Below are positions 1 to 64,000 of a DNA stretch of 64,000 nucleotides, piece by piece (the stretch's first letter is position 1; every line of letters starts with the position of its first letter). A program made the position numbers and the translations under genes. Source of the DNA: a virus; IMG/VR virus record IMGVR_UViG_3300025921_000002, positions 10,997-74,996 of that record; one strand, given 5' to 3'. Below the pieces are notes generated by a model. It had not been told where the DNA came from, searched no databases, and was given only the letters and a program-made list of their open reading frames with translations.

Positions 1-15
1 TGTTTACTTTCATGG

Positions 16-333
16 TTAATAGCAGATTAGTGTGTTAATATCGTGGTTAAGCAGGGTACAAAAACCCCTGCTATCAACTGTGTAATAAATCTTTTTATAT
101 TGTGGCTTTCCGGCTACTATTTTAATAGCTTCGTAGTAATATTTGCCGTCTGCATCTTCATAACCCGGCTTGCCTGAATTAAGCCATTTAAGGTCGCTTA
201 ATTTATAGATGCAATTGGTTGGAACTGCTGAATCGTAGTAAAGACCTGTTTTAAAGTCAAATACTAAAGTTGTTTCTGTTGTCATTTTGCTAAGTTTTTT
301 AGTTTTACTGTTTCCGTCGAACCGTTTCGACAA
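16..333 (-). CDS. hypothetical protein
   Basis: ORF track; divergent from the XRE gene; true start may be the internal Met (MTTETTL). Confidence 0.55.
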   Translation of the reverse strand: MSKRFDGNSKTKKLSKMTTETTLVFDFKTGLYYDSAVPTNCIYKLSDLKWLNSGKPGYEDADGKYYYEAIKIVAGKPQYKKIYYTVDSRGFCTLLNHDINTLICY

Positions 334-441
334 TGCAAGTATACATACTATTTTTCATTTGTCAATACTAATTATGATTTATTTTATATAATCTTATCAA
401 ATAAAAGCTAAGTGACTGAAAATCAACCTAATTCTTTTTCA

Positions 442-473
442 TTTGCAAGTGTGAAATATTGTACTTATATTTG
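442..473 (+). promoter_or_regulatory. Bacteroidota sigma-A-type promoter (-33 TTTG, -7 TATATTTG)
   Basis: TTTG at 442-445, 20-nt spacer, TATATTTG at 466-473, ATG at 478. Confidence 0.7.
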
Positions 474-477
474 CAGT

Positions 478-693
478 ATGCAAGCAAGGGATATAACCAG
501 TAAACTAAAGACGCGGCGCAAAGAGCTAAAACTCACCTTGCAAGATGTTGCTGACCTTACGGGTGAAACCAAACAGTATATAAATATCATTGAAAACGGC
601 GCAAACACCAAATTAGATAAGCTAATCAAACTGGCGAAGGCTTTAAACCTCACTGTTACACTATCAGAAAACATAACCTACAAACCCGATTGA
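478..693 (+). CDS. XRE/Cro-C1 family helix-turn-helix regulator
   Basis: LKTRRKELKLTLQDVADLTGETKQYINIIENG matches the HTH_3 pattern; start moved to ATG 478 behind the promoter. Confidence 0.85.
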   Translation: MQARDITSKLKTRRKELKLTLQDVADLTGETKQYINIIENGANTKLDKLIKLAKALNLTVTLSENITYKPD

Positions 694-1186
694 AGCCTAA
701 TAAACCCCTAATAACAAAGAGGAAAGCACTCCTTACTAAGTAATACACCCTAAATAAAGACCTACAGCCAACCAGAGGTAAAAAGCATACTAACTGTCAA
801 CCAACTACCAAAACCCCCTTAAATCGCCTAAAACACCCCAAAAACAACAAAATAAGACAATACCAGCTAAGGCAATAAGCTACACCAGTAAACAAAGTTT
901 AGTATTTGTAAACAATCAAGTGAGTTTATTATATATAGTGCTGTAATAAGGCAATTGTTAGTTACTCATGGCTGTGGTTGACTGATTAAACAGCTTTTTT
1001 GAGTGGTGATGTTATAAGAGAGGCTGAATAAATCCATTTTATTAATGGTAATGCGTTAATAAGGACTAATTTGATAGCTTTATTCAACGGTAATAATCCC
1101 TTTTACAAAGAAACAAACACAAAATAACAACCCCAAAGCCTAAAACAATAGTATAACTTCACACAACAACATACTACATTTGTAAA

Positions 1187-1369
1187 ATGAGGCACATTTA
1201 TGTTATAATAGACTTAGATAGTAATGATTTACACGCGTATACGCGACTAACCAGCTTAACAAAGAAGCATAAGCTAAACACCCAAACGATCAGGAATCAC
1301 TACTGTAAGCATCGTACGAACAAGTACAGCAATGGACTGGTAACAGTCATCAAACTCCCTTTGCGATAG
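1187..1369 (+). CDS. small hypothetical protein (possible DNA-binding)
   Basis: ORF preceded by TACATTTG promoter box at 1175-1182. Confidence 0.55.
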   Translation: MRHIYVIIDLDSNDLHAYTRLTSLTKKHKLNTQTIRNHYCKHRTNKYSNGLVTVIKLPLR

Positions 1370-1766
1370 GGTAGGAGGGAAGGTTTAGTAAGGCTAAACA
1401 AAGTTTAATTAACGTAATGTTTATTATCATACGTAATAAGCTGTTACAACCCATAACCAAAAGGTTATAATGAACACCCAACATTCACCTTTTCAAAAGG
1501 ACACCAGACAATAGCTTTTTAGCTTTCAACTTTTATAAAGTTTTGTTGAGGGGTGTACCCATTGACCCCCCGGGGATGTTCCCAAAAGGTGTTGATGGGG
1601 TGGGAATAGGGGGTGGGTACTCTATACAGAGACGTACACCTTTTCTACAAAAGCACCCCCATGCCTTTTATTAAAGTACCCATATAAAAAAGAGTATATA
1701 AGATAAGAAGGGGCTTATAAAATAGTATTGTGTATCAATGATTTAACGATTTGTCCATACCACAAC

Positions 1767-1838
1767 GTTGGTAAATACACCGCGATTGTTGGTATATACA
1801 CCAAAGTCGTTGCATTATTTTTGAAATAAAGTTGCATT
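1767..1838 (+). repeat. 21-22 bp periodic direct repeats upstream of the repL-like gene
   Basis: GTTGGTAAATACACC 1767-1781, GTTGGTATATACACC 1788-1802, GTTGCATT at 1809 and 1831. Confidence 0.6.
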
Positions 1839-1866
1839 TTAAATACAATAGTTTTATCTTTACGGC

Positions 1867-2328
1867 ATGGCTACAAAGCATTTCTTAGAGAGTAAAACAA
1901 TAAGCCGTGTAGACCCGGAAACGGGAGAAATAGTTGAGACCGAAGTCAAAAAGCTGGTTAAGGTTAATATGGGCAAGCAGGAGGAATTTTACATGACCTA
2001 CTGTAGTTATTTGAGTTCTCTTTATGAATTGACCTATGCCGACGATATAAAGCTCATGGTTAAGTTATGTGAGTGGGGTGAGTTCGATACTGGGGATGTT
2101 CAATTGACAAGCGCGAGAAGGCAGGAGATAACTGATACGATGGGTATGCACAACTCAAACATCTCGAAGTCTATTAAGAGGTTAAAGGAAAAGAATTTAA
2201 TTGCGGGGGACAAGGGAGCGTTTAAAATAAACCCGGTTATCTTTTGGAAAGGCGATAGAGCCGTAAGAAAAGATATTTTGAAAAAGGACGGATTGAGCGT
2301 AATGTTTAACTTTCAGGTTGGGGAATGA
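1867..2328 (+). CDS. repL: RepL-like winged-helix replication/regulatory protein
   Basis: VDPETGEI N-terminus, HTH (NISKSIKRLKEKNLI) and INPVIFWKG motif typical of the RepL family, which crAss-like phages encode. Confidence 0.75.
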   Translation: MATKHFLESKTISRVDPETGEIVETEVKKLVKVNMGKQEEFYMTYCSYLSSLYELTYADDIKLMVKLCEWGEFDTGDVQLTSARRQEITDTMGMHNSNISKSIKRLKEKNLIAGDKGAFKINPVIFWKGDRAVRKDILKKDGLSVMFNFQVGE

Positions 2329-2588
2329 TTTTAGTAAAGGTAAAACGCTCGGCTCATGGTAAATCGGCATATGCGGAGTATAAAGATGTTGGTTATTCGC
2401 TACGGGTGTACATTTATCATAACAAGCCATGTACGAAAGAATATGGCGAATGGTTTTTAGTTTGCCACCAAACGGAGAAGGGCGAAAGGGAACAAAGAAT
2501 TGTTTTTGATAATTATTTAGATTTTAGGAACTTTAGGTCGGAAAAAGATATTGAACTTAATTATGATGAAAAAGCATCCGGGGTTTAA
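2325..2588 (+). CDS. hypothetical protein
   Basis: ORF with ATGA overlap to repL. Confidence 0.6.
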   Translation: MILVKVKRSAHGKSAYAEYKDVGYSLRVYIYHNKPCTKEYGEWFLVCHQTEKGEREQRIVFDNYLDFRNFRSEKDIELNYDEKASGV

Positions 2589-2718
2589 AGCCGTAGCGGC
2601 ATCAATCTCAAAGAAAAAAGGGGTTAGTAAAAAGAGTGCTGATGCTATTTTAGCGAGTGCATCCCGTAAAAACAAAAAGACAAGTTCTAACCCACGTTTA
2701 AAAAAAGTAAAGGGATGA
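2563..2718 (+). CDS. small basic (Lys-rich) phage protein, 51 aa
   Basis: translated by hand: MMKKHPGFKAVAASISKKKGVSKKSADAILASASRKNKKTSSNPRLKKVKG; below the ORF-track cutoff. Confidence 0.7.
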   Translation: MMKKHPGFKAVAASISKKKGVSKKSADAILASASRKNKKTSSNPRLKKVKG

Positions 2719-2869
2719 TTGAATTAGAAGTTAACGGTCGGAAGTTATTTTTTGATGATGTTCAGGCAAGACAACAACAAGATTGGTTAGATAAGCGTGA
2801 AAATCATGTGATGTGGGTAATGTCAGGCGGATTATTAGGCAAGAGGGACGAATCAGAACCTGTACAACA

Positions 2870-3049
2870 ATGGCAAAGAACGAACTAATCATAGACCTTA
2901 CTCAAGCAAAGACCTCGCTGACTTTTGTTGAGGGCGACCGTCCTGTACACGGCGTTACCCTAAACACCCTTGACGTAGAACAAGCTATTACCGACTGGAT
3001 AACCGAGAACACAGAGTGGGCTAAGTTTTTTGAAGGAACACCTATATGA
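2870..3049 (+). CDS. hypothetical protein
   Basis: ORF track 2813-3049; likely start at MAKNELII. Confidence 0.5.
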   Translation: MAKNELIIDLTQAKTSLTFVEGDRPVHGVTLNTLDVEQAITDWITENTEWAKFFEGTPI

Positions 3050-3240
3050 CCTTTAGAGAAATAGAGAACGGCTTTAAAGACCAACTGACCGAGTGTAACG
3101 TGAACGAAACGTTCTATTTGTTACACCACACCGCCCGTCAGTCTAACCATAAACATCTGAACTTCGTACAGACAGAAGAACTGCTTGACCTTTTTATGAA
3201 AGTCTGGAAGGAAATAAAAAAAGGCCACCCAACGGGATAG
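3046..3240 (+). CDS. hypothetical protein
   Basis: ORF with ATGA overlap. Confidence 0.6.
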   Translation: MTFREIENGFKDQLTECNVNETFYLLHHTARQSNHKHLNFVQTEELLDLFMKVWKEIKKGHPTG

Positions 3241-3252
3241 CCTAATTTCACC

Positions 3253-3504
3253 TTACGAACCGCTAACAAGTGTAGATACAGACTCATTTACAAGGTACAC
3301 ATGGCTAATGCCTGAATTATTTTCAAAGTCATTAGTGTGAACGGCTGTGTTAATGCCCTGTGAAGCTGCCGGGTAACCGTGCTTTTGGTTTGTAGTAGCC
3401 GCCACTGCGAACTTGATCTGGTCGCCGGGGATAGCATACGTTGCTGATGGGGACAGGTTTGTGCTGTCTTTGGTGAATACGCTCACCGAAATAAGTTGTG
3501 CCAT
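3253..3504 (-). CDS. small putative virion structural protein
   Basis: S/T/A/V-rich composition like capsid decoration proteins; own TACATTTA promoter box upstream on the minus strand. Confidence 0.5.
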   Translation of the reverse strand: MAQLISVSVFTKDSTNLSPSATYAIPGDQIKFAVAATTNQKHGYPAASQGINTAVHTNDFENNSGISHVYLVNESVSTLVSGS

Positions 3505-3603
3505 TTGGAATCGTTAAAAGAAGTCTTAAAAATTAATCGTTAATTACTTGTAAATGTAATTATTATTTGCTTATGTCAAGTACTCTTTTTACCTTTACTG
3601 ACA

Positions 3604-3712
3604 GCAGAGTAATTTAGAATGAAACAAGAAATCAAAAACTTCCCGGCAGACCGTCATTCGTTAGTAGATTACTCTGCGGTAAACTCGTCGTTTGTGTCTG
3701 ACCGGGTTTTTT
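3604..3712 (+). ncRNA. candidate pseudoknotted 5' leader RNA
   Basis: GCAGAGTAAT (3604-13) pairs with ATTACTCTGC (3668-77), which lies in the loop of the stem CCCGG-CAGAC/GTCTG-A-CCGGG; TACCTTTA promoter box directly upstream. Confidence 0.55.
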
Positions 3713-3724
3713 AATTTAAACGCT

Positions 3725-4105
3725 ATGAAATATACAGACGGAGTTGATTTAAAGGACCTGAAAAACATTTTAGCAGGAATGGGCATTCCATATAGCCCTG
3801 AAAGTTCAGCAATAGCCCAAAAGGCAATTAAAGAACATCCCGATGAAGAAGTAGCAGGCGCTATAATGCGATATACTAACTTATTTGAAACCATACCCGG
3901 AATTAAAAGAGAAATGGAAGAAACAGAAGAACAACTACCCTTTAAAGGAATATGCCTTTCAATGGTATTGGATGCCCGTATGCAGGCACTTGACTTAGCC
4001 AGAGAGTTAAACCAAGAAGGGGTTAACCTAAAAACAGCAGGTCAGGCAGAGATTTTGAGGGATGCAGAACAGATTTTTGGTTGGATGCTTAAAGATTTGC
4101 AGTAA
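3725..4105 (+). CDS. hypothetical protein
   Basis: ORF; start reassigned to ATG 3725 after the leader structure. Confidence 0.7.
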   Translation: MKYTDGVDLKDLKNILAGMGIPYSPESSAIAQKAIKEHPDEEVAGAIMRYTNLFETIPGIKREMEETEEQLPFKGICLSMVLDARMQALDLARELNQEGVNLKTAGQAEILRDAEQIFGWMLKDLQ

Positions 4106-4875
4106 TGGCGCTGATTGTAATTTGCTGTTATGATACCGAAGAAAACGGGCGTTATGAATACACGGATGCAACATTGCGTTCACTTCAAAGAACAGTTGAT
4201 TGGTCGAAACACAGATTGATAGTTGTTGATAATGGAAGTGATGAATCGTGCCGAGGAATAATCTTTAGGGGTGTAACGGCGATTGGAGCGAAATTAATTA
4301 CACTTCCTGAAAATGTTGGAACAAGTAAAGGGCTGAACGAGGGTATGCGTCTAAGAAAAGAACATGAACACGTTTTGAAAGCAGACAACGATGTCGAATG
4401 GCTATATCCTAATTGGCTTGATGAGTTAGAAGAAGCAATTGAGCGAGACCCGACAATTGGAATATTAGGTCTTAAACGCAAAGACCTTATCCAAAACCCA
4501 TATCATGAAAGCGAGCAATACCGAAGTGAATATAGGATGCTGCCACATGAACCGGGTCAGCGCTGGATAACCGTAGAAGCCACGGCAGATATTATGGGTA
4601 CTTGTACTTTATTCAACTATCGATTAATTGACAAAATAGGAGGTAGCGCACAACCGAAATTATACGGCCTTGAAGATTGTCTCTATTGCCTTCGTTCGCA
4701 TTTAGCAGGTTTTTATAATGCTTTCCTTCCTCACATTGAAATAAATCACCTTGACAGGGGAGATAACCCATACGTGCAGGTAAAACAAAGGCAGGCTGGC
4801 GAAGCATGGCCTATCTATCATGAATGGCACAAAGGATATATTGAAGGGACAAGACCATTATACGAAGAAATATGA
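4105..4875 (+). CDS. glycosyltransferase family 2 (GT-A fold)
   Basis: LIVVDNGSDE, ENVGTSKGLNEG, KADNDV (DxD), YGLEDCLYCLR. Confidence 0.85.
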   Translation: MALIVICCYDTEENGRYEYTDATLRSLQRTVDWSKHRLIVVDNGSDESCRGIIFRGVTAIGAKLITLPENVGTSKGLNEGMRLRKEHEHVLKADNDVEWLYPNWLDELEEAIERDPTIGILGLKRKDLIQNPYHESEQYRSEYRMLPHEPGQRWITVEATADIMGTCTLFNYRLIDKIGGSAQPKLYGLEDCLYCLRSHLAGFYNAFLPHIEINHLDRGDNPYVQVKQRQAGEAWPIYHEWHKGYIEGTRPLYEEI

Positions 4876-5477
4876 TTTTAGGAGACAGCGCAGAGTATGA
4901 ATACCTTTCAGAAGCGGTAGCTTTAAGCAAAGATGTTGAGGGGATGTGCATAGAAATTGGTGTCCGGCGCGGTCTTGGTACTAAGACCATTATCGACGCT
5001 GTAAGGCAATATTGCCCACACAAAACCGTGGTTGCCGTAGACCCATACGGTTCAATACCATACGTTGGGCAAGAGCATATCGGTGAAATAAGGCTGGATT
5101 ACGATAATCCTATGAAGTTTGATTGCATGGTTGATTTATGGAATTATGTTCGTGAAAATCCTGTTAATTTCAGGCCGGAATGCCTTACTGATTATGAGTT
5201 TTTTGATAAGTACCATGACGGTGTACCGAAGTACGACATAGATATTGCAATAGAAAAACTGTATAGTATGGCGCATTTGGATGGGCCTCATAATTTTGAA
5301 CACGTAAGTACAGAAATTGAATGGTTTAATCTACGAATGAACGGCGGTTCGGTAATTGTAATTGATGATGTGAGTCCAGAGTATATTGATATTAAGCCAG
5401 TAAATGAACTGCTTGATTTTTTGGGATGGGATTTGGTAAAAGAAGGTAACAAGAAAAATCTTTATGTTAAACGGTAA
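4872..5477 (+). CDS. class I SAM-dependent methyltransferase (TylF/Methyltransf_24-like)
   Basis: IEIGVRRG motif I, AVDPY, HLDGPH, VIDD. Confidence 0.8.
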   Translation: MILGDSAEYEYLSEAVALSKDVEGMCIEIGVRRGLGTKTIIDAVRQYCPHKTVVAVDPYGSIPYVGQEHIGEIRLDYDNPMKFDCMVDLWNYVRENPVNFRPECLTDYEFFDKYHDGVPKYDIDIAIEKLYSMAHLDGPHNFEHVSTEIEWFNLRMNGGSVIVIDDVSPEYIDIKPVNELLDFLGWDLVKEGNKKNLYVKR

Positions 5478-6324
5478 ACAGATAGCCTTTTTAAAAAAAG
5501 CCAAAGAACTAAAAGGATGTGGGGTTTATGAAATTTGGTCACCATCAAATAAGGTTTATATAGGGCAGACGACTAACTTTTTCAAAAGGTTTATGTCTTA
5601 TTTTTCCATGCAATGCAAAGCGCAAAGAAAGTTATATAATTCATTTTTGAAATACGGAGCGGATAAGCATGACTTTAAAATTGTTTTAGTTGAATATACT
5701 TGGCGCTACGATCAAAAAAGACTTGATGAAACCGAGCAGAGATTAATGGATTTTTATAGAAACCACGACTATGAATTATTAAATCTAAGAGAGGCTGGAC
5801 ATAGGGGTAAATTTAGTGAAGATAGCAAGCAGAGGCTTAGTGAAGTAAAAAAAGGTAAAAGATTAGGTGAAGATAACCCCAATTGGGGTAAGGGTTGTTT
5901 TGGTGAGGCTAACGGAATGTTTGGGAAGAACCATTCGGCTAAATCGAGACAAAAAATACTTGATACAAAATTAGAAAGATACGGCGAAGTTTGGGCTAAA
6001 AATGCAGCATTAGCCGAGGAAAAGAGACTTGAATCTATAAAAAACTGGAAGAACAAGGTAAGTAAAAACATGACCGGCTCTAAACCAACGCCACGAAAGG
6101 TTGTCCAGCTTTCCGAATCCGGTGAATATATAAATCTATTTGATAGTATGTATAAAGCTGCTACTGCAATTGAAATACATCCTTCTCATATATCAAAAAG
6201 CGTCCGCAAAAACAAGTTTGCGCCTACAACCCGATTTAGATTTATGTACAAGGAGGTATATGAAGATTTAGTAATAACTAAGTTATTTATTGAAACCGGA
6301 CTAATTCATCATATAGCCCTATGA
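5464..6324 (+). CDS. GIY-YIG homing endonuclease with NUMOD3/NUMOD1-like DNA-binding repeats
   Basis: GVYEIWSPSNKVYIGQT; GEDNPNWGK and GEANGMFGKNHS repeats; VVQLSESGEYINLFDSMYKAA. Confidence 0.85.
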   Translation: MLNGKQIAFLKKAKELKGCGVYEIWSPSNKVYIGQTTNFFKRFMSYFSMQCKAQRKLYNSFLKYGADKHDFKIVLVEYTWRYDQKRLDETEQRLMDFYRNHDYELLNLREAGHRGKFSEDSKQRLSEVKKGKRLGEDNPNWGKGCFGEANGMFGKNHSAKSRQKILDTKLERYGEVWAKNAALAEEKRLESIKNWKNKVSKNMTGSKPTPRKVVQLSESGEYINLFDSMYKAATAIEIHPSHISKSVRKNKFAPTTRFRFMYKEVYEDLVITKLFIETGLIHHIAL

Positions 6325-6980
6325 ACATCAAACTCATAACCGTAACGTCACATCCTGAATTAGCAGAGAACCTAATCAAGTCAGCCACTAAACACGGTTG
6401 GGATTTAGAGGTAATTAAAGTTGATTGGAAAGGATTTGGGACAAAGCTAATCGCCACGTACGAATACTTAAAAGCACATCCAGAAGTTGAGCAGTTTGTT
6501 TTTGCAGATGCTTTCGATGTTGTTGTTTTGGGAACCCCACAAGAGTTTGAAGAAAAAATACCTAATATAAATAAAATTTGGCTATCCACTGAAAAGGGTT
6601 TGTGGCCTCCGATTTTAGAACCGTACAGAAAATTATATGTAAGTCCATTTACGGATTTTAAGTTCGTTAATAGCGGGTGTTACTATTCTCCCTCAAAGCG
6701 ATTCATAGATTTGTTTGATACTTTTGAACCCAAACAAGAAACAGATGACCAGTTTTGGTTTAATTTGGCTTATCTATTTTCAACTTACGGAAAGCATCAG
6801 TATTTTAACTCAATAGGAATAGATGAGAATCAAATGCTATTTAATTCTCACAGCCATATGGCAGAAGGTGAATACGGCTATGAAAATAACAGAGTTCAGA
6901 TACTTGGAAACGAACCGATATTTATTCATTTTAACGGCAAAACAATAGACCTAATATTTAACGAAAGGATAAAGATATGA
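6321..6980 (+). CDS. PLOD/LH3-type glycosyltransferase domain protein (GT-A)
   Basis: FVFADAFDVV, TEKGLWP, FVNSGCY, DDQ and IHFNG motifs resemble the procollagen-lysine hydroxylase N-terminal GT domain. Confidence 0.75.
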   Translation: MNIKLITVTSHPELAENLIKSATKHGWDLEVIKVDWKGFGTKLIATYEYLKAHPEVEQFVFADAFDVVVLGTPQEFEEKIPNINKIWLSTEKGLWPPILEPYRKLYVSPFTDFKFVNSGCYYSPSKRFIDLFDTFEPKQETDDQFWFNLAYLFSTYGKHQYFNSIGIDENQMLFNSHSHMAEGEYGYENNRVQILGNEPIFIHFNGKTIDLIFNERIKI

Positions 6981-7135
6981 AACGTTTTTTAATAAGTTTT
7001 TCTTATGCTCTATTATTCGCAATTTTAGCCGTAATTCTATTTAAAAGATTCGATATGGGTCAATTTTTAATGGGATGGATGTCTTGTGTTGTTTTTTATA
7101 CCGCGTATTCTGTAACTAAAGAGATTTTAGCATGA
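6977..7135 (+). CDS. small membrane protein (52 aa, 2 TM)
   Basis: translated by hand: MKRFLISFSYALLFAILAVILFKRFDMGQFLMGWMSCVVFYTAYSVTKEILA; ATGA overlaps on both sides. Confidence 0.6.
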   Translation: MKRFLISFSYALLFAILAVILFKRFDMGQFLMGWMSCVVFYTAYSVTKEILA

Positions 7136-7830
7136 ACCTACAACAATTGAAAGACGAATGGGCTAATGTGCCGGAGTTTCATAAAGCTATCCATGAAAGT
7201 TTCTGCGACTTTGTTAACGCTGACGAAAAGTTAAAGCGGCATCGTGATTGGGTAGAAACTAATATGTGGGGTTTTGGAGAACGTAGTTTTTGGTGGTTGT
7301 GGAAAATAATCTGTGATGAACTGCCTGAACATGCCGATGTATTGGAAGTAGGAGTTTTTAGAGCCGCGACACTATCCGTAATTGGTATGCTACGCTCTGA
7401 TATATCCTTAACAGGTGTTACGCCATTAAACACAGCCGGAGACGTTTGGGAAAGCGACTATAGGGCAGACATAGACAAGATTTTTGACCTGTTCAACAAA
7501 GTAAGACCAACAATCATTCAAGGATATAGCCAAGAGGAAAGGGTTATTGAAATGGCGAGGCTACTTTCGCCTTATGATGTAGTTTATCTGGATGGAGATC
7601 ATAGCTTTGATGGAACTTTAGCCGACTTTAACAACTACGCACCAATGGTAAAGGTAGGTGGCTACTTGGTCGTAGACGACTGCAACAACGATTTAAATTT
7701 CCCACCACAGGGTTTTTTCACAGGTATCCAAACGGTCACAGATGCTAAGTTAAAGTGGCTTGAAACACAAACGGACTTTGAATTTACCGCAAGTTGTGTT
7801 CACATTTCAATATTTAGGAGGATAAAATGA
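7132..7830 (+). CDS. class I SAM-dependent methyltransferase (Methyltransf_24-like)
   Basis: VLEVGVFRA, YDVVYLDGDHSFDG, VKVGGYLVVDD. Confidence 0.85.
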   Translation: MNLQQLKDEWANVPEFHKAIHESFCDFVNADEKLKRHRDWVETNMWGFGERSFWWLWKIICDELPEHADVLEVGVFRAATLSVIGMLRSDISLTGVTPLNTAGDVWESDYRADIDKIFDLFNKVRPTIIQGYSQEERVIEMARLLSPYDVVYLDGDHSFDGTLADFNNYAPMVKVGGYLVVDDCNNDLNFPPQGFFTGIQTVTDAKLKWLETQTDFEFTASCVHISIFRRIK

Positions 7831-8099
7831 TAAAGCTAATTTTATTATGGCTCGTAGCTGGATTGCTAATGTCCATATTCAGTTGTAAGAAACAGAATGC
7901 TTGCGAGGTTGGCGACACCTGCTTGGTCAAGAAGCATATTTTCAATGATGGCGCTTATCAGCCACATTCATCATTAAAGGCTTTAAAAATCAACAAAAAA
8001 TATACCGAGTTGTGGGGTAAGACCTATTTAGATTGTTCTGATAGCCGGGACACCATTTGGAATTTTCCGCAGGAAGATTTATACAAAGTTGGAGAATGA
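7827..8099 (+). CDS. putative lipoprotein
   Basis: hydrophobic N-terminus ending IFSC followed by KKQ (SPII lipobox). Confidence 0.6.
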   Translation: MIKLILLWLVAGLLMSIFSCKKQNACEVGDTCLVKKHIFNDGAYQPHSSLKALKINKKYTELWGKTYLDCSDSRDTIWNFPQEDLYKVGE

Positions 8100-8242
8100 G
8101 GAATCAACAGGCAAGACTTAACTTTTTAATCCGGGAACGAGAAATCGTTTTAAGGGATAACCCTCAATTAAAAGACACACCCATAGTAATAATACATGAT
8201 ATGAGAATAGAAGCATTGGAAAGGTTCTTGGGGCTAAGATGA
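8096..8242 (+). CDS. hypothetical protein
   Basis: short ORF (MRNQQARL...) coupled to both neighbours by ATGA overlaps. Confidence 0.45.
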   Translation: MRNQQARLNFLIREREIVLRDNPQLKDTPIVIIHDMRIEALERFLGLR

Positions 8243-9216
8243 GAAAGAAAATACTTTATTACCCGTTGGAGAAACGTGATTCGACCTCGTGGTGGCGGGT
8301 AGTGGGAATACTACCATTCATTTATCACGAAGATATTGATTTATGCGATATATCTGACACCAAAATATTTGATTGGACGGTTTTTTCAGGCGCTTCTGCA
8401 TTACTAATTCAGCGTCCATTTGCCCAAGACCATTTAACGGTCATTATGGGTGCTAAAAATTCAGGATTAAAAATAATTACTGACTATGACGATGATTTAA
8501 CGTGTGTAGATATGTTCAACCCCACGCATCAACTTTATCAGCAATTTCAAAATACTTTAAAAGAATGTTTAAAGCTGTCAGATGAGGTTTGGGTTTCTAC
8601 ACAGGCTATTTTTGATAGCTACAAACAGTACAATTCTAATATACATATAATTCCTAATGCCCACAATGATTATTTTATGCCAGTTAGCAAAAAAAGGGCA
8701 TTTAATATGGATTCAAGGAAGGTTTTTTGGCGTGGAGGAATGTCACATTCGGCAGATGTGCTTGAAAAAGCCGATGAATTAATTAAAATTATTAATGAAA
8801 ACCCTAACTGGGATTTTAATTTTTGTGGAAGCCGTTTTGAATATATTGAAATGCGTACAGGGGATAATCACAACATAGTTCAATATATGAGTATGTTAGA
8901 GTTTTTCAGGTATTTTAATAGTGAAAATCCCAACATTACTATTTTCCCATTAAGAACAACCCCGTTTAATAGGGCAAAAAGTAATATAAGCTGGATGGAG
9001 GCGACTTACGCAGGCTCTTCGTTTTTTGGAAATACCGATTTACCTGAATTTAATCAAAGTGGCGTATACCCAATATCAACACTCCCCGATTATGTAGGCA
9101 AAGACAGGCATGAAGCATTAGCTTATGCTAATAAAATTTCATGGGAACTTATTTGCGATACGCTTTTACTTTCCAACATAAACAAAATAAGACTGAACCG
9201 CCTATTGGAGATATGA
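8239..9216 (+). CDS. glycosyltransferase (GT-B / GT4-like)
   Basis: TDYDDDL, DEVWVST, IIPNA, WRGGMSHSAD, PLRTTPFNRAKSNISWMEAT, typical of phage GT4-like proteins. Confidence 0.8.
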   Translation: MRKKILYYPLEKRDSTSWWRVVGILPFIYHEDIDLCDISDTKIFDWTVFSGASALLIQRPFAQDHLTVIMGAKNSGLKIITDYDDDLTCVDMFNPTHQLYQQFQNTLKECLKLSDEVWVSTQAIFDSYKQYNSNIHIIPNAHNDYFMPVSKKRAFNMDSRKVFWRGGMSHSADVLEKADELIKIINENPNWDFNFCGSRFEYIEMRTGDNHNIVQYMSMLEFFRYFNSENPNITIFPLRTTPFNRAKSNISWMEATYAGSSFFGNTDLPEFNQSGVYPISTLPDYVGKDRHEALAYANKISWELICDTLLLSNINKIRLNRLLEI

Positions 9217-9779
9217 GAGATAAGGCTACCCGTGAACGGATTGAAAGACTCAAGCAGGAGATTTTAGATTTAAAGGCGGAAGTTAAACGTTTAAAAACAA
9301 AGCCACACGGCCGCCCACGTAAGCCTGTTAAAGAAATAAGGCTAACCAAGAGCTTATCAACGTTGAAGCGAAAGATAAAAGAAGTACGGGAGCGTAAACC
9401 CCTTAAAATAGTCAAAGAGGTAGTTACCGATGCAAAGCTAATAGCTGACCTTAAAAAAGCAGAGCAGAAACTTGAAAATCAAGAAAAGTTCTATAAGTCA
9501 CGAGAAACAGAAATAGCTTGGAAAGCCGTAAAAGCATGGGAGAGATTAGCAGAGCAAAAAATCACTACATTTGATGAACTGCGCCTGCTGAACATGGAAG
9601 GTAACTTTTGGCTGCGTGACATAGGCATAAAAAGAGCGCAGTATTTAAAGTTTGCCAAGCCCTATTTGGAAGCTAACTATTTGAAGAAAAACGAAAAGGG
9701 TGGCAGTTATTACGTCACCTACTTTGGTAAGGAAAGATTACAGGAAATAATGAACCATATTTATAATGAAAGCATCTAA
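9213..9779 (+). CDS. coiled-coil protein with C-terminal winged-helix-like segment
   Basis: basic coiled coil; YLEANYLKK...YYVTYFGKERL wing motif; start at the ATGA overlap. Confidence 0.5.
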   Translation: MRDKATRERIERLKQEILDLKAEVKRLKTKPHGRPRKPVKEIRLTKSLSTLKRKIKEVRERKPLKIVKEVVTDAKLIADLKKAEQKLENQEKFYKSRETEIAWKAVKAWERLAEQKITTFDELRLLNMEGNFWLRDIGIKRAQYLKFAKPYLEANYLKKNEKGGSYYVTYFGKERLQEIMNHIYNESI

Positions 9780-10509
9780 AGGCACATACATCCTGTCAAT
9801 CATTGACCACAAGAGCGAGTACGACTTAGGTGGTGTTACTATTCAAATTGAAAAGCAATACGAAAACAACCTGCGGGAGCGCAACCCACAATTAGGAAAA
9901 GTTGAAGGACTACCCGATGATAACTGGTTGAGCCTTGAAATAGGCGATACCATAGCCGTAAACCACTTTACTTTTTACGGGGATATAGGAAAAGACAAAA
10001 GTTTCACCCTGAAAGACCATTTCGAAATAGACGAAGTAAAGTATTTCCCCGCAAAAGCAAACCAGATGTTTTTCAGGTATAATGACGGCATTCCCGAACC
10101 GTTTGACGAGTACGTGCTTTGTGACTACTTCGAGGACGAGTATGAGAAATTTGGCCTATACCTGACCAGAAAAGGCATACGATGCACCCACGGAGAATAT
10201 GCCGGACAGGAGGTCTACTGTCTTAAACACTCTATGTATGCTATTGAACTGGACAAGAAAGTATTCTACAAAGTCAGGAAAGACGAAATAGTGATGGTAG
10301 GCGAAGAATTAAGACCGGGATGGAATATTGTTCAGCCCTATCCTGAAACGTTCGTAGACATCATTGGATGGACTCCACCGAATAACCACAGGGCTAAGTG
10401 TATAAAAGGCGATTACGAAGGACAGGATATACAAGTGTTCCGAGGGCAAGGCGTAGAATATGAAGATTACAGGATTATAGACGAAGAAATGATATGTTTT
10501 GAACTATGA
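9766..10509 (+). CDS. GroES-like (co-chaperonin fold) protein
   Basis: GKVEGLP...LEIGDTIAVNH pattern, repeated sub-domains, position just upstream of terminase as in related phages. Confidence 0.5.
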   Translation: MKASKGTYILSIIDHKSEYDLGGVTIQIEKQYENNLRERNPQLGKVEGLPDDNWLSLEIGDTIAVNHFTFYGDIGKDKSFTLKDHFEIDEVKYFPAKANQMFFRYNDGIPEPFDEYVLCDYFEDEYEKFGLYLTRKGIRCTHGEYAGQEVYCLKHSMYAIELDKKVFYKVRKDEIVMVGEELRPGWNIVQPYPETFVDIIGWTPPNNHRAKCIKGDYEGQDIQVFRGQGVEYEDYRIIDEEMICFEL

Positions 10510-10916
10510 ACAGACCCGATTTAAAAAAAGCAGATAAATCCACTTTGGATTACATAGAATACCTTGAGGGGTGTTTGAATGGCGTTGACGAGCTTTCGTT
10601 AGCACTTCAATACGCTACCCATATCTTAGCAGGTGACATTTACAAGCTATGCGATGGTACTGGTATTGAAATGAAAGAAACCGATGAGGGCGTAGAGTAC
10701 ATCAACCACCTGTCAATCCTTAAGGGAAGCCCAAAAGACAAAACTTTTGACCAATTAATGGATGTTTTTACTAACTTCGGAAGTAAAATAATGGCTGTTA
10801 ACAAAAATAACAAGCCACAAGCCCAAGAAAAAGGCAAAATAGGTGTAAAACCGGGAGGAAACCCGTTTGAACACGTTATAACCGAGGTAAAAAGGAATGG
10901 CAATCCAAGAATTTGA
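10506..10916 (+). CDS. putative terminase small subunit
   Basis: small helical protein overlapping the TerL start; positional only. Confidence 0.4.
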   Translation: MNRPDLKKADKSTLDYIEYLEGCLNGVDELSLALQYATHILAGDIYKLCDGTGIEMKETDEGVEYINHLSILKGSPKDKTFDQLMDVFTNFGSKIMAVNKNNKPQAQEKGKIGVKPGGNPFEHVITEVKRNGNPRI

Positions 10917-12975
10917 TATTTATGAAGGGCTTATTTATAAAACGCCCGAAATCCCACCTATAGAATCAATTCGAGGCAGTCACTTACCTAAAGAAGACCA
11001 AGTTTGGTACAGGGACACCACCTATCTAAAATTCAATTGGAATGATAACCCCAAAAACGGCTCTGTTTGGTGGGAAGAACCCGAACCGGGTCAAATTGAA
11101 TGGTACTATGAAGAAATAAACCGAATCCTTAATGGCGAATGGATAATGATTAATGGCGTACCCACGTTCCTTAATCTATTCGCTTATTTTTACCATGCTT
11201 GGTTTGTTACGAAGGAAGGCGTATATCCTGAATACCGGGATACGTCACTATTGTTCTTTCGTTTTGTTGAATTGGTTTATGCCAACCCCAAATGCAGGGG
11301 TGGCAATACGATGAAGGGACGACGAAAAGGCGTTTCCACCATGTGCATGTCTATTATGCTTCAATTTGGTCTTATTAAGCAAAATACAGAACAGGGCATA
11401 ACATCTAAATCAGCCGTCGATGCCGAGAAAATTTTCAAGCTAATGCTTGTCAATGGCTATTCTAAATTGCCTAACTTTTTAAAGCCTCGTCTTAGCGGTA
11501 ATGATTTGCCTGTAAAGACCATGCACATAGTTAAACAGTCAGGCAAGGTTACAAAGGAAAGCCAAACAGGTGCAGAGAAAGAGGGACTAAATAATAAGAT
11601 AGAATGGAGAGCGCCGGGGCTAAACGTATTTGACGGTGACGGCTTATGGTGTTTGCTTCTGGATGAAATTTCCAAATGGGAAGACGTAAATTGCGATGAG
11701 TATTTAGAGATTGCATTGAATATAATCATTGCTGGAAGGAACATTGGAAGGATTATAGCCATTACGACTGTTAACAGGGGCGACAAGGGCGGAACGAGGT
11801 ATAAGATAGTTTGGGATAACTCAAGTCAGCTTAAAACAGATGATTTGGGGCAGACTAACAATAAATTATTTCGCTTATTTATGCCGGGTTACATGGGTGG
11901 CCGTGAGGGCGGATGGATTGATAAATATGGTAATTCAGTTTGGGACACACCGACACCTGAACAAACGGAATGGTTAAAGAACGACCCGAACACACTTGAC
12001 CCATATATCGGTTGTAAAGCCTATTGCGAACTACAACGAAAGTTAAAAGCTAACGACCCCGAAAAGCTACAGGAAGAAATACGAATGTTCCCCTTTAATC
12101 CAAAGGAAGTATTCGATAGCGCAAACAATCAATGTCATTTCAATACTACAGACTTAAATAACCAAAAGGAGCGTGTTTTAAGCCGTATAGAAGCAGCAAA
12201 TCCATACAGGATAGGATTATTCAAAAAAGATGACGCAAGCGGCAGAGTGGAGATAAGAGACTGTAAAGTAGACGACCCTAAAGGCTTCTATTGGTATTTC
12301 CTCGAAACGTTGGATAGGGATGAGTCAAATAAATGGGTTTGGCAGGGAGGGCAAAAAACCCCGAACAACACAGACTACGGTGCGGCAGGTGTCGATACGT
12401 TTTCTAATAGCGAAGCGACAGCCGAAAAAGGCTCTGATGCCGCAATAGTCATTCATAAAAGGTACAACGCTATCGAACCCGAAGAAAGTGGTATGCCCGT
12501 TGCTTTCGGAGTGGGTAGACCAAAGAATAAACTATTTTTCCACCAACAGTTATTTTGGGCTTTAGAGTACTACGGGATAAAAGCTCTTGTTGAACGTGCG
12601 CCTACGGACTGGTTTGACTATGCAAAAGACAATAAACTTTTAGGCTACCTGATTAAGACAAACCTTAAACTCAATGGGCAGGAAGTTTACGGCATAGCCC
12701 CGCAAGATAAAGAGGGTAGAGAGCAGCATTTAACAGAAATGGTTGAATGGGCAGATAATAATATCGAGAAGCTATGGTTTTTACGCATCATAGAAGATAT
12801 GTTTGAATTTAACGTAGATGAGCGAACGCTGTTTGATGGTTGCATGGCTTTTGGTTATGCACTAATGGGCTGTAAAGACAAATACAGGCGACCCGTTATC
12901 CCTGTTAACGAAGCACAAGTGGTAAGAATTTATAATTTACGTGAGAAATATGGAAAACCATCTTACGGGAGATAA
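10897..12975 (+). CDS. terL: terminase large subunit
   Basis: KGRRKGVS Walker A, LLLDEISKW Walker B, ITTV coupling motif, GVDTF..GSD RNase-H nuclease, FDGCMA; crAss-like type. Confidence 0.92.
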   Translation: MAIQEFDIYEGLIYKTPEIPPIESIRGSHLPKEDQVWYRDTTYLKFNWNDNPKNGSVWWEEPEPGQIEWYYEEINRILNGEWIMINGVPTFLNLFAYFYHAWFVTKEGVYPEYRDTSLLFFRFVELVYANPKCRGGNTMKGRRKGVSTMCMSIMLQFGLIKQNTEQGITSKSAVDAEKIFKLMLVNGYSKLPNFLKPRLSGNDLPVKTMHIVKQSGKVTKESQTGAEKEGLNNKIEWRAPGLNVFDGDGLWCLLLDEISKWEDVNCDEYLEIALNIIIAGRNIGRIIAITTVNRGDKGGTRYKIVWDNSSQLKTDDLGQTNNKLFRLFMPGYMGGREGGWIDKYGNSVWDTPTPEQTEWLKNDPNTLDPYIGCKAYCELQRKLKANDPEKLQEEIRMFPFNPKEVFDSANNQCHFNTTDLNNQKERVLSRIEAANPYRIGLFKKDDASGRVEIRDCKVDDPKGFYWYFLETLDRDESNKWVWQGGQKTPNNTDYGAAGVDTFSNSEATAEKGSDAAIVIHKRYNAIEPEESGMPVAFGVGRPKNKLFFHQQLFWALEYYGIKALVERAPTDWFDYAKDNKLLGYLIKTNLKLNGQEVYGIAPQDKEGREQHLTEMVEWADNNIEKLWFLRIIEDMFEFNVDERTLFDGCMAFGYALMGCKDKYRRPVIPVNEAQVVRIYNLREKYGKPSYGR

Positions 12976-13033
12976 TATCGAAAAATTTTCATTATTACAA
13001 AAAGTTATATAGATTTATATCCAAAATAAAAAG

Positions 13034-15469
13034 ATGGTTGATAATGGCACTTACACCAGAGGACAGTTTCCGAGTCCTTTGTTGCCCCGAAAAGAAATGG
13101 ATAAACCCGAAACAGGTCGGGCAGTAGGAAGTGCTATCTATCAAACATCTGTTCTCGGGAGCAATAGTTACTACTTCATAAGAAACCAACAATTCGCAGA
13201 AAATCGTGTTTTTGGAGCAGGTAAACAGCCATTTCAAACGTATCTTGACCTATTAGGAACAGACGGAAAAGTGTCCTACCTCAACCTGGACTTCCACCCG
13301 AGGCCAATAGCCCCCAAGTTTCGTGACATCCTAATCAACGACATCATGTCCCGTATGGAAAACGTGGACTGTACGGGTTTGTCGCTTGAAATACAGAAGC
13401 GCAAAGACATGAAAAAGACCGAAATGGCCTTTCAAATGGAGCATGGGGATTACTTACAGCAGATACAGCAAAGCGCAGGGGTACAATTAGCGCAAAAACA
13501 AGACTTCATCCCCGAAAACGAGGAAGAACTGGAACTTTGGGACAACCTAAAACCTAAAGAAAAAGAAGAACAGCTAATGGAATGGGGTATAGACTTCATT
13601 CTTTATAACAACGACTGGAACTCCATCAAAAAAGAAGTGACAGGTGACTTAGTTGACACAGGGTTAGGTGCGACACAGACTTACTTTGACGGGAGAAAAA
13701 GAATAAGGGTAAAAAGAGTAAGGCCGGAATACATGGTTTACGGCACAACCAACACGCTGAACTTTAGAAACGTAGCTTACATAGGGCATTTAGAAAGGCT
13801 TTCGATTACCGATGTGCGCTCTATGTACCCGAATACGCCTGAAAAAGACTTGTACAGGGCGGCTTACCAAAACCGGGGACTTTATGCCAACCCCGACCAA
13901 CTAACCGACTTTATTCAGGACTTTGAAATAGCCTACACCCGACCTTATGACAGTTGGCTCATAGATGTAATGTTCTATGAGTACAAAGTAATGAAAACTA
14001 TCAACTACGTCAAGGGAAAGGATAATAACGACAACCCAATTTTTGATCTGAACCGCAAAACAGACGGAAGCAACCCCAATAAAAAGACCTTTCAATTCCA
14101 AATACCAACCATCTATAAAGGCGCATGGATGATTGGCTCTGACACGATGCTTGCGTGGGGCGAAATGGAAAACCTGATAAGAAGCCGGGAAGATGTTGAA
14201 GATGTAAAGTTCTCCTATTCGCTTTACATGCTCAACAACAACGGGGATATGTTGCCTACTTCTCCAATGGAAATGATGCGCTCAAGCATTGTGCAGATGG
14301 ATTTGGCGATACTAAGGATGCAGAACGTTATAGCCTCAACCCCGCCTAACGGTATGAAGATGGACTTGGATGCCATTACCGAACTTGATTTGGGTAAAGG
14401 TATCGGTAAAGTCGGCCCACTCAAACTAAGGGAACTATGGATGCAGACAGGTGACGTTTACTACTCATCTTCTAAGATTTCAGGTGACAACGCCAACCGT
14501 AGTCCTATTGAGCAAAACATGAATGAGTTGGGGGATAAACTCAAACAGTACATCGAGGTATATAATTTTGAACTGAATTGTATTAGGGACTACTTAGGCA
14601 TAAACGAGGTAAAGGACGGCTCACAGGTCAACCCACGGATAGGGTTAGGGGTGATGCAAGGGCAACAAGCAGCCTCAAACTTGGCCACAGCACACATCTA
14701 CGGCGGGTGGGTGTCACTGATGACCGACACCTGCGAAGCAGCGGCGATACTCTTTTGGGATGCACTCAATACCCCAGAAACCAATGATATGTACATTAGG
14801 TTGCTCGGTAAGCAAAATGCCGACTTCTTGCTGTATAACAAGGAACTAACAAGGTCTAACTACCTGACTAAGATAAGCGTTAATATGTCCACGCAGGACA
14901 GGATGTGGCTCAATCAACAGATAGAAGTAGCATTGGCTCAAGGTAAGTTACAGTTAGAAGATGCTCTTATGGTCAATAAGTACGCAGCCTTTAACATTGA
15001 GTACGCCATACGTTACCTTTCCTTCATGGAGAAAAAGCGTACCCAAATGGCACAGCGTCAGCAAATGCAGTTAGCGCAGCAGCAACAGCAGGCTACCCAA
15101 AGCCAAGCTGATTCTTTAATGCAACAAAAACAACAAGCAGAAATTGATAAAGATAAGAGAGATGCAGCTAAGATTGAAAAAGAAGCTATTAATGACCATA
15201 AATTATTAATACAACAATTAATTAATGCTGCACTTTTAGAGCAGCAAAAAACCGGACAACCACTTCCGGATTATGTTCAATTAGCTATAAACGAACAGTT
15301 AAAAGGCAAAGTTTTAGAACAAGAGGCACAGATAGAAGCCCTTACTGACGCATTAGAAATACATGATTTACAAATGACGCAAAATATAATACAGCAACAA
15401 AGTCAACAGTCTCAATCACCGGAAGCAGTTAATCAACAACAGCAAGCGCCGGGGCAGCAAGCGGCTTAA
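13034..15469 (+). CDS. portal protein
   Basis: 811 aa directly after TerL; SYLNLDFHPRPIAPKF, IRDYLGINEVKDGS, Q-rich C-terminal coiled coil like crAss-type portals. Confidence 0.88.
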   Translation: MVDNGTYTRGQFPSPLLPRKEMDKPETGRAVGSAIYQTSVLGSNSYYFIRNQQFAENRVFGAGKQPFQTYLDLLGTDGKVSYLNLDFHPRPIAPKFRDILINDIMSRMENVDCTGLSLEIQKRKDMKKTEMAFQMEHGDYLQQIQQSAGVQLAQKQDFIPENEEELELWDNLKPKEKEEQLMEWGIDFILYNNDWNSIKKEVTGDLVDTGLGATQTYFDGRKRIRVKRVRPEYMVYGTTNTLNFRNVAYIGHLERLSITDVRSMYPNTPEKDLYRAAYQNRGLYANPDQLTDFIQDFEIAYTRPYDSWLIDVMFYEYKVMKTINYVKGKDNNDNPIFDLNRKTDGSNPNKKTFQFQIPTIYKGAWMIGSDTMLAWGEMENLIRSREDVEDVKFSYSLYMLNNNGDMLPTSPMEMMRSSIVQMDLAILRMQNVIASTPPNGMKMDLDAITELDLGKGIGKVGPLKLRELWMQTGDVYYSSSKISGDNANRSPIEQNMNELGDKLKQYIEVYNFELNCIRDYLGINEVKDGSQVNPRIGLGVMQGQQAASNLATAHIYGGWVSLMTDTCEAAAILFWDALNTPETNDMYIRLLGKQNADFLLYNKELTRSNYLTKISVNMSTQDRMWLNQQIEVALAQGKLQLEDALMVNKYAAFNIEYAIRYLSFMEKKRTQMAQRQQMQLAQQQQQATQSQADSLMQQKQQAEIDKDKRDAAKIEKEAINDHKLLIQQLINAALLEQQKTGQPLPDYVQLAINEQLKGKVLEQEAQIEALTDALEIHDLQMTQNIIQQQSQQSQSPEAVNQQQQAPGQQAA

Positions 15470-15974
15470 TTATATTTAAGTTTGCAAATTCTCCACGATA
15501 CTTAACCGCAGCGCTATTATATGCGAGAGCTGCTTTTTCTTCTATTTTAAATAACCCCAGATAAACATTTTTACCATCTATTCTAATTTGACTTCTCCAG
15601 CATGTGCTATTGGAAGATTTAAATTTGTAAACCCCCAAATATTGAGATGAAGAATTTCTCATGGATGTTCTATTTTGAGCGTTTTGAATGCGAGATGCTG
15701 CTCTCAAATTTTCAATCCTATCATTCCCGCAGTTTCTATCTATATGGTCGACGTTTTCAGGTAAGTAGCCGTAATGCCATAGGAAAATTATTCGGGAAGC
15801 AATAAACACTTTGCTATTTAAATATACTTTGCGCCTACGCTCGTGCCTTTTGGTGGAAAAATAACCCGCCTCATCACCGGGATTTTTCTTGTAATTACTA
15901 CTTATTATTTTCCAATAAAGGACTCCGTCTTTGTAATCAAATGTATTCCGTACCAGTTCTTGTGTAAGTTCCAT
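15429..15974 (-). CDS. HNH-AP2 homing endonuclease
   Basis: VDHIDRNCGNDRIENLRAA (HNH) plus SQYLGV...WRSQI...YLGLF..EEKAALAYNSAA (AP2). Confidence 0.9.
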   Translation of the reverse strand: MELTQELVRNTFDYKDGVLYWKIISSNYKKNPGDEAGYFSTKRHERRRKVYLNSKVFIASRIIFLWHYGYLPENVDHIDRNCGNDRIENLRAASRIQNAQNRTSMRNSSSQYLGVYKFKSSNSTCWRSQIRIDGKNVYLGLFKIEEKAALAYNSAAVKYRGEFANLNIIKPLAAPALAVVD

Positions 15975-15983
15975 AAAAATAAA

Positions 15984-16064
15984 AAAACCTATTAAGGGTT
16001 CAACCGATTGCGCCAGTCTCCCCCAAATAGGGTTTTAATGTTTTTGATGCGGAGCGCAATTCCG
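15984..16064 (-). ncRNA. candidate pseudoknotted leader RNA of the HNH-AP2 gene
   Basis: minus strand: hairpin CGGA-ATTGCGC-TCCG; stem AAACCCTATT/AATAGGTTTT enclosing GGGGGAGACTG-GCGCAAT-CGGTTGAACCC; TATATTTG promoter box upstream. Confidence 0.65.
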
Positions 16065-16108
16065 AATTACAATTCAAATATAAGTAATATCCTACTAATT
16101 TGCAATAG

Positions 16109-16291
16109 TTAACGTAAAGCCAAACTATGTCCATTAACAAACCAAAGTATAGCACCCAATATCACCAATAGGATAATAATGCCTTTAACAATGGTAGGAA
16201 TAGGCCAAATATACCGCTCGAATACCCAAAGTATGAGTGCGACAACCCCTAAGAATATCAGTAAGTAAAGAAGTTGTACGAGGATTTGCAT
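16109..16291 (-). CDS. small two-TM membrane protein
   Basis: two long hydrophobic helices separated by WPIP. Confidence 0.65.
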   Translation of the reverse strand: MQILVQLLYLLIFLGVVALILWVFERYIWPIPTIVKGIIILLVILGAILWFVNGHSLALR

Positions 16292-16370
16292 GGTGTGATA
16301 ACAAAAAATAATGTCAAAAGTTTGGACATTATTACTTTAAGTTATAGATTTATACAAAAATTGTCAAAAT

Positions 16371-17423
16371 ATGGCTTTGTCGCAACTTGAACAAGAATAC
16401 TACAACGACCTTTTAGCACCACCAATTGATGAAACAATACCACCCGCAGACGACACTCCGCCTGCCGATGATACCCCACCAGTTGACCCGCCAATAGATA
16501 CTCCACTTGCTGACGAAATACCGCCAGTCGATGAAGTTCCGCCCGTAGTAGTGACTCCACCAGTTGTTACACCGCCCGTAGATACGCCTTCGGTTTCAAC
16601 CAAAAAATACATCCCTCTCGAAGATGAGAAAACCATCTACGACACTTTAGCTAAAAAGTACGGGCATGAAAGAATGAAACCCGAAGAAAAGGCTTTAGCT
16701 TTTATAGCACAGCAAAATCCGGGTTTAGACGAAAACGAAATACTATTTATTGCGGCAAATGACTACGGTATAGGCGTTGACAAGATTAGCGACGAAGATT
16801 TAACCGACGAACAGATATTAAACCTTAAAAAACAGGAAATATCCCGTAAAAAGCTAATGTACCAAGCCGACCAATTCTTTAAAGAAGAAGCCGGAAAGGT
16901 AGAATTGCAGGGATATGACCCGCTTGACCTTGACCCTGACTATAAATCTTATCAGGAAAGGCAAATTCAGGCTCAAAAAGACGAAGAAGAACGCAGTAAG
17001 AAATTTAACGAAATATTAAACGATATCCAAACTACCGCCTCATCATTAGCGGAACATACAGAAAAGGTTGAAGTTGACATCGACGAAAGCAAGTTGCCTT
17101 TTGATTTAAACTTTAAACTGGACAAAACAAAACAAGATAAGCTGTCTGACTATGCACAACGGTATTCGCCGTCTGATGCAGAAGTTAGTCAATTCACAGA
17201 CCCGAAAACAGGCAAGTTCGACTATAAGGGTTACCTGACTTATCTTATTCCATCTGTATTTGCCCGTGAATTACTAAAAGCAGGCGTCAAGCAAGGCATC
17301 ACCACAGACCGCGAAAAATTCATCGAAAAGGAACTCAAAAATTCCACGTTAAGGAATAATGAGGCTTCCAAAGTAGTGGATAAGGAGTTTGATTTGGTTG
17401 ATGCGTGGACGTTTGGTAAATAA
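16371..17423 (+). CDS. putative capsid scaffolding/assembly protein
   Basis: acidic helical protein between portal and MCP; N-terminal PPADDT/PPVVT repeats. Confidence 0.65.
   Translation: MALSQLEQEYYNDLLAPPIDETIPPADDTPPADDTPPVDPPIDTPLADEIPPVDEVPPVVVTPPVVTPPVDTPSVSTKKYIPLEDEKTIYDTLAKKYGHERMKPEEKALAFIAQQNPGLDENEILFIAANDYGIGVDKISDEDLTDEQILNLKKQEISRKKLMYQADQFFKEEAGKVELQGYDPLDLDPDYKSYQERQIQAQKDEEERSKKFNEILNDIQTTASSLAEHTEKVEVDIDESKLPFDLNFKLDKTKQDKLSDYAQRYSPSDAEVSQFTDPKTGKFDYKGYLTYLIPSVFARELLKAGVKQGITTDREKFIEKELKNSTLRNNEASKVVDKEFDLVDAWTFGK
16416..16590 (+). repeat. degenerate 15-18 bp coding repeats (PPADDT / PPVDE / PPVVT)
   Basis: visible in DNA and in the translation. Confidence 0.7.
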
Positions 17424-17458
17424 TTAACAAAAAACGTCGAACTTAACAACTTAAAAAA

Positions 17459-18817
17459 ATGGCATACAACAACACAGGCCAGAACCCATCACAGGTTTCT
17501 TTAGCCAATATTAATTATCAGTACGAATCTGATTTATCTATGCTCGTACCGCGCGCATACCCAAAATTCATTAACCAATTCCCGTCTTTAGCATCTAAAA
17601 ACTACATCGTGATGCGTGAAGGACAGGGCGATATGGTTTACACAGACAACAAGACCTTTTACTTCTGGACTAAAAAAGGAAAGAACGTTCCGTCATTCAA
17701 GGTATCAACTTTGGTAGCTCCCGGCACACCGTCAGGAACCATCACTTGCTCTACCGCTTATCAGTATGACAGCAACACTCTTTCCCCTTTTGGTAACGGT
17801 TGGTATTTCTATAACGATAGCACAGGTCAAACTATTCAGTTGACCAACGTGGTAAATTCAGGCGGTGTTACTACTGCTACCGCCACCACAACTGACGGGA
17901 GCAACCTTTCTATCGCTACTACTGACCTGATGATATTTGACGCTACGGTAGTAGGTGAGGCTTCCGGTTCACAGACCACAATGGCAACCATTGACGTAAA
18001 GAACACCAACTATTGCGATACCATCAAAAGTACGCAGACCTTTACCGACTGGTCGTTATTCGAGCGTTTGGACATCCCTAACAATCCCGCAGGTTTCGAT
18101 AAAATCCGCTACCGCCAACAGGCAGATGAGCGTGATCGGTTCCTTTATCAGCAGGAACGTTTGCTGATGTTCAACAAGCCTATCACCAACATCACCGGGG
18201 TAACCGCACAGCACACAGGCTTATTGCCACAAGTGCAGTTAGGCGGTCAGACTGACACGACCTCAACCATCGTTAATCAGGCTTACTTCGACAACTGGCG
18301 CAGGCTTATCGACGCACAGGGTTATTCAATGGAGTACGATGCTTTGCTAAACGTAGAGCTTCGTATGAAGTGGGAAAACTTTATACAGTCAACCTATAAC
18401 AATGGTTCGATTGTGTATTTGGATTCACCTGCTTTCACCCACGGCCCTGCCGATTTGAACAGGAACTTCCAAGCCTACAACTTCCACGGGATTAAATTGA
18501 ACTTTATGACCTACGATTACTTCTCAAGCGCCAACATTGCCGGACAAGTTCCGAACTCTGGCTTGTGGAACAACGCCGTATTGTTCATTCCAAGAGGTGA
18601 GGGTATTGACCCTGCTACCAACGTAAACGTACCACGTTTCAGCGTAAGGTGGCAAGGTGTTGACGAAGGTTCAAGTGCTATCAAACTTCGTTTGACTGGC
18701 GGTCTTGCACCTATCGCAACAGACGACATCGAACACTTAGTTGTATCAACTGTAACCACAAAAGGTTTGCAGGCATTTGGTATCAACGGCTACATGTTCG
18801 GTCAGTTAGCTGCATAA
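17459..18817 (+). CDS. major capsid protein
   Basis: 452 aa, position after scaffold, codon usage of a highly expressed gene, TGLLPQV and GLQAFGIN motifs, terminator follows. Confidence 0.85.
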   Translation: MAYNNTGQNPSQVSLANINYQYESDLSMLVPRAYPKFINQFPSLASKNYIVMREGQGDMVYTDNKTFYFWTKKGKNVPSFKVSTLVAPGTPSGTITCSTAYQYDSNTLSPFGNGWYFYNDSTGQTIQLTNVVNSGGVTTATATTTDGSNLSIATTDLMIFDATVVGEASGSQTTMATIDVKNTNYCDTIKSTQTFTDWSLFERLDIPNNPAGFDKIRYRQQADERDRFLYQQERLLMFNKPITNITGVTAQHTGLLPQVQLGGQTDTTSTIVNQAYFDNWRRLIDAQGYSMEYDALLNVELRMKWENFIQSTYNNGSIVYLDSPAFTHGPADLNRNFQAYNFHGIKLNFMTYDYFSSANIAGQVPNSGLWNNAVLFIPRGEGIDPATNVNVPRFSVRWQGVDEGSSAIKLRLTGGLAPIATDDIEHLVVSTVTTKGLQAFGINGYMFGQLAA

Positions 18818-18821
18818 TATT

Positions 18822-18856
18822 AAGGGGGCGGGAATTAACTTGCCCCCTAATTTTTA
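18822..18856 (+). terminator. rho-independent terminator after MCP
   Basis: AGGGGGCGGG-aattaa-CTTGCCCCCT followed by aatttt. Confidence 0.7.
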
Positions 18857-18860
18857 TAAC

Positions 18861-19730
18861 ATGAATGATTTAGCACTCAAGCCCGTAATGGGCAGACCAA
18901 AAAAAGAAAACGTTCCGGTAGAAAAAAAGGAAGAAAGGCTTGTTGACGTAGGTTTTGAGATAGACCCTGAAAAGGACTATATCTTTGAAACCATTAAAAA
19001 GTCGCCAAACCCACGCCACGAAGTATTAGCTTCTACCTGCCGGATATTTGACACCGAAGAAAAGAGGTACAGGGATATTATCTACATTCCTACCGCCCCA
19101 TCCATCTTTAAAGAGGATTTGGACGAAAGCTGGGATGCTATACCCTCACCGCCACTATTCTTTTACCGCGACCAACTGATTATACACGGTCAGGATAAAA
19201 GAGGCATGGAGTATGTGATGATGCACTCTGACTACGAGTTCAGCCCTTTTAAAGTGTCGGGCAGGCAACCTAAGTTTACTTTAGTAGACAAAGAAGTGCA
19301 GGAAAAGATAAAGGCCAAAATACACGAGGCGCAGTTTAAGGCGCAGGAAGCCATTAAAAAACTTCCTATTGAAGATTTACGCCCTATCGCAAGAGTGGTG
19401 TTTGGCGTAACTGAAATAGCCGATACAGCCATTGTGAATAAAATGAATGAAATCGCCAAATCAGACAAAAAAGGAACAGGGAAACTTCCGGCAGAACAAA
19501 TACTGGAAAATATCGGAAACCCTGAACTGGTAAGGCGCTACAATATACAGTCAGGCATAGACAACGGTTTAGTATTTATTGACACGAATACAAGTCAGGC
19601 AAGGTTCAGAGAAAACAACGTGTTTATCCTGCAACTAAAAAGCCGCGACTACGTGAAGGAACTGGTGGACTTCTCCAACACAGGCGAGGGCATGGAGTTT
19701 TATAACCAGTTGAAAAAGAAAATGAATTAA
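18861..19730 (+). CDS. conserved crAss-like protein downstream of MCP
   Basis: synteny; start moved to ATG 18861. Confidence 0.65.
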   Translation: MNDLALKPVMGRPKKENVPVEKKEERLVDVGFEIDPEKDYIFETIKKSPNPRHEVLASTCRIFDTEEKRYRDIIYIPTAPSIFKEDLDESWDAIPSPPLFFYRDQLIIHGQDKRGMEYVMMHSDYEFSPFKVSGRQPKFTLVDKEVQEKIKAKIHEAQFKAQEAIKKLPIEDLRPIARVVFGVTEIADTAIVNKMNEIAKSDKKGTGKLPAEQILENIGNPELVRRYNIQSGIDNGLVFIDTNTSQARFRENNVFILQLKSRDYVKELVDFSNTGEGMEFYNQLKKKMN

Positions 19731-19780
19731 AATCTCCCTCCTCAAAGGGACTAATTTCATAGGTTTATAGGTTTAGGTTA

Positions 19781-19818
19781 GAGTGATAAGCTGCGAGAGT
19801 TTGTCACTTTATTTTTTT
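19781..19818 (+). terminator. terminator-like hairpin
   Basis: GAGTGATAAGCT-gcga-GAGTTTGTCACTTT plus T-run. Confidence 0.55.
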
Positions 19819-19857
19819 ATATTTACAATGAGAATTTGGTTTTAGAGTGGTTAATGG

Positions 19858-19892
19858 AAAGCAGGTTTGAATGGCCTGCTTTTTTTGTTTTT
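19858..19892 (+). terminator. rho-independent terminator
   Basis: AAAGCAGG-tttgaatgg-CCTGCTTT followed by a T-run. Confidence 0.7.
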
Positions 19893-19941
19893 AATATCTG
19901 AAATATTCTTTACATTTACTACGGTATAACAAAAAAGAATA

Positions 19942-20598
19942 ATGGCGGTTTCGATTGATTACGTTCACCAACTTGTTTACGATCTTGCGGCTAAACAGCT
20001 CGCCTCGTTCCCAAGTCCGAACGATTTTAATAATTACGCTGAACTTGCATCCATAGACCTTTTTAACTACTATAACGACGAAAGAAACAAAGAGTTGATA
20101 GATGTTAAAATGGGGCAGACTATAAATATCCCTAACACACTTTCAGACTTTGTTGTTTATCAGGCCGTAATGGAGCAAAGCGGGAATGAGTTTTTATACC
20201 CCGATGATTTCATGTATGACTTGGCTTTAACAAACAGCGTATCGAAAGCAGATTTCAAAAAAGTTGACCCTGATAAGATATTCAACTATATCAACAGCAC
20301 GATTGATGCGCCAAGTTTGGACTTTCCGATTTATATGCCCCTTGATCAAAGCAGGGTAGTGGTTTATCCTACGGTAATTCCATCGTTAACGTATCTTAGA
20401 AAACCAATAACACCCGTTTGGGCTTATACAGTAATAAATAATAGACCTGTTTATGACCCGCTAACAAGCGTAGACTTTGACTGGAGTCCGACAGAGGTTT
20501 ACAGGCTTACAATGAGAATATTAAACTACTTTGGAATTTCTATTAGGGATACCGAGCTTATGCAAGAGGCACAACAATTAACCATAGGAGCAAGCTAA
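19942..20598 (+). CDS. tail ring / head-tail connector protein
   Basis: SPNDFNNYA...YLRKPITPVWAY...ILNYFGISIRD, typical of crAss-like ring proteins (P22 gp4-like role). Confidence 0.7.
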   Translation: MAVSIDYVHQLVYDLAAKQLASFPSPNDFNNYAELASIDLFNYYNDERNKELIDVKMGQTINIPNTLSDFVVYQAVMEQSGNEFLYPDDFMYDLALTNSVSKADFKKVDPDKIFNYINSTIDAPSLDFPIYMPLDQSRVVVYPTVIPSLTYLRKPITPVWAYTVINNRPVYDPLTSVDFDWSPTEVYRLTMRILNYFGISIRDTELMQEAQQLTIGAS

Positions 20599-20599
20599 G

Positions 20600-21250
20600 A
20601 TGGCATTAACTACGAAATTAGAGGTTGTTCAGGAAATACTATACGAGGTATTCGGGGGAATGCAATCCAACCAATCCGCTATTTCCGAAAATTTCATTTT
20701 GCGTAAGTTAAATGACCGGATAGCAGAAGCGGCGGTTAAGTCTGCTTTTGGCTCTTATAATCTCGATGGATGCGTTTGTGTTGATGATATATTCAATCTT
20801 ACCTATTCAGCGTTAACATTGCTTACAGATAGCAATAACGGGCTTAAATATGTGGTACTACCAACGCAGCCAATAGGCTTACCGTCCGGAAGGGCTTTTA
20901 ATGTTTATCCACCTAATAATTTGGGCGGTATTCAGCAAAGCACATTCAAACCAATTTCGAGAGGTGAAGTGACCTATATAAGAAGTTTACCGGTAATAAA
21001 AAAGATATTCCACTTTGTTGAAAACGGAAGGTTATACATCATTGATAATTACAATTTGAGCCAATATTTCCCTACGCTGAATATGACTGTCACTTCTTCG
21101 GGGGCAAATAACCTGACAGATATACTTAACTTGCCCGATGATATGATAGCCGGAGTCAAAATGTTAGTAATACAGGATTGCAAACAAATGATGATGTTAG
21201 CAGATACAACGCCACTCCCACAAAGCGATGCACCAGAACCAAGAAACTAA
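20600..21250 (+). CDS. tail ring protein
   Basis: synteny and size; ENGRLYI and LNLPDDM motifs. Confidence 0.6.
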   Translation: MALTTKLEVVQEILYEVFGGMQSNQSAISENFILRKLNDRIAEAAVKSAFGSYNLDGCVCVDDIFNLTYSALTLLTDSNNGLKYVVLPTQPIGLPSGRAFNVYPPNNLGGIQQSTFKPISRGEVTYIRSLPVIKKIFHFVENGRLYIIDNYNLSQYFPTLNMTVTSSGANNLTDILNLPDDMIAGVKMLVIQDCKQMMMLADTTPLPQSDAPEPRN

Positions 21251-22015
21251 ATGGAAAATACACTATCACCACTTATAAGCCTCGATGAGATAGTTAACGG
21301 TTATCTCGATCAACATCAAAGGCCACAAGGCCAATACAGGCGCATATACAGCATTGCTATTCGTGGTTATAGGTTATTCTACCGTGATAGTTTAGGCTTG
21401 CCTAAAAGCGTTACATTGCCCATACAGGCAAATGGTGTAGCTACCCTACCAACTGATTTTATGAGTAAGATACAGATAGGCGTTTTAAATGAAAGGGGTG
21501 AATTTGCTTCGCTTGTAGAAGATAATAACCTATCGCTTACAGATGCGGTTTCTTCGGACAGGCTTAGTCAAAAACAATACCATACCCAATACGATAACAC
21601 CGATTATATTTTAGGTTTCGAGGACTTTAATAACGGAGTTTATCCCGGTTGGGGTTACGGTCAATTAGGTGTTGGTGGGAATAACCTTATTGGAAGCTAC
21701 CGTATAGACTACACCGACAGGGTAATTGTACTTAACTTTCATTACAGGCCGACAAACCTAATATTAGAGTATTTGGCTATGCCGACCAATAACGGGGAAT
21801 ATGCAGTACATCCTTTCTTTCAAGAGGCGCTAATAGCTTATATCAGGTGGCAGGACAGCGTAGGTAACAAGACTATTGGGATAAGCCAACAAAGGGATAA
21901 TAAGGCTATTTATGATATGGAGTATAAGAATGCAAGGAGAGCCATGCAGCCATTCGATCCGTCCGATGCTTCAAATCAATATCGTAAAAGCCAACGTATG
22001 GCCGTAAAATCATAA
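21251..22015 (+). CDS. tail ring protein
   Basis: ISLDEIVN, LPTDFM, LILEYL, VHPFFQEALIAYI motifs of crAss-like ring proteins. Confidence 0.65.
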   Translation: MENTLSPLISLDEIVNGYLDQHQRPQGQYRRIYSIAIRGYRLFYRDSLGLPKSVTLPIQANGVATLPTDFMSKIQIGVLNERGEFASLVEDNNLSLTDAVSSDRLSQKQYHTQYDNTDYILGFEDFNNGVYPGWGYGQLGVGGNNLIGSYRIDYTDRVIVLNFHYRPTNLILEYLAMPTNNGEYAVHPFFQEALIAYIRWQDSVGNKTIGISQQRDNKAIYDMEYKNARRAMQPFDPSDASNQYRKSQRMAVKS

Positions 22016-22031
22016 TACGATGTGCGCGGTA

Positions 22032-25000
22032 ATGAAGGATTTCAAGATGTTCCAAGCCGGGGGTTTGGATTATGATAGCGCAGTTGAAGTCCGTGCTAAA
22101 AATGATTATTTTCCAGCGTTTAACATTCGCCCTCAAGGGGTAGCAGGCTTAGACGAGGGGTATATAGCTAACATTGAGTCTAATCAGCTTCTTTCAGCCT
22201 CGGTAGCCCCCGGAATATCCCGTTGCATAGGTTCAGCGGGTTTTGAGTCAGCAAGGTTTGGCGTGGGTATTTATTTTAATTCAGCAGGCTATAATCAAAT
22301 AAGGAAAGTTGACTACGATACCGACACGGTTACTACGATTGATATTTCAGCGTGGCCTTTAAGCCCTCAAAACTACGTCAACGACATTAAGTTAGTCAAT
22401 AACGAATTTTTGTTGATGAATGACGGACATAACCCACCATTCTACGTTAACCTACCTGCACTGGAAGCAGGCGACTATGGGGAAACAACGGCAACAGACT
22501 TTATGTTAGCCAAGCCGCAGCCGTGGTATCCTGCCTCGGCTTCTTATAGCGATGACGCAAGCAGGGCTGTAAATCTTCTCAATACCAAGTTATTCAGGTT
22601 CAGAACACAGTTTATAGGACTTTATAACGAACCAAGTATAGATGGGGTTATTTCACCGCTATTCATCCCCGAAGAACAGTCTACACCGAGGGTCGGAACA
22701 GACGTAACCAAAAATAATAATCTAATTATAAAGGTTGACGCGGGAACAGACAGGGTAAAGACTTTGGTACTTGACGGGCAATACGGTGTAACGGATTGGT
22801 TTACGGTCAGGACAATAGACCGGGCAGATATACTTGCACTTCCTTTAAATATCGACATACCTACGCAAGTTTACGAGGCATACGACCCTGCTACAAACCT
22901 CTATACGTTCGTCTTTTATAACGATGGGTTATACGTAAACAAACCTGTACTTGAAACCGACCAACAGTATTCTAACGTTCCTATTACCGCAGGGGCATTA
23001 GAGATACTCAACGGCAACCAAGTAGTGTTTGGTGATATAACCACAGGTTATTACAAACCCGTAATAGACGTTTCGCTAAGCGCCACAAACTATAATCCCA
23101 ATTTAAGCCTGCCATTTACCGATTCAAGCCCGTTAAGGCAACTAATTGTTAACCCCGGTCAGTCAGGTTCGGGATTAGGCAACCACAAGAGGTTAGTACA
23201 AATAGAGTTTACAGGAGTCGTTCAGCAGGGAGATATATTAACCATCGTCATGGTTGACATACGAAACGCAGGGAATACACTGACTTATGTTTTCCCTTGT
23301 GACTTCGCAGAAAGCGGGGACACGGCACTATTTATTACCAATTTAGCCCCTGAAATAGCAAGCACAAGTGTTTACACCCCTACCGACGGTTTTACCATAG
23401 GTTTGAATATTGTAACGCAGCCTTTCTTTACGCTGCAATCTTCGACCATAACATTATTTAACCCCGGCTCAACTGTATTTAAATCCATACATGCTTTAAA
23501 ACTTAACTCATCCTATCAATTAGCTTTTGCGGGTTATGATTATTTCGGCAGACCTTTCCCTATAGTGACGGATGCCAGTTGGATATTAAAAACTAACTCT
23601 TACGGGCAGTCACACGGGGCAACGCCACAATTCAACTGGAAAATAAACACGCCAACCGCGCCGGAGGGGATGTATACTTACCAGTGGCTTATATCGCAAA
23701 ATAACACCCACCTGCAAGACCTGTATATGCTTGCTTCCATAATAGCCTATGAGGGGACATGGGATGCCACAGCAAACACCCCGACGCTTGCAGCAAACAC
23801 AGGAACTACGGGTTTCGTGTATAAGATTACTGGCCCCGGCTCACAGAATTTAGGTATGGGGGAAACGGCCTATATGACTAACGACTACGTGCTTTATAAT
23901 GGGTCGGCATGGACAGTTATCCCGGGAAGCTATGGTGACCTTTCAGATACCACAGCCTACTACTTTTACCTGAACTCACTTCAAGCGTTTAACGCAAGGA
24001 ACAATACCTCTATTTTAAACTACGACTACACGGTTAACGACAGGTGTACTTTAGCCTATTATGATGATGCCGGAAATATAAACTACTTCGACGGTGTAGT
24101 AAACCCGATTGTCGATGTGGCTGTTTTGGGTTATGATGCCTCGGTATTCTTTCTAAAGGTCAATAAGGCAAGTGGCTTTGACTCATCTACCATTGTAGGT
24201 AAAAATGTGATGCTTGAACTTTATACGCCAAAATCGGTTCAGTCAAGCCCCGAAGCACAGGTATTCTACGAAACAGGTGTGGTTTATAAAGTAATAGATG
24301 GCCAGTACGAAACCCTGCAAGGTGTAATAACAGACGGTGACGCCTACTTTAAAACAAGGCAAATCCCCGGCTCAATAGACCCAAATACCACTTATTCAAC
24401 GGTTGTTGAAGATTTTAACTTCTCTGATTTTTACCCGTCAAGGTATACTTCCTACGGCAGACCGAGAATAATTGATGATGTTTTAGGCAGGATTAGAAAA
24501 ATAGCCAATATCATTTACTCACAACAGTATATTGTAGGCTCAAAGAATAACGGGCTTCCTGTTTTCTACGTAGCAGACGTTTATGGCGAAGCAGGGGGAC
24601 AAACCTCATCTTCTTACGGGGCTATTGTTAAACTTATTCAGATAAACAACGAATTAATTGACCTGCAAGAGTTGAATCACGGCTCTATTCCGGTTTTTAT
24701 TAATATTATCGAAGATCAAATCGAACAGCAGAATGTAGCCATTTCTGAAAAGATACTCGGTAACATAAGATATACCTATTCAATTCACATTGGGGTAGGC
24801 GTAGCCAAAGAATCCATTGCCGTTTACAACAACATCATCTACTGGATAGACAGCAACAGAAGCGAGCCGATAAGGTGGAATAGCGCAAACGGGGCTATTC
24901 CTATCAACGAGAAGATGTCAAAATACTTTAGGCAAGTACTGGCAGCGGCTTACGCAGCCGGGCTTAAAGTTATTGGCTATTACGATATTTTCAACGACGA

Positions 25001-25907
25001 GTATGTCATAGCCATTCAAAGAGAAGATGGGACAGTACATGCTTTTGGCTTCAATGATACTAACTGGCAGTATAGGTTACAATTCTCGGTTTTACCGGGA
25101 GAAATAACCATTACCACAAACCCTTTACACAGCTCACCATCTTATAATAATGTTACAGGTATCGTTGTAATAACGCCAAGTGTCAATTATGTGGGCAGTG
25201 ATAGCTTCCAGTTCTCATTCGGTAACACCCATAGCCCAAGCACAAGGAACTTATGCTACAATTGGATTTCTGGGAGTGGTATAGTTTATGACTTTTACTT
25301 TAACGAGGTAAGTGGTGCGCCACAATCCACAGAAATAGCCTCCAACACCATTTCAGTGGGTGGAAATGATTATGCTGTACCAATAAGTATTGTTGGTACA
25401 AGTTCACCTGAATACTCAGTAAACGGCGGGGCGTGGACAAACGCATCCGGAACGGTAAATGCAGGCGATATTGTCCAAGTAAGGCTAATCAGTGCAGGCG
25501 CACCATCAAGTATAGAAACTGCCACGTTAACCATCGACAGCAAATCAGCAGAGTTCGATGTAGTAACAGGAACGGTAGATAATTTCGTGGTAGCACCGGG
25601 CAATTACGGGATAAGCATAAGAGGGGTGAATGATGTAACAACTACTGGAGTTCCACCATCACTAAGCACCATTAACGTTGCGCCGGGCAACACGCTAAAT
25701 ACGGCTTACACTGCGGTAACAGCAGGGCAGATACACGTAAATATATCAGGCACACCAGTTATCCCGGGACACGTCAGGATTTATACTTCGGTAGGTGGTG
25801 TTCCTTTCGATAATGCAAATTTAGTTACAGGGCAAACAATATATAGTTTAAATTTACCATCGGCAAGCGACCCAACGCAAATTAAAATTGGGACGGAAAC
25901 TTTTTAG
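22032..25907 (+). CDS. tail muzzle / stabilization protein, N-terminal part, with inserted accessory domains
   Basis: GGLDYDS, NQVVFGDITTGY, SYQLAFAGYDYFGR, YGAIVKL, ESIAVY..IYWIDSNR, VIGYYDIFNDEYV; lacks the usual C-terminal blades. Confidence 0.75.
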   Translation: MKDFKMFQAGGLDYDSAVEVRAKNDYFPAFNIRPQGVAGLDEGYIANIESNQLLSASVAPGISRCIGSAGFESARFGVGIYFNSAGYNQIRKVDYDTDTVTTIDISAWPLSPQNYVNDIKLVNNEFLLMNDGHNPPFYVNLPALEAGDYGETTATDFMLAKPQPWYPASASYSDDASRAVNLLNTKLFRFRTQFIGLYNEPSIDGVISPLFIPEEQSTPRVGTDVTKNNNLIIKVDAGTDRVKTLVLDGQYGVTDWFTVRTIDRADILALPLNIDIPTQVYEAYDPATNLYTFVFYNDGLYVNKPVLETDQQYSNVPITAGALEILNGNQVVFGDITTGYYKPVIDVSLSATNYNPNLSLPFTDSSPLRQLIVNPGQSGSGLGNHKRLVQIEFTGVVQQGDILTIVMVDIRNAGNTLTYVFPCDFAESGDTALFITNLAPEIASTSVYTPTDGFTIGLNIVTQPFFTLQSSTITLFNPGSTVFKSIHALKLNSSYQLAFAGYDYFGRPFPIVTDASWILKTNSYGQSHGATPQFNWKINTPTAPEGMYTYQWLISQNNTHLQDLYMLASIIAYEGTWDATANTPTLAANTGTTGFVYKITGPGSQNLGMGETAYMTNDYVLYNGSAWTVIPGSYGDLSDTTAYYFYLNSLQAFNARNNTSILNYDYTVNDRCTLAYYDDAGNINYFDGVVNPIVDVAVLGYDASVFFLKVNKASGFDSSTIVGKNVMLELYTPKSVQSSPEAQVFYETGVVYKVIDGQYETLQGVITDGDAYFKTRQIPGSIDPNTTYSTVVEDFNFSDFYPSRYTSYGRPRIIDDVLGRIRKIANIIYSQQYIVGSKNNGLPVFYVADVYGEAGGQTSSSYGAIVKLIQINNELIDLQELNHGSIPVFINIIEDQIEQQNVAISEKILGNIRYTYSIHIGVGVAKESIAVYNNIIYWIDSNRSEPIRWNSANGAIPINEKMSKYFRQVLAAAYAAGLKVIGYYDIFNDEYVIAIQREDGTVHAFGFNDTNWQYRLQFSVLPGEITITTNPLHSSPSYNNVTGIVVITPSVNYVGSDSFQFSFGNTHSPSTRNLCYNWISGSGIVYDFYFNEVSGAPQSTEIASNTISVGGNDYAVPISIVGTSSPEYSVNGGAWTNASGTVNAGDIVQVRLISAGAPSSIETATLTIDSKSAEFDVVTGTVDNFVVAPGNYGISIRGVNDVTTTGVPPSLSTINVAPGNTLNTAYTAVTAGQIHVNISGTPVIPGHVRIYTSVGGVPFDNANLVTGQTIYSLNLPSASDPTQIKIGTETF

Positions 25908-25938
25908 GAAAATAAATAAAATGAGTATATTTACAATA

Positions 25939-26022
25939 CCGACCGCAAGCGGATTTAAGAAACTTAAAGAGCCATTAAACGGGGGAGATGTCTTGCGGCG
26001 TTGAACCCGGTTAATGGTATTC
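25939..26022 (+). ncRNA. candidate pseudoknotted leader RNA of HNH gene
   Basis: CCG-ACCGCAAG-CGG hairpin whose loop pairs with CTTGCGG inside stem GCCATTAA/TTAATGGT; core GGGGGAGA...TTGAACCC; TATATTTA promoter box upstream. Confidence 0.65.
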
Positions 26023-26031
26023 TTTTTTAAA

Positions 26032-26472
26032 ATGAAACCGACTATATTTTCAGATGGTAGATTGTATGGGTTTACAAACGAACAAAGATTTAAAACTAAA
26101 TTTGAAGTAAATGAAGAAACAGGATGTTGGGAGTGGAATGGTAGAATTAATAAAGGTGGCTACGGAAAGTTCACTTTTAATAACAAAGAATTAACGGCTC
26201 ACAGAGTTTCATACATGCTACACAAAGGGGAAATACCTGATGGACTGCATGTATGCCATACCTGTGACGTAAGGCATTGCGTCAACCCAGATCATTTATG
26301 GTTGGGGACGAATGCTGATAATATGGCTGATAAAGTTAAAAAAGGGAGATTTGCAACAACCCATGGGACATACCAAATGTATTTTAGAAGAGGGTGTCGC
26401 TGTGAAATATGTGTAGATTGGTCAAGAAAAAGATATAGAAAAGGTGACCGGATTGACTCAAATAGAGAATAA
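26032..26472 (+). CDS. HNH homing endonuclease
   Basis: [37 protein letters not shown]; C-terminal CRCxxC. Confidence 0.9.
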
Positions 26473-27337
26473 CAGAATCATAATAGATTTAACCCAAGCG
26501 GCTTTATCTACCGGCTGGTCTGTTAATGGAAGCCAAGCTGACCATGTGCAGTGTAATGCCGGGGATATATTTTTGCTTGGCTACCCTCTTGTTGTAGGTC
26601 AATCCTACCGATATACCGTACAGGCAACAGTAAGTTCAGGCTATTTACAGGCTATGGGTGGCGTACAGCACACTACGGGAGGTTTTATTGAAGAAACTAT
26701 TGTTGCCACAGGAACACAATTCTTTTTTTACGCTAACGGTAACTGCACGATACAAGACTTCGTTATTGAAGCATTTGCCCCGACTGTAAGCATTTATGAG
26801 CAAAGTACGGTAGCTTTTTCAGAAAGGTTGAATAAATGGACTTCATTCTACACCAAACGCCCTGAAAGCGCCTATTCGATGTATAAAAAGACTTATGAAT
26901 GGCTTGAGGGTGATGTTTACCTTGTAGAAAGTGGGTCAAATGACAGGTGTAAGTTCTTTGGAGTACAATACCCTGCTACTATTTGGTTCTCTACAAATCA
27001 GCAACCAACGCTTGCTAAGACGTTTATGTCTATTAATTACCAAGCAAGCCAATTGTTAATAACACCACCAAGCGGAGTTTATACATCGACAGGGCAATAC
27101 TCGGAATTAATTGAGCAGGATTTCTTACAGGACACCTTAAACAACGGTGATAAGGTCTACTTTACGGAAGGCCTCGCACAGGCTTATTACATGAGGGCAA
27201 TCCCAGATATGATAGAGGGGCAACAATTGAAAGGCAATTATCTTGAAATGGGTTTGCAGACCACATCGCCAAGTTCAATATTGACTTTATTTAGCACAGA
27301 AATAGGTTATGTGCATTCTTACCAAAATATAAGATAA
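26444..27337 (+). CDS. tail muzzle / stabilization protein, C-terminal part
   Basis: [40 protein letters not shown] resemble the C-terminus of crAss-like stabilization proteins; only GTG/TTG starts available. Confidence 0.65.
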
Positions 27338-27354
27338 TTACATATATTTATACC

Positions 27355-27789
27355 ATGAATGAGGCGATTGCTTTAACGTACGAAGAAAACATTGAAGCGG
27401 TAAAGTTAGAAATGATTAAACTTGGCCTTAAAACGCCAAACGTGGAAGGATTTTTTACACCGGGGCTTTATACAAGGGTGGCTTTTTTTGACGCAGGAGA
27501 TTATATTATAAGCGAAAAGCATAAAACTGAACATCCTTTTTGCCTATTGAGTGGTAAGATACGAATAATTAACTTTGACGAGGGAGAACATGAGTTAGAA
27601 GCCCCGTTCATAGGCGTTACAGCCCCCGGAACGATACGCTTCGCGCAGGCAGTAACTAAAGTAGTTTGGGCAACGTTCCACCCTACTAAGATAAAAGTGA
27701 ATGGTGATTTTGAAGCGGCGGTTAAAAAGGTTGAGAAAAAGGTTATTGAAAAAGATAAAAGAAAGGAATTAAGAGTATGTCATGGGTAG
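27355..27789 (+). CDS. cupin-fold phage protein
   Basis: FTPGLYTR...HKTEH...APGTIR...WATFH, a family commonly found just before ejection genes. Confidence 0.7.
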   Translation: MNEAIALTYEENIEAVKLEMIKLGLKTPNVEGFFTPGLYTRVAFFDAGDYIISEKHKTEHPFCLLSGKIRIINFDEGEHELEAPFIGVTAPGTIRFAQAVTKVVWATFHPTKIKVNGDFEAAVKKVEKKVIEKDKRKELRVCHG

Positions 27790-28421
27790 CAGTTGCCGTA
27801 GCAGGCGCAACGTTAACATATAAAGTAGCTAAAGGTATTTCTGATAAGCACACCGCCAACCAGATTGATAAGGGCAATCCCTTTCCTACAGAAAACGTAC
27901 AGCCCGAATATCAGGAAAACGTTAATCAGGCACAGCAAATGGCTCAAACTGGCCTACCCGAACAGCAATATAATAACCAGCTTAATAATATTCAACGAAA
28001 CCAAGCGGGGGGCTTAATGGCTATTTCGCGCTCCGCTAACCCCGGTGCTAACGTAGCTTCTATATTAAGAACAGGCAACGACTCCACCAATACCCTGAAC
28101 GCACAGGACGCTATGATGCGTAACCGCAATCTTTTAAACCTTTTAAACCAAAGGATGCAACTGGCTCAACAAAAAGACAAGGCATGGGACTGGAATCATC
28201 AACAAAGATATTTACAGAACTTGGCCAAAGCCAACGCATACAGGAGCGCAGGTAATCAAAGCATCAATTCGGGGGTAAGCGAAGCCGCAGGAACAGTGAC
28301 AGCCGCTAATGGCGCAGGAGCATTTTCAGGAGGAGGTGGTGGTATGGGTGGAGGCGGTTATTCAGGCGGATTTACAGATAGTTCCGCAGGTACAGGTCAA
28401 CAATTTGCATCCTACGCATAA
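27777..28421 (+). CDS. ejection/pilot (internal virion) protein
   Basis: MSWVAVAVAG hydrophobic start, Q/N-rich coiled coil, Gly-rich C-terminus. Confidence 0.65.
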   Translation: MSWVAVAVAGATLTYKVAKGISDKHTANQIDKGNPFPTENVQPEYQENVNQAQQMAQTGLPEQQYNNQLNNIQRNQAGGLMAISRSANPGANVASILRTGNDSTNTLNAQDAMMRNRNLLNLLNQRMQLAQQKDKAWDWNHQQRYLQNLAKANAYRSAGNQSINSGVSEAAGTVTAANGAGAFSGGGGGMGGGGYSGGFTDSSAGTGQQFASYA

Positions 28422-29779
28422 TGGCAGAGATACAACCAAACTGGAACTCTTATTACAGCCCACAGGCTTACGATACCTTTAAAGGCAATCCCGGCCTCGA
28501 CGACCTTAATAAACGCTATGCCCAAATAGAAAAGGATAGGGAACTTGACAGACAGTTATTAGGTCAGCAAATCTCTAAAATGAACTTTGGTGGCGTTAAG
28601 CCTGCCGACGTGGGTGACCTGCAAAACCAGTACAACGATATTCTAAACGCCTATCAAAAGGCAAGGTCAATCACCGACCCTATGAAACGGGCGCAACTGA
28701 CTATGGAGTTGAGGCAGAAGATGAACGGTCTGCAATATAACGTGGAGAATAAAAAAGAGAACCACAGTCAGGAATTAAAGATGTTCGAGCAAATGAACCA
28801 TCCTAATGCTTTCCCGGCTGACAACGCACAACAATTAGTAGGTGATGTGATAGGTACACCAACCGGAAGCCCCGAATATCAAACAAAATTAGAGGCTTTC
28901 AGAAACGGTTGGCAGGATAAACCTGTTGACTTGGGAAAACTAACAACAACAGCCTTTACTAAAAACCTGACCAAAAGCACCAATTCAGGGCAAGAAATAA
29001 AAGACCCCGCGACAGGACTTTTCAGGAATCAGATTATCAAAACCTCTGATGTTCCAAAAGCCGCTTACACCAACGAGATTGTAAACAGCGCATTAGGCGA
29101 CAAAAGAACACTACATACCATAAGTAAGCTATACCCTGATTTGCCACCTGCACAAGCAGTTACACAATTTGCAAATGATAGTTATGAAGACCAAAAGCGT
29201 AAGTTGATAAGTGACACAACTTATAGCGCACCGCATATGAGTTATGACCAACATTTAGGCTTACAGGAAAATGCTGCAAGGCTTAAATCTAAATACCCAT
29301 CGTTCGGTCAACAGCAAAACCTTACACCAATTTATAGGCAAAAATTAGTTGGTGATATGTTGAATGGTGTGCCGGGAAGTGGCGAAACTTTAGTCAATAA
29401 ACTAAAAGCAGACCCATCCTATCAAAGACCTTTGGGTATTAAGGTAAATGGAGATAATATTCAATTTACAATACCCGATAAATTAAAAAATAAAATAGAT
29501 AGTGATGGAAAACCGTCGTGGCAGGTAGAAGTTCCTACACGGGTTGTTACAATTAATAAAAAAGACCCAAATGCAGATGTTCAGCTTAACGAATTAGTTA
29601 ACCAACTTACAGGCGAAAAAGTTGACATTTCCTCTTTAAGGACACAAGGCGGTAAAAAGCATGTTGCAGTTTCGGTTAGCAGTCAACCTGCAAAAGTAAC
29701 CAGTCAAGACGAATACAATAAAGTACCTAAGGGCACTCAATACATAGCACCTGATGGTAAAATTTATATCAAAAAATAA
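28421..29779 (+). CDS. ejection/cargo protein
   Basis: helical; ends VTSQDEYNKVPKGTQYIAPDGKIYIKK, a motif common in podovirus internal proteins. Confidence 0.6.
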   Translation: MAEIQPNWNSYYSPQAYDTFKGNPGLDDLNKRYAQIEKDRELDRQLLGQQISKMNFGGVKPADVGDLQNQYNDILNAYQKARSITDPMKRAQLTMELRQKMNGLQYNVENKKENHSQELKMFEQMNHPNAFPADNAQQLVGDVIGTPTGSPEYQTKLEAFRNGWQDKPVDLGKLTTTAFTKNLTKSTNSGQEIKDPATGLFRNQIIKTSDVPKAAYTNEIVNSALGDKRTLHTISKLYPDLPPAQAVTQFANDSYEDQKRKLISDTTYSAPHMSYDQHLGLQENAARLKSKYPSFGQQQNLTPIYRQKLVGDMLNGVPGSGETLVNKLKADPSYQRPLGIKVNGDNIQFTIPDKLKNKIDSDGKPSWQVEVPTRVVTINKKDPNADVQLNELVNQLTGEKVDISSLRTQGGKKHVAVSVSSQPAKVTSQDEYNKVPKGTQYIAPDGKIYIKK

Positions 29780-36924: not shown

Positions 36925-39900
36925 ATGAGAAAATGGTTACTGCTTTTTCTGCTTTTACCTTTAAAAATATTTGCCGCAACATGGTTCGTCAGTCCGACCG
37001 GGAATGATGGCAATAGTGGCACAAGTTCCGGCTCGCCATTCCTCACGCTCGCAAGAGTTCAAACGGCCTACCATGCAGGCGATATTATAGAATTACAATG
37101 CAATGGGACTTATATAGGTACTTTAACCATAAGCGCGGCATCACAAGTAATTAAATATGGGTCGGGGACTCAACCATTAATAAGTGGCTTTGAAACATTA
37201 AGTGGATGGGCAAGCGTTGGGACTAACCTTTGGCGTGTACACGACGCTAATTTAGGCGCTACTGTTAAGGTTTTCACTATAAACGGCACTCAATACGCAC
37301 CGGGACGTTTTCCTAAAGTCGGTTATTCAATTTACACGGCCTCAACTGCCAACACTTCAATAACAGCCGCAGGATTAGCCGGGACATGGGGAGCAAACGC
37401 ACAGGTAGTTATTCGTAAGAACCATTTTAACATGACTACCTATCCTATCGTTTCGGTAGTTGGAAACGTAATAACTTATAGTGGTGGCAGTGGCGATGTC
37501 CCAACACCGGGTTCAGGCGCTTTCATTCAAAATAGCTTAAATGCTTTAAGTCAAAACGGGGACTGGTATTATGATGGCGCAGGTAATATAACCCTTTATT
37601 GGGTAGGAACACCACCAGTAAACATTCAAGCGTCAAGATACGACAGGTTAATAAATATAACAAGCGGAAGCGGCGCTATTGTAAATGGGATTAACCTGAC
37701 AGGTGCAAATGCCTATGCTATTTACGGCAACAACACTACATCGGCTCAAATAGTCAATTGTACCATTACTCAAAGTGACATTGGTGTTTATCTGAATAAC
37801 AACACCTCATCAATTATAAATGGCTGTATTTTCAACCAAATTAATGGAAATTCCATCACTTTAGCTACCTCAAACTCTAATACTATTAACAATACGACGG
37901 TAACTACTTCAGGCATGATACCGGGGATTGCTACGGAATATTCGGGTATAAGAGTAATACCAAACACAGCAAGAAACACAATCATCACCAATAGCACAGT
38001 AAGTAACACGGGTTACAATGGATATTTTGTTCAAGGGCAAGTAACCATGCAAAATGATATAGGTCACGACTGCCTGAATTTACTTGATGATGGCGCGATT
38101 TATTATTTTGACGTCGGCCAAACGGCTGTTACAATCCCCGCTTCTGTGGTTAGTAATTGCATAGGGTACAATGCAAATGGCGCACCCGTAGGAACAAACG
38201 ATGGCAAGAATGAAGCAGTTGTCTTTTACGCAGACGATAACACCAATCACTTTACGTTCTCACATTGCGTAGGTTATAATGCGGGGCAGTACATTTTTTT
38301 CAGCCATAACAATCAAAATGTGACGTGGAGTAATTGCTTAGGATATAACGCAGGCATTTCCACAATGGCTATGATACACGACAGATTAGGTGGTAAGCTA
38401 TCCAACATTACTTTAGCAAACAACCAATTTATAAACACCATAGGGCAAATCCTGATACTGCGCTCAATTTGGACAGACTCAACTCCGGCAGACTTAACCA
38501 ATTGGGGCGTTGCAACGAATAATGCGTACGGCAACAACGTAACCGTAGCCAACCCCTTTCAAACCCAACTATACAGCCAACCCGTACAAAACTTAACGTT
38601 CGCAGGTTGGAAAACAGCCACAGGGCAAGACGGTTCAAGTTCGTACCAAACTATTCCAAGCCCCTCGGCTTTGTACCCTAATCCCACAAGCACAAGTACC
38701 ACTACTACTCTTTCAGCAGTTTATAAAGACCTATTAGGTAACTCTTATAGTGGGGTGACAAGTATAGCCGCGTATAGTGCTTTGTATTTGTACTATTTTG
38801 GGGCTATCCCGCCCGTTGCACCTTCAATTTCGTATAGCCCAAATAATTATACGTTTTACGTTAATGACCCCATACCAAGCCCTATTACCCCGGTTAACGT
38901 TGGCGGAGCAATGACAAGTGCAGCGATTAACACTCCACAACCATCGGGCATTTTATTTAACACCACAACCGCAGTTTTTACAGGAACGCCACTTGCTTTA
39001 AGCCCCTCACATACTTATACCGTGAACGGAATTAACGCCGGAGGTTCAAGTTCAACACCAATCACGTTTGCTATTATCGACCACCCTCCAGTAGTATCTT
39101 ACAATAATAGCCCCCAAACAGCTACTATTAACGTTGCTATGACTCCGATGAGTCCTACACTTGTGAGTGGTGGGGCGGTTACAAATTATACTTCGGCTAC
39201 GGCACTTCCGGCAGGCGTTACTATAAATTCAGTTTCCGGTGTTATCAGTGGGGTGCCTACGGTTTTGATACCCCTGACCACATTCAATATAAATTGCTCG
39301 AACTCGGGGGGTGTGTATGTAGTTCCCATTCAACTCGGTGTTACCAATCCTGCCCCCGCTTTGCCTCACGTGACTTATAGTCCATCCACTGTTGTATTGC
39401 CTATTAATATTTCAATGGTACCATTAGTGCCAACATCGACTGGTGGCGTAGTGGCAAGCTATTCAGCCGCTTCATTACCTGTGGGCGTTTCGCTGAATAC
39501 AAGTACCGGAGTTGTCAGCGGTACCCCTACTACTTTAACTTCGCCAACCGTATACCCAATCATTGCCCATAATGTAACAGGTGATTATACAACTAACATA
39601 ACTTTGTCGGTAATCAACACGACCCCCAACCCTCCTGTGCCATCATATAACCCAGCTACGGTAGTTTTTCAGTTAGGACATATAATTACACCAATGGTTC
39701 CTTTCAATAGTTCTGACCCCGCTACAAGTTGGTCTATTGCGCCTGCTGTGAGTGCCGGATTATCCTTTAGTTTAACTACAGGAATTTTAACAGGAACCCC
39801 AAGTGCTTTATCACCTGTTACTTCTTATACGGTTCGGGCAGATAACACAGGCGGCCACAATAATACGACCATCACTTTATCAGTAGTCAATCCACCTCCT

Positions 39901-39957
39901 ACGCCAGTTATACGTGTACGCACCTCGAAGCATCCAATATTTATCAATAGGCATTAA
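36925..39957 (+). CDS. signal-peptide-bearing right-handed beta-helix protein with about four He_PIG (putative Ig) repeats
   Basis: MRKWLLLFLLLPLKIFA|ATWFVSPTGNDGNSGTS; Asn-ladder beta-helix repeats; LPAGVTINSVSGVISGVPT-type repeats. Confidence 0.8.
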   Translation: MRKWLLLFLLLPLKIFAATWFVSPTGNDGNSGTSSGSPFLTLARVQTAYHAGDIIELQCNGTYIGTLTISAASQVIKYGSGTQPLISGFETLSGWASVGTNLWRVHDANLGATVKVFTINGTQYAPGRFPKVGYSIYTASTANTSITAAGLAGTWGANAQVVIRKNHFNMTTYPIVSVVGNVITYSGGSGDVPTPGSGAFIQNSLNALSQNGDWYYDGAGNITLYWVGTPPVNIQASRYDRLINITSGSGAIVNGINLTGANAYAIYGNNTTSAQIVNCTITQSDIGVYLNNNTSSIINGCIFNQINGNSITLATSNSNTINNTTVTTSGMIPGIATEYSGIRVIPNTARNTIITNSTVSNTGYNGYFVQGQVTMQNDIGHDCLNLLDDGAIYYFDVGQTAVTIPASVVSNCIGYNANGAPVGTNDGKNEAVVFYADDNTNHFTFSHCVGYNAGQYIFFSHNNQNVTWSNCLGYNAGISTMAMIHDRLGGKLSNITLANNQFINTIGQILILRSIWTDSTPADLTNWGVATNNAYGNNVTVANPFQTQLYSQPVQNLTFAGWKTATGQDGSSSYQTIPSPSALYPNPTSTSTTTTLSAVYKDLLGNSYSGVTSIAAYSALYLYYFGAIPPVAPSISYSPNNYTFYVNDPIPSPITPVNVGGAMTSAAINTPQPSGILFNTTTAVFTGTPLALSPSHTYTVNGINAGGSSSTPITFAIIDHPPVVSYNNSPQTATINVAMTPMSPTLVSGGAVTNYTSATALPAGVTINSVSGVISGVPTVLIPLTTFNINCSNSGGVYVVPIQLGVTNPAPALPHVTYSPSTVVLPINISMVPLVPTSTGGVVASYSAASLPVGVSLNTSTGVVSGTPTTLTSPTVYPIIAHNVTGDYTTNITLSVINTTPNPPVPSYNPATVVFQLGHIITPMVPFNSSDPATSWSIAPAVSAGLSFSLTTGILTGTPSALSPVTSYTVRADNTGGHNNTTITLSVVNPPPTPVIRVRTSKHPIFINRH

Positions 39958-39968
39958 TAATTAAAAAG

Positions 39969-40106
39969 TCATACCCATTTTACTAATCTCACGCTATCAG
40001 GACACTTGCTTTCGATTTTCTTGCACTTAGTACAGATATACAAAGGTCTATTCCCTGCTGTTTTAATCCAAGAATGACCTAATAATTTACAAGTCCAGTT
40101 CTTCAT
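39969..40106 (-). CDS. small Zn-binding protein (DUF1660-like)
   Basis: translated by hand: MKNWTCKLLGHSW...CTKC. Confidence 0.55.
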   Translation of the reverse strand: MKNWTCKLLGHSWIKTAGNRPLYICTKCKKIESKCPDSVRLVKWV

Positions 40107-40112
40107 GGTGGT

Positions 40113-40385
40113 TTATTTTGTTACTACTTTTACCATAGCCCCGCCTGCATCAATGGTTTCGGCTAATTTGTTGTCTTTATATAGCAGGTAGGTATTGCCG
40201 TTTTTTACGTATTTATCGCAGTAGTGGATGTAGCCTATGATGCCCATATAAAACGTCAACTCATATTTTCTATCCTTATTATTAATAACTTTTGACTGAT
40301 TGCAGGAGTTTAAACATAGTGCAAAATAATAATAACTGCGACTGCACACGTTGCCCATAATTGCCAAACTTTTGTAAACGGGCAA
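40113..40385 (-). CDS. hypothetical protein (possible lipoprotein)
   Basis: ORF; ALCLNSC lipobox-like segment; start uncertain. Confidence 0.4.
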   Translation of the reverse strand: MPVYKSLAIMGNVCSRSYYYFALCLNSCNQSKVINNKDRKYELTFYMGIIGYIHYCDKYVKNGNTYLLYKDNKLAETIDAGGAMVKVVTK

Positions 40386-40441
40386 CCGACCATTAGCAAA
40401 TAACCTTCTTCTTCTATCATTTTGTTTCTACTGATTTAACT

Positions 40442-40777
40442 TTAAATGATTCCATTTCGTCTAACAATTCCGCATAGTTTGTTAACTTCATCGTTTTGGT
40501 TAACCGAATGAGATTTATCAAATTCAGATTCATACAAACCGGGAATATCATAGGTGACGAATTTATTCAAATCCATTTTTAGCCACGAACATATTTTAAA
40601 TAAGGTATCAACCTCGAATGTTTTTTTGGACAGTACCCGCGATAATGTAGGGGTTGATATGCCGATTTCCTTAGAGAAAAACCTAAGCCCTAATTTCTTA
40701 TTATTAGCGTAGTTAGCTAAAAACATCTTATCATTAATGGACTTAATGAAAAACCACTGATTAAATTTCATAATCAA
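40442..40777 (-). CDS. XRE-family HTH protein
   Basis: GLRFFSKEIGISTPTLSRVL...DTLFKICSWL. Confidence 0.75.
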   Translation of the reverse strand: MIMKFNQWFFIKSINDKMFLANYANNKKLGLRFFSKEIGISTPTLSRVLSKKTFEVDTLFKICSWLKMDLNKFVTYDIPGLYESEFDKSHSVNQNDEVNKLCGIVRRNGII

Positions 40778-40851
40778 AGATACAGTTATCCAATATCAAT
40801 TGCAACTTTTTTATTAAATAAATATTTTTAACTTTACGCAACAATTCAGCT

Positions 40852-43800
40852 ATGCGTAAATACTTATTACTGCTTCTGTTCCTTTTCCCCCTAATCTGTT
40901 TTGCGCAAGCAATCACACAGCAGGTAAAATCTCCAGCATCAGGTAGTTCAGCGGGTAATTCCTTTTTCCAATGGTACTCCGGCAACTACACTGGCTATCT
41001 TGGTGTTCCTTTCGGTACTAATGCAGTAACCAACAGGGCAACTGACATGAACGGTCTGATATATGTTCAGCTTGCCGACAGTACATTGCAATTCCGCTAC
41101 AATGGCACATGGATACCCATTGGAAGCGGTGGAGGTGCTACAAGTGCTATCTACTTTTCGACCCAATTTGCGGGGTTAGGCACAATAGTTTCGCCCATCA
41201 TTCCGAATGCAGACTCAATATTATTAGCGAACCAAATTACCAAACAGAATGTTTATAGTTATTTCAGAAAAGTAAGAACAGATACCGCCTTTTTTGGTCA
41301 GACAAGCCCCTCCTTAATCACAGGTGGACTACAGGCCGGAGTACTATCCTTACCCACCGCTACAAGCGGAACTAAAGGCGGATTAGGTGTACAGCTACTC
41401 GCTCAACCCACAGGCAACACCTCAATAGGCTACAACTCTATTATTTCAAGCGTTGAAACAGACACTTTAGAGGGCAGAAACTTTACCAACTATATGAATG
41501 CGTTCACTGGCGCAGTCAAGCACAGAGGTACAGGAATAGTAACTAACGCGAGTGATTTTGTAGCCCAAAGCCCCTACATTTCAAGCGGCGGAACAATAGC
41601 TAACCAGTCAGGTATCGTTATACAGCCTCAAAAAATAACAGGGGTAACTAACGGGTATAGTATTTTACAATTAGGTACAACCGATAAGAACATCTTTAAC
41701 GGGCCGATACACGCCTTTAACGTCCCCGTAGATTCATCCCCTGACACAGTTTTAACCCTTGTAAACGGTAAGATTTCAAGAGCAGCTTATATAGGTGGTA
41801 CAAGCGGTAATGCTATCATTTCAGGGCTTGCCATGAGCTTATTCATCAATGGAAGCGGGGATACCTCTATAGTTGTCAGCCCCGGAACATGGCGAATTAA
41901 CAACACCATCTATTCTAAAGCTACTTCATCTTTTTTCCCTATTTTACCAAGACCGATAGCAGGTGAGTTCTTTTACGAAACAGCCTACGCCACTACTTCT
42001 AATACGATTTCTATCATAGCCGGAACATCAAGCCCCACACCAATAGAACCTGCTATACCTGCTAATACCGTTAGGGTAGGTTCGGCTTTAGTGAGCAATA
42101 CGGGGATAGTGATAACTCCGACTACGCAAAGTACAATATACAACAATAACGACAGTTTAACAAGCAATAGAACGGTTTTTTTTAGCAATCATTATTTACA
42201 AATGGGCGATACGCTAAATAATAAAGCTCTATTTATAATCCAACCTATTGGAAATTCAATAGCTATGCTGGATTATAATTTAACCTCCGCAGAAAATGGA
42301 CAAATTGGTATTAGTCAAAATGCATCATCTATTGTTTATCAAGACACTTTGGGCAATAATAGCCAAGCAATAACTACAACGTCATTCTCATCGATAGCGT
42401 CTCAATCTCTGGGGCAGGAATTTTCACTTTCATTAAATGGCGGCGTATCGGTTTCCCATGATGCTATCTTTGCTGATAGCTATAATTTTAGAGGCATTGA
42501 ATATGACCATGCCACCCACTACACTCCTAACGACTATACCCTGTTAAGCAAATACATGGCTGATAGCCTTTATTCAGGTGGTGTTAACATTTACAATTCA
42601 GACGGTACGTTAACCGGGGCAAGAACAGTTTCCGGTGGTGGTAATACCCTTCAATTTAGTTTACCAATAGAAGATTTTTCAGGAACAGAAACTTCAAGTC
42701 TAAATCTTAATGGCACATCCACAAGCTTAATAGCCAGTTATGGTACAGGGGACACTTATAATTTATCCTCAACTATATCGGGAACAAATACCTCATTAGT
42801 TATAAATAGGATAAATTCAGCAAATGTAACTGGCTTTGAAATAAATAACACAGGTACAGGGATTATTGTTAAAGACGAGATAGGGGCTATAGGCCTTGTA
42901 GCTAACACTTCGATTGATACCGCCAATATGACATCCAATCCTAAAGCATACGTTACGAGTGAGTGGGTGGCGGGACGTAGTGTGGGTGCTTTCCTTCCCC
43001 TAACTTTCCCAACAGATCAGCACATAGACGGGGCACATCATTCACTGGTTTTTGAAACATTTACATCCGATAACGTAAATGAAGGAGTTTTAGCCATTGA
43101 TTCAAGTGGATTTTATTTAGGGGCTTATACCTCCGGTAATCAGGTCATTAGAACAGGCCATTATACCGCTACAGGGAGCGGTTTAGATGTTGTTAATGAT
43201 TTAGGCACCGGATTTAAATATAGCAATGCCGCTGACTATGCGACTATAGGTACGACTGATACATTAGGCATGGCCCCTGTTGGATGGGTTCAGCGATACG
43301 TGGCAGCGCATGCAGGAACTGGAACTGTAACCTCTGTATCCGGAACAACCAATAGAATAACCTCTACAGGCGGAGCAACCCCTGTAATTGATATATCTTC
43401 AACATTTGAGGCTCTTTTAGGTAAGGTTGCAAATCCCTTATCTCAATTCGCCTCAACCACATCTGCTCAATTGGCGGGGGTGTTGAGTGATGAAAGCGGA
43501 ACCGGGGTAGTGGCTTATACCACCAATCCGGTATTTACAACACCGAATTTAGGGACGCCATCGGCTGTTACTTTAACTAATGGGATGGGGCTGCCTGCTA
43601 CCGGGCTGACAGGGACGCTTCAAGTTGCTCAATTCCCGGCGCTAACCGGAGATGTTACAACGTCAGCTGGCTCGCTGGCAACAGCTATCGGCGCAGGGAA
43701 AGTAACCAACACGATGCTTGCCGGGAGTATATCCGCTTCAAAATTGGTTGGGACGGATATAACAACGGTCGGCACATTAGCGGCTGGTTCGATACCCTAT

Positions 43801-44655
43801 TCGCTATTGACCGGAACGCCAACAATACCTACCGGAGCCAATCCAACAGCAAGCGCAGGTTTATCGGCGGTAAATGGTTTAGCGGCTACATTTATGCGCA
43901 GCGATGGGGCGCCCGCTATAGATCAAAGCATATCCCCCACATGGACAGGGTTTCATACATGGAGTAAATCCAATATCGGAACGGGAGTTGGAACAGCCTT
44001 AGCTAACGTACTCGGGCTATGGAAAAATCCGACAGCCGCATTGGTCGGAGCAGTTCAAAATTCGCCTTTTAGCGGGTGGGAGGCCCAAGATTGGAATACA
44101 TCTGCCGGAGGTTCATCGCAGGCGGTCGATATTTTGGTGCGCGCAGAAGCTGTGCAGGGAACAAACGCAAGTGCCGATCTGGCATTCTATTTAGCCGTTA
44201 ATGGTGGTAATCCCGCTGCTACTGGCGTTAAGATTGGTGGAACGGGGAGAATCACTGCTCCTGCCTATACGATCAGTAACGCACCATCAACATCTGCATC
44301 TACGTATGATATTTTAACACGCAATACCTCTACTGGAGTGCAAGAGAAAATAACGTCAGCCACACTTTTACCCGCAGCTTCGGTTTCATCCGCCGGAACT
44401 CTAACGCTGGCTCATGGCATTGATTATGTATTTACAGGCACCACAGCAACCTATACATTGCCTGCCATATCGGCAACAACCACTGGCAGGGCATACCAGA
44501 TAACAATAAAAAACAGAGGCAGTGGTTTGTTGACGGTTAACTCGGCAGCGGGTGGTAATGATATTTATACGACATCAGCCGTATCTACTTTTACTATATC
44601 AGCAGGTAGTTCTGCTACGCTAATGCCGGATGGCACATATTTTAACCTTGAGTGA
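40852..44655 (+). CDS. signal-peptide-bearing tail-fibre-like protein, 1267 aa
   Basis: MRKYLLLLLFLFPLICFA|Q; fibre motifs GTVTSVSGTTNRITSTGG, LSQFASTTSAQLAGVLSDE, LTGDVT..IGAGKVTNTMLA; C-terminal YTLP..G..ITIKN domain. Confidence 0.8.
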   Translation: MRKYLLLLLFLFPLICFAQAITQQVKSPASGSSAGNSFFQWYSGNYTGYLGVPFGTNAVTNRATDMNGLIYVQLADSTLQFRYNGTWIPIGSGGGATSAIYFSTQFAGLGTIVSPIIPNADSILLANQITKQNVYSYFRKVRTDTAFFGQTSPSLITGGLQAGVLSLPTATSGTKGGLGVQLLAQPTGNTSIGYNSIISSVETDTLEGRNFTNYMNAFTGAVKHRGTGIVTNASDFVAQSPYISSGGTIANQSGIVIQPQKITGVTNGYSILQLGTTDKNIFNGPIHAFNVPVDSSPDTVLTLVNGKISRAAYIGGTSGNAIISGLAMSLFINGSGDTSIVVSPGTWRINNTIYSKATSSFFPILPRPIAGEFFYETAYATTSNTISIIAGTSSPTPIEPAIPANTVRVGSALVSNTGIVITPTTQSTIYNNNDSLTSNRTVFFSNHYLQMGDTLNNKALFIIQPIGNSIAMLDYNLTSAENGQIGISQNASSIVYQDTLGNNSQAITTTSFSSIASQSLGQEFSLSLNGGVSVSHDAIFADSYNFRGIEYDHATHYTPNDYTLLSKYMADSLYSGGVNIYNSDGTLTGARTVSGGGNTLQFSLPIEDFSGTETSSLNLNGTSTSLIASYGTGDTYNLSSTISGTNTSLVINRINSANVTGFEINNTGTGIIVKDEIGAIGLVANTSIDTANMTSNPKAYVTSEWVAGRSVGAFLPLTFPTDQHIDGAHHSLVFETFTSDNVNEGVLAIDSSGFYLGAYTSGNQVIRTGHYTATGSGLDVVNDLGTGFKYSNAADYATIGTTDTLGMAPVGWVQRYVAAHAGTGTVTSVSGTTNRITSTGGATPVIDISSTFEALLGKVANPLSQFASTTSAQLAGVLSDESGTGVVAYTTNPVFTTPNLGTPSAVTLTNGMGLPATGLTGTLQVAQFPALTGDVTTSAGSLATAIGAGKVTNTMLAGSISASKLVGTDITTVGTLAAGSIPYSLLTGTPTIPTGANPTASAGLSAVNGLAATFMRSDGAPAIDQSISPTWTGFHTWSKSNIGTGVGTALANVLGLWKNPTAALVGAVQNSPFSGWEAQDWNTSAGGSSQAVDILVRAEAVQGTNASADLAFYLAVNGGNPAATGVKIGGTGRITAPAYTISNAPSTSASTYDILTRNTSTGVQEKITSATLLPAASVSSAGTLTLAHGIDYVFTGTTATYTLPAISATTTGRAYQITIKNRGSGLLTVNSAAGGNDIYTTSAVSTFTISAGSSATLMPDGTYFNLE

Positions 44656-44696
44656 GACACGCCTTTTCAAAATTATAGTTATTATATTTACAAGAC

Positions 44697-45146
44697 ATGC
44701 AACCGACCGAACAGGAACTTAAAACAGTCAGGATAACCGCAAGATTATTTTTCTCGGTTAGCGTTATATTTGCTGTCTGCCTTGCATTTGTTTTCGCCAA
44801 GTCAGCAGAATATAATCCAGCCGTAAAATACTTTACGTCGGCGGGGGCTATCAACCAGCCTGTACGGGTTTGGGATGGCATTATAACAGTCACAACTGGC
44901 ACGGCGCAATCGGTTGATATATCAAGTGCCGGATTTACCTCTATCAATTCTGTAGTTGTTACACCAGCTAATAACACAGCATCAACAACATCGATGCCAA
45001 TAGTTTCAATAAAATCGTACACGGCTACCTCGGTCGTTTTTAATACTTTGGTTAGCAACACTGCCGGAATCGGTATTTTGGTAGGGCTTATTGTCCCATC
45101 ATCAACCACTGGAATGCAGGTTCATGTGCACGTAGACGGATGGTAA
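44697..45146 (+). CDS. signal-anchored small beta-domain protein
   Basis: hydrophobic helix (LFFSVSVIFAVCLAFVFA) followed by an S/T/V-rich beta domain. Confidence 0.6.
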   Translation: MQPTEQELKTVRITARLFFSVSVIFAVCLAFVFAKSAEYNPAVKYFTSAGAINQPVRVWDGIITVTTGTAQSVDISSAGFTSINSVVVTPANNTASTTSMPIVSIKSYTATSVVFNTLVSNTAGIGILVGLIVPSSTTGMQVHVHVDGW

Positions 45147-45164
45147 ATTTAAACTCAACACGAT

Positions 45165-45389
45165 ATGGAAACAGCAATTGATTACCTTAAAAGAATATAT
45201 GACGAACAGCCTGACTTATTTGATGCTTTGGCCATAGCTACTATTAAACGTCATATAGGCATTGAGCCCCTAACAGGCGGATGCAATCCCGACAACTGCC
45301 ACGGTACGGTTGGATGCAGCAAATCAACATCACATGGCGCCTGCTCATGTGTCGGAAATGTATGTACATGGGTTCCTGATTTGGGATGA
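45165..45389 (+). CDS. small protein with six-Cys C-terminal peptide after a GG motif
   Basis: ...IEPLTGG-CNPDNCHGTVGCSKSTSHGACSCVGNVCTWVPDLG. Confidence 0.65.
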   Translation: METAIDYLKRIYDEQPDLFDALAIATIKRHIGIEPLTGGCNPDNCHGTVGCSKSTSHGACSCVGNVCTWVPDLG

Positions 45390-45766
45390 AAGCCATTGTA
45401 TTTATAACATGCTGGACTATTTATCTTTTCGGGTTTGGTTTCTATATTTTTGCCGAAGTTTTTACAGATTGGCCTGTTTTTCAGGTTAGGTGCATTTTAT
45501 GGTGTTCTTTAATGGAACTTTTTATCGCTATGGCTGTTTTAGAGAACATACCGAATAGATGGTTAGCCGATACATTTTTATATAAACAGTTTATTCTTAT
45601 TGCGTGGTTTACTTTAATTGTTACAGCAGGATTTGTCATGCTGAACGGGAATGGATTAGTACAAAATCCCTACTTGAATTTAGGGTGTTTTTACTGCGCG
45701 AATTTGTTATTTAGTTTCATTATCTTAAGCACCGGAATTAAAAATGGAATTTTCAAAGAGCATTAG
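45386..45766 (+). CDS. four-TM membrane protein
   Basis: four hydrophobic segments; ATGA-coupled to the Cys-rich gene. Confidence 0.65.
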   Translation: MKAIVFITCWTIYLFGFGFYIFAEVFTDWPVFQVRCILWCSLMELFIAMAVLENIPNRWLADTFLYKQFILIAWFTLIVTAGFVMLNGNGLVQNPYLNLGCFYCANLLFSFIILSTGIKNGIFKEH

Positions 45767-45767
45767 A

Positions 45768-46097
45768 ATGACACAACCCCAAACTTATAATCTCGACTGG
45801 ATGGCCTTAGGGGAATGGGCAATATCAGTAGTCGGCATATTAATCGCTTTTTTCGGGTTTACAAACAAGTGGTTTAAAGATAGGGTTGATGCCCGTGAAA
45901 AATACGCACAACAGCAAAAGCAGGAAAAGCAAGATTTTATTGAAAAGGTAGTTATTGCTACCGTATCTGCAACGCTTAACAGTACCCTCGGTGGCATAAA
46001 AGAAGATATTGCGACCCTATTTAAATATCGTGAAGATGACAGAACCCATAGTGACGGTCAATTCAGGGAATTGATGAAAGAGATAAGAAAGCCGTAA
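45768..46097 (+). CDS. holin-like single-TM coiled-coil protein
   Basis: TM WAISVVGILIAFFGF followed by coiled coil; start probably MTQPQ. Confidence 0.5.
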   Translation: MTQPQTYNLDWMALGEWAISVVGILIAFFGFTNKWFKDRVDAREKYAQQQKQEKQDFIEKVVIATVSATLNSTLGGIKEDIATLFKYREDDRTHSDGQFRELMKEIRKP

Positions 46098-46106
46098 CTT
46101 TGCCGA

Positions 46107-46418
46107 ATGCTTGAAATATTCAAAGAATATGGTTTACCATTAGGGATATTAATTGTACTTGCCTATTGGTATGCTAAAAAAGATAAACAGCACCGCGAGG
46201 AACGTGAAATTTTGGAACGTACCCGAAAGGAAGAACGCGAAACCTTAGAAAAACTTCACCGCGATGAACGGGAAAGTGTGGAGCGGTCACACAAAGAAGA
46301 ACGAGATACTCTTCGTAAGACCGTAGAGGGCATCGCAGATAATTCAAACAAAGCGTTTAACAACTCCACCCAAGCCTTAACAGAGTTATCTACTCTTGTT
46401 AAATCTATGAAGAAATGA
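46107..46418 (+). CDS. holin-like protein (BhlA-like architecture) with 11-aa repeats
   Basis: YGLPLGILIVLAYWY TM; four (H/R)xxER repeats at 11-aa spacing. Confidence 0.5.
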   Translation: MLEIFKEYGLPLGILIVLAYWYAKKDKQHREEREILERTRKEERETLEKLHRDERESVERSHKEERDTLRKTVEGIADNSNKAFNNSTQALTELSTLVKSMKK

Positions 46419-46589
46419 CTACTTAAGTAAGGTCTTAACCCAATCCCTGAATAGTTGGTTAAAAGAACGCCCAAAGATGGCACGTATTGCTTCTTTATCC
46501 TTTTCAGGTATCAGAACTTCCATAGGTACGTAATCTGTTTTTTTACGGCCTGAATTAGGTCTTGCTCCACCTCTGCTTTTAGTAGTCAA
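46419..46589 (-). CDS. small DNA-binding protein (GGARPNSGRK plus ribbon-helix-helix-like)
   Basis: translated by hand from TTG: MTTKSRGGARPNSGRKKTDYVPMEVLIPEKDKEAIRAIFGRSFNQLFRDWVKTLLK. Confidence 0.6.
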   Translation of the reverse strand: MTTKSRGGARPNSGRKKTDYVPMEVLIPEKDKEAIRAIFGRSFNQLFRDWVKTLLK

Positions 46590-46795
46590 TGTTTTTTATT
46601 CTTAATATCTCTTATTACAAATGTGTCGGTATTGTCTTTTATATTTTCACCCTGAATTTTAAACATCTTAATCTCTTTGCCATGAGCAAAAATACTATCA
46701 CTGACGATACCATATAGAGACTCATCTGAAATATCAAAACCAGTCCCTTCCAATGCCTGCTTGTCAATGTTAAATTTCTTTTTCATAAAGAGCAT
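46586..46795 (-). CDS. hypothetical protein
   Basis: ORF in minus-strand island. Confidence 0.55.
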   Translation of the reverse strand: MLFMKKKFNIDKQALEGTGFDISDESLYGIVSDSIFAHGKEIKMFKIQGENIKDNTDTFVIRDIKNKKH

Positions 46796-47067
46796 TGATT
46801 CAGGTTATGTGGTTCTTCGCAAGATACTACCAAGTATCTTAGGTCATCTTCTTGACCAATTTTTTGAACATATAACCCTCGATTACGCAACTCATCAAAA
46901 AGCAATTCATTCCTTTCACTCACAGAACCTGCTGGAAATTGCGTTCTTTTAATGACACTCATCTTTTTTGACTGATTAATAACATTGTGATATGCAGATG
47001 GATTTTTATATTGCTCACGTTCCTCAAAAGGAGTGTTTGCCCAAAGCGGCCTATCTTTATTTTCCAT
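46783..47067 (-). CDS. hypothetical protein
   Basis: ORF in minus-strand island. Confidence 0.55.
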   Translation of the reverse strand: MENKDRPLWANTPFEEREQYKNPSAYHNVINQSKKMSVIKRTQFPAGSVSERNELLFDELRNRGLYVQKIGQEDDLRYLVVSCEEPHNLNQCSL

Positions 47068-47416
47068 GTTATTTAAAATAGTGATGAGCCAATTCCGTTC
47101 CTTTTATAATTATAAGCATAATTGCTCCGATAATCATAACAACATCAACACATTTCCGAGCGTGTTCTATCGTTCCAAACTTTTCCATAACTTACAAATT
47201 TTTTAGTGCAATGGCTATTATAAATAGCGACCAACAAATAATGTAAAACCATTTGTTATAAAATAACTTGTTCATCTTTTTATCCTTAAAATTATGTTAA
47301 TTAAAATTCCGAATAACAGTAACTCTATCATAGCTTAAAATAACTTTAGCATTTTGGCAATAATAATTGCGGCTACCTGCGAAAAAGAACCAATGCAAAA
47401 CCAAATGGCTCTTATC

Positions 47417-47890
47417 TTATTCTCCCTTTGCATAAAAAGTAAACCTTGTACCAAAAACAGTAACATGCAAATCATGCATTGCGCCAACAGGTGTTTCAGG
47501 TGTCGGCTCTACAAACGATGGCACTTTTCCAAAGTTTTTTGACAAATACAACTCAAGTTGCATCCTGAACTTTTGATTGTTATCGAATTTTACGTTTCTT
47601 ATCCCAAGATTTTTCAAAGCCCTGCATAATTCTTGCAGATACAACTCAAAATGCTTTGGTTCTAAATCCAAATCGTTTGCCGTGGTGGTTTTTTCTTCTT
47701 CCATTTTAATCATTGATTTAAAAAAGTCTTTAGGAGTAGATAATTTATCCAATCCAAAAGATTTCATATCTTGTACAGTGTAATGGGTAGTAAATATATT
47801 TCCACACCTATCTATAATCACACTTCCCCCATTTTTATTGGAATAAACGTCTCTTATGTCAAGATGAGAAGTTATTTTAGCTTTTTCCAT
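47417..47890 (-). CDS. hypothetical protein
   Basis: ORF with TATCTTTG promoter box just upstream. Confidence 0.65.
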   Translation of the reverse strand: MEKAKITSHLDIRDVYSNKNGGSVIIDRCGNIFTTHYTVQDMKSFGLDKLSTPKDFFKSMIKMEEEKTTTANDLDLEPKHFELYLQELCRALKNLGIRNVKFDNNQKFRMQLELYLSKNFGKVPSFVEPTPETPVGAMHDLHVTVFGTRFTFYAKGE

Positions 47891-47967
47891 ACACCAAAGA
47901 TAAAAACAATTATTGAATTAAACAAGTGTTTTTCAAAGTATTTGGAGAATTGTTTTATATTTACAAC

Positions 47968-48264
47968 ATGACATCCGAACATTTAGAAATGCTTGCCAGT
48001 CAAATCATGTTTTGGGGCATAACTGTTTTCTCCTGTATGATATGGTGGGAATTTTATAAGTCAAGGGATGGCAGGATGAGGGTGCTTGTCCTCTATCTAT
48101 TCGGAAGTAAAACGTTTATTTACGGGGGTGCGGGACTCTTTTTTCTCCTTTATGATTTCGGCTATTTCCGTGACTTCCCTCAACTCTATCTTAGGCTTAT
48201 TTTAAACGCCCCCATGATAGTTATTATGGTAGAATGGTACAGATATATCAAGTATAAAAAATAA
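47968..48264 (+). CDS. three-TM membrane protein
   Basis: hydrophobic helices; TATATTTA promoter box before ATG 47968. Confidence 0.6.
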   Translation: MTSEHLEMLASQIMFWGITVFSCMIWWEFYKSRDGRMRVLVLYLFGSKTFIYGGAGLFFLLYDFGYFRDFPQLYLRLILNAPMIVIMVEWYRYIKYKK

Positions 48265-48464
48265 TGGCTTATATCGCTTTATTTGGCTTTGGTTTTTTAA
48301 TGGGATTAATTGCTCCGCATCATAAACTATACATTAAAATAGCTGACTTATACCAAAAGGCCACTAAGAAATTTATAAAGGCTATGAGGCGACGCGGAAA
48401 AAAGATTAACCGATTAATGGTTGAACGTAATGAATTAAAACAAAGACTTGGTGAGCCTGTTTAA
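48264..48464 (+). CDS. single-TM basic coiled-coil protein
   Basis: N-terminal TM, basic tail; TAATG coupling. Confidence 0.55.
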   Translation: MAYIALFGFGFLMGLIAPHHKLYIKIADLYQKATKKFIKAMRRRGKKINRLMVERNELKQRLGEPV

Positions 48465-48529
48465 TAATCAGCTTCCACACTTTCAAAAAATGGCATATCA
48501 CTCGACAAGATAATGAGGGTATGCCATTT

Positions 48530-48742
48530 TCATGGATGCTCGTTTGCTATTTTCATTAATCTGATTTCTTCACGCAGCCGCCCGTTTTCTTCTCTCAACT
48601 GGTTTTGCAAATCATCGTTATATTTCGTCAGACTATCAGGATAGTACGGGCAATTTTTATGATGTTTAATTTCTCCACCGTCATAATGCATACATCCCAT
48701 TACGCATTTAGATTCGGCGGCTTGTTTGTTAGTGGGTGTCAT
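48530..48742 (-). CDS. hypothetical protein
   Basis: ORF, Cys/His cluster. Confidence 0.55.
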   Translation of the reverse strand: MTPTNKQAAESKCVMGCMHYDGGEIKHHKNCPYYPDSLTKYNDDLQNQLREENGRLREEIRLMKIANEHP

Positions 48743-48926
48743 GCTGTTGATTTTTTAAGCGTTGATCTATTTTTTCCATTACTGAATTATAGAGACTGTT
48801 ACATTGCTCCTCACTAAGTTTTTTATCCAGGATGAATTCGTCTATATTATTTCCGCCCGTGGTCAGTAAAGCGGCCTGAATAACCCGTAACTCATCATGC
48901 GTAAATTTCATGTTTGCCATTATCAT
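48729..48926 (-). CDS. hypothetical protein
   Basis: ORF in operon. Confidence 0.55.
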   Translation of the reverse strand: MIMANMKFTHDELRVIQAALLTTGGNNIDEFILDKKLSEEQCNSLYNSVMEKIDQRLKNQQHDTH

Positions 48927-49507
48927 TCTCCTTCTTTGCTTATGGTGGGTGGTGATGGTAATGGACGCCAGTGGGTGACGTTGATTTTATGCCTGTCAAT
49001 GGTTCTAAAACAAGGGTCGTCAAGCCCCCAATATAATTCAACGGGACGGCTAAATCCATTCTGCCATGTTAGATAATATGAGCTTGCTTCCGGCAGCCTA
49101 TCTTCAACACTTGTCCACTCATTCTCCTTTCTCAACCTCTCATTCTCTTCAGCTAATTGTTGGGTGTGGAGGGATAGTTGTTGGGTGGCGTAAAACTCCA
49201 TCGCTTCTAAAGCTTCCTTTTTGCTCACATCGCCGTTATCCCATTCAGCATCAAAAGAACCAGTAACGGCCTTTGTTAAATAATCCTCCGCGCTTTTACT
49301 CTCCGGTTTGGCGGGGATGGATTGTTCTGTCTTATTCATGGGTGAGTTTTTATCGTTCATAACCTTTTCAACCGCTTTTGCGGCTTTATTAAAAAGCTTT
49401 GCGCCAAATCGTTTTTTAACGACCTCGGTATTTTCGGCTATCCGTTTGTTAAGTGCCTTAAGCTGCTTGGCGGTTAGGCCGGCCGGGGCGTTATCTTCTT
49501 TTTTCAT
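48923..49507 (-). CDS. DUF551 domain protein
   Basis: WTSVEDRLPE...VTHWRPLPSPP. Confidence 0.75.
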   Translation of the reverse strand: MKKEDNAPAGLTAKQLKALNKRIAENTEVVKKRFGAKLFNKAAKAVEKVMNDKNSPMNKTEQSIPAKPESKSAEDYLTKAVTGSFDAEWDNGDVSKKEALEAMEFYATQQLSLHTQQLAEENERLRKENEWTSVEDRLPEASSYYLTWQNGFSRPVELYWGLDDPCFRTIDRHKINVTHWRPLPSPPTISKEGE

Positions 49508-49896
49508 TTCAATGCTTGGTTAATGGCTGGAGTTATTTTATATGAATCTTGATATTCAAGCCTGTTTTTATATTCCAGTATTATAGATAAATTCAGCTCC
49601 TTGAACTCTTTAAGAGCTTCTTTTGCCTGAAACTGTTCTGATTCTGTAGCTAATGAGTTTGTAATCAAGTCGGCCACTTTATTGTAACTAAGAACCAGTT
49701 TTGTTATGTGGTCATGTTCTGGCTGCCCTGTGCCGATTATGCCGCTTGGGTGTGCATCTTCCCAAAGAGATTTATAGCATTTCTCATCTTCATTTTTAGG
49801 TTCTATGCAATAAACTGCATTCAACCATCCACAGGCTGTACCATGAAGATAATTGGGTACGCCGCAAACACATTTTTCATTATCTAAGTTTTCCAT
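49504..49896 (-). CDS. hypothetical protein
   Basis: ORF in operon. Confidence 0.6.
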   Translation of the reverse strand: MENLDNEKCVCGVPNYLHGTACGWLNAVYCIEPKNEDEKCYKSLWEDAHPSGIIGTGQPEHDHITKLVLSYNKVADLITNSLATESEQFQAKEALKEFKELNLSIILEYKNRLEYQDSYKITPAINQALK

Positions 49897-49900
49897 TTTT

Positions 49901-50221
49901 CTATAAATTTAATAGTATATTTATTTGTTGTACCTGATATTCCAAATCTTCAAGCCGTTCTTCAATTGTCTTTTCCCCCTGCTTATCTTCTTTCGGCTCT
50001 GCGGGGGTGATGATGCGCCAGATATATCTATGCGTTCCTATTGGAGTTGCCTCTGATTCATCCTTTAAATCGCGCCATGTCCCAGCGAAAAGCCTTTGGA
50101 ATATCAGTTCAGCCTCTTTCGGTTCGTTGCCTTTATATGGCTGCATATCGGGCGTAAATACAAGGAAATGATTTCCGTATTCATCAGTGCCCATTTCGTT
50201 ATTGGTAGTTATTTTGCTCAT
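49901..50221 (-). CDS. hypothetical protein
   Basis: ORF; shares an EAEL..Q...W...IW domain with its neighbour. Confidence 0.6.
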   Translation of the reverse strand: MSKITTNNEMGTDEYGNHFLVFTPDMQPYKGNEPKEAELIFQRLFAGTWRDLKDESEATPIGTHRYIWRIITPAEPKEDKQGEKTIEERLEDLEYQVQQINILLNL

Positions 50222-50754
50222 TATATACCCCTTTCTAATTGGTAAAGTAATTGACTTATTTCCGACGCGAAATTCATTTCCTTATTTGGAGCGGGGCCAG
50301 TTTCGCTATCTCTAATATCCTGCCGATCTTCCATATACTCCAAAAGCTCGATCAGTAAATCCTCCGCATTAACGCTATATGGCAATACCCTTTCGTATTT
50401 CCTGACAGGTAGGATTTGCCAAATTTGCCTAATATCACAGCCTTTAAAATTTTGAGCGTCCTTATCGGTTCGCCATACATCCGTTATAACATCCTGATAC
50501 TGCCATACCAACTCCGCTTCCACCTCTCCGTCTAACATAAATTTATCCCCGTTGGGTAGATAGCAGTCGTGTGTTTGGACGGTGCGCTCGAATTGAGTCC
50601 ATAAGGCATGGTCTTGTTTCATTCGACGTATTTCAGCCTGCTCTTGCTCGTCAGCCATTATAGCTGCGTCTCCGCGTGTCCAGTCCGATCTTGGCTCTTT
50701 GTCCCCGTAAGGATTTTTTAGTCGCCCTTTGCCGTTATTGGTTTGAATTTTCAT
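50221..50754 (-). CDS. hypothetical protein
   Basis: ORF track 50221-50829; likely start at MKIQTNN. Confidence 0.55.
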   Translation of the reverse strand: MKIQTNNGKGRLKNPYGDKEPRSDWTRGDAAIMADEQEQAEIRRMKQDHALWTQFERTVQTHDCYLPNGDKFMLDGEVEAELVWQYQDVITDVWRTDKDAQNFKGCDIRQIWQILPVRKYERVLPYSVNAEDLLIELLEYMEDRQDIRDSETGPAPNKEMNFASEISQLLYQLERGI

Positions 50755-50940
50755 GGTTAACTTTTTTATAGCTGCGATATGGTAAAAAGTTGTGCTGATA
50801 TAGGTATTTAAAGAAATTCGTCGGAACATTGTAGCCCTCTTTTCTGTAGACTTTCCACGATGAATAACTTATGTGTATTATTACCCACCCAACAGGCATT
50901 ATAAATAACAGCACATAGCAGAAGTAGTTTAATGCCTTTC

Positions 50941-51132
50941 TCATAAGTAAAAGTATTTAAGATAGTTTGGGGTAATAAACAAATCTTCGCCTTTATTATC
51001 AGTCAGGCAGTTATTGTCCGGCGAATCGTACATTTCATTTTTGGTGAATAGCTCACCCTGTCCGATTATATTAATGGTTTCCCGGCATTCGATCCGGCTA
51101 CCCTTTTTGATCATTATTTCTTTAAGTTCCAT
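50941..51132 (-). CDS. hypothetical protein
   Basis: ORF in operon. Confidence 0.55.
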   Translation of the reverse strand: MELKEIMIKKGSRIECRETINIIGQGELFTKNEMYDSPDNNCLTDNKGEDLFITPNYLKYFYL

Positions 51133-51134
51133 AG

Positions 51135-51356
51135 CTAATTATTTTGAGTCTGATTAACGAGTTTAGCCTTATTAAAGGCTTCTAAAGCCTCTGATAATAT
51201 TTCGCCGACTATTTCTATATCTCCGCGATAAACGATGTAACAGCCGTCTTCTTTCGAGCCTCCAATGCTCAATCTATTGGTTATCGGGTCTATTGGTTCT
51301 TTGACTATCTTAAATCTGAAACCATTTGGCGTGGTTAGTAAAATTGCTTTTTCCAT
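51135..51356 (-). CDS. hypothetical protein
   Basis: ORF in operon. Confidence 0.55.
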   Translation of the reverse strand: MEKAILLTTPNGFRFKIVKEPIDPITNRLSIGGSKEDGCYIVYRGDIEIVGEILSEALEAFNKAKLVNQTQNN

Positions 51357-51691
51357 TTTCTACTTAGTTTTCACCCACCCCAACTCAATTATCTCCTCCG
51401 GTGACAGGGTGCGTGGTTCGCCGGAGTGGGTGAGGTAGGTTTTCATTATTTCCTGCTGTTAAGTGTTTACTGTTGGGGTGGGTGGGTTAACCAATTGCCT
51501 TTTCGCATTTTTTACAGCGTTGCTTTTCAGGCAGTAAAAAGAATGTTTTTACGTCAGGGTTCGCCCGGTTAATGGCATTACTCTCTGTCACTTCGAGGCC
51601 GCAAAAGGTTTGGTCTGCCATTGATATTCGTAAATGGTGCTTTTTCATGATCTTCTTTAAGTTATTATTCTATTGTAGAGCCATCTGATTC

Positions 51692-51919
51692 CTATATTTC
51701 TATTTGTTTAAGCCGTTTTATTATGCACTTTTCGCATGTTGCAACAGTATCAACTTCATGCCATCCGTTCCCTCTTATGCCCGGTTTAGCACCACATAAG
51801 GCAGCATTCCCCCAATATCCGGCAGTTCCTTTCGGCAACGGCTCAACAAAATGAACAACGCTGCCTTTATCTCTTTCAAAGCCGTTAAATGCTCTGCCTG
51901 ATTTTATTGCTGTTTTCAT
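51692..51919 (-). CDS. small Cys/His protein (possible Zn finger)
   Basis: H..ALCG...TCEKC. Confidence 0.6.
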   Translation of the reverse strand: MKTAIKSGRAFNGFERDKGSVVHFVEPLPKGTAGYWGNAALCGAKPGIRGNGWHEVDTVATCEKCIIKRLKQIEI

Positions 51920-51941
51920 AATCTATCTTTTTTTAAACCTG

Positions 51942-52091
51942 TTATTTGTTTAGTCCAGTAATTCTATTCCCATTTGGCGTTGTTGCCGTACCTAAGCAGA
52001 CATTGCAGGTTTTTAAATCCTTAGCTTGCTTGCTCTTGGTTTGATACATATTACCGCATTTTTTACAGCGGCATCTTACCGTTTGGCTCAT
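51942..52091 (-). CDS. small zinc-ribbon protein (49 aa)
   Basis: translated by hand: MSQTVRCRCKKCGNMYQ...TCNVCLG. Confidence 0.55.
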   Translation of the reverse strand: MSQTVRCRCKKCGNMYQTKSKQAKDLKTCNVCLGTATTPNGNRITGLNK

Positions 52092-52134
52092 GGCGTTATT
52101 TGTTTAGTAGGGATGGGGATTGGTAGAGGTTACC

Positions 52135-53016
52135 TTATTGAAAAGGTTCGCAACTTTCCGCGCAATCTTCCTGTTCGTCTAAGTCAAAATCATATTCAGC
52201 ACCATCTGTTTTTAATGATTGATCGTCCCATCTATCAAATGGCTGTTTGCTTTCTTCAATCAATTCGTCTATGCTTTCACCTTGCCTAAAAAATCGGACT
52301 GGTGTTTTATCGGATCGCATCTTAGCGGGTTTAACCTGCTCATATTTGTTTTCCATGCCTCTATTCCATTCGGGCTGGCAATCGCCGTCCTGGAGTTGCG
52401 TTAATAGCTTACGCTTAGATTTTTTATGGCATAGATTACAGTTTCCCTCATAGTCTTTTAATTGTAAGTCAAAAGATTGGTTAAGCCAAAATACAGCAAC
52501 ATCGGCTTTATTAATATTCCAATCCCAAAGTGGATACCACTGGTGCTTTTCTTTTGCCTTAATGAGATTGACTCTTTTTGGTTCGTCTTTTCTGTATCCA
52601 ATAACGGTGGTGTAATTCCTAAAATCGCCCCATCCAATCGATCTTGCATAGCTACGAATAGGATTAGTTTTTAACTCCCGCGTACAATGCTTGAATTTAG
52701 CATTAGGTATGCCATATTTCTTTATAACTTCTTCAAAAACCTCGCCTTTCCTTTTGGCTGTTTCAAAATTAACTACCCTGTGCGTAGATGATTTACGGCT
52801 CCCGTGATGCACAACGGCTTCAACCCATACAATCGGTAGTCCAAATATTGTTTCCAATTGATGAACAAAAACCAAAGTAGCTTCCTTCTCCCGACTGGTA
52901 TTTGCAAAAACAAATATCATCTCATAAGCATCCTTAAACCTTTTCCATAGCATATATGCCATTAACGCCGAAGTTCTGCCGCCGCTTGTTGATATTAAAA
53001 TCCGTGGCTTTCTCAT
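52135..53016 (-). CDS. PAPS-reductase-family (PP-loop) protein
   Basis: ISTSGGRTS PP-loop, FANTSREKEATL, CTRELK, IGYRKDEPKR, GNCNLCHKK. Confidence 0.85.
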   Translation of the reverse strand: MRKPRILISTSGGRTSALMAYMLWKRFKDAYEMIFVFANTSREKEATLVFVHQLETIFGLPIVWVEAVVHHGSRKSSTHRVVNFETAKRKGEVFEEVIKKYGIPNAKFKHCTRELKTNPIRSYARSIGWGDFRNYTTVIGYRKDEPKRVNLIKAKEKHQWYPLWDWNINKADVAVFWLNQSFDLQLKDYEGNCNLCHKKSKRKLLTQLQDGDCQPEWNRGMENKYEQVKPAKMRSDKTPVRFFRQGESIDELIEESKQPFDRWDDQSLKTDGAEYDFDLDEQEDCAESCEPFQ

Positions 53017-53186
53017 GCAAAGTCTTTGTGAAATGGTTTAGCCTTACCCTCTAAGTCTCTGTTGAAATAGGATTCAGGAATATATCCAAAATCTGTTCTG
53101 CGAAATAATGTACCGTATTCGCCTCGATACTGGCGGAGATATTCCTTAAAGTCATCTTCGTATTTAAAATCATGTTTACTTTTCAT
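53013..53186 (-). CDS. hypothetical protein (57 aa)
   Basis: translated by hand: MKSKHDFKYEDDFKEYLRQY...; ATGA overlap with the PAPS-reductase gene. Confidence 0.5.
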   Translation of the reverse strand: MKSKHDFKYEDDFKEYLRQYRGEYGTLFRRTDFGYIPESYFNRDLEGKAKPFHKDFA

Positions 53187-53235
53187 AATCTATCTTTTTT
53201 AAACCTGTTATTTGTTTAGTAGGGATGGGGATTAC

Positions 53236-53622
53236 CTATTTTAATTTTCTCTGATTTGCCGGGATTAAATACTTGGGTTCATACCAATGGTCGGTATCGC
53301 CCATCAATATTTTCATTTCAATTTTACCACGTACGGTAGTTATATTGATCCCGCCTACATTATTCTTATCTCCTTTTAGGAAATAGCTTCCTCCGGGTGG
53401 TATTTCAATAAGCTCAACAAATTTCAGTTCGTTGACTATTGTTTCGATAGTCTGAAACTCCCACCAACCCAATTGCCTGAATATATGAGGCATCTTAATT
53501 GCTTCATCCCAATGGACAGGTACAATATTGGGCACAATGTCATAATTTATAATATCACCGATTTTATGTGTACTACCGGGATAATCGGCTATTACCATTA
53601 CTCGTTTATCTGTCAGGCTCAT
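53236..53622 (-). CDS. hypothetical protein
   Basis: VIADYPGS...PHIFRQLGWWE. Confidence 0.65.
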   Translation of the reverse strand: MSLTDKRVMVIADYPGSTHKIGDIINYDIVPNIVPVHWDEAIKMPHIFRQLGWWEFQTIETIVNELKFVELIEIPPGGSYFLKGDKNNVGGINITTVRGKIEMKILMGDTDHWYEPKYLIPANQRKLK

Positions 53623-53643
53623 TTTCCTTTGGTTTTACTGCTT

Positions 53644-54027
53644 TTACTTTTGGGGTTGGATGGGGGGTTGACGCTTTAGTTGCCGTATTTTAGAATTGGC
53701 CTGTTTTATATAGGCCATTTGCTCGATAATTACAGCTTCTGCCTCTGTTTTTGCTGTACGGTAACTTTTTCCGCTTCTTAAAAATGATTGCTGTTCATTT
53801 AGTTTTAAACTTTCAATGATTTTAATAGCATCTTCTTTTGTAATGCCAATCTTAAACTTAACGTCGCCGTTGGTTTTACCATTGCGCCAAATGCTTTCCA
53901 TAATTCTGTAGTCATCTTCCCAACGAAGTAATACACATCTATTATTCCATCCGGCTATTATAGCATCGGTATTAACCTCGCATTTACCAGTTTTATTTAA
54001 TTTTGTTATAAAATCTTTTGCGTTCAT
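53644..54027 (-). CDS. hypothetical protein
   Basis: ORF in operon. Confidence 0.6.
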   Translation of the reverse strand: MNAKDFITKLNKTGKCEVNTDAIIAGWNNRCVLLRWEDDYRIMESIWRNGKTNGDVKFKIGITKEDAIKIIESLKLNEQQSFLRSGKSYRTAKTEAEAVIIEQMAYIKQANSKIRQLKRQPPIQPQK

Positions 54028-54112
54028 CTCCCTAATCTTTTAAGTTCCAACCGTAACACTTCACATTCGTTAAATAGTTCCTCGTAGCTTAGTCCGTTCT
54101 CTGCCATCTTTA

Positions 54113-54634
54113 TTAGTTGTCAAACCAAAAAACCACCCTGCTTTCAAAGCCCTGTTCTTCAAAGGAGTCTAAAATAGCCAACATGACATTATATTCGGGT
54201 TCTTTGTATTGTTGGCTATCTGGGTGTTGGTAGTATATTTCTAATTGCTTTTTATACTCGTCGCGTGTTAGCCACGTATGCGAGTGCCAGTCAGAGGCAA
54301 AAACCCGCGTTTTGCTTTCGTCGGTATATGTTGTATATCCTTTTTTGATATATTCGTGTGCTCTTTCTTTTGAAATATACCCGCTTTCATCATTATCATT
54401 TTCATCCACTATAAAATCAGATACATCAGTAATAGTGTAGTATCCCAATGTTTTAAATGGCGGAAGTCCTTTTGGCTCAATTCCGTTTTCATTATCGCTC
54501 CTTACTCCTTTTGATAATAACCCAAACATATAGTAATTCCTACCCGGATTTATTCTACTGCCAAAATTGGTGAATTGCTCGCGGTCGTTGTCGCTGCGCT
54601 TGTACTCAACGTACATGTGTATATCGCATCCCAT
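54113..54634 (-). CDS. conserved phage protein (MGCDIH...RVVFWFDN family)
   Basis: MGCDIHMYVE, RNYYMFG, HSHTWL and VFWFDN motifs recur in many phages. Confidence 0.75.
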   Translation of the reverse strand: MGCDIHMYVEYKRSDNDREQFTNFGSRINPGRNYYMFGLLSKGVRSDNENGIEPKGLPPFKTLGYYTITDVSDFIVDENDNDESGYISKERAHEYIKKGYTTYTDESKTRVFASDWHSHTWLTRDEYKKQLEIYYQHPDSQQYKEPEYNVMLAILDSFEEQGFESRVVFWFDN

Positions 54635-54638
54635 AACT

Positions 54639-55076
54639 TTATTTATTTAATTTGGTTAATTTCTGCTTTTGAATTTGTAACTGTTCGTACATTTCCCGAA
54701 CAGCCTGTGACAATGCGCCCCTTTCAACTCCTTTTGAGTATTCTTCCCTTATTTTATTCTCAAGGGTAGCTGGCAGTATTATTTGGTATGTTGTGTACCC
54801 GAGACCTATCTTGTTGTAACATTCTTCGCGATATTTTTTAATGAAAACTTTCTCGTGTTCGGTGTAATTTCCGTCCTCGATTATGAATAAAACATCCATT
54901 TTTGGATTAGAGCAATTCCCATCGTTAAATGCCTTTTGCATTGCCTTGTTATTATGCTTATTTCGCCTTAGGGTATTTAAGTGATGGTTTAGTCTTGCTT
55001 TTAAATTAACGGTTTGACCTATATAACAAATTGGGTTATTGTCAAAACTTAATTTATATACATATCCTGTTTTCAT
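54639..55076 (-). CDS. GIY-YIG nuclease with RHH-like C-terminus
   Basis: GYVY...YIGQT..LKARLNHH..HNNKAMQ..E..YN. Confidence 0.75.
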   Translation of the reverse strand: MKTGYVYKLSFDNNPICYIGQTVNLKARLNHHLNTLRRNKHNNKAMQKAFNDGNCSNPKMDVLFIIEDGNYTEHEKVFIKKYREECYNKIGLGYTTYQIILPATLENKIREEYSKGVERGALSQAVREMYEQLQIQKQKLTKLNK

Positions 55077-55095
55077 AAAACAAAGATAGACATTT

Positions 55096-55302
55096 TTATG
55101 TCACTTCCAAATTTATTTGATATTTTTTTTCAAAATAGTCTGCAATCTTTTCAAAATCCCCCGGCAACCATCTTTTATTGCGGTTATTATTATTTTTATC
55201 ACTGATGATACGGGCGTTGCCAAACACTTCTTTGGATATAACGGACATATTAAATTCGTTGCCATTTATTACTTCTGTTACAGTCATGTACAAATATGAC
55301 AT
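55096..55302 (-). CDS. small HTH-like protein
   Basis: ORF; helical. Confidence 0.5.
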   Translation of the reverse strand: MSYLYMTVTEVINGNEFNMSVISKEVFGNARIISDKNNNNRNKRWLPGDFEKIADYFEKKYQINLEVT

Positions 55303-55359
55303 TTAATTGTCTATAATCCAAATCTTATTTTCCCTACATTTAAAGAAAAAAAAACAAAC

Positions 55360-55587
55360 ATGCCGGGAACAGACGCATTACAGGCTTAAATTGATGCTTT
55401 AGAAGCACAGGTAGCCGCAGAAAAACTACAGGAACAGAACGATGAAAACTCGCTTGCGGGTAAAAAAGCACTGCTGGACAAGTTACAGTTCATTAACCGT
55501 ATTGAGGGTTTAAGTGATGATGATATAGCTTACGTTAATAATGCTATGTCTAATGATGGTTCTACGCTATCTATTGTTAGGTCTTAA
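55360..55587 (+). pseudogene. coiled-coil small gene interrupted by an in-frame TAA at codon 10
   Basis: MPGTDALQA*IDALEAQVAAEK...; TACATTTA promoter box before it and terminator hairpin after it. Confidence 0.6.
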
Positions 55588-55643
55588 GATTAAGGGGGAG
55601 ATTTATTTCTCCCTTTTCTTACTGTTCAATTTTTGCAACTGTA

Positions 55644-56408
55644 CTATTCATGCGATGCCTCTCCTCTTAATAGAAGACCATTAGAAAGCCTTTTGAATAC
55701 AGTGCCTTTATCACTAAGGAAGTAGGCTTGCCCGGGGAACTTCTCAAAGAAGCTGCGCCTGTTGTGGCCTGTCTCGACCTTTTCTACGCGCTTGTAGGAC
55801 TTAATAAGGTACAAGTTATTAAAACTTTTCTGTATTCGCAAGCCCGTTGACTGGCTTCTTTCACATAATTCACCTATTTTTTTATTGCTCAATGTAAGGT
55901 CGTTTACTAAGTAACTTTCAGCGTTTAAGTTAAGACGTTTGGCTTTCTTATAAAGTCTTTTGGCGACCTTGTAAGGAAATCTTACGCCCTGCATGAATTT
56001 TAAGACGTCGTTACGCGAGTTATACTCCCTGAACTGGCAATGAATATTTCTTTTTATTAAAGCGAACCTTAAAAGGTCACGCTGCTGTGACTTGTTGTTG
56101 CTTACTCCTATGGCTATTAATTTGCCTTCAAAACTATTAGTTGATTTAAGGTGTAGGTAGCCTGCGGAATAATGGGCTAATCCCTGCTTAATTAGTACCG
56201 AAATATGCGTTTTTACCGTCGTGGGGCTACAATTGATACCTGCAGAAATTTTCCTTAATGACGGGGCGTAAATAACTGGCCTGTGGTGGAGTTTCTTCAA
56301 CCAGACGTAGTAACATAAGCTATCAAGCCAATATCCCTCCACAGCGTCTTTAATTAGCTGTAGGGGCAGGTATAGTTTACTTACGTAGGGGGTGTGCAAA
56401 TACTCCAT
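55644..56408 (-). CDS. basic protein with two HTH-like segments (possible replication initiator/regulator)
   Basis: SLRKISAGINCSPTTVKTHISVL and LSNKKIGELCERSQSTGLRIQK; start moved to ATG 56408. Confidence 0.55.
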   Translation of the reverse strand: MEYLHTPYVSKLYLPLQLIKDAVEGYWLDSLCYYVWLKKLHHRPVIYAPSLRKISAGINCSPTTVKTHISVLIKQGLAHYSAGYLHLKSTNSFEGKLIAIGVSNNKSQQRDLLRFALIKRNIHCQFREYNSRNDVLKFMQGVRFPYKVAKRLYKKAKRLNLNAESYLVNDLTLSNKKIGELCERSQSTGLRIQKSFNNLYLIKSYKRVEKVETGHNRRSFFEKFPGQAYFLSDKGTVFKRLSNGLLLRGEASHE

Positions 56409-56427
56409 CAATACGATATAAAAATAA

Positions 56428-56540
56428 ACCCGTATCAAGAAGGCTGATTTGCACGGCAGGCCTTAACTTTGATACGGGTGATGTGTATATGATCGTATTT
56501 GAAGTGTTCTATTTTTTTGAAAGTTGCCGTGCCAGACTTC
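56428..56540 (-). ncRNA. candidate pseudoknotted leader RNA
   Basis: minus strand: loop GCACGGCA pairs with TGCCGTGC inside stem ACCCGTATCAA/TTGATACGGGT; TACTTTTG promoter box upstream. Confidence 0.55.
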
Positions 56541-56638
56541 TTTAACACAACAAAAGTAGTAAAAATGTTTTAAAATACCAAATCAATTTCTTATATTTGG
56601 GTGTCAGCAATGAAGCTGATATAAAAATGTTGCAAAAA

Positions 56639-57517
56639 ATGTCACACTTCACAGTTTTGGTCGTGGGTAACGACCCCGAAAAACAATTGGCACCCTTTAA
56701 TGAACAACCTAAAAAAGGTAGCCCTTATTTAAAATTTGAAGATAAAACAGATGAGTTTCTAAAAGAATACCAAACAGGAACTACATCTGAATTTTACTGC
56801 TCATCTTCAAGTTCGTGGGGAGCAGAAATATCTAACGATTTATTTAATAAACTTAAGGAAAATCAAGTTGGATTTGAATCGGATTACGTAGTAAGAAAAA
56901 ACTTCGGATCGTATTTTAAAAATAGATGTCGATATAGGGCTTACGAAAGGGATGAAAATAATAAGCCTATTTTTACATCTAAACAATGGTTTGAGGTAAT
57001 TGGTGTAAAAGAAACTACCCATCCGGATATGGATGTATGCTTTGAAGGAGTTGTTAGAATTAAGAAAATAGATGCCCCTAAAGAACTGCCATTAAACGTT
57101 ATGTATTCTACATTCGATGATTTCATTAGTAATTATCATGGAATTGAATCCGAACCGGACGGCAAGTACGGATATTGGAGAAACCCTAATTCAAAATGGG
57201 ATTGGTTTACATTAGGTGGTCGGTATTCTGGTAAAATACAGCTAAAGGTAGGTACAACCGGGGAAACAGGCAAAAGTGGTGCTTTCGATAATGAAGTTGG
57301 AATCGATAGTGCAAAGAAAGGCGATATAGCCAATCTTAATGAAATACAAACATTTGCCGTATTAAAAGACGGGCAATGGTATGAACGCGGTGAAATGGGT
57401 TGGTGGGCATGTGTTTCTAATGAAATGACGGATGAGCAATGGGATGCTGAATATAATAAGTTGATTTCTGATTTACCAGATGATACGTTATTGAGTATTT
57501 ATGATTGTCATATATAA
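56639..57517 (+). CDS. conserved phage protein (MSHFTVLV...NPNSKWDW...DCHI family)
   Basis: recurring phage motifs NPNSKWDWFTLGGRY, GEMGWW, YDCHI; TATATTTG promoter box at 56592. Confidence 0.75.
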   Translation: MSHFTVLVVGNDPEKQLAPFNEQPKKGSPYLKFEDKTDEFLKEYQTGTTSEFYCSSSSSWGAEISNDLFNKLKENQVGFESDYVVRKNFGSYFKNRCRYRAYERDENNKPIFTSKQWFEVIGVKETTHPDMDVCFEGVVRIKKIDAPKELPLNVMYSTFDDFISNYHGIESEPDGKYGYWRNPNSKWDWFTLGGRYSGKIQLKVGTTGETGKSGAFDNEVGIDSAKKGDIANLNEIQTFAVLKDGQWYERGEMGWWACVSNEMTDEQWDAEYNKLISDLPDDTLLSIYDCHI

Positions 57518-57557
57518 TAACCCGTAGTTTCCGCAACATTCTGCGGGATTATGGATT

Positions 57558-57582
57558 AGGCTATCTTCGGGTAGCCTTTTTC
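57558..57582 (+). terminator. rho-independent terminator
   Basis: AGGCTATC-TTCG-GGTAGCCT followed by a T-run. Confidence 0.75.
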
Positions 57583-57689
57583 ATTTCTATACGCATTTGT
57601 TTGAAATTGTCAAGTGTTTTTCTTATATTTACGCATGAAATTTATTCGGGATAAACTCCATTAGGGCATATTAACGCCCATTGGAGACA

Positions 57690-57905
57690 ATGAAAAGGCA
57701 AAAAAGGTATTGGACTTTTACCGAAAAACAAAAAAGGAAAACCAACAAACCAAATTGGTCAATGGCATGGGGTAAGGCTGAAAACTGGTTGTGTAAACAG
57801 CAAAACAACCATTGGTGCAGACGAAACTTAAAAGACATATTCGACGAGGATTATATCCATCCAATTCGAACTGGAAGAAACACAGCCAAATGGCTTTATT
57901 GGTAA
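57690..57905 (+). CDS. small basic hypothetical protein
   Basis: ORF followed by a GCGAAAG-loop terminator at about 57920-57950. Confidence 0.55.
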   Translation: MKRQKRYWTFTEKQKRKTNKPNWSMAWGKAENWLCKQQNNHWCRRNLKDIFDEDYIHPIRTGRNTAKWLYW

Positions 57906-58170
57906 GTATAGTTATTTGGTAAGCTATTGCGAAAGTGGTAGCTTTTTCTTATTTTAGTCCTATGAGAAAAGTAATTGAATGGCTTGTTTGTCCGCCTGAA
58001 AGTGTTTATAAGGTAACATTCGTTATTTCGGCAATATTTTTAGCTACTGTATTCCTAATAGGGCTTTTGAGTGAGGCATAAATGGACTATCTAACCATAG
58101 TATTTATAGTTTTAGCATGGCTTGTATTAGCTTTGTTAGCTGCTTATGTTGATAGTGTAAGGAAAGAGAA

Positions 58171-58434
58171 ATGGTGATGAATAAGTTTGAACGTAGATTA
58201 AAAGGGGAGCTGAAAAGAAAGCAACGGGCTGTTCATTATCCCGGATGGATTAATAATTTTGTTTTGCGCGATACAGGAAAGCCATGTTCCTGCATGATGT
58301 GTTCTCCGGGTAAAGTTCTTTGCAATGGCGAAAAGAAAAAAGAACGTAAAGAATTTATGCTCCAAATAGAAAGTGATATTGATGAGGGCATTGATGGAGA
58401 CTACTTGCTAAGTTACATAAAAACTGCCTGCTAA
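58171..58434 (+). CDS. hypothetical protein with PCSCxxC motif
   Basis: TGKPCSCMMCSP. Confidence 0.6.
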   Translation: MVMNKFERRLKGELKRKQRAVHYPGWINNFVLRDTGKPCSCMMCSPGKVLCNGEKKKERKEFMLQIESDIDEGIDGDYLLSYIKTAC

Positions 58435-58862
58435 TGGAATTAGATCAAAACGGATTAGACTTTATAGCCGCACAGGAGGGTATAGTATTGCATCCCTATA
58501 AGGACACTAAGGGCATACCCACAATCGCAATCGGAAATACGTTTTACCCTGACGGTACAAAAGTCACCATGTCAGACCCGACAATAAACATTAAGAGGGC
58601 TTATGAGATATTTTCAGCCGTTTCTAAAGACTTTCAGAAGGCGGTGAGTGATACTAACCCCAACCTCAATCAAAATCAATTTAACGCCTTATTTTCGCTT
58701 TGTTATAACATAGGTATACACGCTTATCAAAACTCGACCGTTCACAGGCTTGTATCAGCAAACCCTAACGACCCCGATATTGGTGAGGCCTTTGAAATGT
58801 GGCGCAACCCACCTGAACTTTTGAAAAGACGAAAGAGAGAGGTTGATTTGTATTTCTCATAA
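58434..58862 (+). CDS. endolysin, phage lysozyme (GH24)
   Basis: EGIVLHPYKDTKGIPTIAIG (E-D-T triad), QNQFNALFSLCYNIG, LLKRRKRE. Confidence 0.92.
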   Translation: MELDQNGLDFIAAQEGIVLHPYKDTKGIPTIAIGNTFYPDGTKVTMSDPTINIKRAYEIFSAVSKDFQKAVSDTNPNLNQNQFNALFSLCYNIGIHAYQNSTVHRLVSANPNDPDIGEAFEMWRNPPELLKRRKREVDLYFS

Positions 58863-58947
58863 CTTTCTTTACCTTTAATGAACTAAAATAAAAAATTCAC
58901 TATTTTAGAGTATTGATTAAAACTAAAATAAGATAAAAAAAGAGCAA

Positions 58948-59238
58948 ATGAAGAAAAGCCCAATCTATTCCTTAAACTGGAATGACGCCCTTAAAGGACT
59001 GTTAATGGCAGTAGGAACACCCGCTATTTTAATCATTCAGCAGACCATAGCTAATGGCGCACTAACTTTTAACTGGAAACAGGTAGGTATGGCAGCTATC
59101 GCAGGCGGTGTGGCTTACCTTATTAAGAATTTCTTTACGAATTCAGAACCCATCAAAGAAGTAACTAAAACAGAAGATGGTACAGTTACTAAAACAGTAG
59201 TTAAAACAGACCAAGTAGATGTTAAGGCAGGGAAATAG
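58948..59238 (+). CDS. putative holin (2 TM)
   Basis: DALKGLLMAVG...GGVAYLIKNFFT with a charged tail, next to the endolysin. Confidence 0.65.
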   Translation: MKKSPIYSLNWNDALKGLLMAVGTPAILIIQQTIANGALTFNWKQVGMAAIAGGVAYLIKNFFTNSEPIKEVTKTEDGTVTKTVVKTDQVDVKAGK

Positions 59239-59473
59239 TTTATTTAAAAACTGAACTATAATCAAAAAATGGATGACATTGTTTGGCAAAGGAAACTAAA
59301 ATCTCCCTTTCCCAATATGGCATATTATTCCAATCGCTACTTGATATAATAGACCAAAACATCATCGGAGGTGTAAGCATTCTAACTATCATAACTTTTA
59401 AAATAAGCCCCCTAAGTCCAAACGACCGGGAGCTAAACTGAAACAGAACCTAAAAACTATTTCAGTTGTTTCT

Positions 59474-60052
59474 TTATTTAGTACCTTTAACAAAATGCTG
59501 AAAGGCTCTTACACCTTTATATCTTCCCCCGTAGGAACATATTGAACTTCTTATAGATTTAGCAGGGATGTTTAAATCCTTGCCAGCCTCAACAGCATTT
59601 ACATATATCTTGTCATTTAACAAGCAATAAACAGCTTTAAATTTACTTGGTTGTGAATAGGTCTTTACGCTCCTTGCTGAAACTCTGCCCAATTCCCTAA
59701 ATGAATGCAAATTATTTTCACTATCAGTTGCCCATTCCAAGTTTTCCACCCTATTGTCCGTTTTGATGCCGTTTTTATGATTGACGGTTCTTTTATTTTC
59801 AGTATTAGGGATAAACACCGACGCAACAATTCTATGGAAAATAAATTTCTTTTTAACTCCATCTTTTGATAAAGTTATTTGTTTATAACCGTGAACATTA
59901 TTGCTACCAAAGGTTATATTACTCGGACACATGATGGAGGTGTTGCCCCTTTTTACCAAATGTGGGACTGTTTTTATTCTGCCGAGATTAGAGACTTCGT
60001 AAAAGCCCTCATATTCTGGAATTGGTTTCCAAATTTCTTCTATCTTTGCCAT
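59474..60052 (-). CDS. NUMOD4-HNH homing endonuclease
   Basis: EIWKPIPEYEGFYEVSNLGRIK (NUMOD4), HRIVA..VNHKNGIKTDNRVENLEW. Confidence 0.9.
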   Translation of the reverse strand: MAKIEEIWKPIPEYEGFYEVSNLGRIKTVPHLVKRGNTSIMCPSNITFGSNNVHGYKQITLSKDGVKKKFIFHRIVASVFIPNTENKRTVNHKNGIKTDNRVENLEWATDSENNLHSFRELGRVSARSVKTYSQPSKFKAVYCLLNDKIYVNAVEAGKDLNIPAKSIRSSICSYGGRYKGVRAFQHFVKGTK

Positions 60053-60122
60053 ATTCTTTATTTGTTGCACTATAAAGATAGTAAAACGCCCCGTTTATTC
60101 AAAATATTCAGGGCGTTTTATT

Positions 60123-60581
60123 TTAGTGAACTCCTTTGACAAACTTTTGGAATGCGAACTCTACGACGCCGAGGCTAAGAGTGACCCAATTAAGTTTTCC
60201 GGTTGACATGAATTGAGCCGCGAACGAGGCCACATCCTGCCACAGAGCGTTCCAACCGCTATCGGTTATACCTGCTTGCACCTTGTCAGCGAAGTGGTCT
60301 AAAACGTCCTTAATTTGCCCTGTATCAACACCGAGGTCTTTACCTACATGAAGTATCACTCCCCTTGCAATGTCCTCTGATACGCCTAATTTAGTGGCAA
60401 TGGCGGTAACTGCCGCATCTTCACCCTCTTTGTAAACCTCTTTTAGGGTTTGGCTGATGTTTACGCCCTGTACTAAGGCATCTTGCTGCTCTTTCGGCAA
60501 CTCGTTAAAAGAGTTCTTCGCATGGCTGAACAGGTTGGCAAAAAAATGCCCGATTGAATTAATGATTGAAGCTAATGACAT
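60123..60581 (-). CDS. hypothetical helical protein with amphipathic N-terminus
   Basis: ORF followed by an AAAACGCCC/GGGCGTTTT hairpin. Confidence 0.65.
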   Translation of the reverse strand: MSLASIINSIGHFFANLFSHAKNSFNELPKEQQDALVQGVNISQTLKEVYKEGEDAAVTAIATKLGVSEDIARGVILHVGKDLGVDTGQIKDVLDHFADKVQAGITDSGWNALWQDVASFAAQFMSTGKLNWVTLSLGVVEFAFQKFVKGVH

Positions 60582-60596
60582 AATATTTGATTTTGA

Positions 60597-60836
60597 TTAA
60601 ATGTTACTAATTTGATTGTTTCGTCTTGCCCCGGTGAATTGTTGACGAATTGAACCATAAAAAGTTTTCCCTTTAGGGGATAGTGCATACTTTAAAATGG
60701 TATCGGCGGCATGTTTGCTCAAATGAACCATGACAGGATTGCGCTTTTTTTCACGCTCCGCCCTTGTTACAGCCCGTCTCGCGTCCTTGAATTTAGCAGT
60801 TTCTTCTGCGGTGTACTCTTTTTTATCTGTTTTCAT
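60597..60836 (-). CDS. small basic hypothetical protein
   Basis: ORF. Confidence 0.55.
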   Translation of the reverse strand: MKTDKKEYTAEETAKFKDARRAVTRAEREKKRNPVMVHLSKHAADTILKYALSPKGKTFYGSIRQQFTGARRNNQISNI

Positions 60837-61015
60837 ATTTACTAAGTTACATTATTTTACCCATCTAAGAGTTATCATACACCCTTGATACCTATCTTTC
60901 AATACTTCTTTGCAAGGGTGGCTGTCAATCAATTCCCCACCAAAGAAACAGTTCCAATAAAGGACACCACGTCTCCGTTTCTTTTCTTTTGCTCCAGTGG
61001 TATGATAGCCTTGCA

Positions 61016-61276
61016 TTATTTTATTCCGTGTTTACGTTTTATTTTCCAAACAATATACTGTACGCTCCAAATGGCTACCTGCACCTTTATATAACGCCAC
61101 GCATCAATAATGACTCCCAAAATGCCCAATAATAGAAAACTTGAAAGAAATGCTCCTATTATAAACAAGTCCGAACTGAAATAGTGATTTGTACTTTCAT
61201 GGAACTCTTTTTCATCCCTTGTCAATAAAAAAAAGCTGATAGAAAAAAGAATTATATATATTATTGCGAGTACCAT
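61016..61276 (-). CDS. membrane protein
   Basis: two hydrophobic helices. Confidence 0.55.
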   Translation of the reverse strand: MVLAIIYIILFSISFFLLTRDEKEFHESTNHYFSSDLFIIGAFLSSFLLLGILGVIIDAWRYIKVQVAIWSVQYIVWKIKRKHGIK

Positions 61277-61330
61277 TATTCAGTTGTTTTGCTTATATTT
61301 AAGTTCAAAATCGTTCTTTTATTTCGTGGG

Positions 61331-61456
61331 TTATAGTAAAAACATTTCAGTTTCCCATAACTCGCCACAACATGAGCACCGATGAGTATGCCAATTACCG
61401 ACTGTTTTATAAGTTTGCCAATCGTGTCCTAAAAAGTAGCATTTGATCTTTTTCAT
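61331..61456 (-). CDS. small Zn-binding protein (DUF1660-like)
   Basis: translated by hand: MKKIKCYFLGHDW...CSCCG. Confidence 0.5.
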   Translation of the reverse strand: MKKIKCYFLGHDWQTYKTVGNWHTHRCSCCGELWETEMFLL

Positions 61457-61459
61457 ATC

Positions 61460-61642
61460 TTATTCTCCCGTTTGAGGGTTAATGTGAGTATCAGAGGCTT
61501 CTGCGCTATCCTGCTCAAAAGTATCGGGGGCTAAAAAAGTAGCCGCTTCTTCGTTAACAGCTTCTTCAATTGCTTCTAACGACCCGTTATACTGACTTAT
61601 GTTCCACTTACGGGCAATTTGTAATATGCGTTCTTTTGTCAT
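61460..61642 (-). CDS. hypothetical protein
   Basis: ORF with ATGA overlap. Confidence 0.5.
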   Translation of the reverse strand: MTKERILQIARKWNISQYNGSLEAIEEAVNEEAATFLAPDTFEQDSAEASDTHINPQTGE

Positions 61643-61881
61643 TTTGTTGTATCTATATCAGTAATATAAGAATGTTCGTCAATCCACGTACTTGTATCAA
61701 TGTTTTGCGGATGGGTAGGGTAGGTGGTAGTAAAAGAAACTGCTTCACCGCCAGTATTTTTACCAATTATGGGTAACTCCTTTTGGTGAGCCTCATAAAC
61801 TAACCGGGCAATGATTAAAGGAACTACGATAAGTGAGATTAAAAAGGCAATTGTGAGCAGGGAAAGGATGCGCTTCTTCAT
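61639..61881 (-). CDS. single-TM protein
   Basis: N-terminal hydrophobic helix. Confidence 0.55.
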   Translation of the reverse strand: MKKRILSLLTIAFLISLIVVPLIIARLVYEAHQKELPIIGKNTGGEAVSFTTTYPTHPQNIDTSTWIDEHSYITDIDTTK

Positions 61882-61882
61882 T

Positions 61883-62578
61883 TTAGGTCAGGGTTAAAAA
61901 TTCATCAGGCATATATTCAAGCGCGTCAATAAAAATGAATTTACCAATTTGCTTTATTCTTTTTTGTTGGGTATGACCTACGACTTGTAAAATGTCATCC
62001 GAAACGGCATCAGACATTAGGCTTGCTGGTCTTACCCAAATAGGAGTTTGGCATATTTCTTCTCCGTAAGGGTCGTATCTATCACCGGAAGTAAACTCAA
62101 ATTTATACGGTTGGTTAATAAACAATTCGTTTATTTTTTCAGATAGGTTGTCAATATCCCAATCGGATAAATTAGCATCAGCCCATGTTTTAGTAACCCC
62201 TGCATGGGTGAATAAGATAGGTATATGTTCGGTTGCTTCCATGTGAGAAGCTTGTAAAAACCCTTGCTTTAATGCATCGTTAAGCAAATCTCGAATATCA
62301 ATTGCTCGGGCTACTTCAAAACCTGAATACCTAAGTTTAAAATCTCCCATGTAGTGAAAATCATGGTTGCCTATAAGCAAAACAACGGTTTCAGGGTGTA
62401 GCTTTTTGAACTTTATTATTTCTTTAAAGTTTTCTATTTGCTCATCCTGTGTAATATCGTAGTGGGTATCAAAATAGTCACCGATAAATATAATCCGCCC
62501 GTACTGCGAAATATCTTCATTCAAAAGAGTATTCCAACAGGTTCTGCCGTGAATGTCGCCTATGGCTAATACTTTCAT
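61883..62578 (-). CDS. calcineurin-like metallophosphoesterase
   Basis: GDIHG, GDYFD, GNHD, HAG, GHT motifs. Confidence 0.9.
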   Translation of the reverse strand: MKVLAIGDIHGRTCWNTLLNEDISQYGRIIFIGDYFDTHYDITQDEQIENFKEIIKFKKLHPETVVLLIGNHDFHYMGDFKLRYSGFEVARAIDIRDLLNDALKQGFLQASHMEATEHIPILFTHAGVTKTWADANLSDWDIDNLSEKINELFINQPYKFEFTSGDRYDPYGEEICQTPIWVRPASLMSDAVSDDILQVVGHTQQKRIKQIGKFIFIDALEYMPDEFLTLT

Positions 62579-62856
62579 TTCTTTAAAGGTTTTTTAGTTG
62601 TATCAACTTTTGATTGTTCAGCATAGCTTTGGTTAAAAAGAGCCTGTATCTGCCCGATAAAGCCAACAATAGGAACACCTGTACTCATCGGCATTTTAGA
62701 TTTAAGGATGCTGTCACGGCTTGCGTTTGCTGCTGCGTTAACGTAATCCAGTTGGCTTTTCGTGAATTGAATGGTGTACTGCTTTTCAGCTTTCTTTGGT
62801 TCTTGAGCCGAAGCATTTAGGGCAAAGGCAAGTAAAATAAAGGTTAAGTATTTCAT
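62575..62856 (-). CDS. small secreted protein
   Basis: MKYLTFILLAFALNASA|Q signal peptide. Confidence 0.65.
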   Translation of the reverse strand: MKYLTFILLAFALNASAQEPKKAEKQYTIQFTKSQLDYVNAAANASRDSILKSKMPMSTGVPIVGFIGQIQALFNQSYAEQSKVDTTKKPLKK

Positions 62857-63210
62857 TTGATTAAATTAATTATAAGTGAAAATAAAGTCATTGATAAAAG
62901 TAACGCCCATACCATTGTACTTATGTAGTGTTCTCTTTTTATTGAGACCATTAGCATAGTTAAACACGTTACATTAGCTAAACAGCCCATAAATATTGCA
63001 AATAAGTGTACCATTTTTATACCGTCTGGTCTATGACATCGTCTGTTTGTATCTTATAAGTCTCTATCAACCTCAAAGCCGTTAATCTCATTTCAAAGCT
63101 ATTGCCATCATAACGTCCTATACCCACCCAAAAGCACCACCACAAGTGTTGCTATAACCTAACCTCAAGGTCAGTGTAGCGTCCTGCTTTGATGATTATT
63201 CTATACCTTG

Positions 63211-63399
63211 TCATGCTGTGCCGTTTTGTAAATTTTTCAATCGTTCGTCCCACATTTTCAAAGTTTCAGCGCTAAATGAAGTGTACTTTAATATTTCGTG
63301 TTCGTTAATATTTTCAAGCATGGTTAAGGGCACACGTACATTTATTTGCTTTGATTTTTCAGAACCAATAGGACGGCCTGCTGATTTTTTATTTTCCAT
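63211..63399 (-). CDS. ribbon-helix-helix-like DNA-binding protein
   Basis: AGRP..KQINVRVP. Confidence 0.6.
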   Translation of the reverse strand: MENKKSAGRPIGSEKSKQINVRVPLTMLENINEHEILKYTSFSAETLKMWDERLKNLQNGTA

Positions 63400-63471
63400 G
63401 TTTATAACTGTCTTTTACTGCCAAAGCCCCATTTAAGGGGCTATAGACAAAAGCGCATAGAGCTTTCAGAA

Positions 63472-64000
63472 CTACACGTCAATACCTGTAATCTCTTTGA
63501 ACTTTTTCGAGTCGAAGTTCGGTAAATCCAAAAATATTTTTTTATTTTTATCTGTAAGGTTGTACCACATGTTTGACCAAGCCTCGTGCATTGAAATTCT
63601 TTTTAGATAACCGCCAGTTGTTTCGTGTGTTGGAAATTTGGCTTTTTCTTCATCGGTCATATCGGATGAGTAAATCCAAATATTAGGATTAAGACAATTT
63701 GCCATAATGTTGTACGCGGCGTGATTTTCCCATTGGCGAACGGTCATTCCTTTTACCTCTTTGTCGAATAGTAAAACTTTGGGGTCGTTATCGGTGCAGA
63801 ATGCGCCGGAGTTCCTGTAGCCGGAGTTACTGTCGCCGGAGTTACTGTCGCCGGAGTTCCAGTTGCCGGAGTTCCAGTTGCCGGAGTTACTGTTGCCGGA
63901 GTTCCAGTTGCCGGAGTTCCTGTCGCCGGAGTTCCTGTAGCCGGAGTTACTGTCGCCGGAGTTCCAGTTGCCGGAGTTCCAGTTGCCGGAGTTCCAGTTG
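63472..64000 (-). CDS. pentapeptide-repeat (GxxNS) phage protein, 5' end outside the window
   Basis: reading frame open through the repeat: SGDSNSGYRNSGAFCTDNDPKVLLFDK-EVKG-MTVRQW...LPNFDSKKFKEITGIDV. Confidence 0.85.
   Translation of the reverse strand, partial: NWNSGNWNSGNWNSGDSNSGYRNSGDRNSGNWNSGNSNSGNWNSGNWNSGDSNSGDSNSGYRNSGAFCTDNDPKVLLFDKEVKGMTVRQWENHAAYNIMANCLNPNIWIYSSDMTDEEKAKFPTHETTGGYLKRISMHEAWSNMWYNLTDKNKKIFLDLPNFDSKKFKEITGIDV
63805..64000. repeat. 15-bp tandem repeat, at least 13 units
   Basis: GCCGGAGTT followed by a variable hexamer (CCAGTT, ACTGTC, CCTGTA, etc.) encoding GNWNS/GDSNS/GYRNS on the minus strand. Confidence 0.9.

Follow-up and report, generated by a model that had tools for sequence, protein, structure and literature searches.

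How a receptor-binding fibre of a tailed phage could come to be made with a secretory leader is the question raised by a gene located at 40852..44655 of the window, i.e. of the whole 64,000-nucleotide stretch of phage DNA analysed here. In the textbook scheme, tailed phages are assembled entirely in the cytoplasm; to our knowledge, all known tailed-phage fibres are cytoplasmic, no tailed phage has a Sec-routed structural protein or borrows the periplasmic glycosylation of its host, and no mechanism is known by which such a phage could add periplasmic parts. The phage under study is uncultured and short-tailed, with a genome of 75 kb, and its host would be a member of the Bacteroidota, as judged from the relatives of its TerL and portal proteins (all infecting Flavobacteriia), the Gln+1 rule and a G+C content of 39.6%. 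It encodes a tail-fibre-like host-recognition protein, P0001, the gene and parts of which are the following.

40852..44655, plus strand: gene for the leader-bearing, tail-fibre-like receptor-binding protein (RBP) P0001, 1267 aa (open reading frame and translation; homologues)
40852..40905, plus strand: signal peptide, aa 1-18 (MRKYLLLLLFLFPLICFA), with predicted signal peptidase I (SPI) cleavage before Gln19 (n-, h- and c-regions read from the sequence; conservation)
40906..41226, plus strand: conserved mature N-terminal domain, aa 19-125, a candidate docking module (common to about 20 proteins)
40906..43296, plus strand: two thirds of the mature chain, aa 19-815, rich in sequons, with 11 D-(S/T)-(A/I/L/V/M/T) sites (count against shuffles)
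41797..42135, plus strand: beta-sandwich, aa 316-428, folded like the 'shoulder' domains of phage RBPs (AF2 pLDDT 94-98)
43297..44652, plus strand: C-terminal fibre shaft and tip module, aa 816-1267, free of D-S/T (homologues; annotated fibre genes)

As a query, P0001 finds no sequence match in Pfam, PHROG, NCBIfam or the PDB. Its body is that of a phage RBP, made up of a shoulder sandwich and a C-terminal fibre module. The best match of the sandwich in VIA-align is SPP1 gp22 (Z 8.5, rmsd 3.4 over 100 residues), and the 11 matches that follow are all phage fibres, RBPs or TssK, among them the tail fibre of cyanophage A-1(L) (Z 7.3), Mtd (7.2), the RBP of lactococcal phage 1358 (6.9), the HFTV1 tail fibre (6.8) and TssK itself (about 5.5); in BFVD, the same residues match RBPs and minor tail proteins at E values of about 1e-6. 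The C-terminal module has at least 417 homologues, many with PF13884 (chaperone of endosialidase), tail-collar or GDSL domains, and matches genes annotated as 'tail fiber protein' in phage records, which bears out the phage fibre repeats seen in the protein by the original prediction. At the opposite end, a conserved domain of approximately 105 residues is shared, together with the leader, by about 20 homologues of 609-1920 aa, the later parts of which diverge. It is composed of an extended conserved peptide (residues 19-50, of low AF2 pLDDT) and of a small beta unit (residues 51-92, pLDDT 73-86) with an invariant Asp76 in D-S-T. P0001 combines a conserved N-terminal part, presumably for attachment (aa 1-125), a variable distal part and a position in the late module, as expected of a fibre or RBP.

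The leader, which had been described as a classic SPI signal, is canonical. P0001 starts with MRKYLLLLLFLFPLICFA, followed after the predicted cleavage site by QA, and displays two basic residues in the n-region (R2 and K3, in MRK), a 12-residue Leu/Phe core in the h-region (YLLLLLFLFPLI) and, in the c-region, Pro13 at -6, Cys and Ala at -3 and -1 and Gln at +1 (C-F-A before Q); the basic n-region, 7-15-residue core, helix breaker and small residues at -3/-1 required by SPI are all present. Across 19-20 homologues, Pro13 and Gln19 never vary and position -1 is G, A or S, and the c-region of every homologue obeys the -3/-1 rule, while the core is hydrophobic throughout but drifts in sequence and the residues just past the cleavage site are strongly conserved. 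None of the 15 related loci lacks the leader, and in L005 and L007, which encode the fibre as two separate genes, both pieces carry one. Moreover, a leader-like N-terminus is present in 52 of 115 relatives of the C-terminal fibre module, 47 of the 52 having [AGSC]Q at the cleavage position. The objection that translation may start downstream of the hydrophobic segment fails: from the preceding stop up to codon 19 the frame offers no ATG, GTG or TTG other than the ATG at 40852, M66 is the first Met to follow, and residues 19-65 are conserved as protein among the relatives, so that a start behind the segment is impossible. On the basis of rules and conservation, the leader is, therefore, of the Bacteroidota SPI/Gln+1 type, and there is little doubt that P0001 would be exported. 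A lipoprotein (signal peptidase II) reading was considered and rejected, the lipobox [LVI][ASTVI][GAS]C being absent, with Ile at -1 before a Cys16 that is missing from most homologues.

Cleavage itself is a distinct matter. The N-terminus could persist as a signal anchor, by which the protein would stay tethered to the inner membrane, on its periplasmic side, up to the time of lysis, or it could be retained in the virion as a helix that acts on membranes or inserts into the hub, as suggested by the helix confidently modelled by AF2 at residues 2-17 and by gp22 of Bacteroides phage crAss001, which retains residues 1-26 in the virion and docks via them (PMC10172136). Such an outcome appears improbable given that the -3/-1 rule, Pro at -6 and Gln at +1, which are traits of cleaved SPI substrates and are not needed in an anchor, are maintained in all homologues, and that the core drifts freely while the residues after the site are strongly conserved. 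crAss001 resembles the phage studied here in being a Bacteroidota podophage with portal, ring/hub proteins, a muzzle-like protein and cargo proteins, and in having multi-protein fibre assemblies that dock by an N-terminal peptide; however, in this structurally solved phage gp22-gp26 are all leaderless, conventional cytoplasmic fibres. Docking of gp22 by its first 26 residues fits a role of the conserved mature N-terminus of P0001 as a docking element.

P0001 is not the only protein of its neighbourhood to carry a leader, as can be seen from the genes that flank it.

35586..36919, plus strand: three genes for small proteins without leader (87, 155 and 198 aa), immediately before the partner (conserved order and sequence)
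36925..39957, plus strand: upstream partner, 1010 aa, with leader MRKWLLLFLLLPLKIFA ending before ATW (N-terminus; Pfam Beta_helix and He_PIG)
40113..40777, minus strand: two small open reading frames between the leader-bearing genes, one of them for a HTH_26/Cro-C1 type regulator (ORF calls and family matches)
44697..45146, plus strand: 149-aa protein with a membrane or signal segment at residues ~16-34 and a Ser/Thr-rich, beta-type body (translation)
45165..46418, plus strand: small membrane and holin-like genes after the fibre module (hydrophobic N-termini)

The upstream partner contains a right-handed beta-helix and He_PIG Ig-like domains (Pfam), and is predicted to be a tailspike or depolymerase-like, enzyme-like protein. 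Its homologues, of 434 or 717 aa, are leader-bearing and occupy the same position in all relatives; with leaders on both the partner and the fibre, two genes make up the exported module. The relatives are located on 68-76 kb contigs of phage size, and the order of conserved small proteins, leader-bearing beta-helix protein, leader-bearing fibre and membrane/holin genes is kept in 15 out of 15 related loci, in which the module forms the end of the late structural operon. The 87-, 155- and 198-aa proteins, without a family match, are found in the same order at 32-64% identity in loci L002 and L005-L018, and the last of their genes abuts or overlaps the first leader-bearing one; they are candidate virion-side adaptors for the exported proteins. 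The minus-strand pair is absent from that spot in L002, L005, L014 and L018, and is replaced by a homing-endonuclease-like gene in L009, L010 and L011. The 149-aa protein, also without a family match, is possibly a further exported partner of the fibre, other small leader-bearing genes taking its place in the relatives. The reading frame at 45744-46097 gives a weak match to a holin PHROG and has a homologue after the fibre module in L011, L014, L017 and L018. Neither P0001 nor its partner can be read as a type IX secretion cargo, a possibility rejected because no C-terminal sorting domain of the TIGR04183/TIGR04131 type was found in either (Pfam E up to 0.01, NCBIfam E up to 0.1). Elsewhere in the window, at 4105-7830, the phage encodes a cytoplasmic glycosyltransferase/methyltransferase cassette. 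The leader of the partner and the lineage-wide occurrence of the feature, as well as the unevenness of the sequon enrichment described below, are points beyond the original prediction.

The second peculiarity of P0001 is the abundance of the sequon of the Bacteroidota general O-glycosylation system, for which the earlier hand counts turned out to be exact. In aa 1-815, 16 of 32 Asp residues are followed by S/T and 11 are part of a full D[ST][AILVMT] motif (positions 76, 121, 144, 204, 298, 434, 453, 498, 571, 689 and 803) against 3.05 expected (p ~1e-4, 20,000 shuffles; p = 0.0004 for D[ST] alone); in the 452 residues from 816 to 1267, none of the 13 Asp residues is in a D[ST], 3.5 being expected, and no sequon is found. 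The boundary at 815 was picked post hoc, when the data had already been viewed, so that the figure for the full-length protein (11 sequons versus 4.96 expected, p = 0.008), which is also significant, is the conservative one. As controls, the observed/expected ratio is 0.84 across the 61 leaderless proteins of the same phage, 0.92 in its structural module and 0.71 in leaderless fibre relatives. In 26 relatives (22.9 kaa) the sequon is enriched 2.27-fold (z 14.5), while the reversed motif stands at 1.00, motifs starting with E, N, Q or K do not exceed 1, and a non-permitted residue after D[ST] is underrepresented (0.63); the exact three-residue motif alone is in excess, and this excess is motif-specific and significant. 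P0001 thus shows the above-chance frequency of D-(S/T)-(A/I/L/V/M/T) that is a mark of Bacteroidota O-glycosylation substrates, and shares with them the Sec leader and a predicted non-cytoplasmic location; known substrates are, however, all cellular proteins, whereas P0001 is phage-encoded and its glycan is a prediction. According to a review in which phages are not mentioned, the motif is used on non-cytoplasmic proteins only, with near-full occupancy, and glycosylation occurs also on engineered motifs (PMC12871550).

The excess is uneven. Lineage relatives of 1920 and 1830 aa contain 5 sequons versus 5.4 expected and 4 versus 6.3, respectively, the upstream partner has 1 versus 2.7, and the leader-bearing proteins gp085-gp087 of Cellulophaga phage phi18:3, discussed below, 1 versus about 3 each, so that glycosylation would not be obligatory to the export route. 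Furthermore, only the sequons at Asp76 and at 571 (DSL) are positionally conserved, and the former, retained in 12 of 18 homologues, lies in a beta-turn of the AF2 model; its Asp persists in homologues that have lost the sequon, and may be conserved for its place in the structure. The lack of enrichment in some relatives and the behaviour of Asp76, along with the cytoplasmic origin of known tailed-phage fibres, are what could be invoked if P0001 were an ordinary cytoplasmic fibre, its leader a mere resemblance and the excess of D-S/T-hydrophobic triplets a habit of beta-rich domains. This reading is very hard to sustain against a full SPI leader with invariant Gln+1 across about 20 diverged homologues, leaders also on the partner and on both halves of the split fibres, and an excess that is limited to the exact motif and absent from leaderless fibre relatives and from the other proteins of the phage. 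The real, conserved leader and the specific sequon excess make export very likely and, once the protein is exported, its O-glycosylation probable.

As for the fate of the exported fibre, the original prediction of an exported, glycosylated fibre, that either joins the virion at lysis or acts at the cell surface, stands in its first part at the strengths just given, while its two outcomes are inseparable by sequence. P0001 is somewhat better explained as a virion component. RBP folds, a conserved N-terminus combined with a variable C-terminus, enzyme-bearing variants (a GDSL esterase domain is present in one fibre relative) and the fixed late-operon position, with leader-bearing genes contiguous with or overlapping structural genes in the relatives, are typical of virion RBPs; no relative of the N-terminal domain was found in the 185,579 bacterial species genomes searched, and no second fibre-like gene was recognized in the phage by Pfam, PHROG and other family searches. 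The strongest argument comes from a cultured relative, phage phi18:3 (Pachyviridae, NC_021794.1), a podophage of Flavobacteriia with a genome of ~71 kb, the TerL, portal and tail gene set of which are homologous to those of the phage under study. Just ahead of its membrane and endolysin (lysis) genes, three large proteins are encoded in succession, gp085, gp086 and gp087, each with a leader of the SPI type and Gln at +1. The PHROGs to which they belong bear the names virion structural, tail or tail fibre protein, and their annotation as structural/tail protein is given in a database note as 'based on experimental MS/MS proteomics', to which co-purified envelope proteins could also have led. 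They differ from P0001 and its partner in having no detectable sequence similarity to either, and in the location of their module, which is at a distance from the main tail genes. A published remark on these leaders was not found.

Alternatively, P0001 and its partner, although exported, might not be virion parts but act on the infected cell, within its periplasm or its envelope, e.g. by masking or destroying the receptor (for superinfection exclusion, or to keep progeny off debris), by loosening capsule and envelope for exit, or as a released decoy or adhesin, the true receptor-binding element of the virion being another protein, such as the 1295-aa tail protein. Leader and sequons would indeed place P0001 apart from the site of virion assembly, the module always adjoins membrane, holin and lysis genes, the beta-helix of the partner comes directly after its leader with no recognized particle-binding domain, and a divergent HTH gene separates the fibre gene from the operon in this window. 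A cellular precedent also exists in the mosaic adhesive trimer (MAT) fibres of Bdellovibrio bacteriovorus, which carry a signal peptide, a conserved beta-rich N-terminal domain of ~130 aa and a variable trimeric shaft and tip, phage-tail-fibre-like and often with the S74 chaperone (PMC10769870). Compared by layout, the three-part plan is that of P0001, but MATs are products of chromosomal genes of a predatory bacterium, act on the cell and have no link to the Bacteroidota sequon, whereas P0001 belongs to a complete phage genome. A non-virion role, for which P0001 has neither a type IX C-terminal domain nor a lipobox to reach the cell surface, and which the virion-like features and the annotation of the phi18:3 proteins also disfavour, is considered the less probable outcome, with perhaps one chance in four.

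If virion membership is accepted, a known parallel is offered by pIII of filamentous phages, a receptor-binding protein with a cleavable Sec leader that matures outside the cytoplasm before joining the virion. In the Inoviridae, however, the entire particle is assembled at and through the membrane without lysis, whereas in a tailed, lytic, DNA-packaging phage cytoplasmic particles and periplasmic fibres would need to be united; no paper describing a periplasmic route for a tailed-phage fibre was found. On the proposed route, the unfolded chain would be exported by the host Sec system, as is well supported, and cut by signal peptidase I between Ala18 and Gln19, the new N-terminal Gln being probably cyclized to pyroglutamate, as is general in Bacteroidota. 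In the periplasm, the 11 D-(S/T)-x sites, or some of them, would probably receive the glycan of the host general O-glycosylation system; as they are confined to the proximal two thirds (aa 76-803), the distal receptor-binding third would stay bare. The fibre would then fold and trimerize beside the leader-bearing beta-helix partner. Its leader and sequons make maturation in the periplasm the most likely course, away from the cytoplasm in which capsids and tails are assembled. When the holin breaches the inner membrane the compartments would mix, and the mature N-terminus (aa 19-125) would dock the glycosylated fibre onto the tail, possibly via the 87-, 155- and 198-aa proteins. That the gene product is a receptor-binding tail fibre made as a secretory precursor has about an even chance of being correct; the complete scheme, i.e. 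a lineage-wide, two-compartment assembly in which cytoplasmic heads and tails are joined, at holin opening, by a Sec-exported, SPI-trimmed and O-glycosylated fibre and its enzyme partner, and in which the 4105-7830 cassette may retailor the lipid-linked glycan, is put forward tentatively, at rather less than that.

Signal peptides are in common use for telling phage proteins from bacterial ones and for setting aside 'non-structural' genes in RBP prediction, a rule by which true RBPs of Bacteroidota phages would be lost, as the 52/115 leader-like N-termini among the module relatives indicate. The finding is also of relevance to anyone who engineers or expresses phages that infect gut, soil and aquatic Bacteroidota, since processing and glycans would be missing from a fibre produced in E. 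coli or in the cytoplasm; the cultured phi18:3 renders the question directly testable. If the fibre is part of the virion, it would reveal a new assembly logic, with parts joining at lysis, and a new means by which phages dress their adsorption organ in host-type glycans, which would bear on stability, resistance to proteases, recognition and interactions with immune factors and lectins.

The tail-fibre-like protein P0001 (1267 residues; 40852-44655, + strand) begins with MRKYLLLLLFLFPLICFA followed by QA, that is, with the three regions of a signal-peptidase-I (SPI) Sec leader, with Pro at -6, Cys at -3, Ala at -1 and Gln at +1, and AF2 places a helix at residues 2-17; the original prediction of an SPI leader with Gln+1 on this open reading frame was correct throughout. 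A start of translation downstream of the leader, the case that the prediction itself had named as fatal, is ruled out because, from the upstream stop to codon 19, the frame offers no start codon other than ATG 40852 and because residues 19-65 are conserved as protein in relatives. Two other signals were considered and rejected, namely a lipoprotein signal, as Ile precedes Cys16 and Cys16 is not conserved among homologues, and type IX secretion (T9SS), as Pfam and NCBIfam searches find no sorting domain. Thus, Sec export and cleavage between Ala18 and Gln19 are strongly supported by the sequence.

P0001 has no family match in Pfam, PHROGs or NCBIfam and no PDB match by sequence, and its architecture is read from the AF2 model and from homologues. 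In the model, residues 19-50 are extended and of low confidence, residues 51-92 form a small beta unit (pLDDT 66 for residues 1-133), the stretch 124-305 is unfolded as a monomer (pLDDT <45), and a beta-sandwich is predicted very confidently at 318-425. The best structural matches of the sandwich are all phage fibre or receptor-binding protein (RBP) shoulder domains or the T6SS derivative TssK, with SPP1 gp22 at Z 8.5 and the cyanophage A-1(L) fibre, Mtd, the lactococcal 1358 RBP and the HFTV1 fibre at Z 6.8-7.3, values that are middling singly in a list that is uniform; against BFVD, the sandwich matches RBPs and minor tail proteins. Residues 816-1267 have at least 417 homologues, many with S74 'chaperone of endosialidase', tail-collar, collagen or GDSL domains, and in one lineage relative a GDSL esterase directly follows the N-terminal domain. 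Such a layout, in which the proximal anchor is conserved and the distal parts can be exchanged, is that of a receptor-binding fibre.

An exhaustive HMMER search yielded 118 relatives of residues 1-820, about 18 of which (870-1480 residues) share residues 1-125 of P0001 from their own first residue. These start MKK..LLFLL..P..FG/Q(A), the slash marking the cleavage position, after which the mature N-terminus (QQSKTPSSG.NAGNQYF.WY ...) is strongly conserved; Pro13, Gln19 and Asp76 do not vary among them. The longest contigs that carry them, at 68-76 kb, are of phage-genome size, and two narrow pattern scans, covering one genome from each of 185,579 species of bacteria and archaea, found no copy; the N-terminal family is likely absent from bacterial genomes. 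An IMG/VR scan with the leader-bearing relative P0210 gave no match, and searches of 50,697 phage records brought a single chance-level match for the N-terminal domain (tblastn) and none for the partner protein.

The leader-bearing genes of the phage and their neighbours are the following.

35586-36919, + strand: three small leaderless genes, for proteins of 87, 155 and 198 residues
36925-39957, + strand: partner, a beta-helix/He_PIG protein of 1010 residues with its own leader
40113-40777, - strand: HTH_26/Cro-C1-type regulator gene and a small ORF, inserted between the partner and P0001 genes
40852-44655, + strand: P0001, the fibre
44697-45146, + strand: protein of 149 residues directly after the fibre, with a long charged n-region, a hydrophobic stretch at about 16-34 and a Ser/Thr/Val-rich body

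The same gene order recurs in 15 loci, one from IMG/VR and 14 from metagenomes: a giant cargo gene; conserved genes of about 90, 156 and 194 residues; a leader-bearing beta-helix/He_PIG protein of 434-1010 residues (..LLPFYSEA/QT..); a leader-bearing fibre of 609-1920 residues; sometimes further small leader-bearing genes; and, finally, membrane and holin-like genes. In related loci the 194-residue gene overlaps the first leader-bearing gene and, therefore, the leader-bearing module is part of the late operon. A promoter proper to the P0001 gene is possible, Bacteroidota -7 boxes upstream matching only 7/8 positions. The junction between the two leader-bearing genes, which in some relatives holds a homing-endonuclease-like gene and in others is empty, looks like an insertion hot spot. 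The protein of 149 residues has no family match and may be an exported chaperone or accessory of the fibre.

In two loci (L005:9968-13553 and L007:9862-11691) two successive genes encode the fibre as separate pieces, of 609 and at least 585 residues, each with its own SPI leader and Gln+1, an arrangement that makes little sense unless both pieces have to arrive in one and the same compartment outside the cytoplasm. Leader-like N-termini are also found in 52 of the 115 relatives of residues 816-1267 (P0128-P0242), 47 of the 52 with [AGSC]Q at the cleavage position, while a few look non-Bacteroidota, being Ala/Val-rich and lacking Gln.

The source IMG/VR virus record has 74,996 bp and is rated complete by CheckV, the window being bases 10997-74996 (39.6% G+C), and the window genes include those for the large terminase, portal, virion proteins, phage lysozyme and holin-like proteins. 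The host is most probably a member of the Bacteroidota, since the cultured relatives of terminase and portal (22-28% identity) are, every one, podophages of Flavobacteriia, namely Flavobacterium 'elemo' phages, Cellulophaga phi18:3, phi13:2 and phi38:1, and Tenacibaculum and Maribacter phages. Tail genes also match phi18:3, and one window protein weakly matches a crassvirus muzzle domain.

The second claim of the original prediction, an excess of the Bacteroidota O-glycosylation sequon, D-(S/T)-(A/I/L/V/M/T), rested on hand counts that proved exact: residues 1-815 hold 32 Asp, 16 followed by Ser or Thr and 11 in full sequons, and in the last 452 residues 0/13 Asp are so followed, against 3.5 expected. 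The excess withstood shuffling (11 against 3.05 expected for residues 1-815; 20,000 shuffles, p ~1e-4), the conservative figure being that for the whole protein (11 against 4.96, p = 0.008), as the 815 boundary was picked after looking at the data. As controls from the same phage, 61 leaderless proteins have an observed/expected ratio of 0.84 and the structural module one of 0.92. In 26 relatives, 22.9 kaa in all, D[ST][AILVMT] occurs 2.27 times as often as in shuffles, with a z of 14.5 that overstates the evidence because the relatives are not independent. The excess is specific to the published motif (PMC12871550) and does not reflect a general Asp-Ser/Thr preference, since in the same relatives the reversed motif stands at 1.00, E-, N-, Q- and K-first motifs at 0.69-0.96, and D[ST] drops to 0.63 where the third residue is one that the motif does not permit.

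Enrichment is, however, uneven: lineage relatives range from 13/4.7, 5/2.3 and 4/2.3 observed/expected to 5/5.4 and 4/6.3, the partner has 1/2.7, and among P0128-P0242 the ratio is 1.06 in the leader set and 0.71 in the leaderless set (spread 0/8.5 to 17/5.6). Only Asp76, located in a beta-turn of the AF2 model, and the DSL at 571 are positionally kept. Selection, if acting, would thus work on how densely particular modules carry sequons, not on sites at set positions. The sequon-free C-terminal third may be a recent gain from a shared fibre pool, or may be bare so that glycans spare receptor binding.

Sequons also occur in other products. In the window, a 93-residue protein (62575-62856, - strand) has an SPI leader with Gln+1 (..ALNASA/QE) and 2 sequons against 0.2 expected, and a 90-residue lipoprotein-like protein (7827-8099, + strand; ..LLMSIFSC) has 1; in a related locus, a 442-residue protein with no obvious leader (L018:17788-19116, - strand) has 12 against 2.1 expected, and its start may be mis-called or it may be exported by another route.

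The presence of P0001 on the virion is inferred from sequence and analogy. Its fibre architecture favours it, as do three consecutive proteins of phi18:3, gp085, gp086 and gp087, which all carry SPI leaders with Gln+1, fall in PHROGs for virion structural, tail or tail fibre proteins, lie immediately before membrane and endolysin genes, and are credited with detection by MS/MS on the strength of a GenBank note ('annotation based on experimental MS/MS proteomics analysis'). That family searches of the phage's proteins recognised no second fibre-like gene was also counted for a virion role. Mature residues 19-50, conserved and probably extended, could be a docking peptide, and the 87-, 155- and 198-residue leaderless proteins could be its receptors; in crAss001 the fibre gp22 docks to the tail hub via its first 26 residues (PMC10172136). 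However, the crAss001 fibres gp22-26 are leaderless, and gp085-087 are, unlike P0001, not sequon-rich and show no BLASTP similarity to P0001 or the partner. In gp086 and gp087 (L004:34544-38583), the N-terminal 60-117 residues, leader included, match PHROGs with other members named pectate lyase and tail fibre protein, so that a leader and N-domain module is shuffled among Cellulophaga phage proteins too.

Alternatively, P0001 may act outside the virion, in the envelope of the infected cell. A precedent comes from Bdellovibrio, whose phage-like MAT fibres carry a leader, share the three-part plan of P0001 and serve the surface of the bacterium itself (PMC10769870), although P0001 has neither a T9SS sorting domain nor a lipobox for reaching the surface. 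Owing to this precedent, the leaderless crAss001 fibres and the dissimilar phi18:3 proteins, a non-virion envelope role stays a serious rival.

Full-text literature searches turned up no account of tailed phages whose tail fibres carry a Sec leader; a review of O-glycosylation does not mention phages (PMC12871550), and a DGR paper takes signal-peptide absence as an argument that proteins are of phage origin (PMC6199706). The present analysis adds synteny across the lineage, split fibres with two leaders, a leader on the beta-helix partner as well, controls specific to the motif, and the leader-like N-termini, mostly with [AGSC]Q, of the C-terminal-module relatives.

In the proposed mechanism, the strongly supported export and cleavage of P0001 are probably followed by O-glycosylation of its proximal two thirds by the host system, in which the glycan is assembled on undecaprenyl phosphate and then transferred in the periplasm (PMC12871550). 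Directly upstream of the packaging genes lies a cassette (4105-7830, + strand) of a leaderless GT2 glycosyltransferase, a methyltransferase, a GIY-YIG endonuclease, a PLOD-type glycosyltransferase and a CmcI/rhamnosyl-O-methyltransferase-like gene; that it could retailor the host lipid-linked glycan passed to exported proteins, P0001 included, is pure speculation. P0001 would fold beside its exported beta-helix partner, and the fibre would join cytoplasmically built particles after the holin opens the inner membrane. A need for disulfides was rejected as an explanation of the export, mature P0001 being free of Cys (the partner has 8); export may, instead, provide glycosylation-based stability, or keep a receptor-binding protein from receptor precursors in the cytoplasm.
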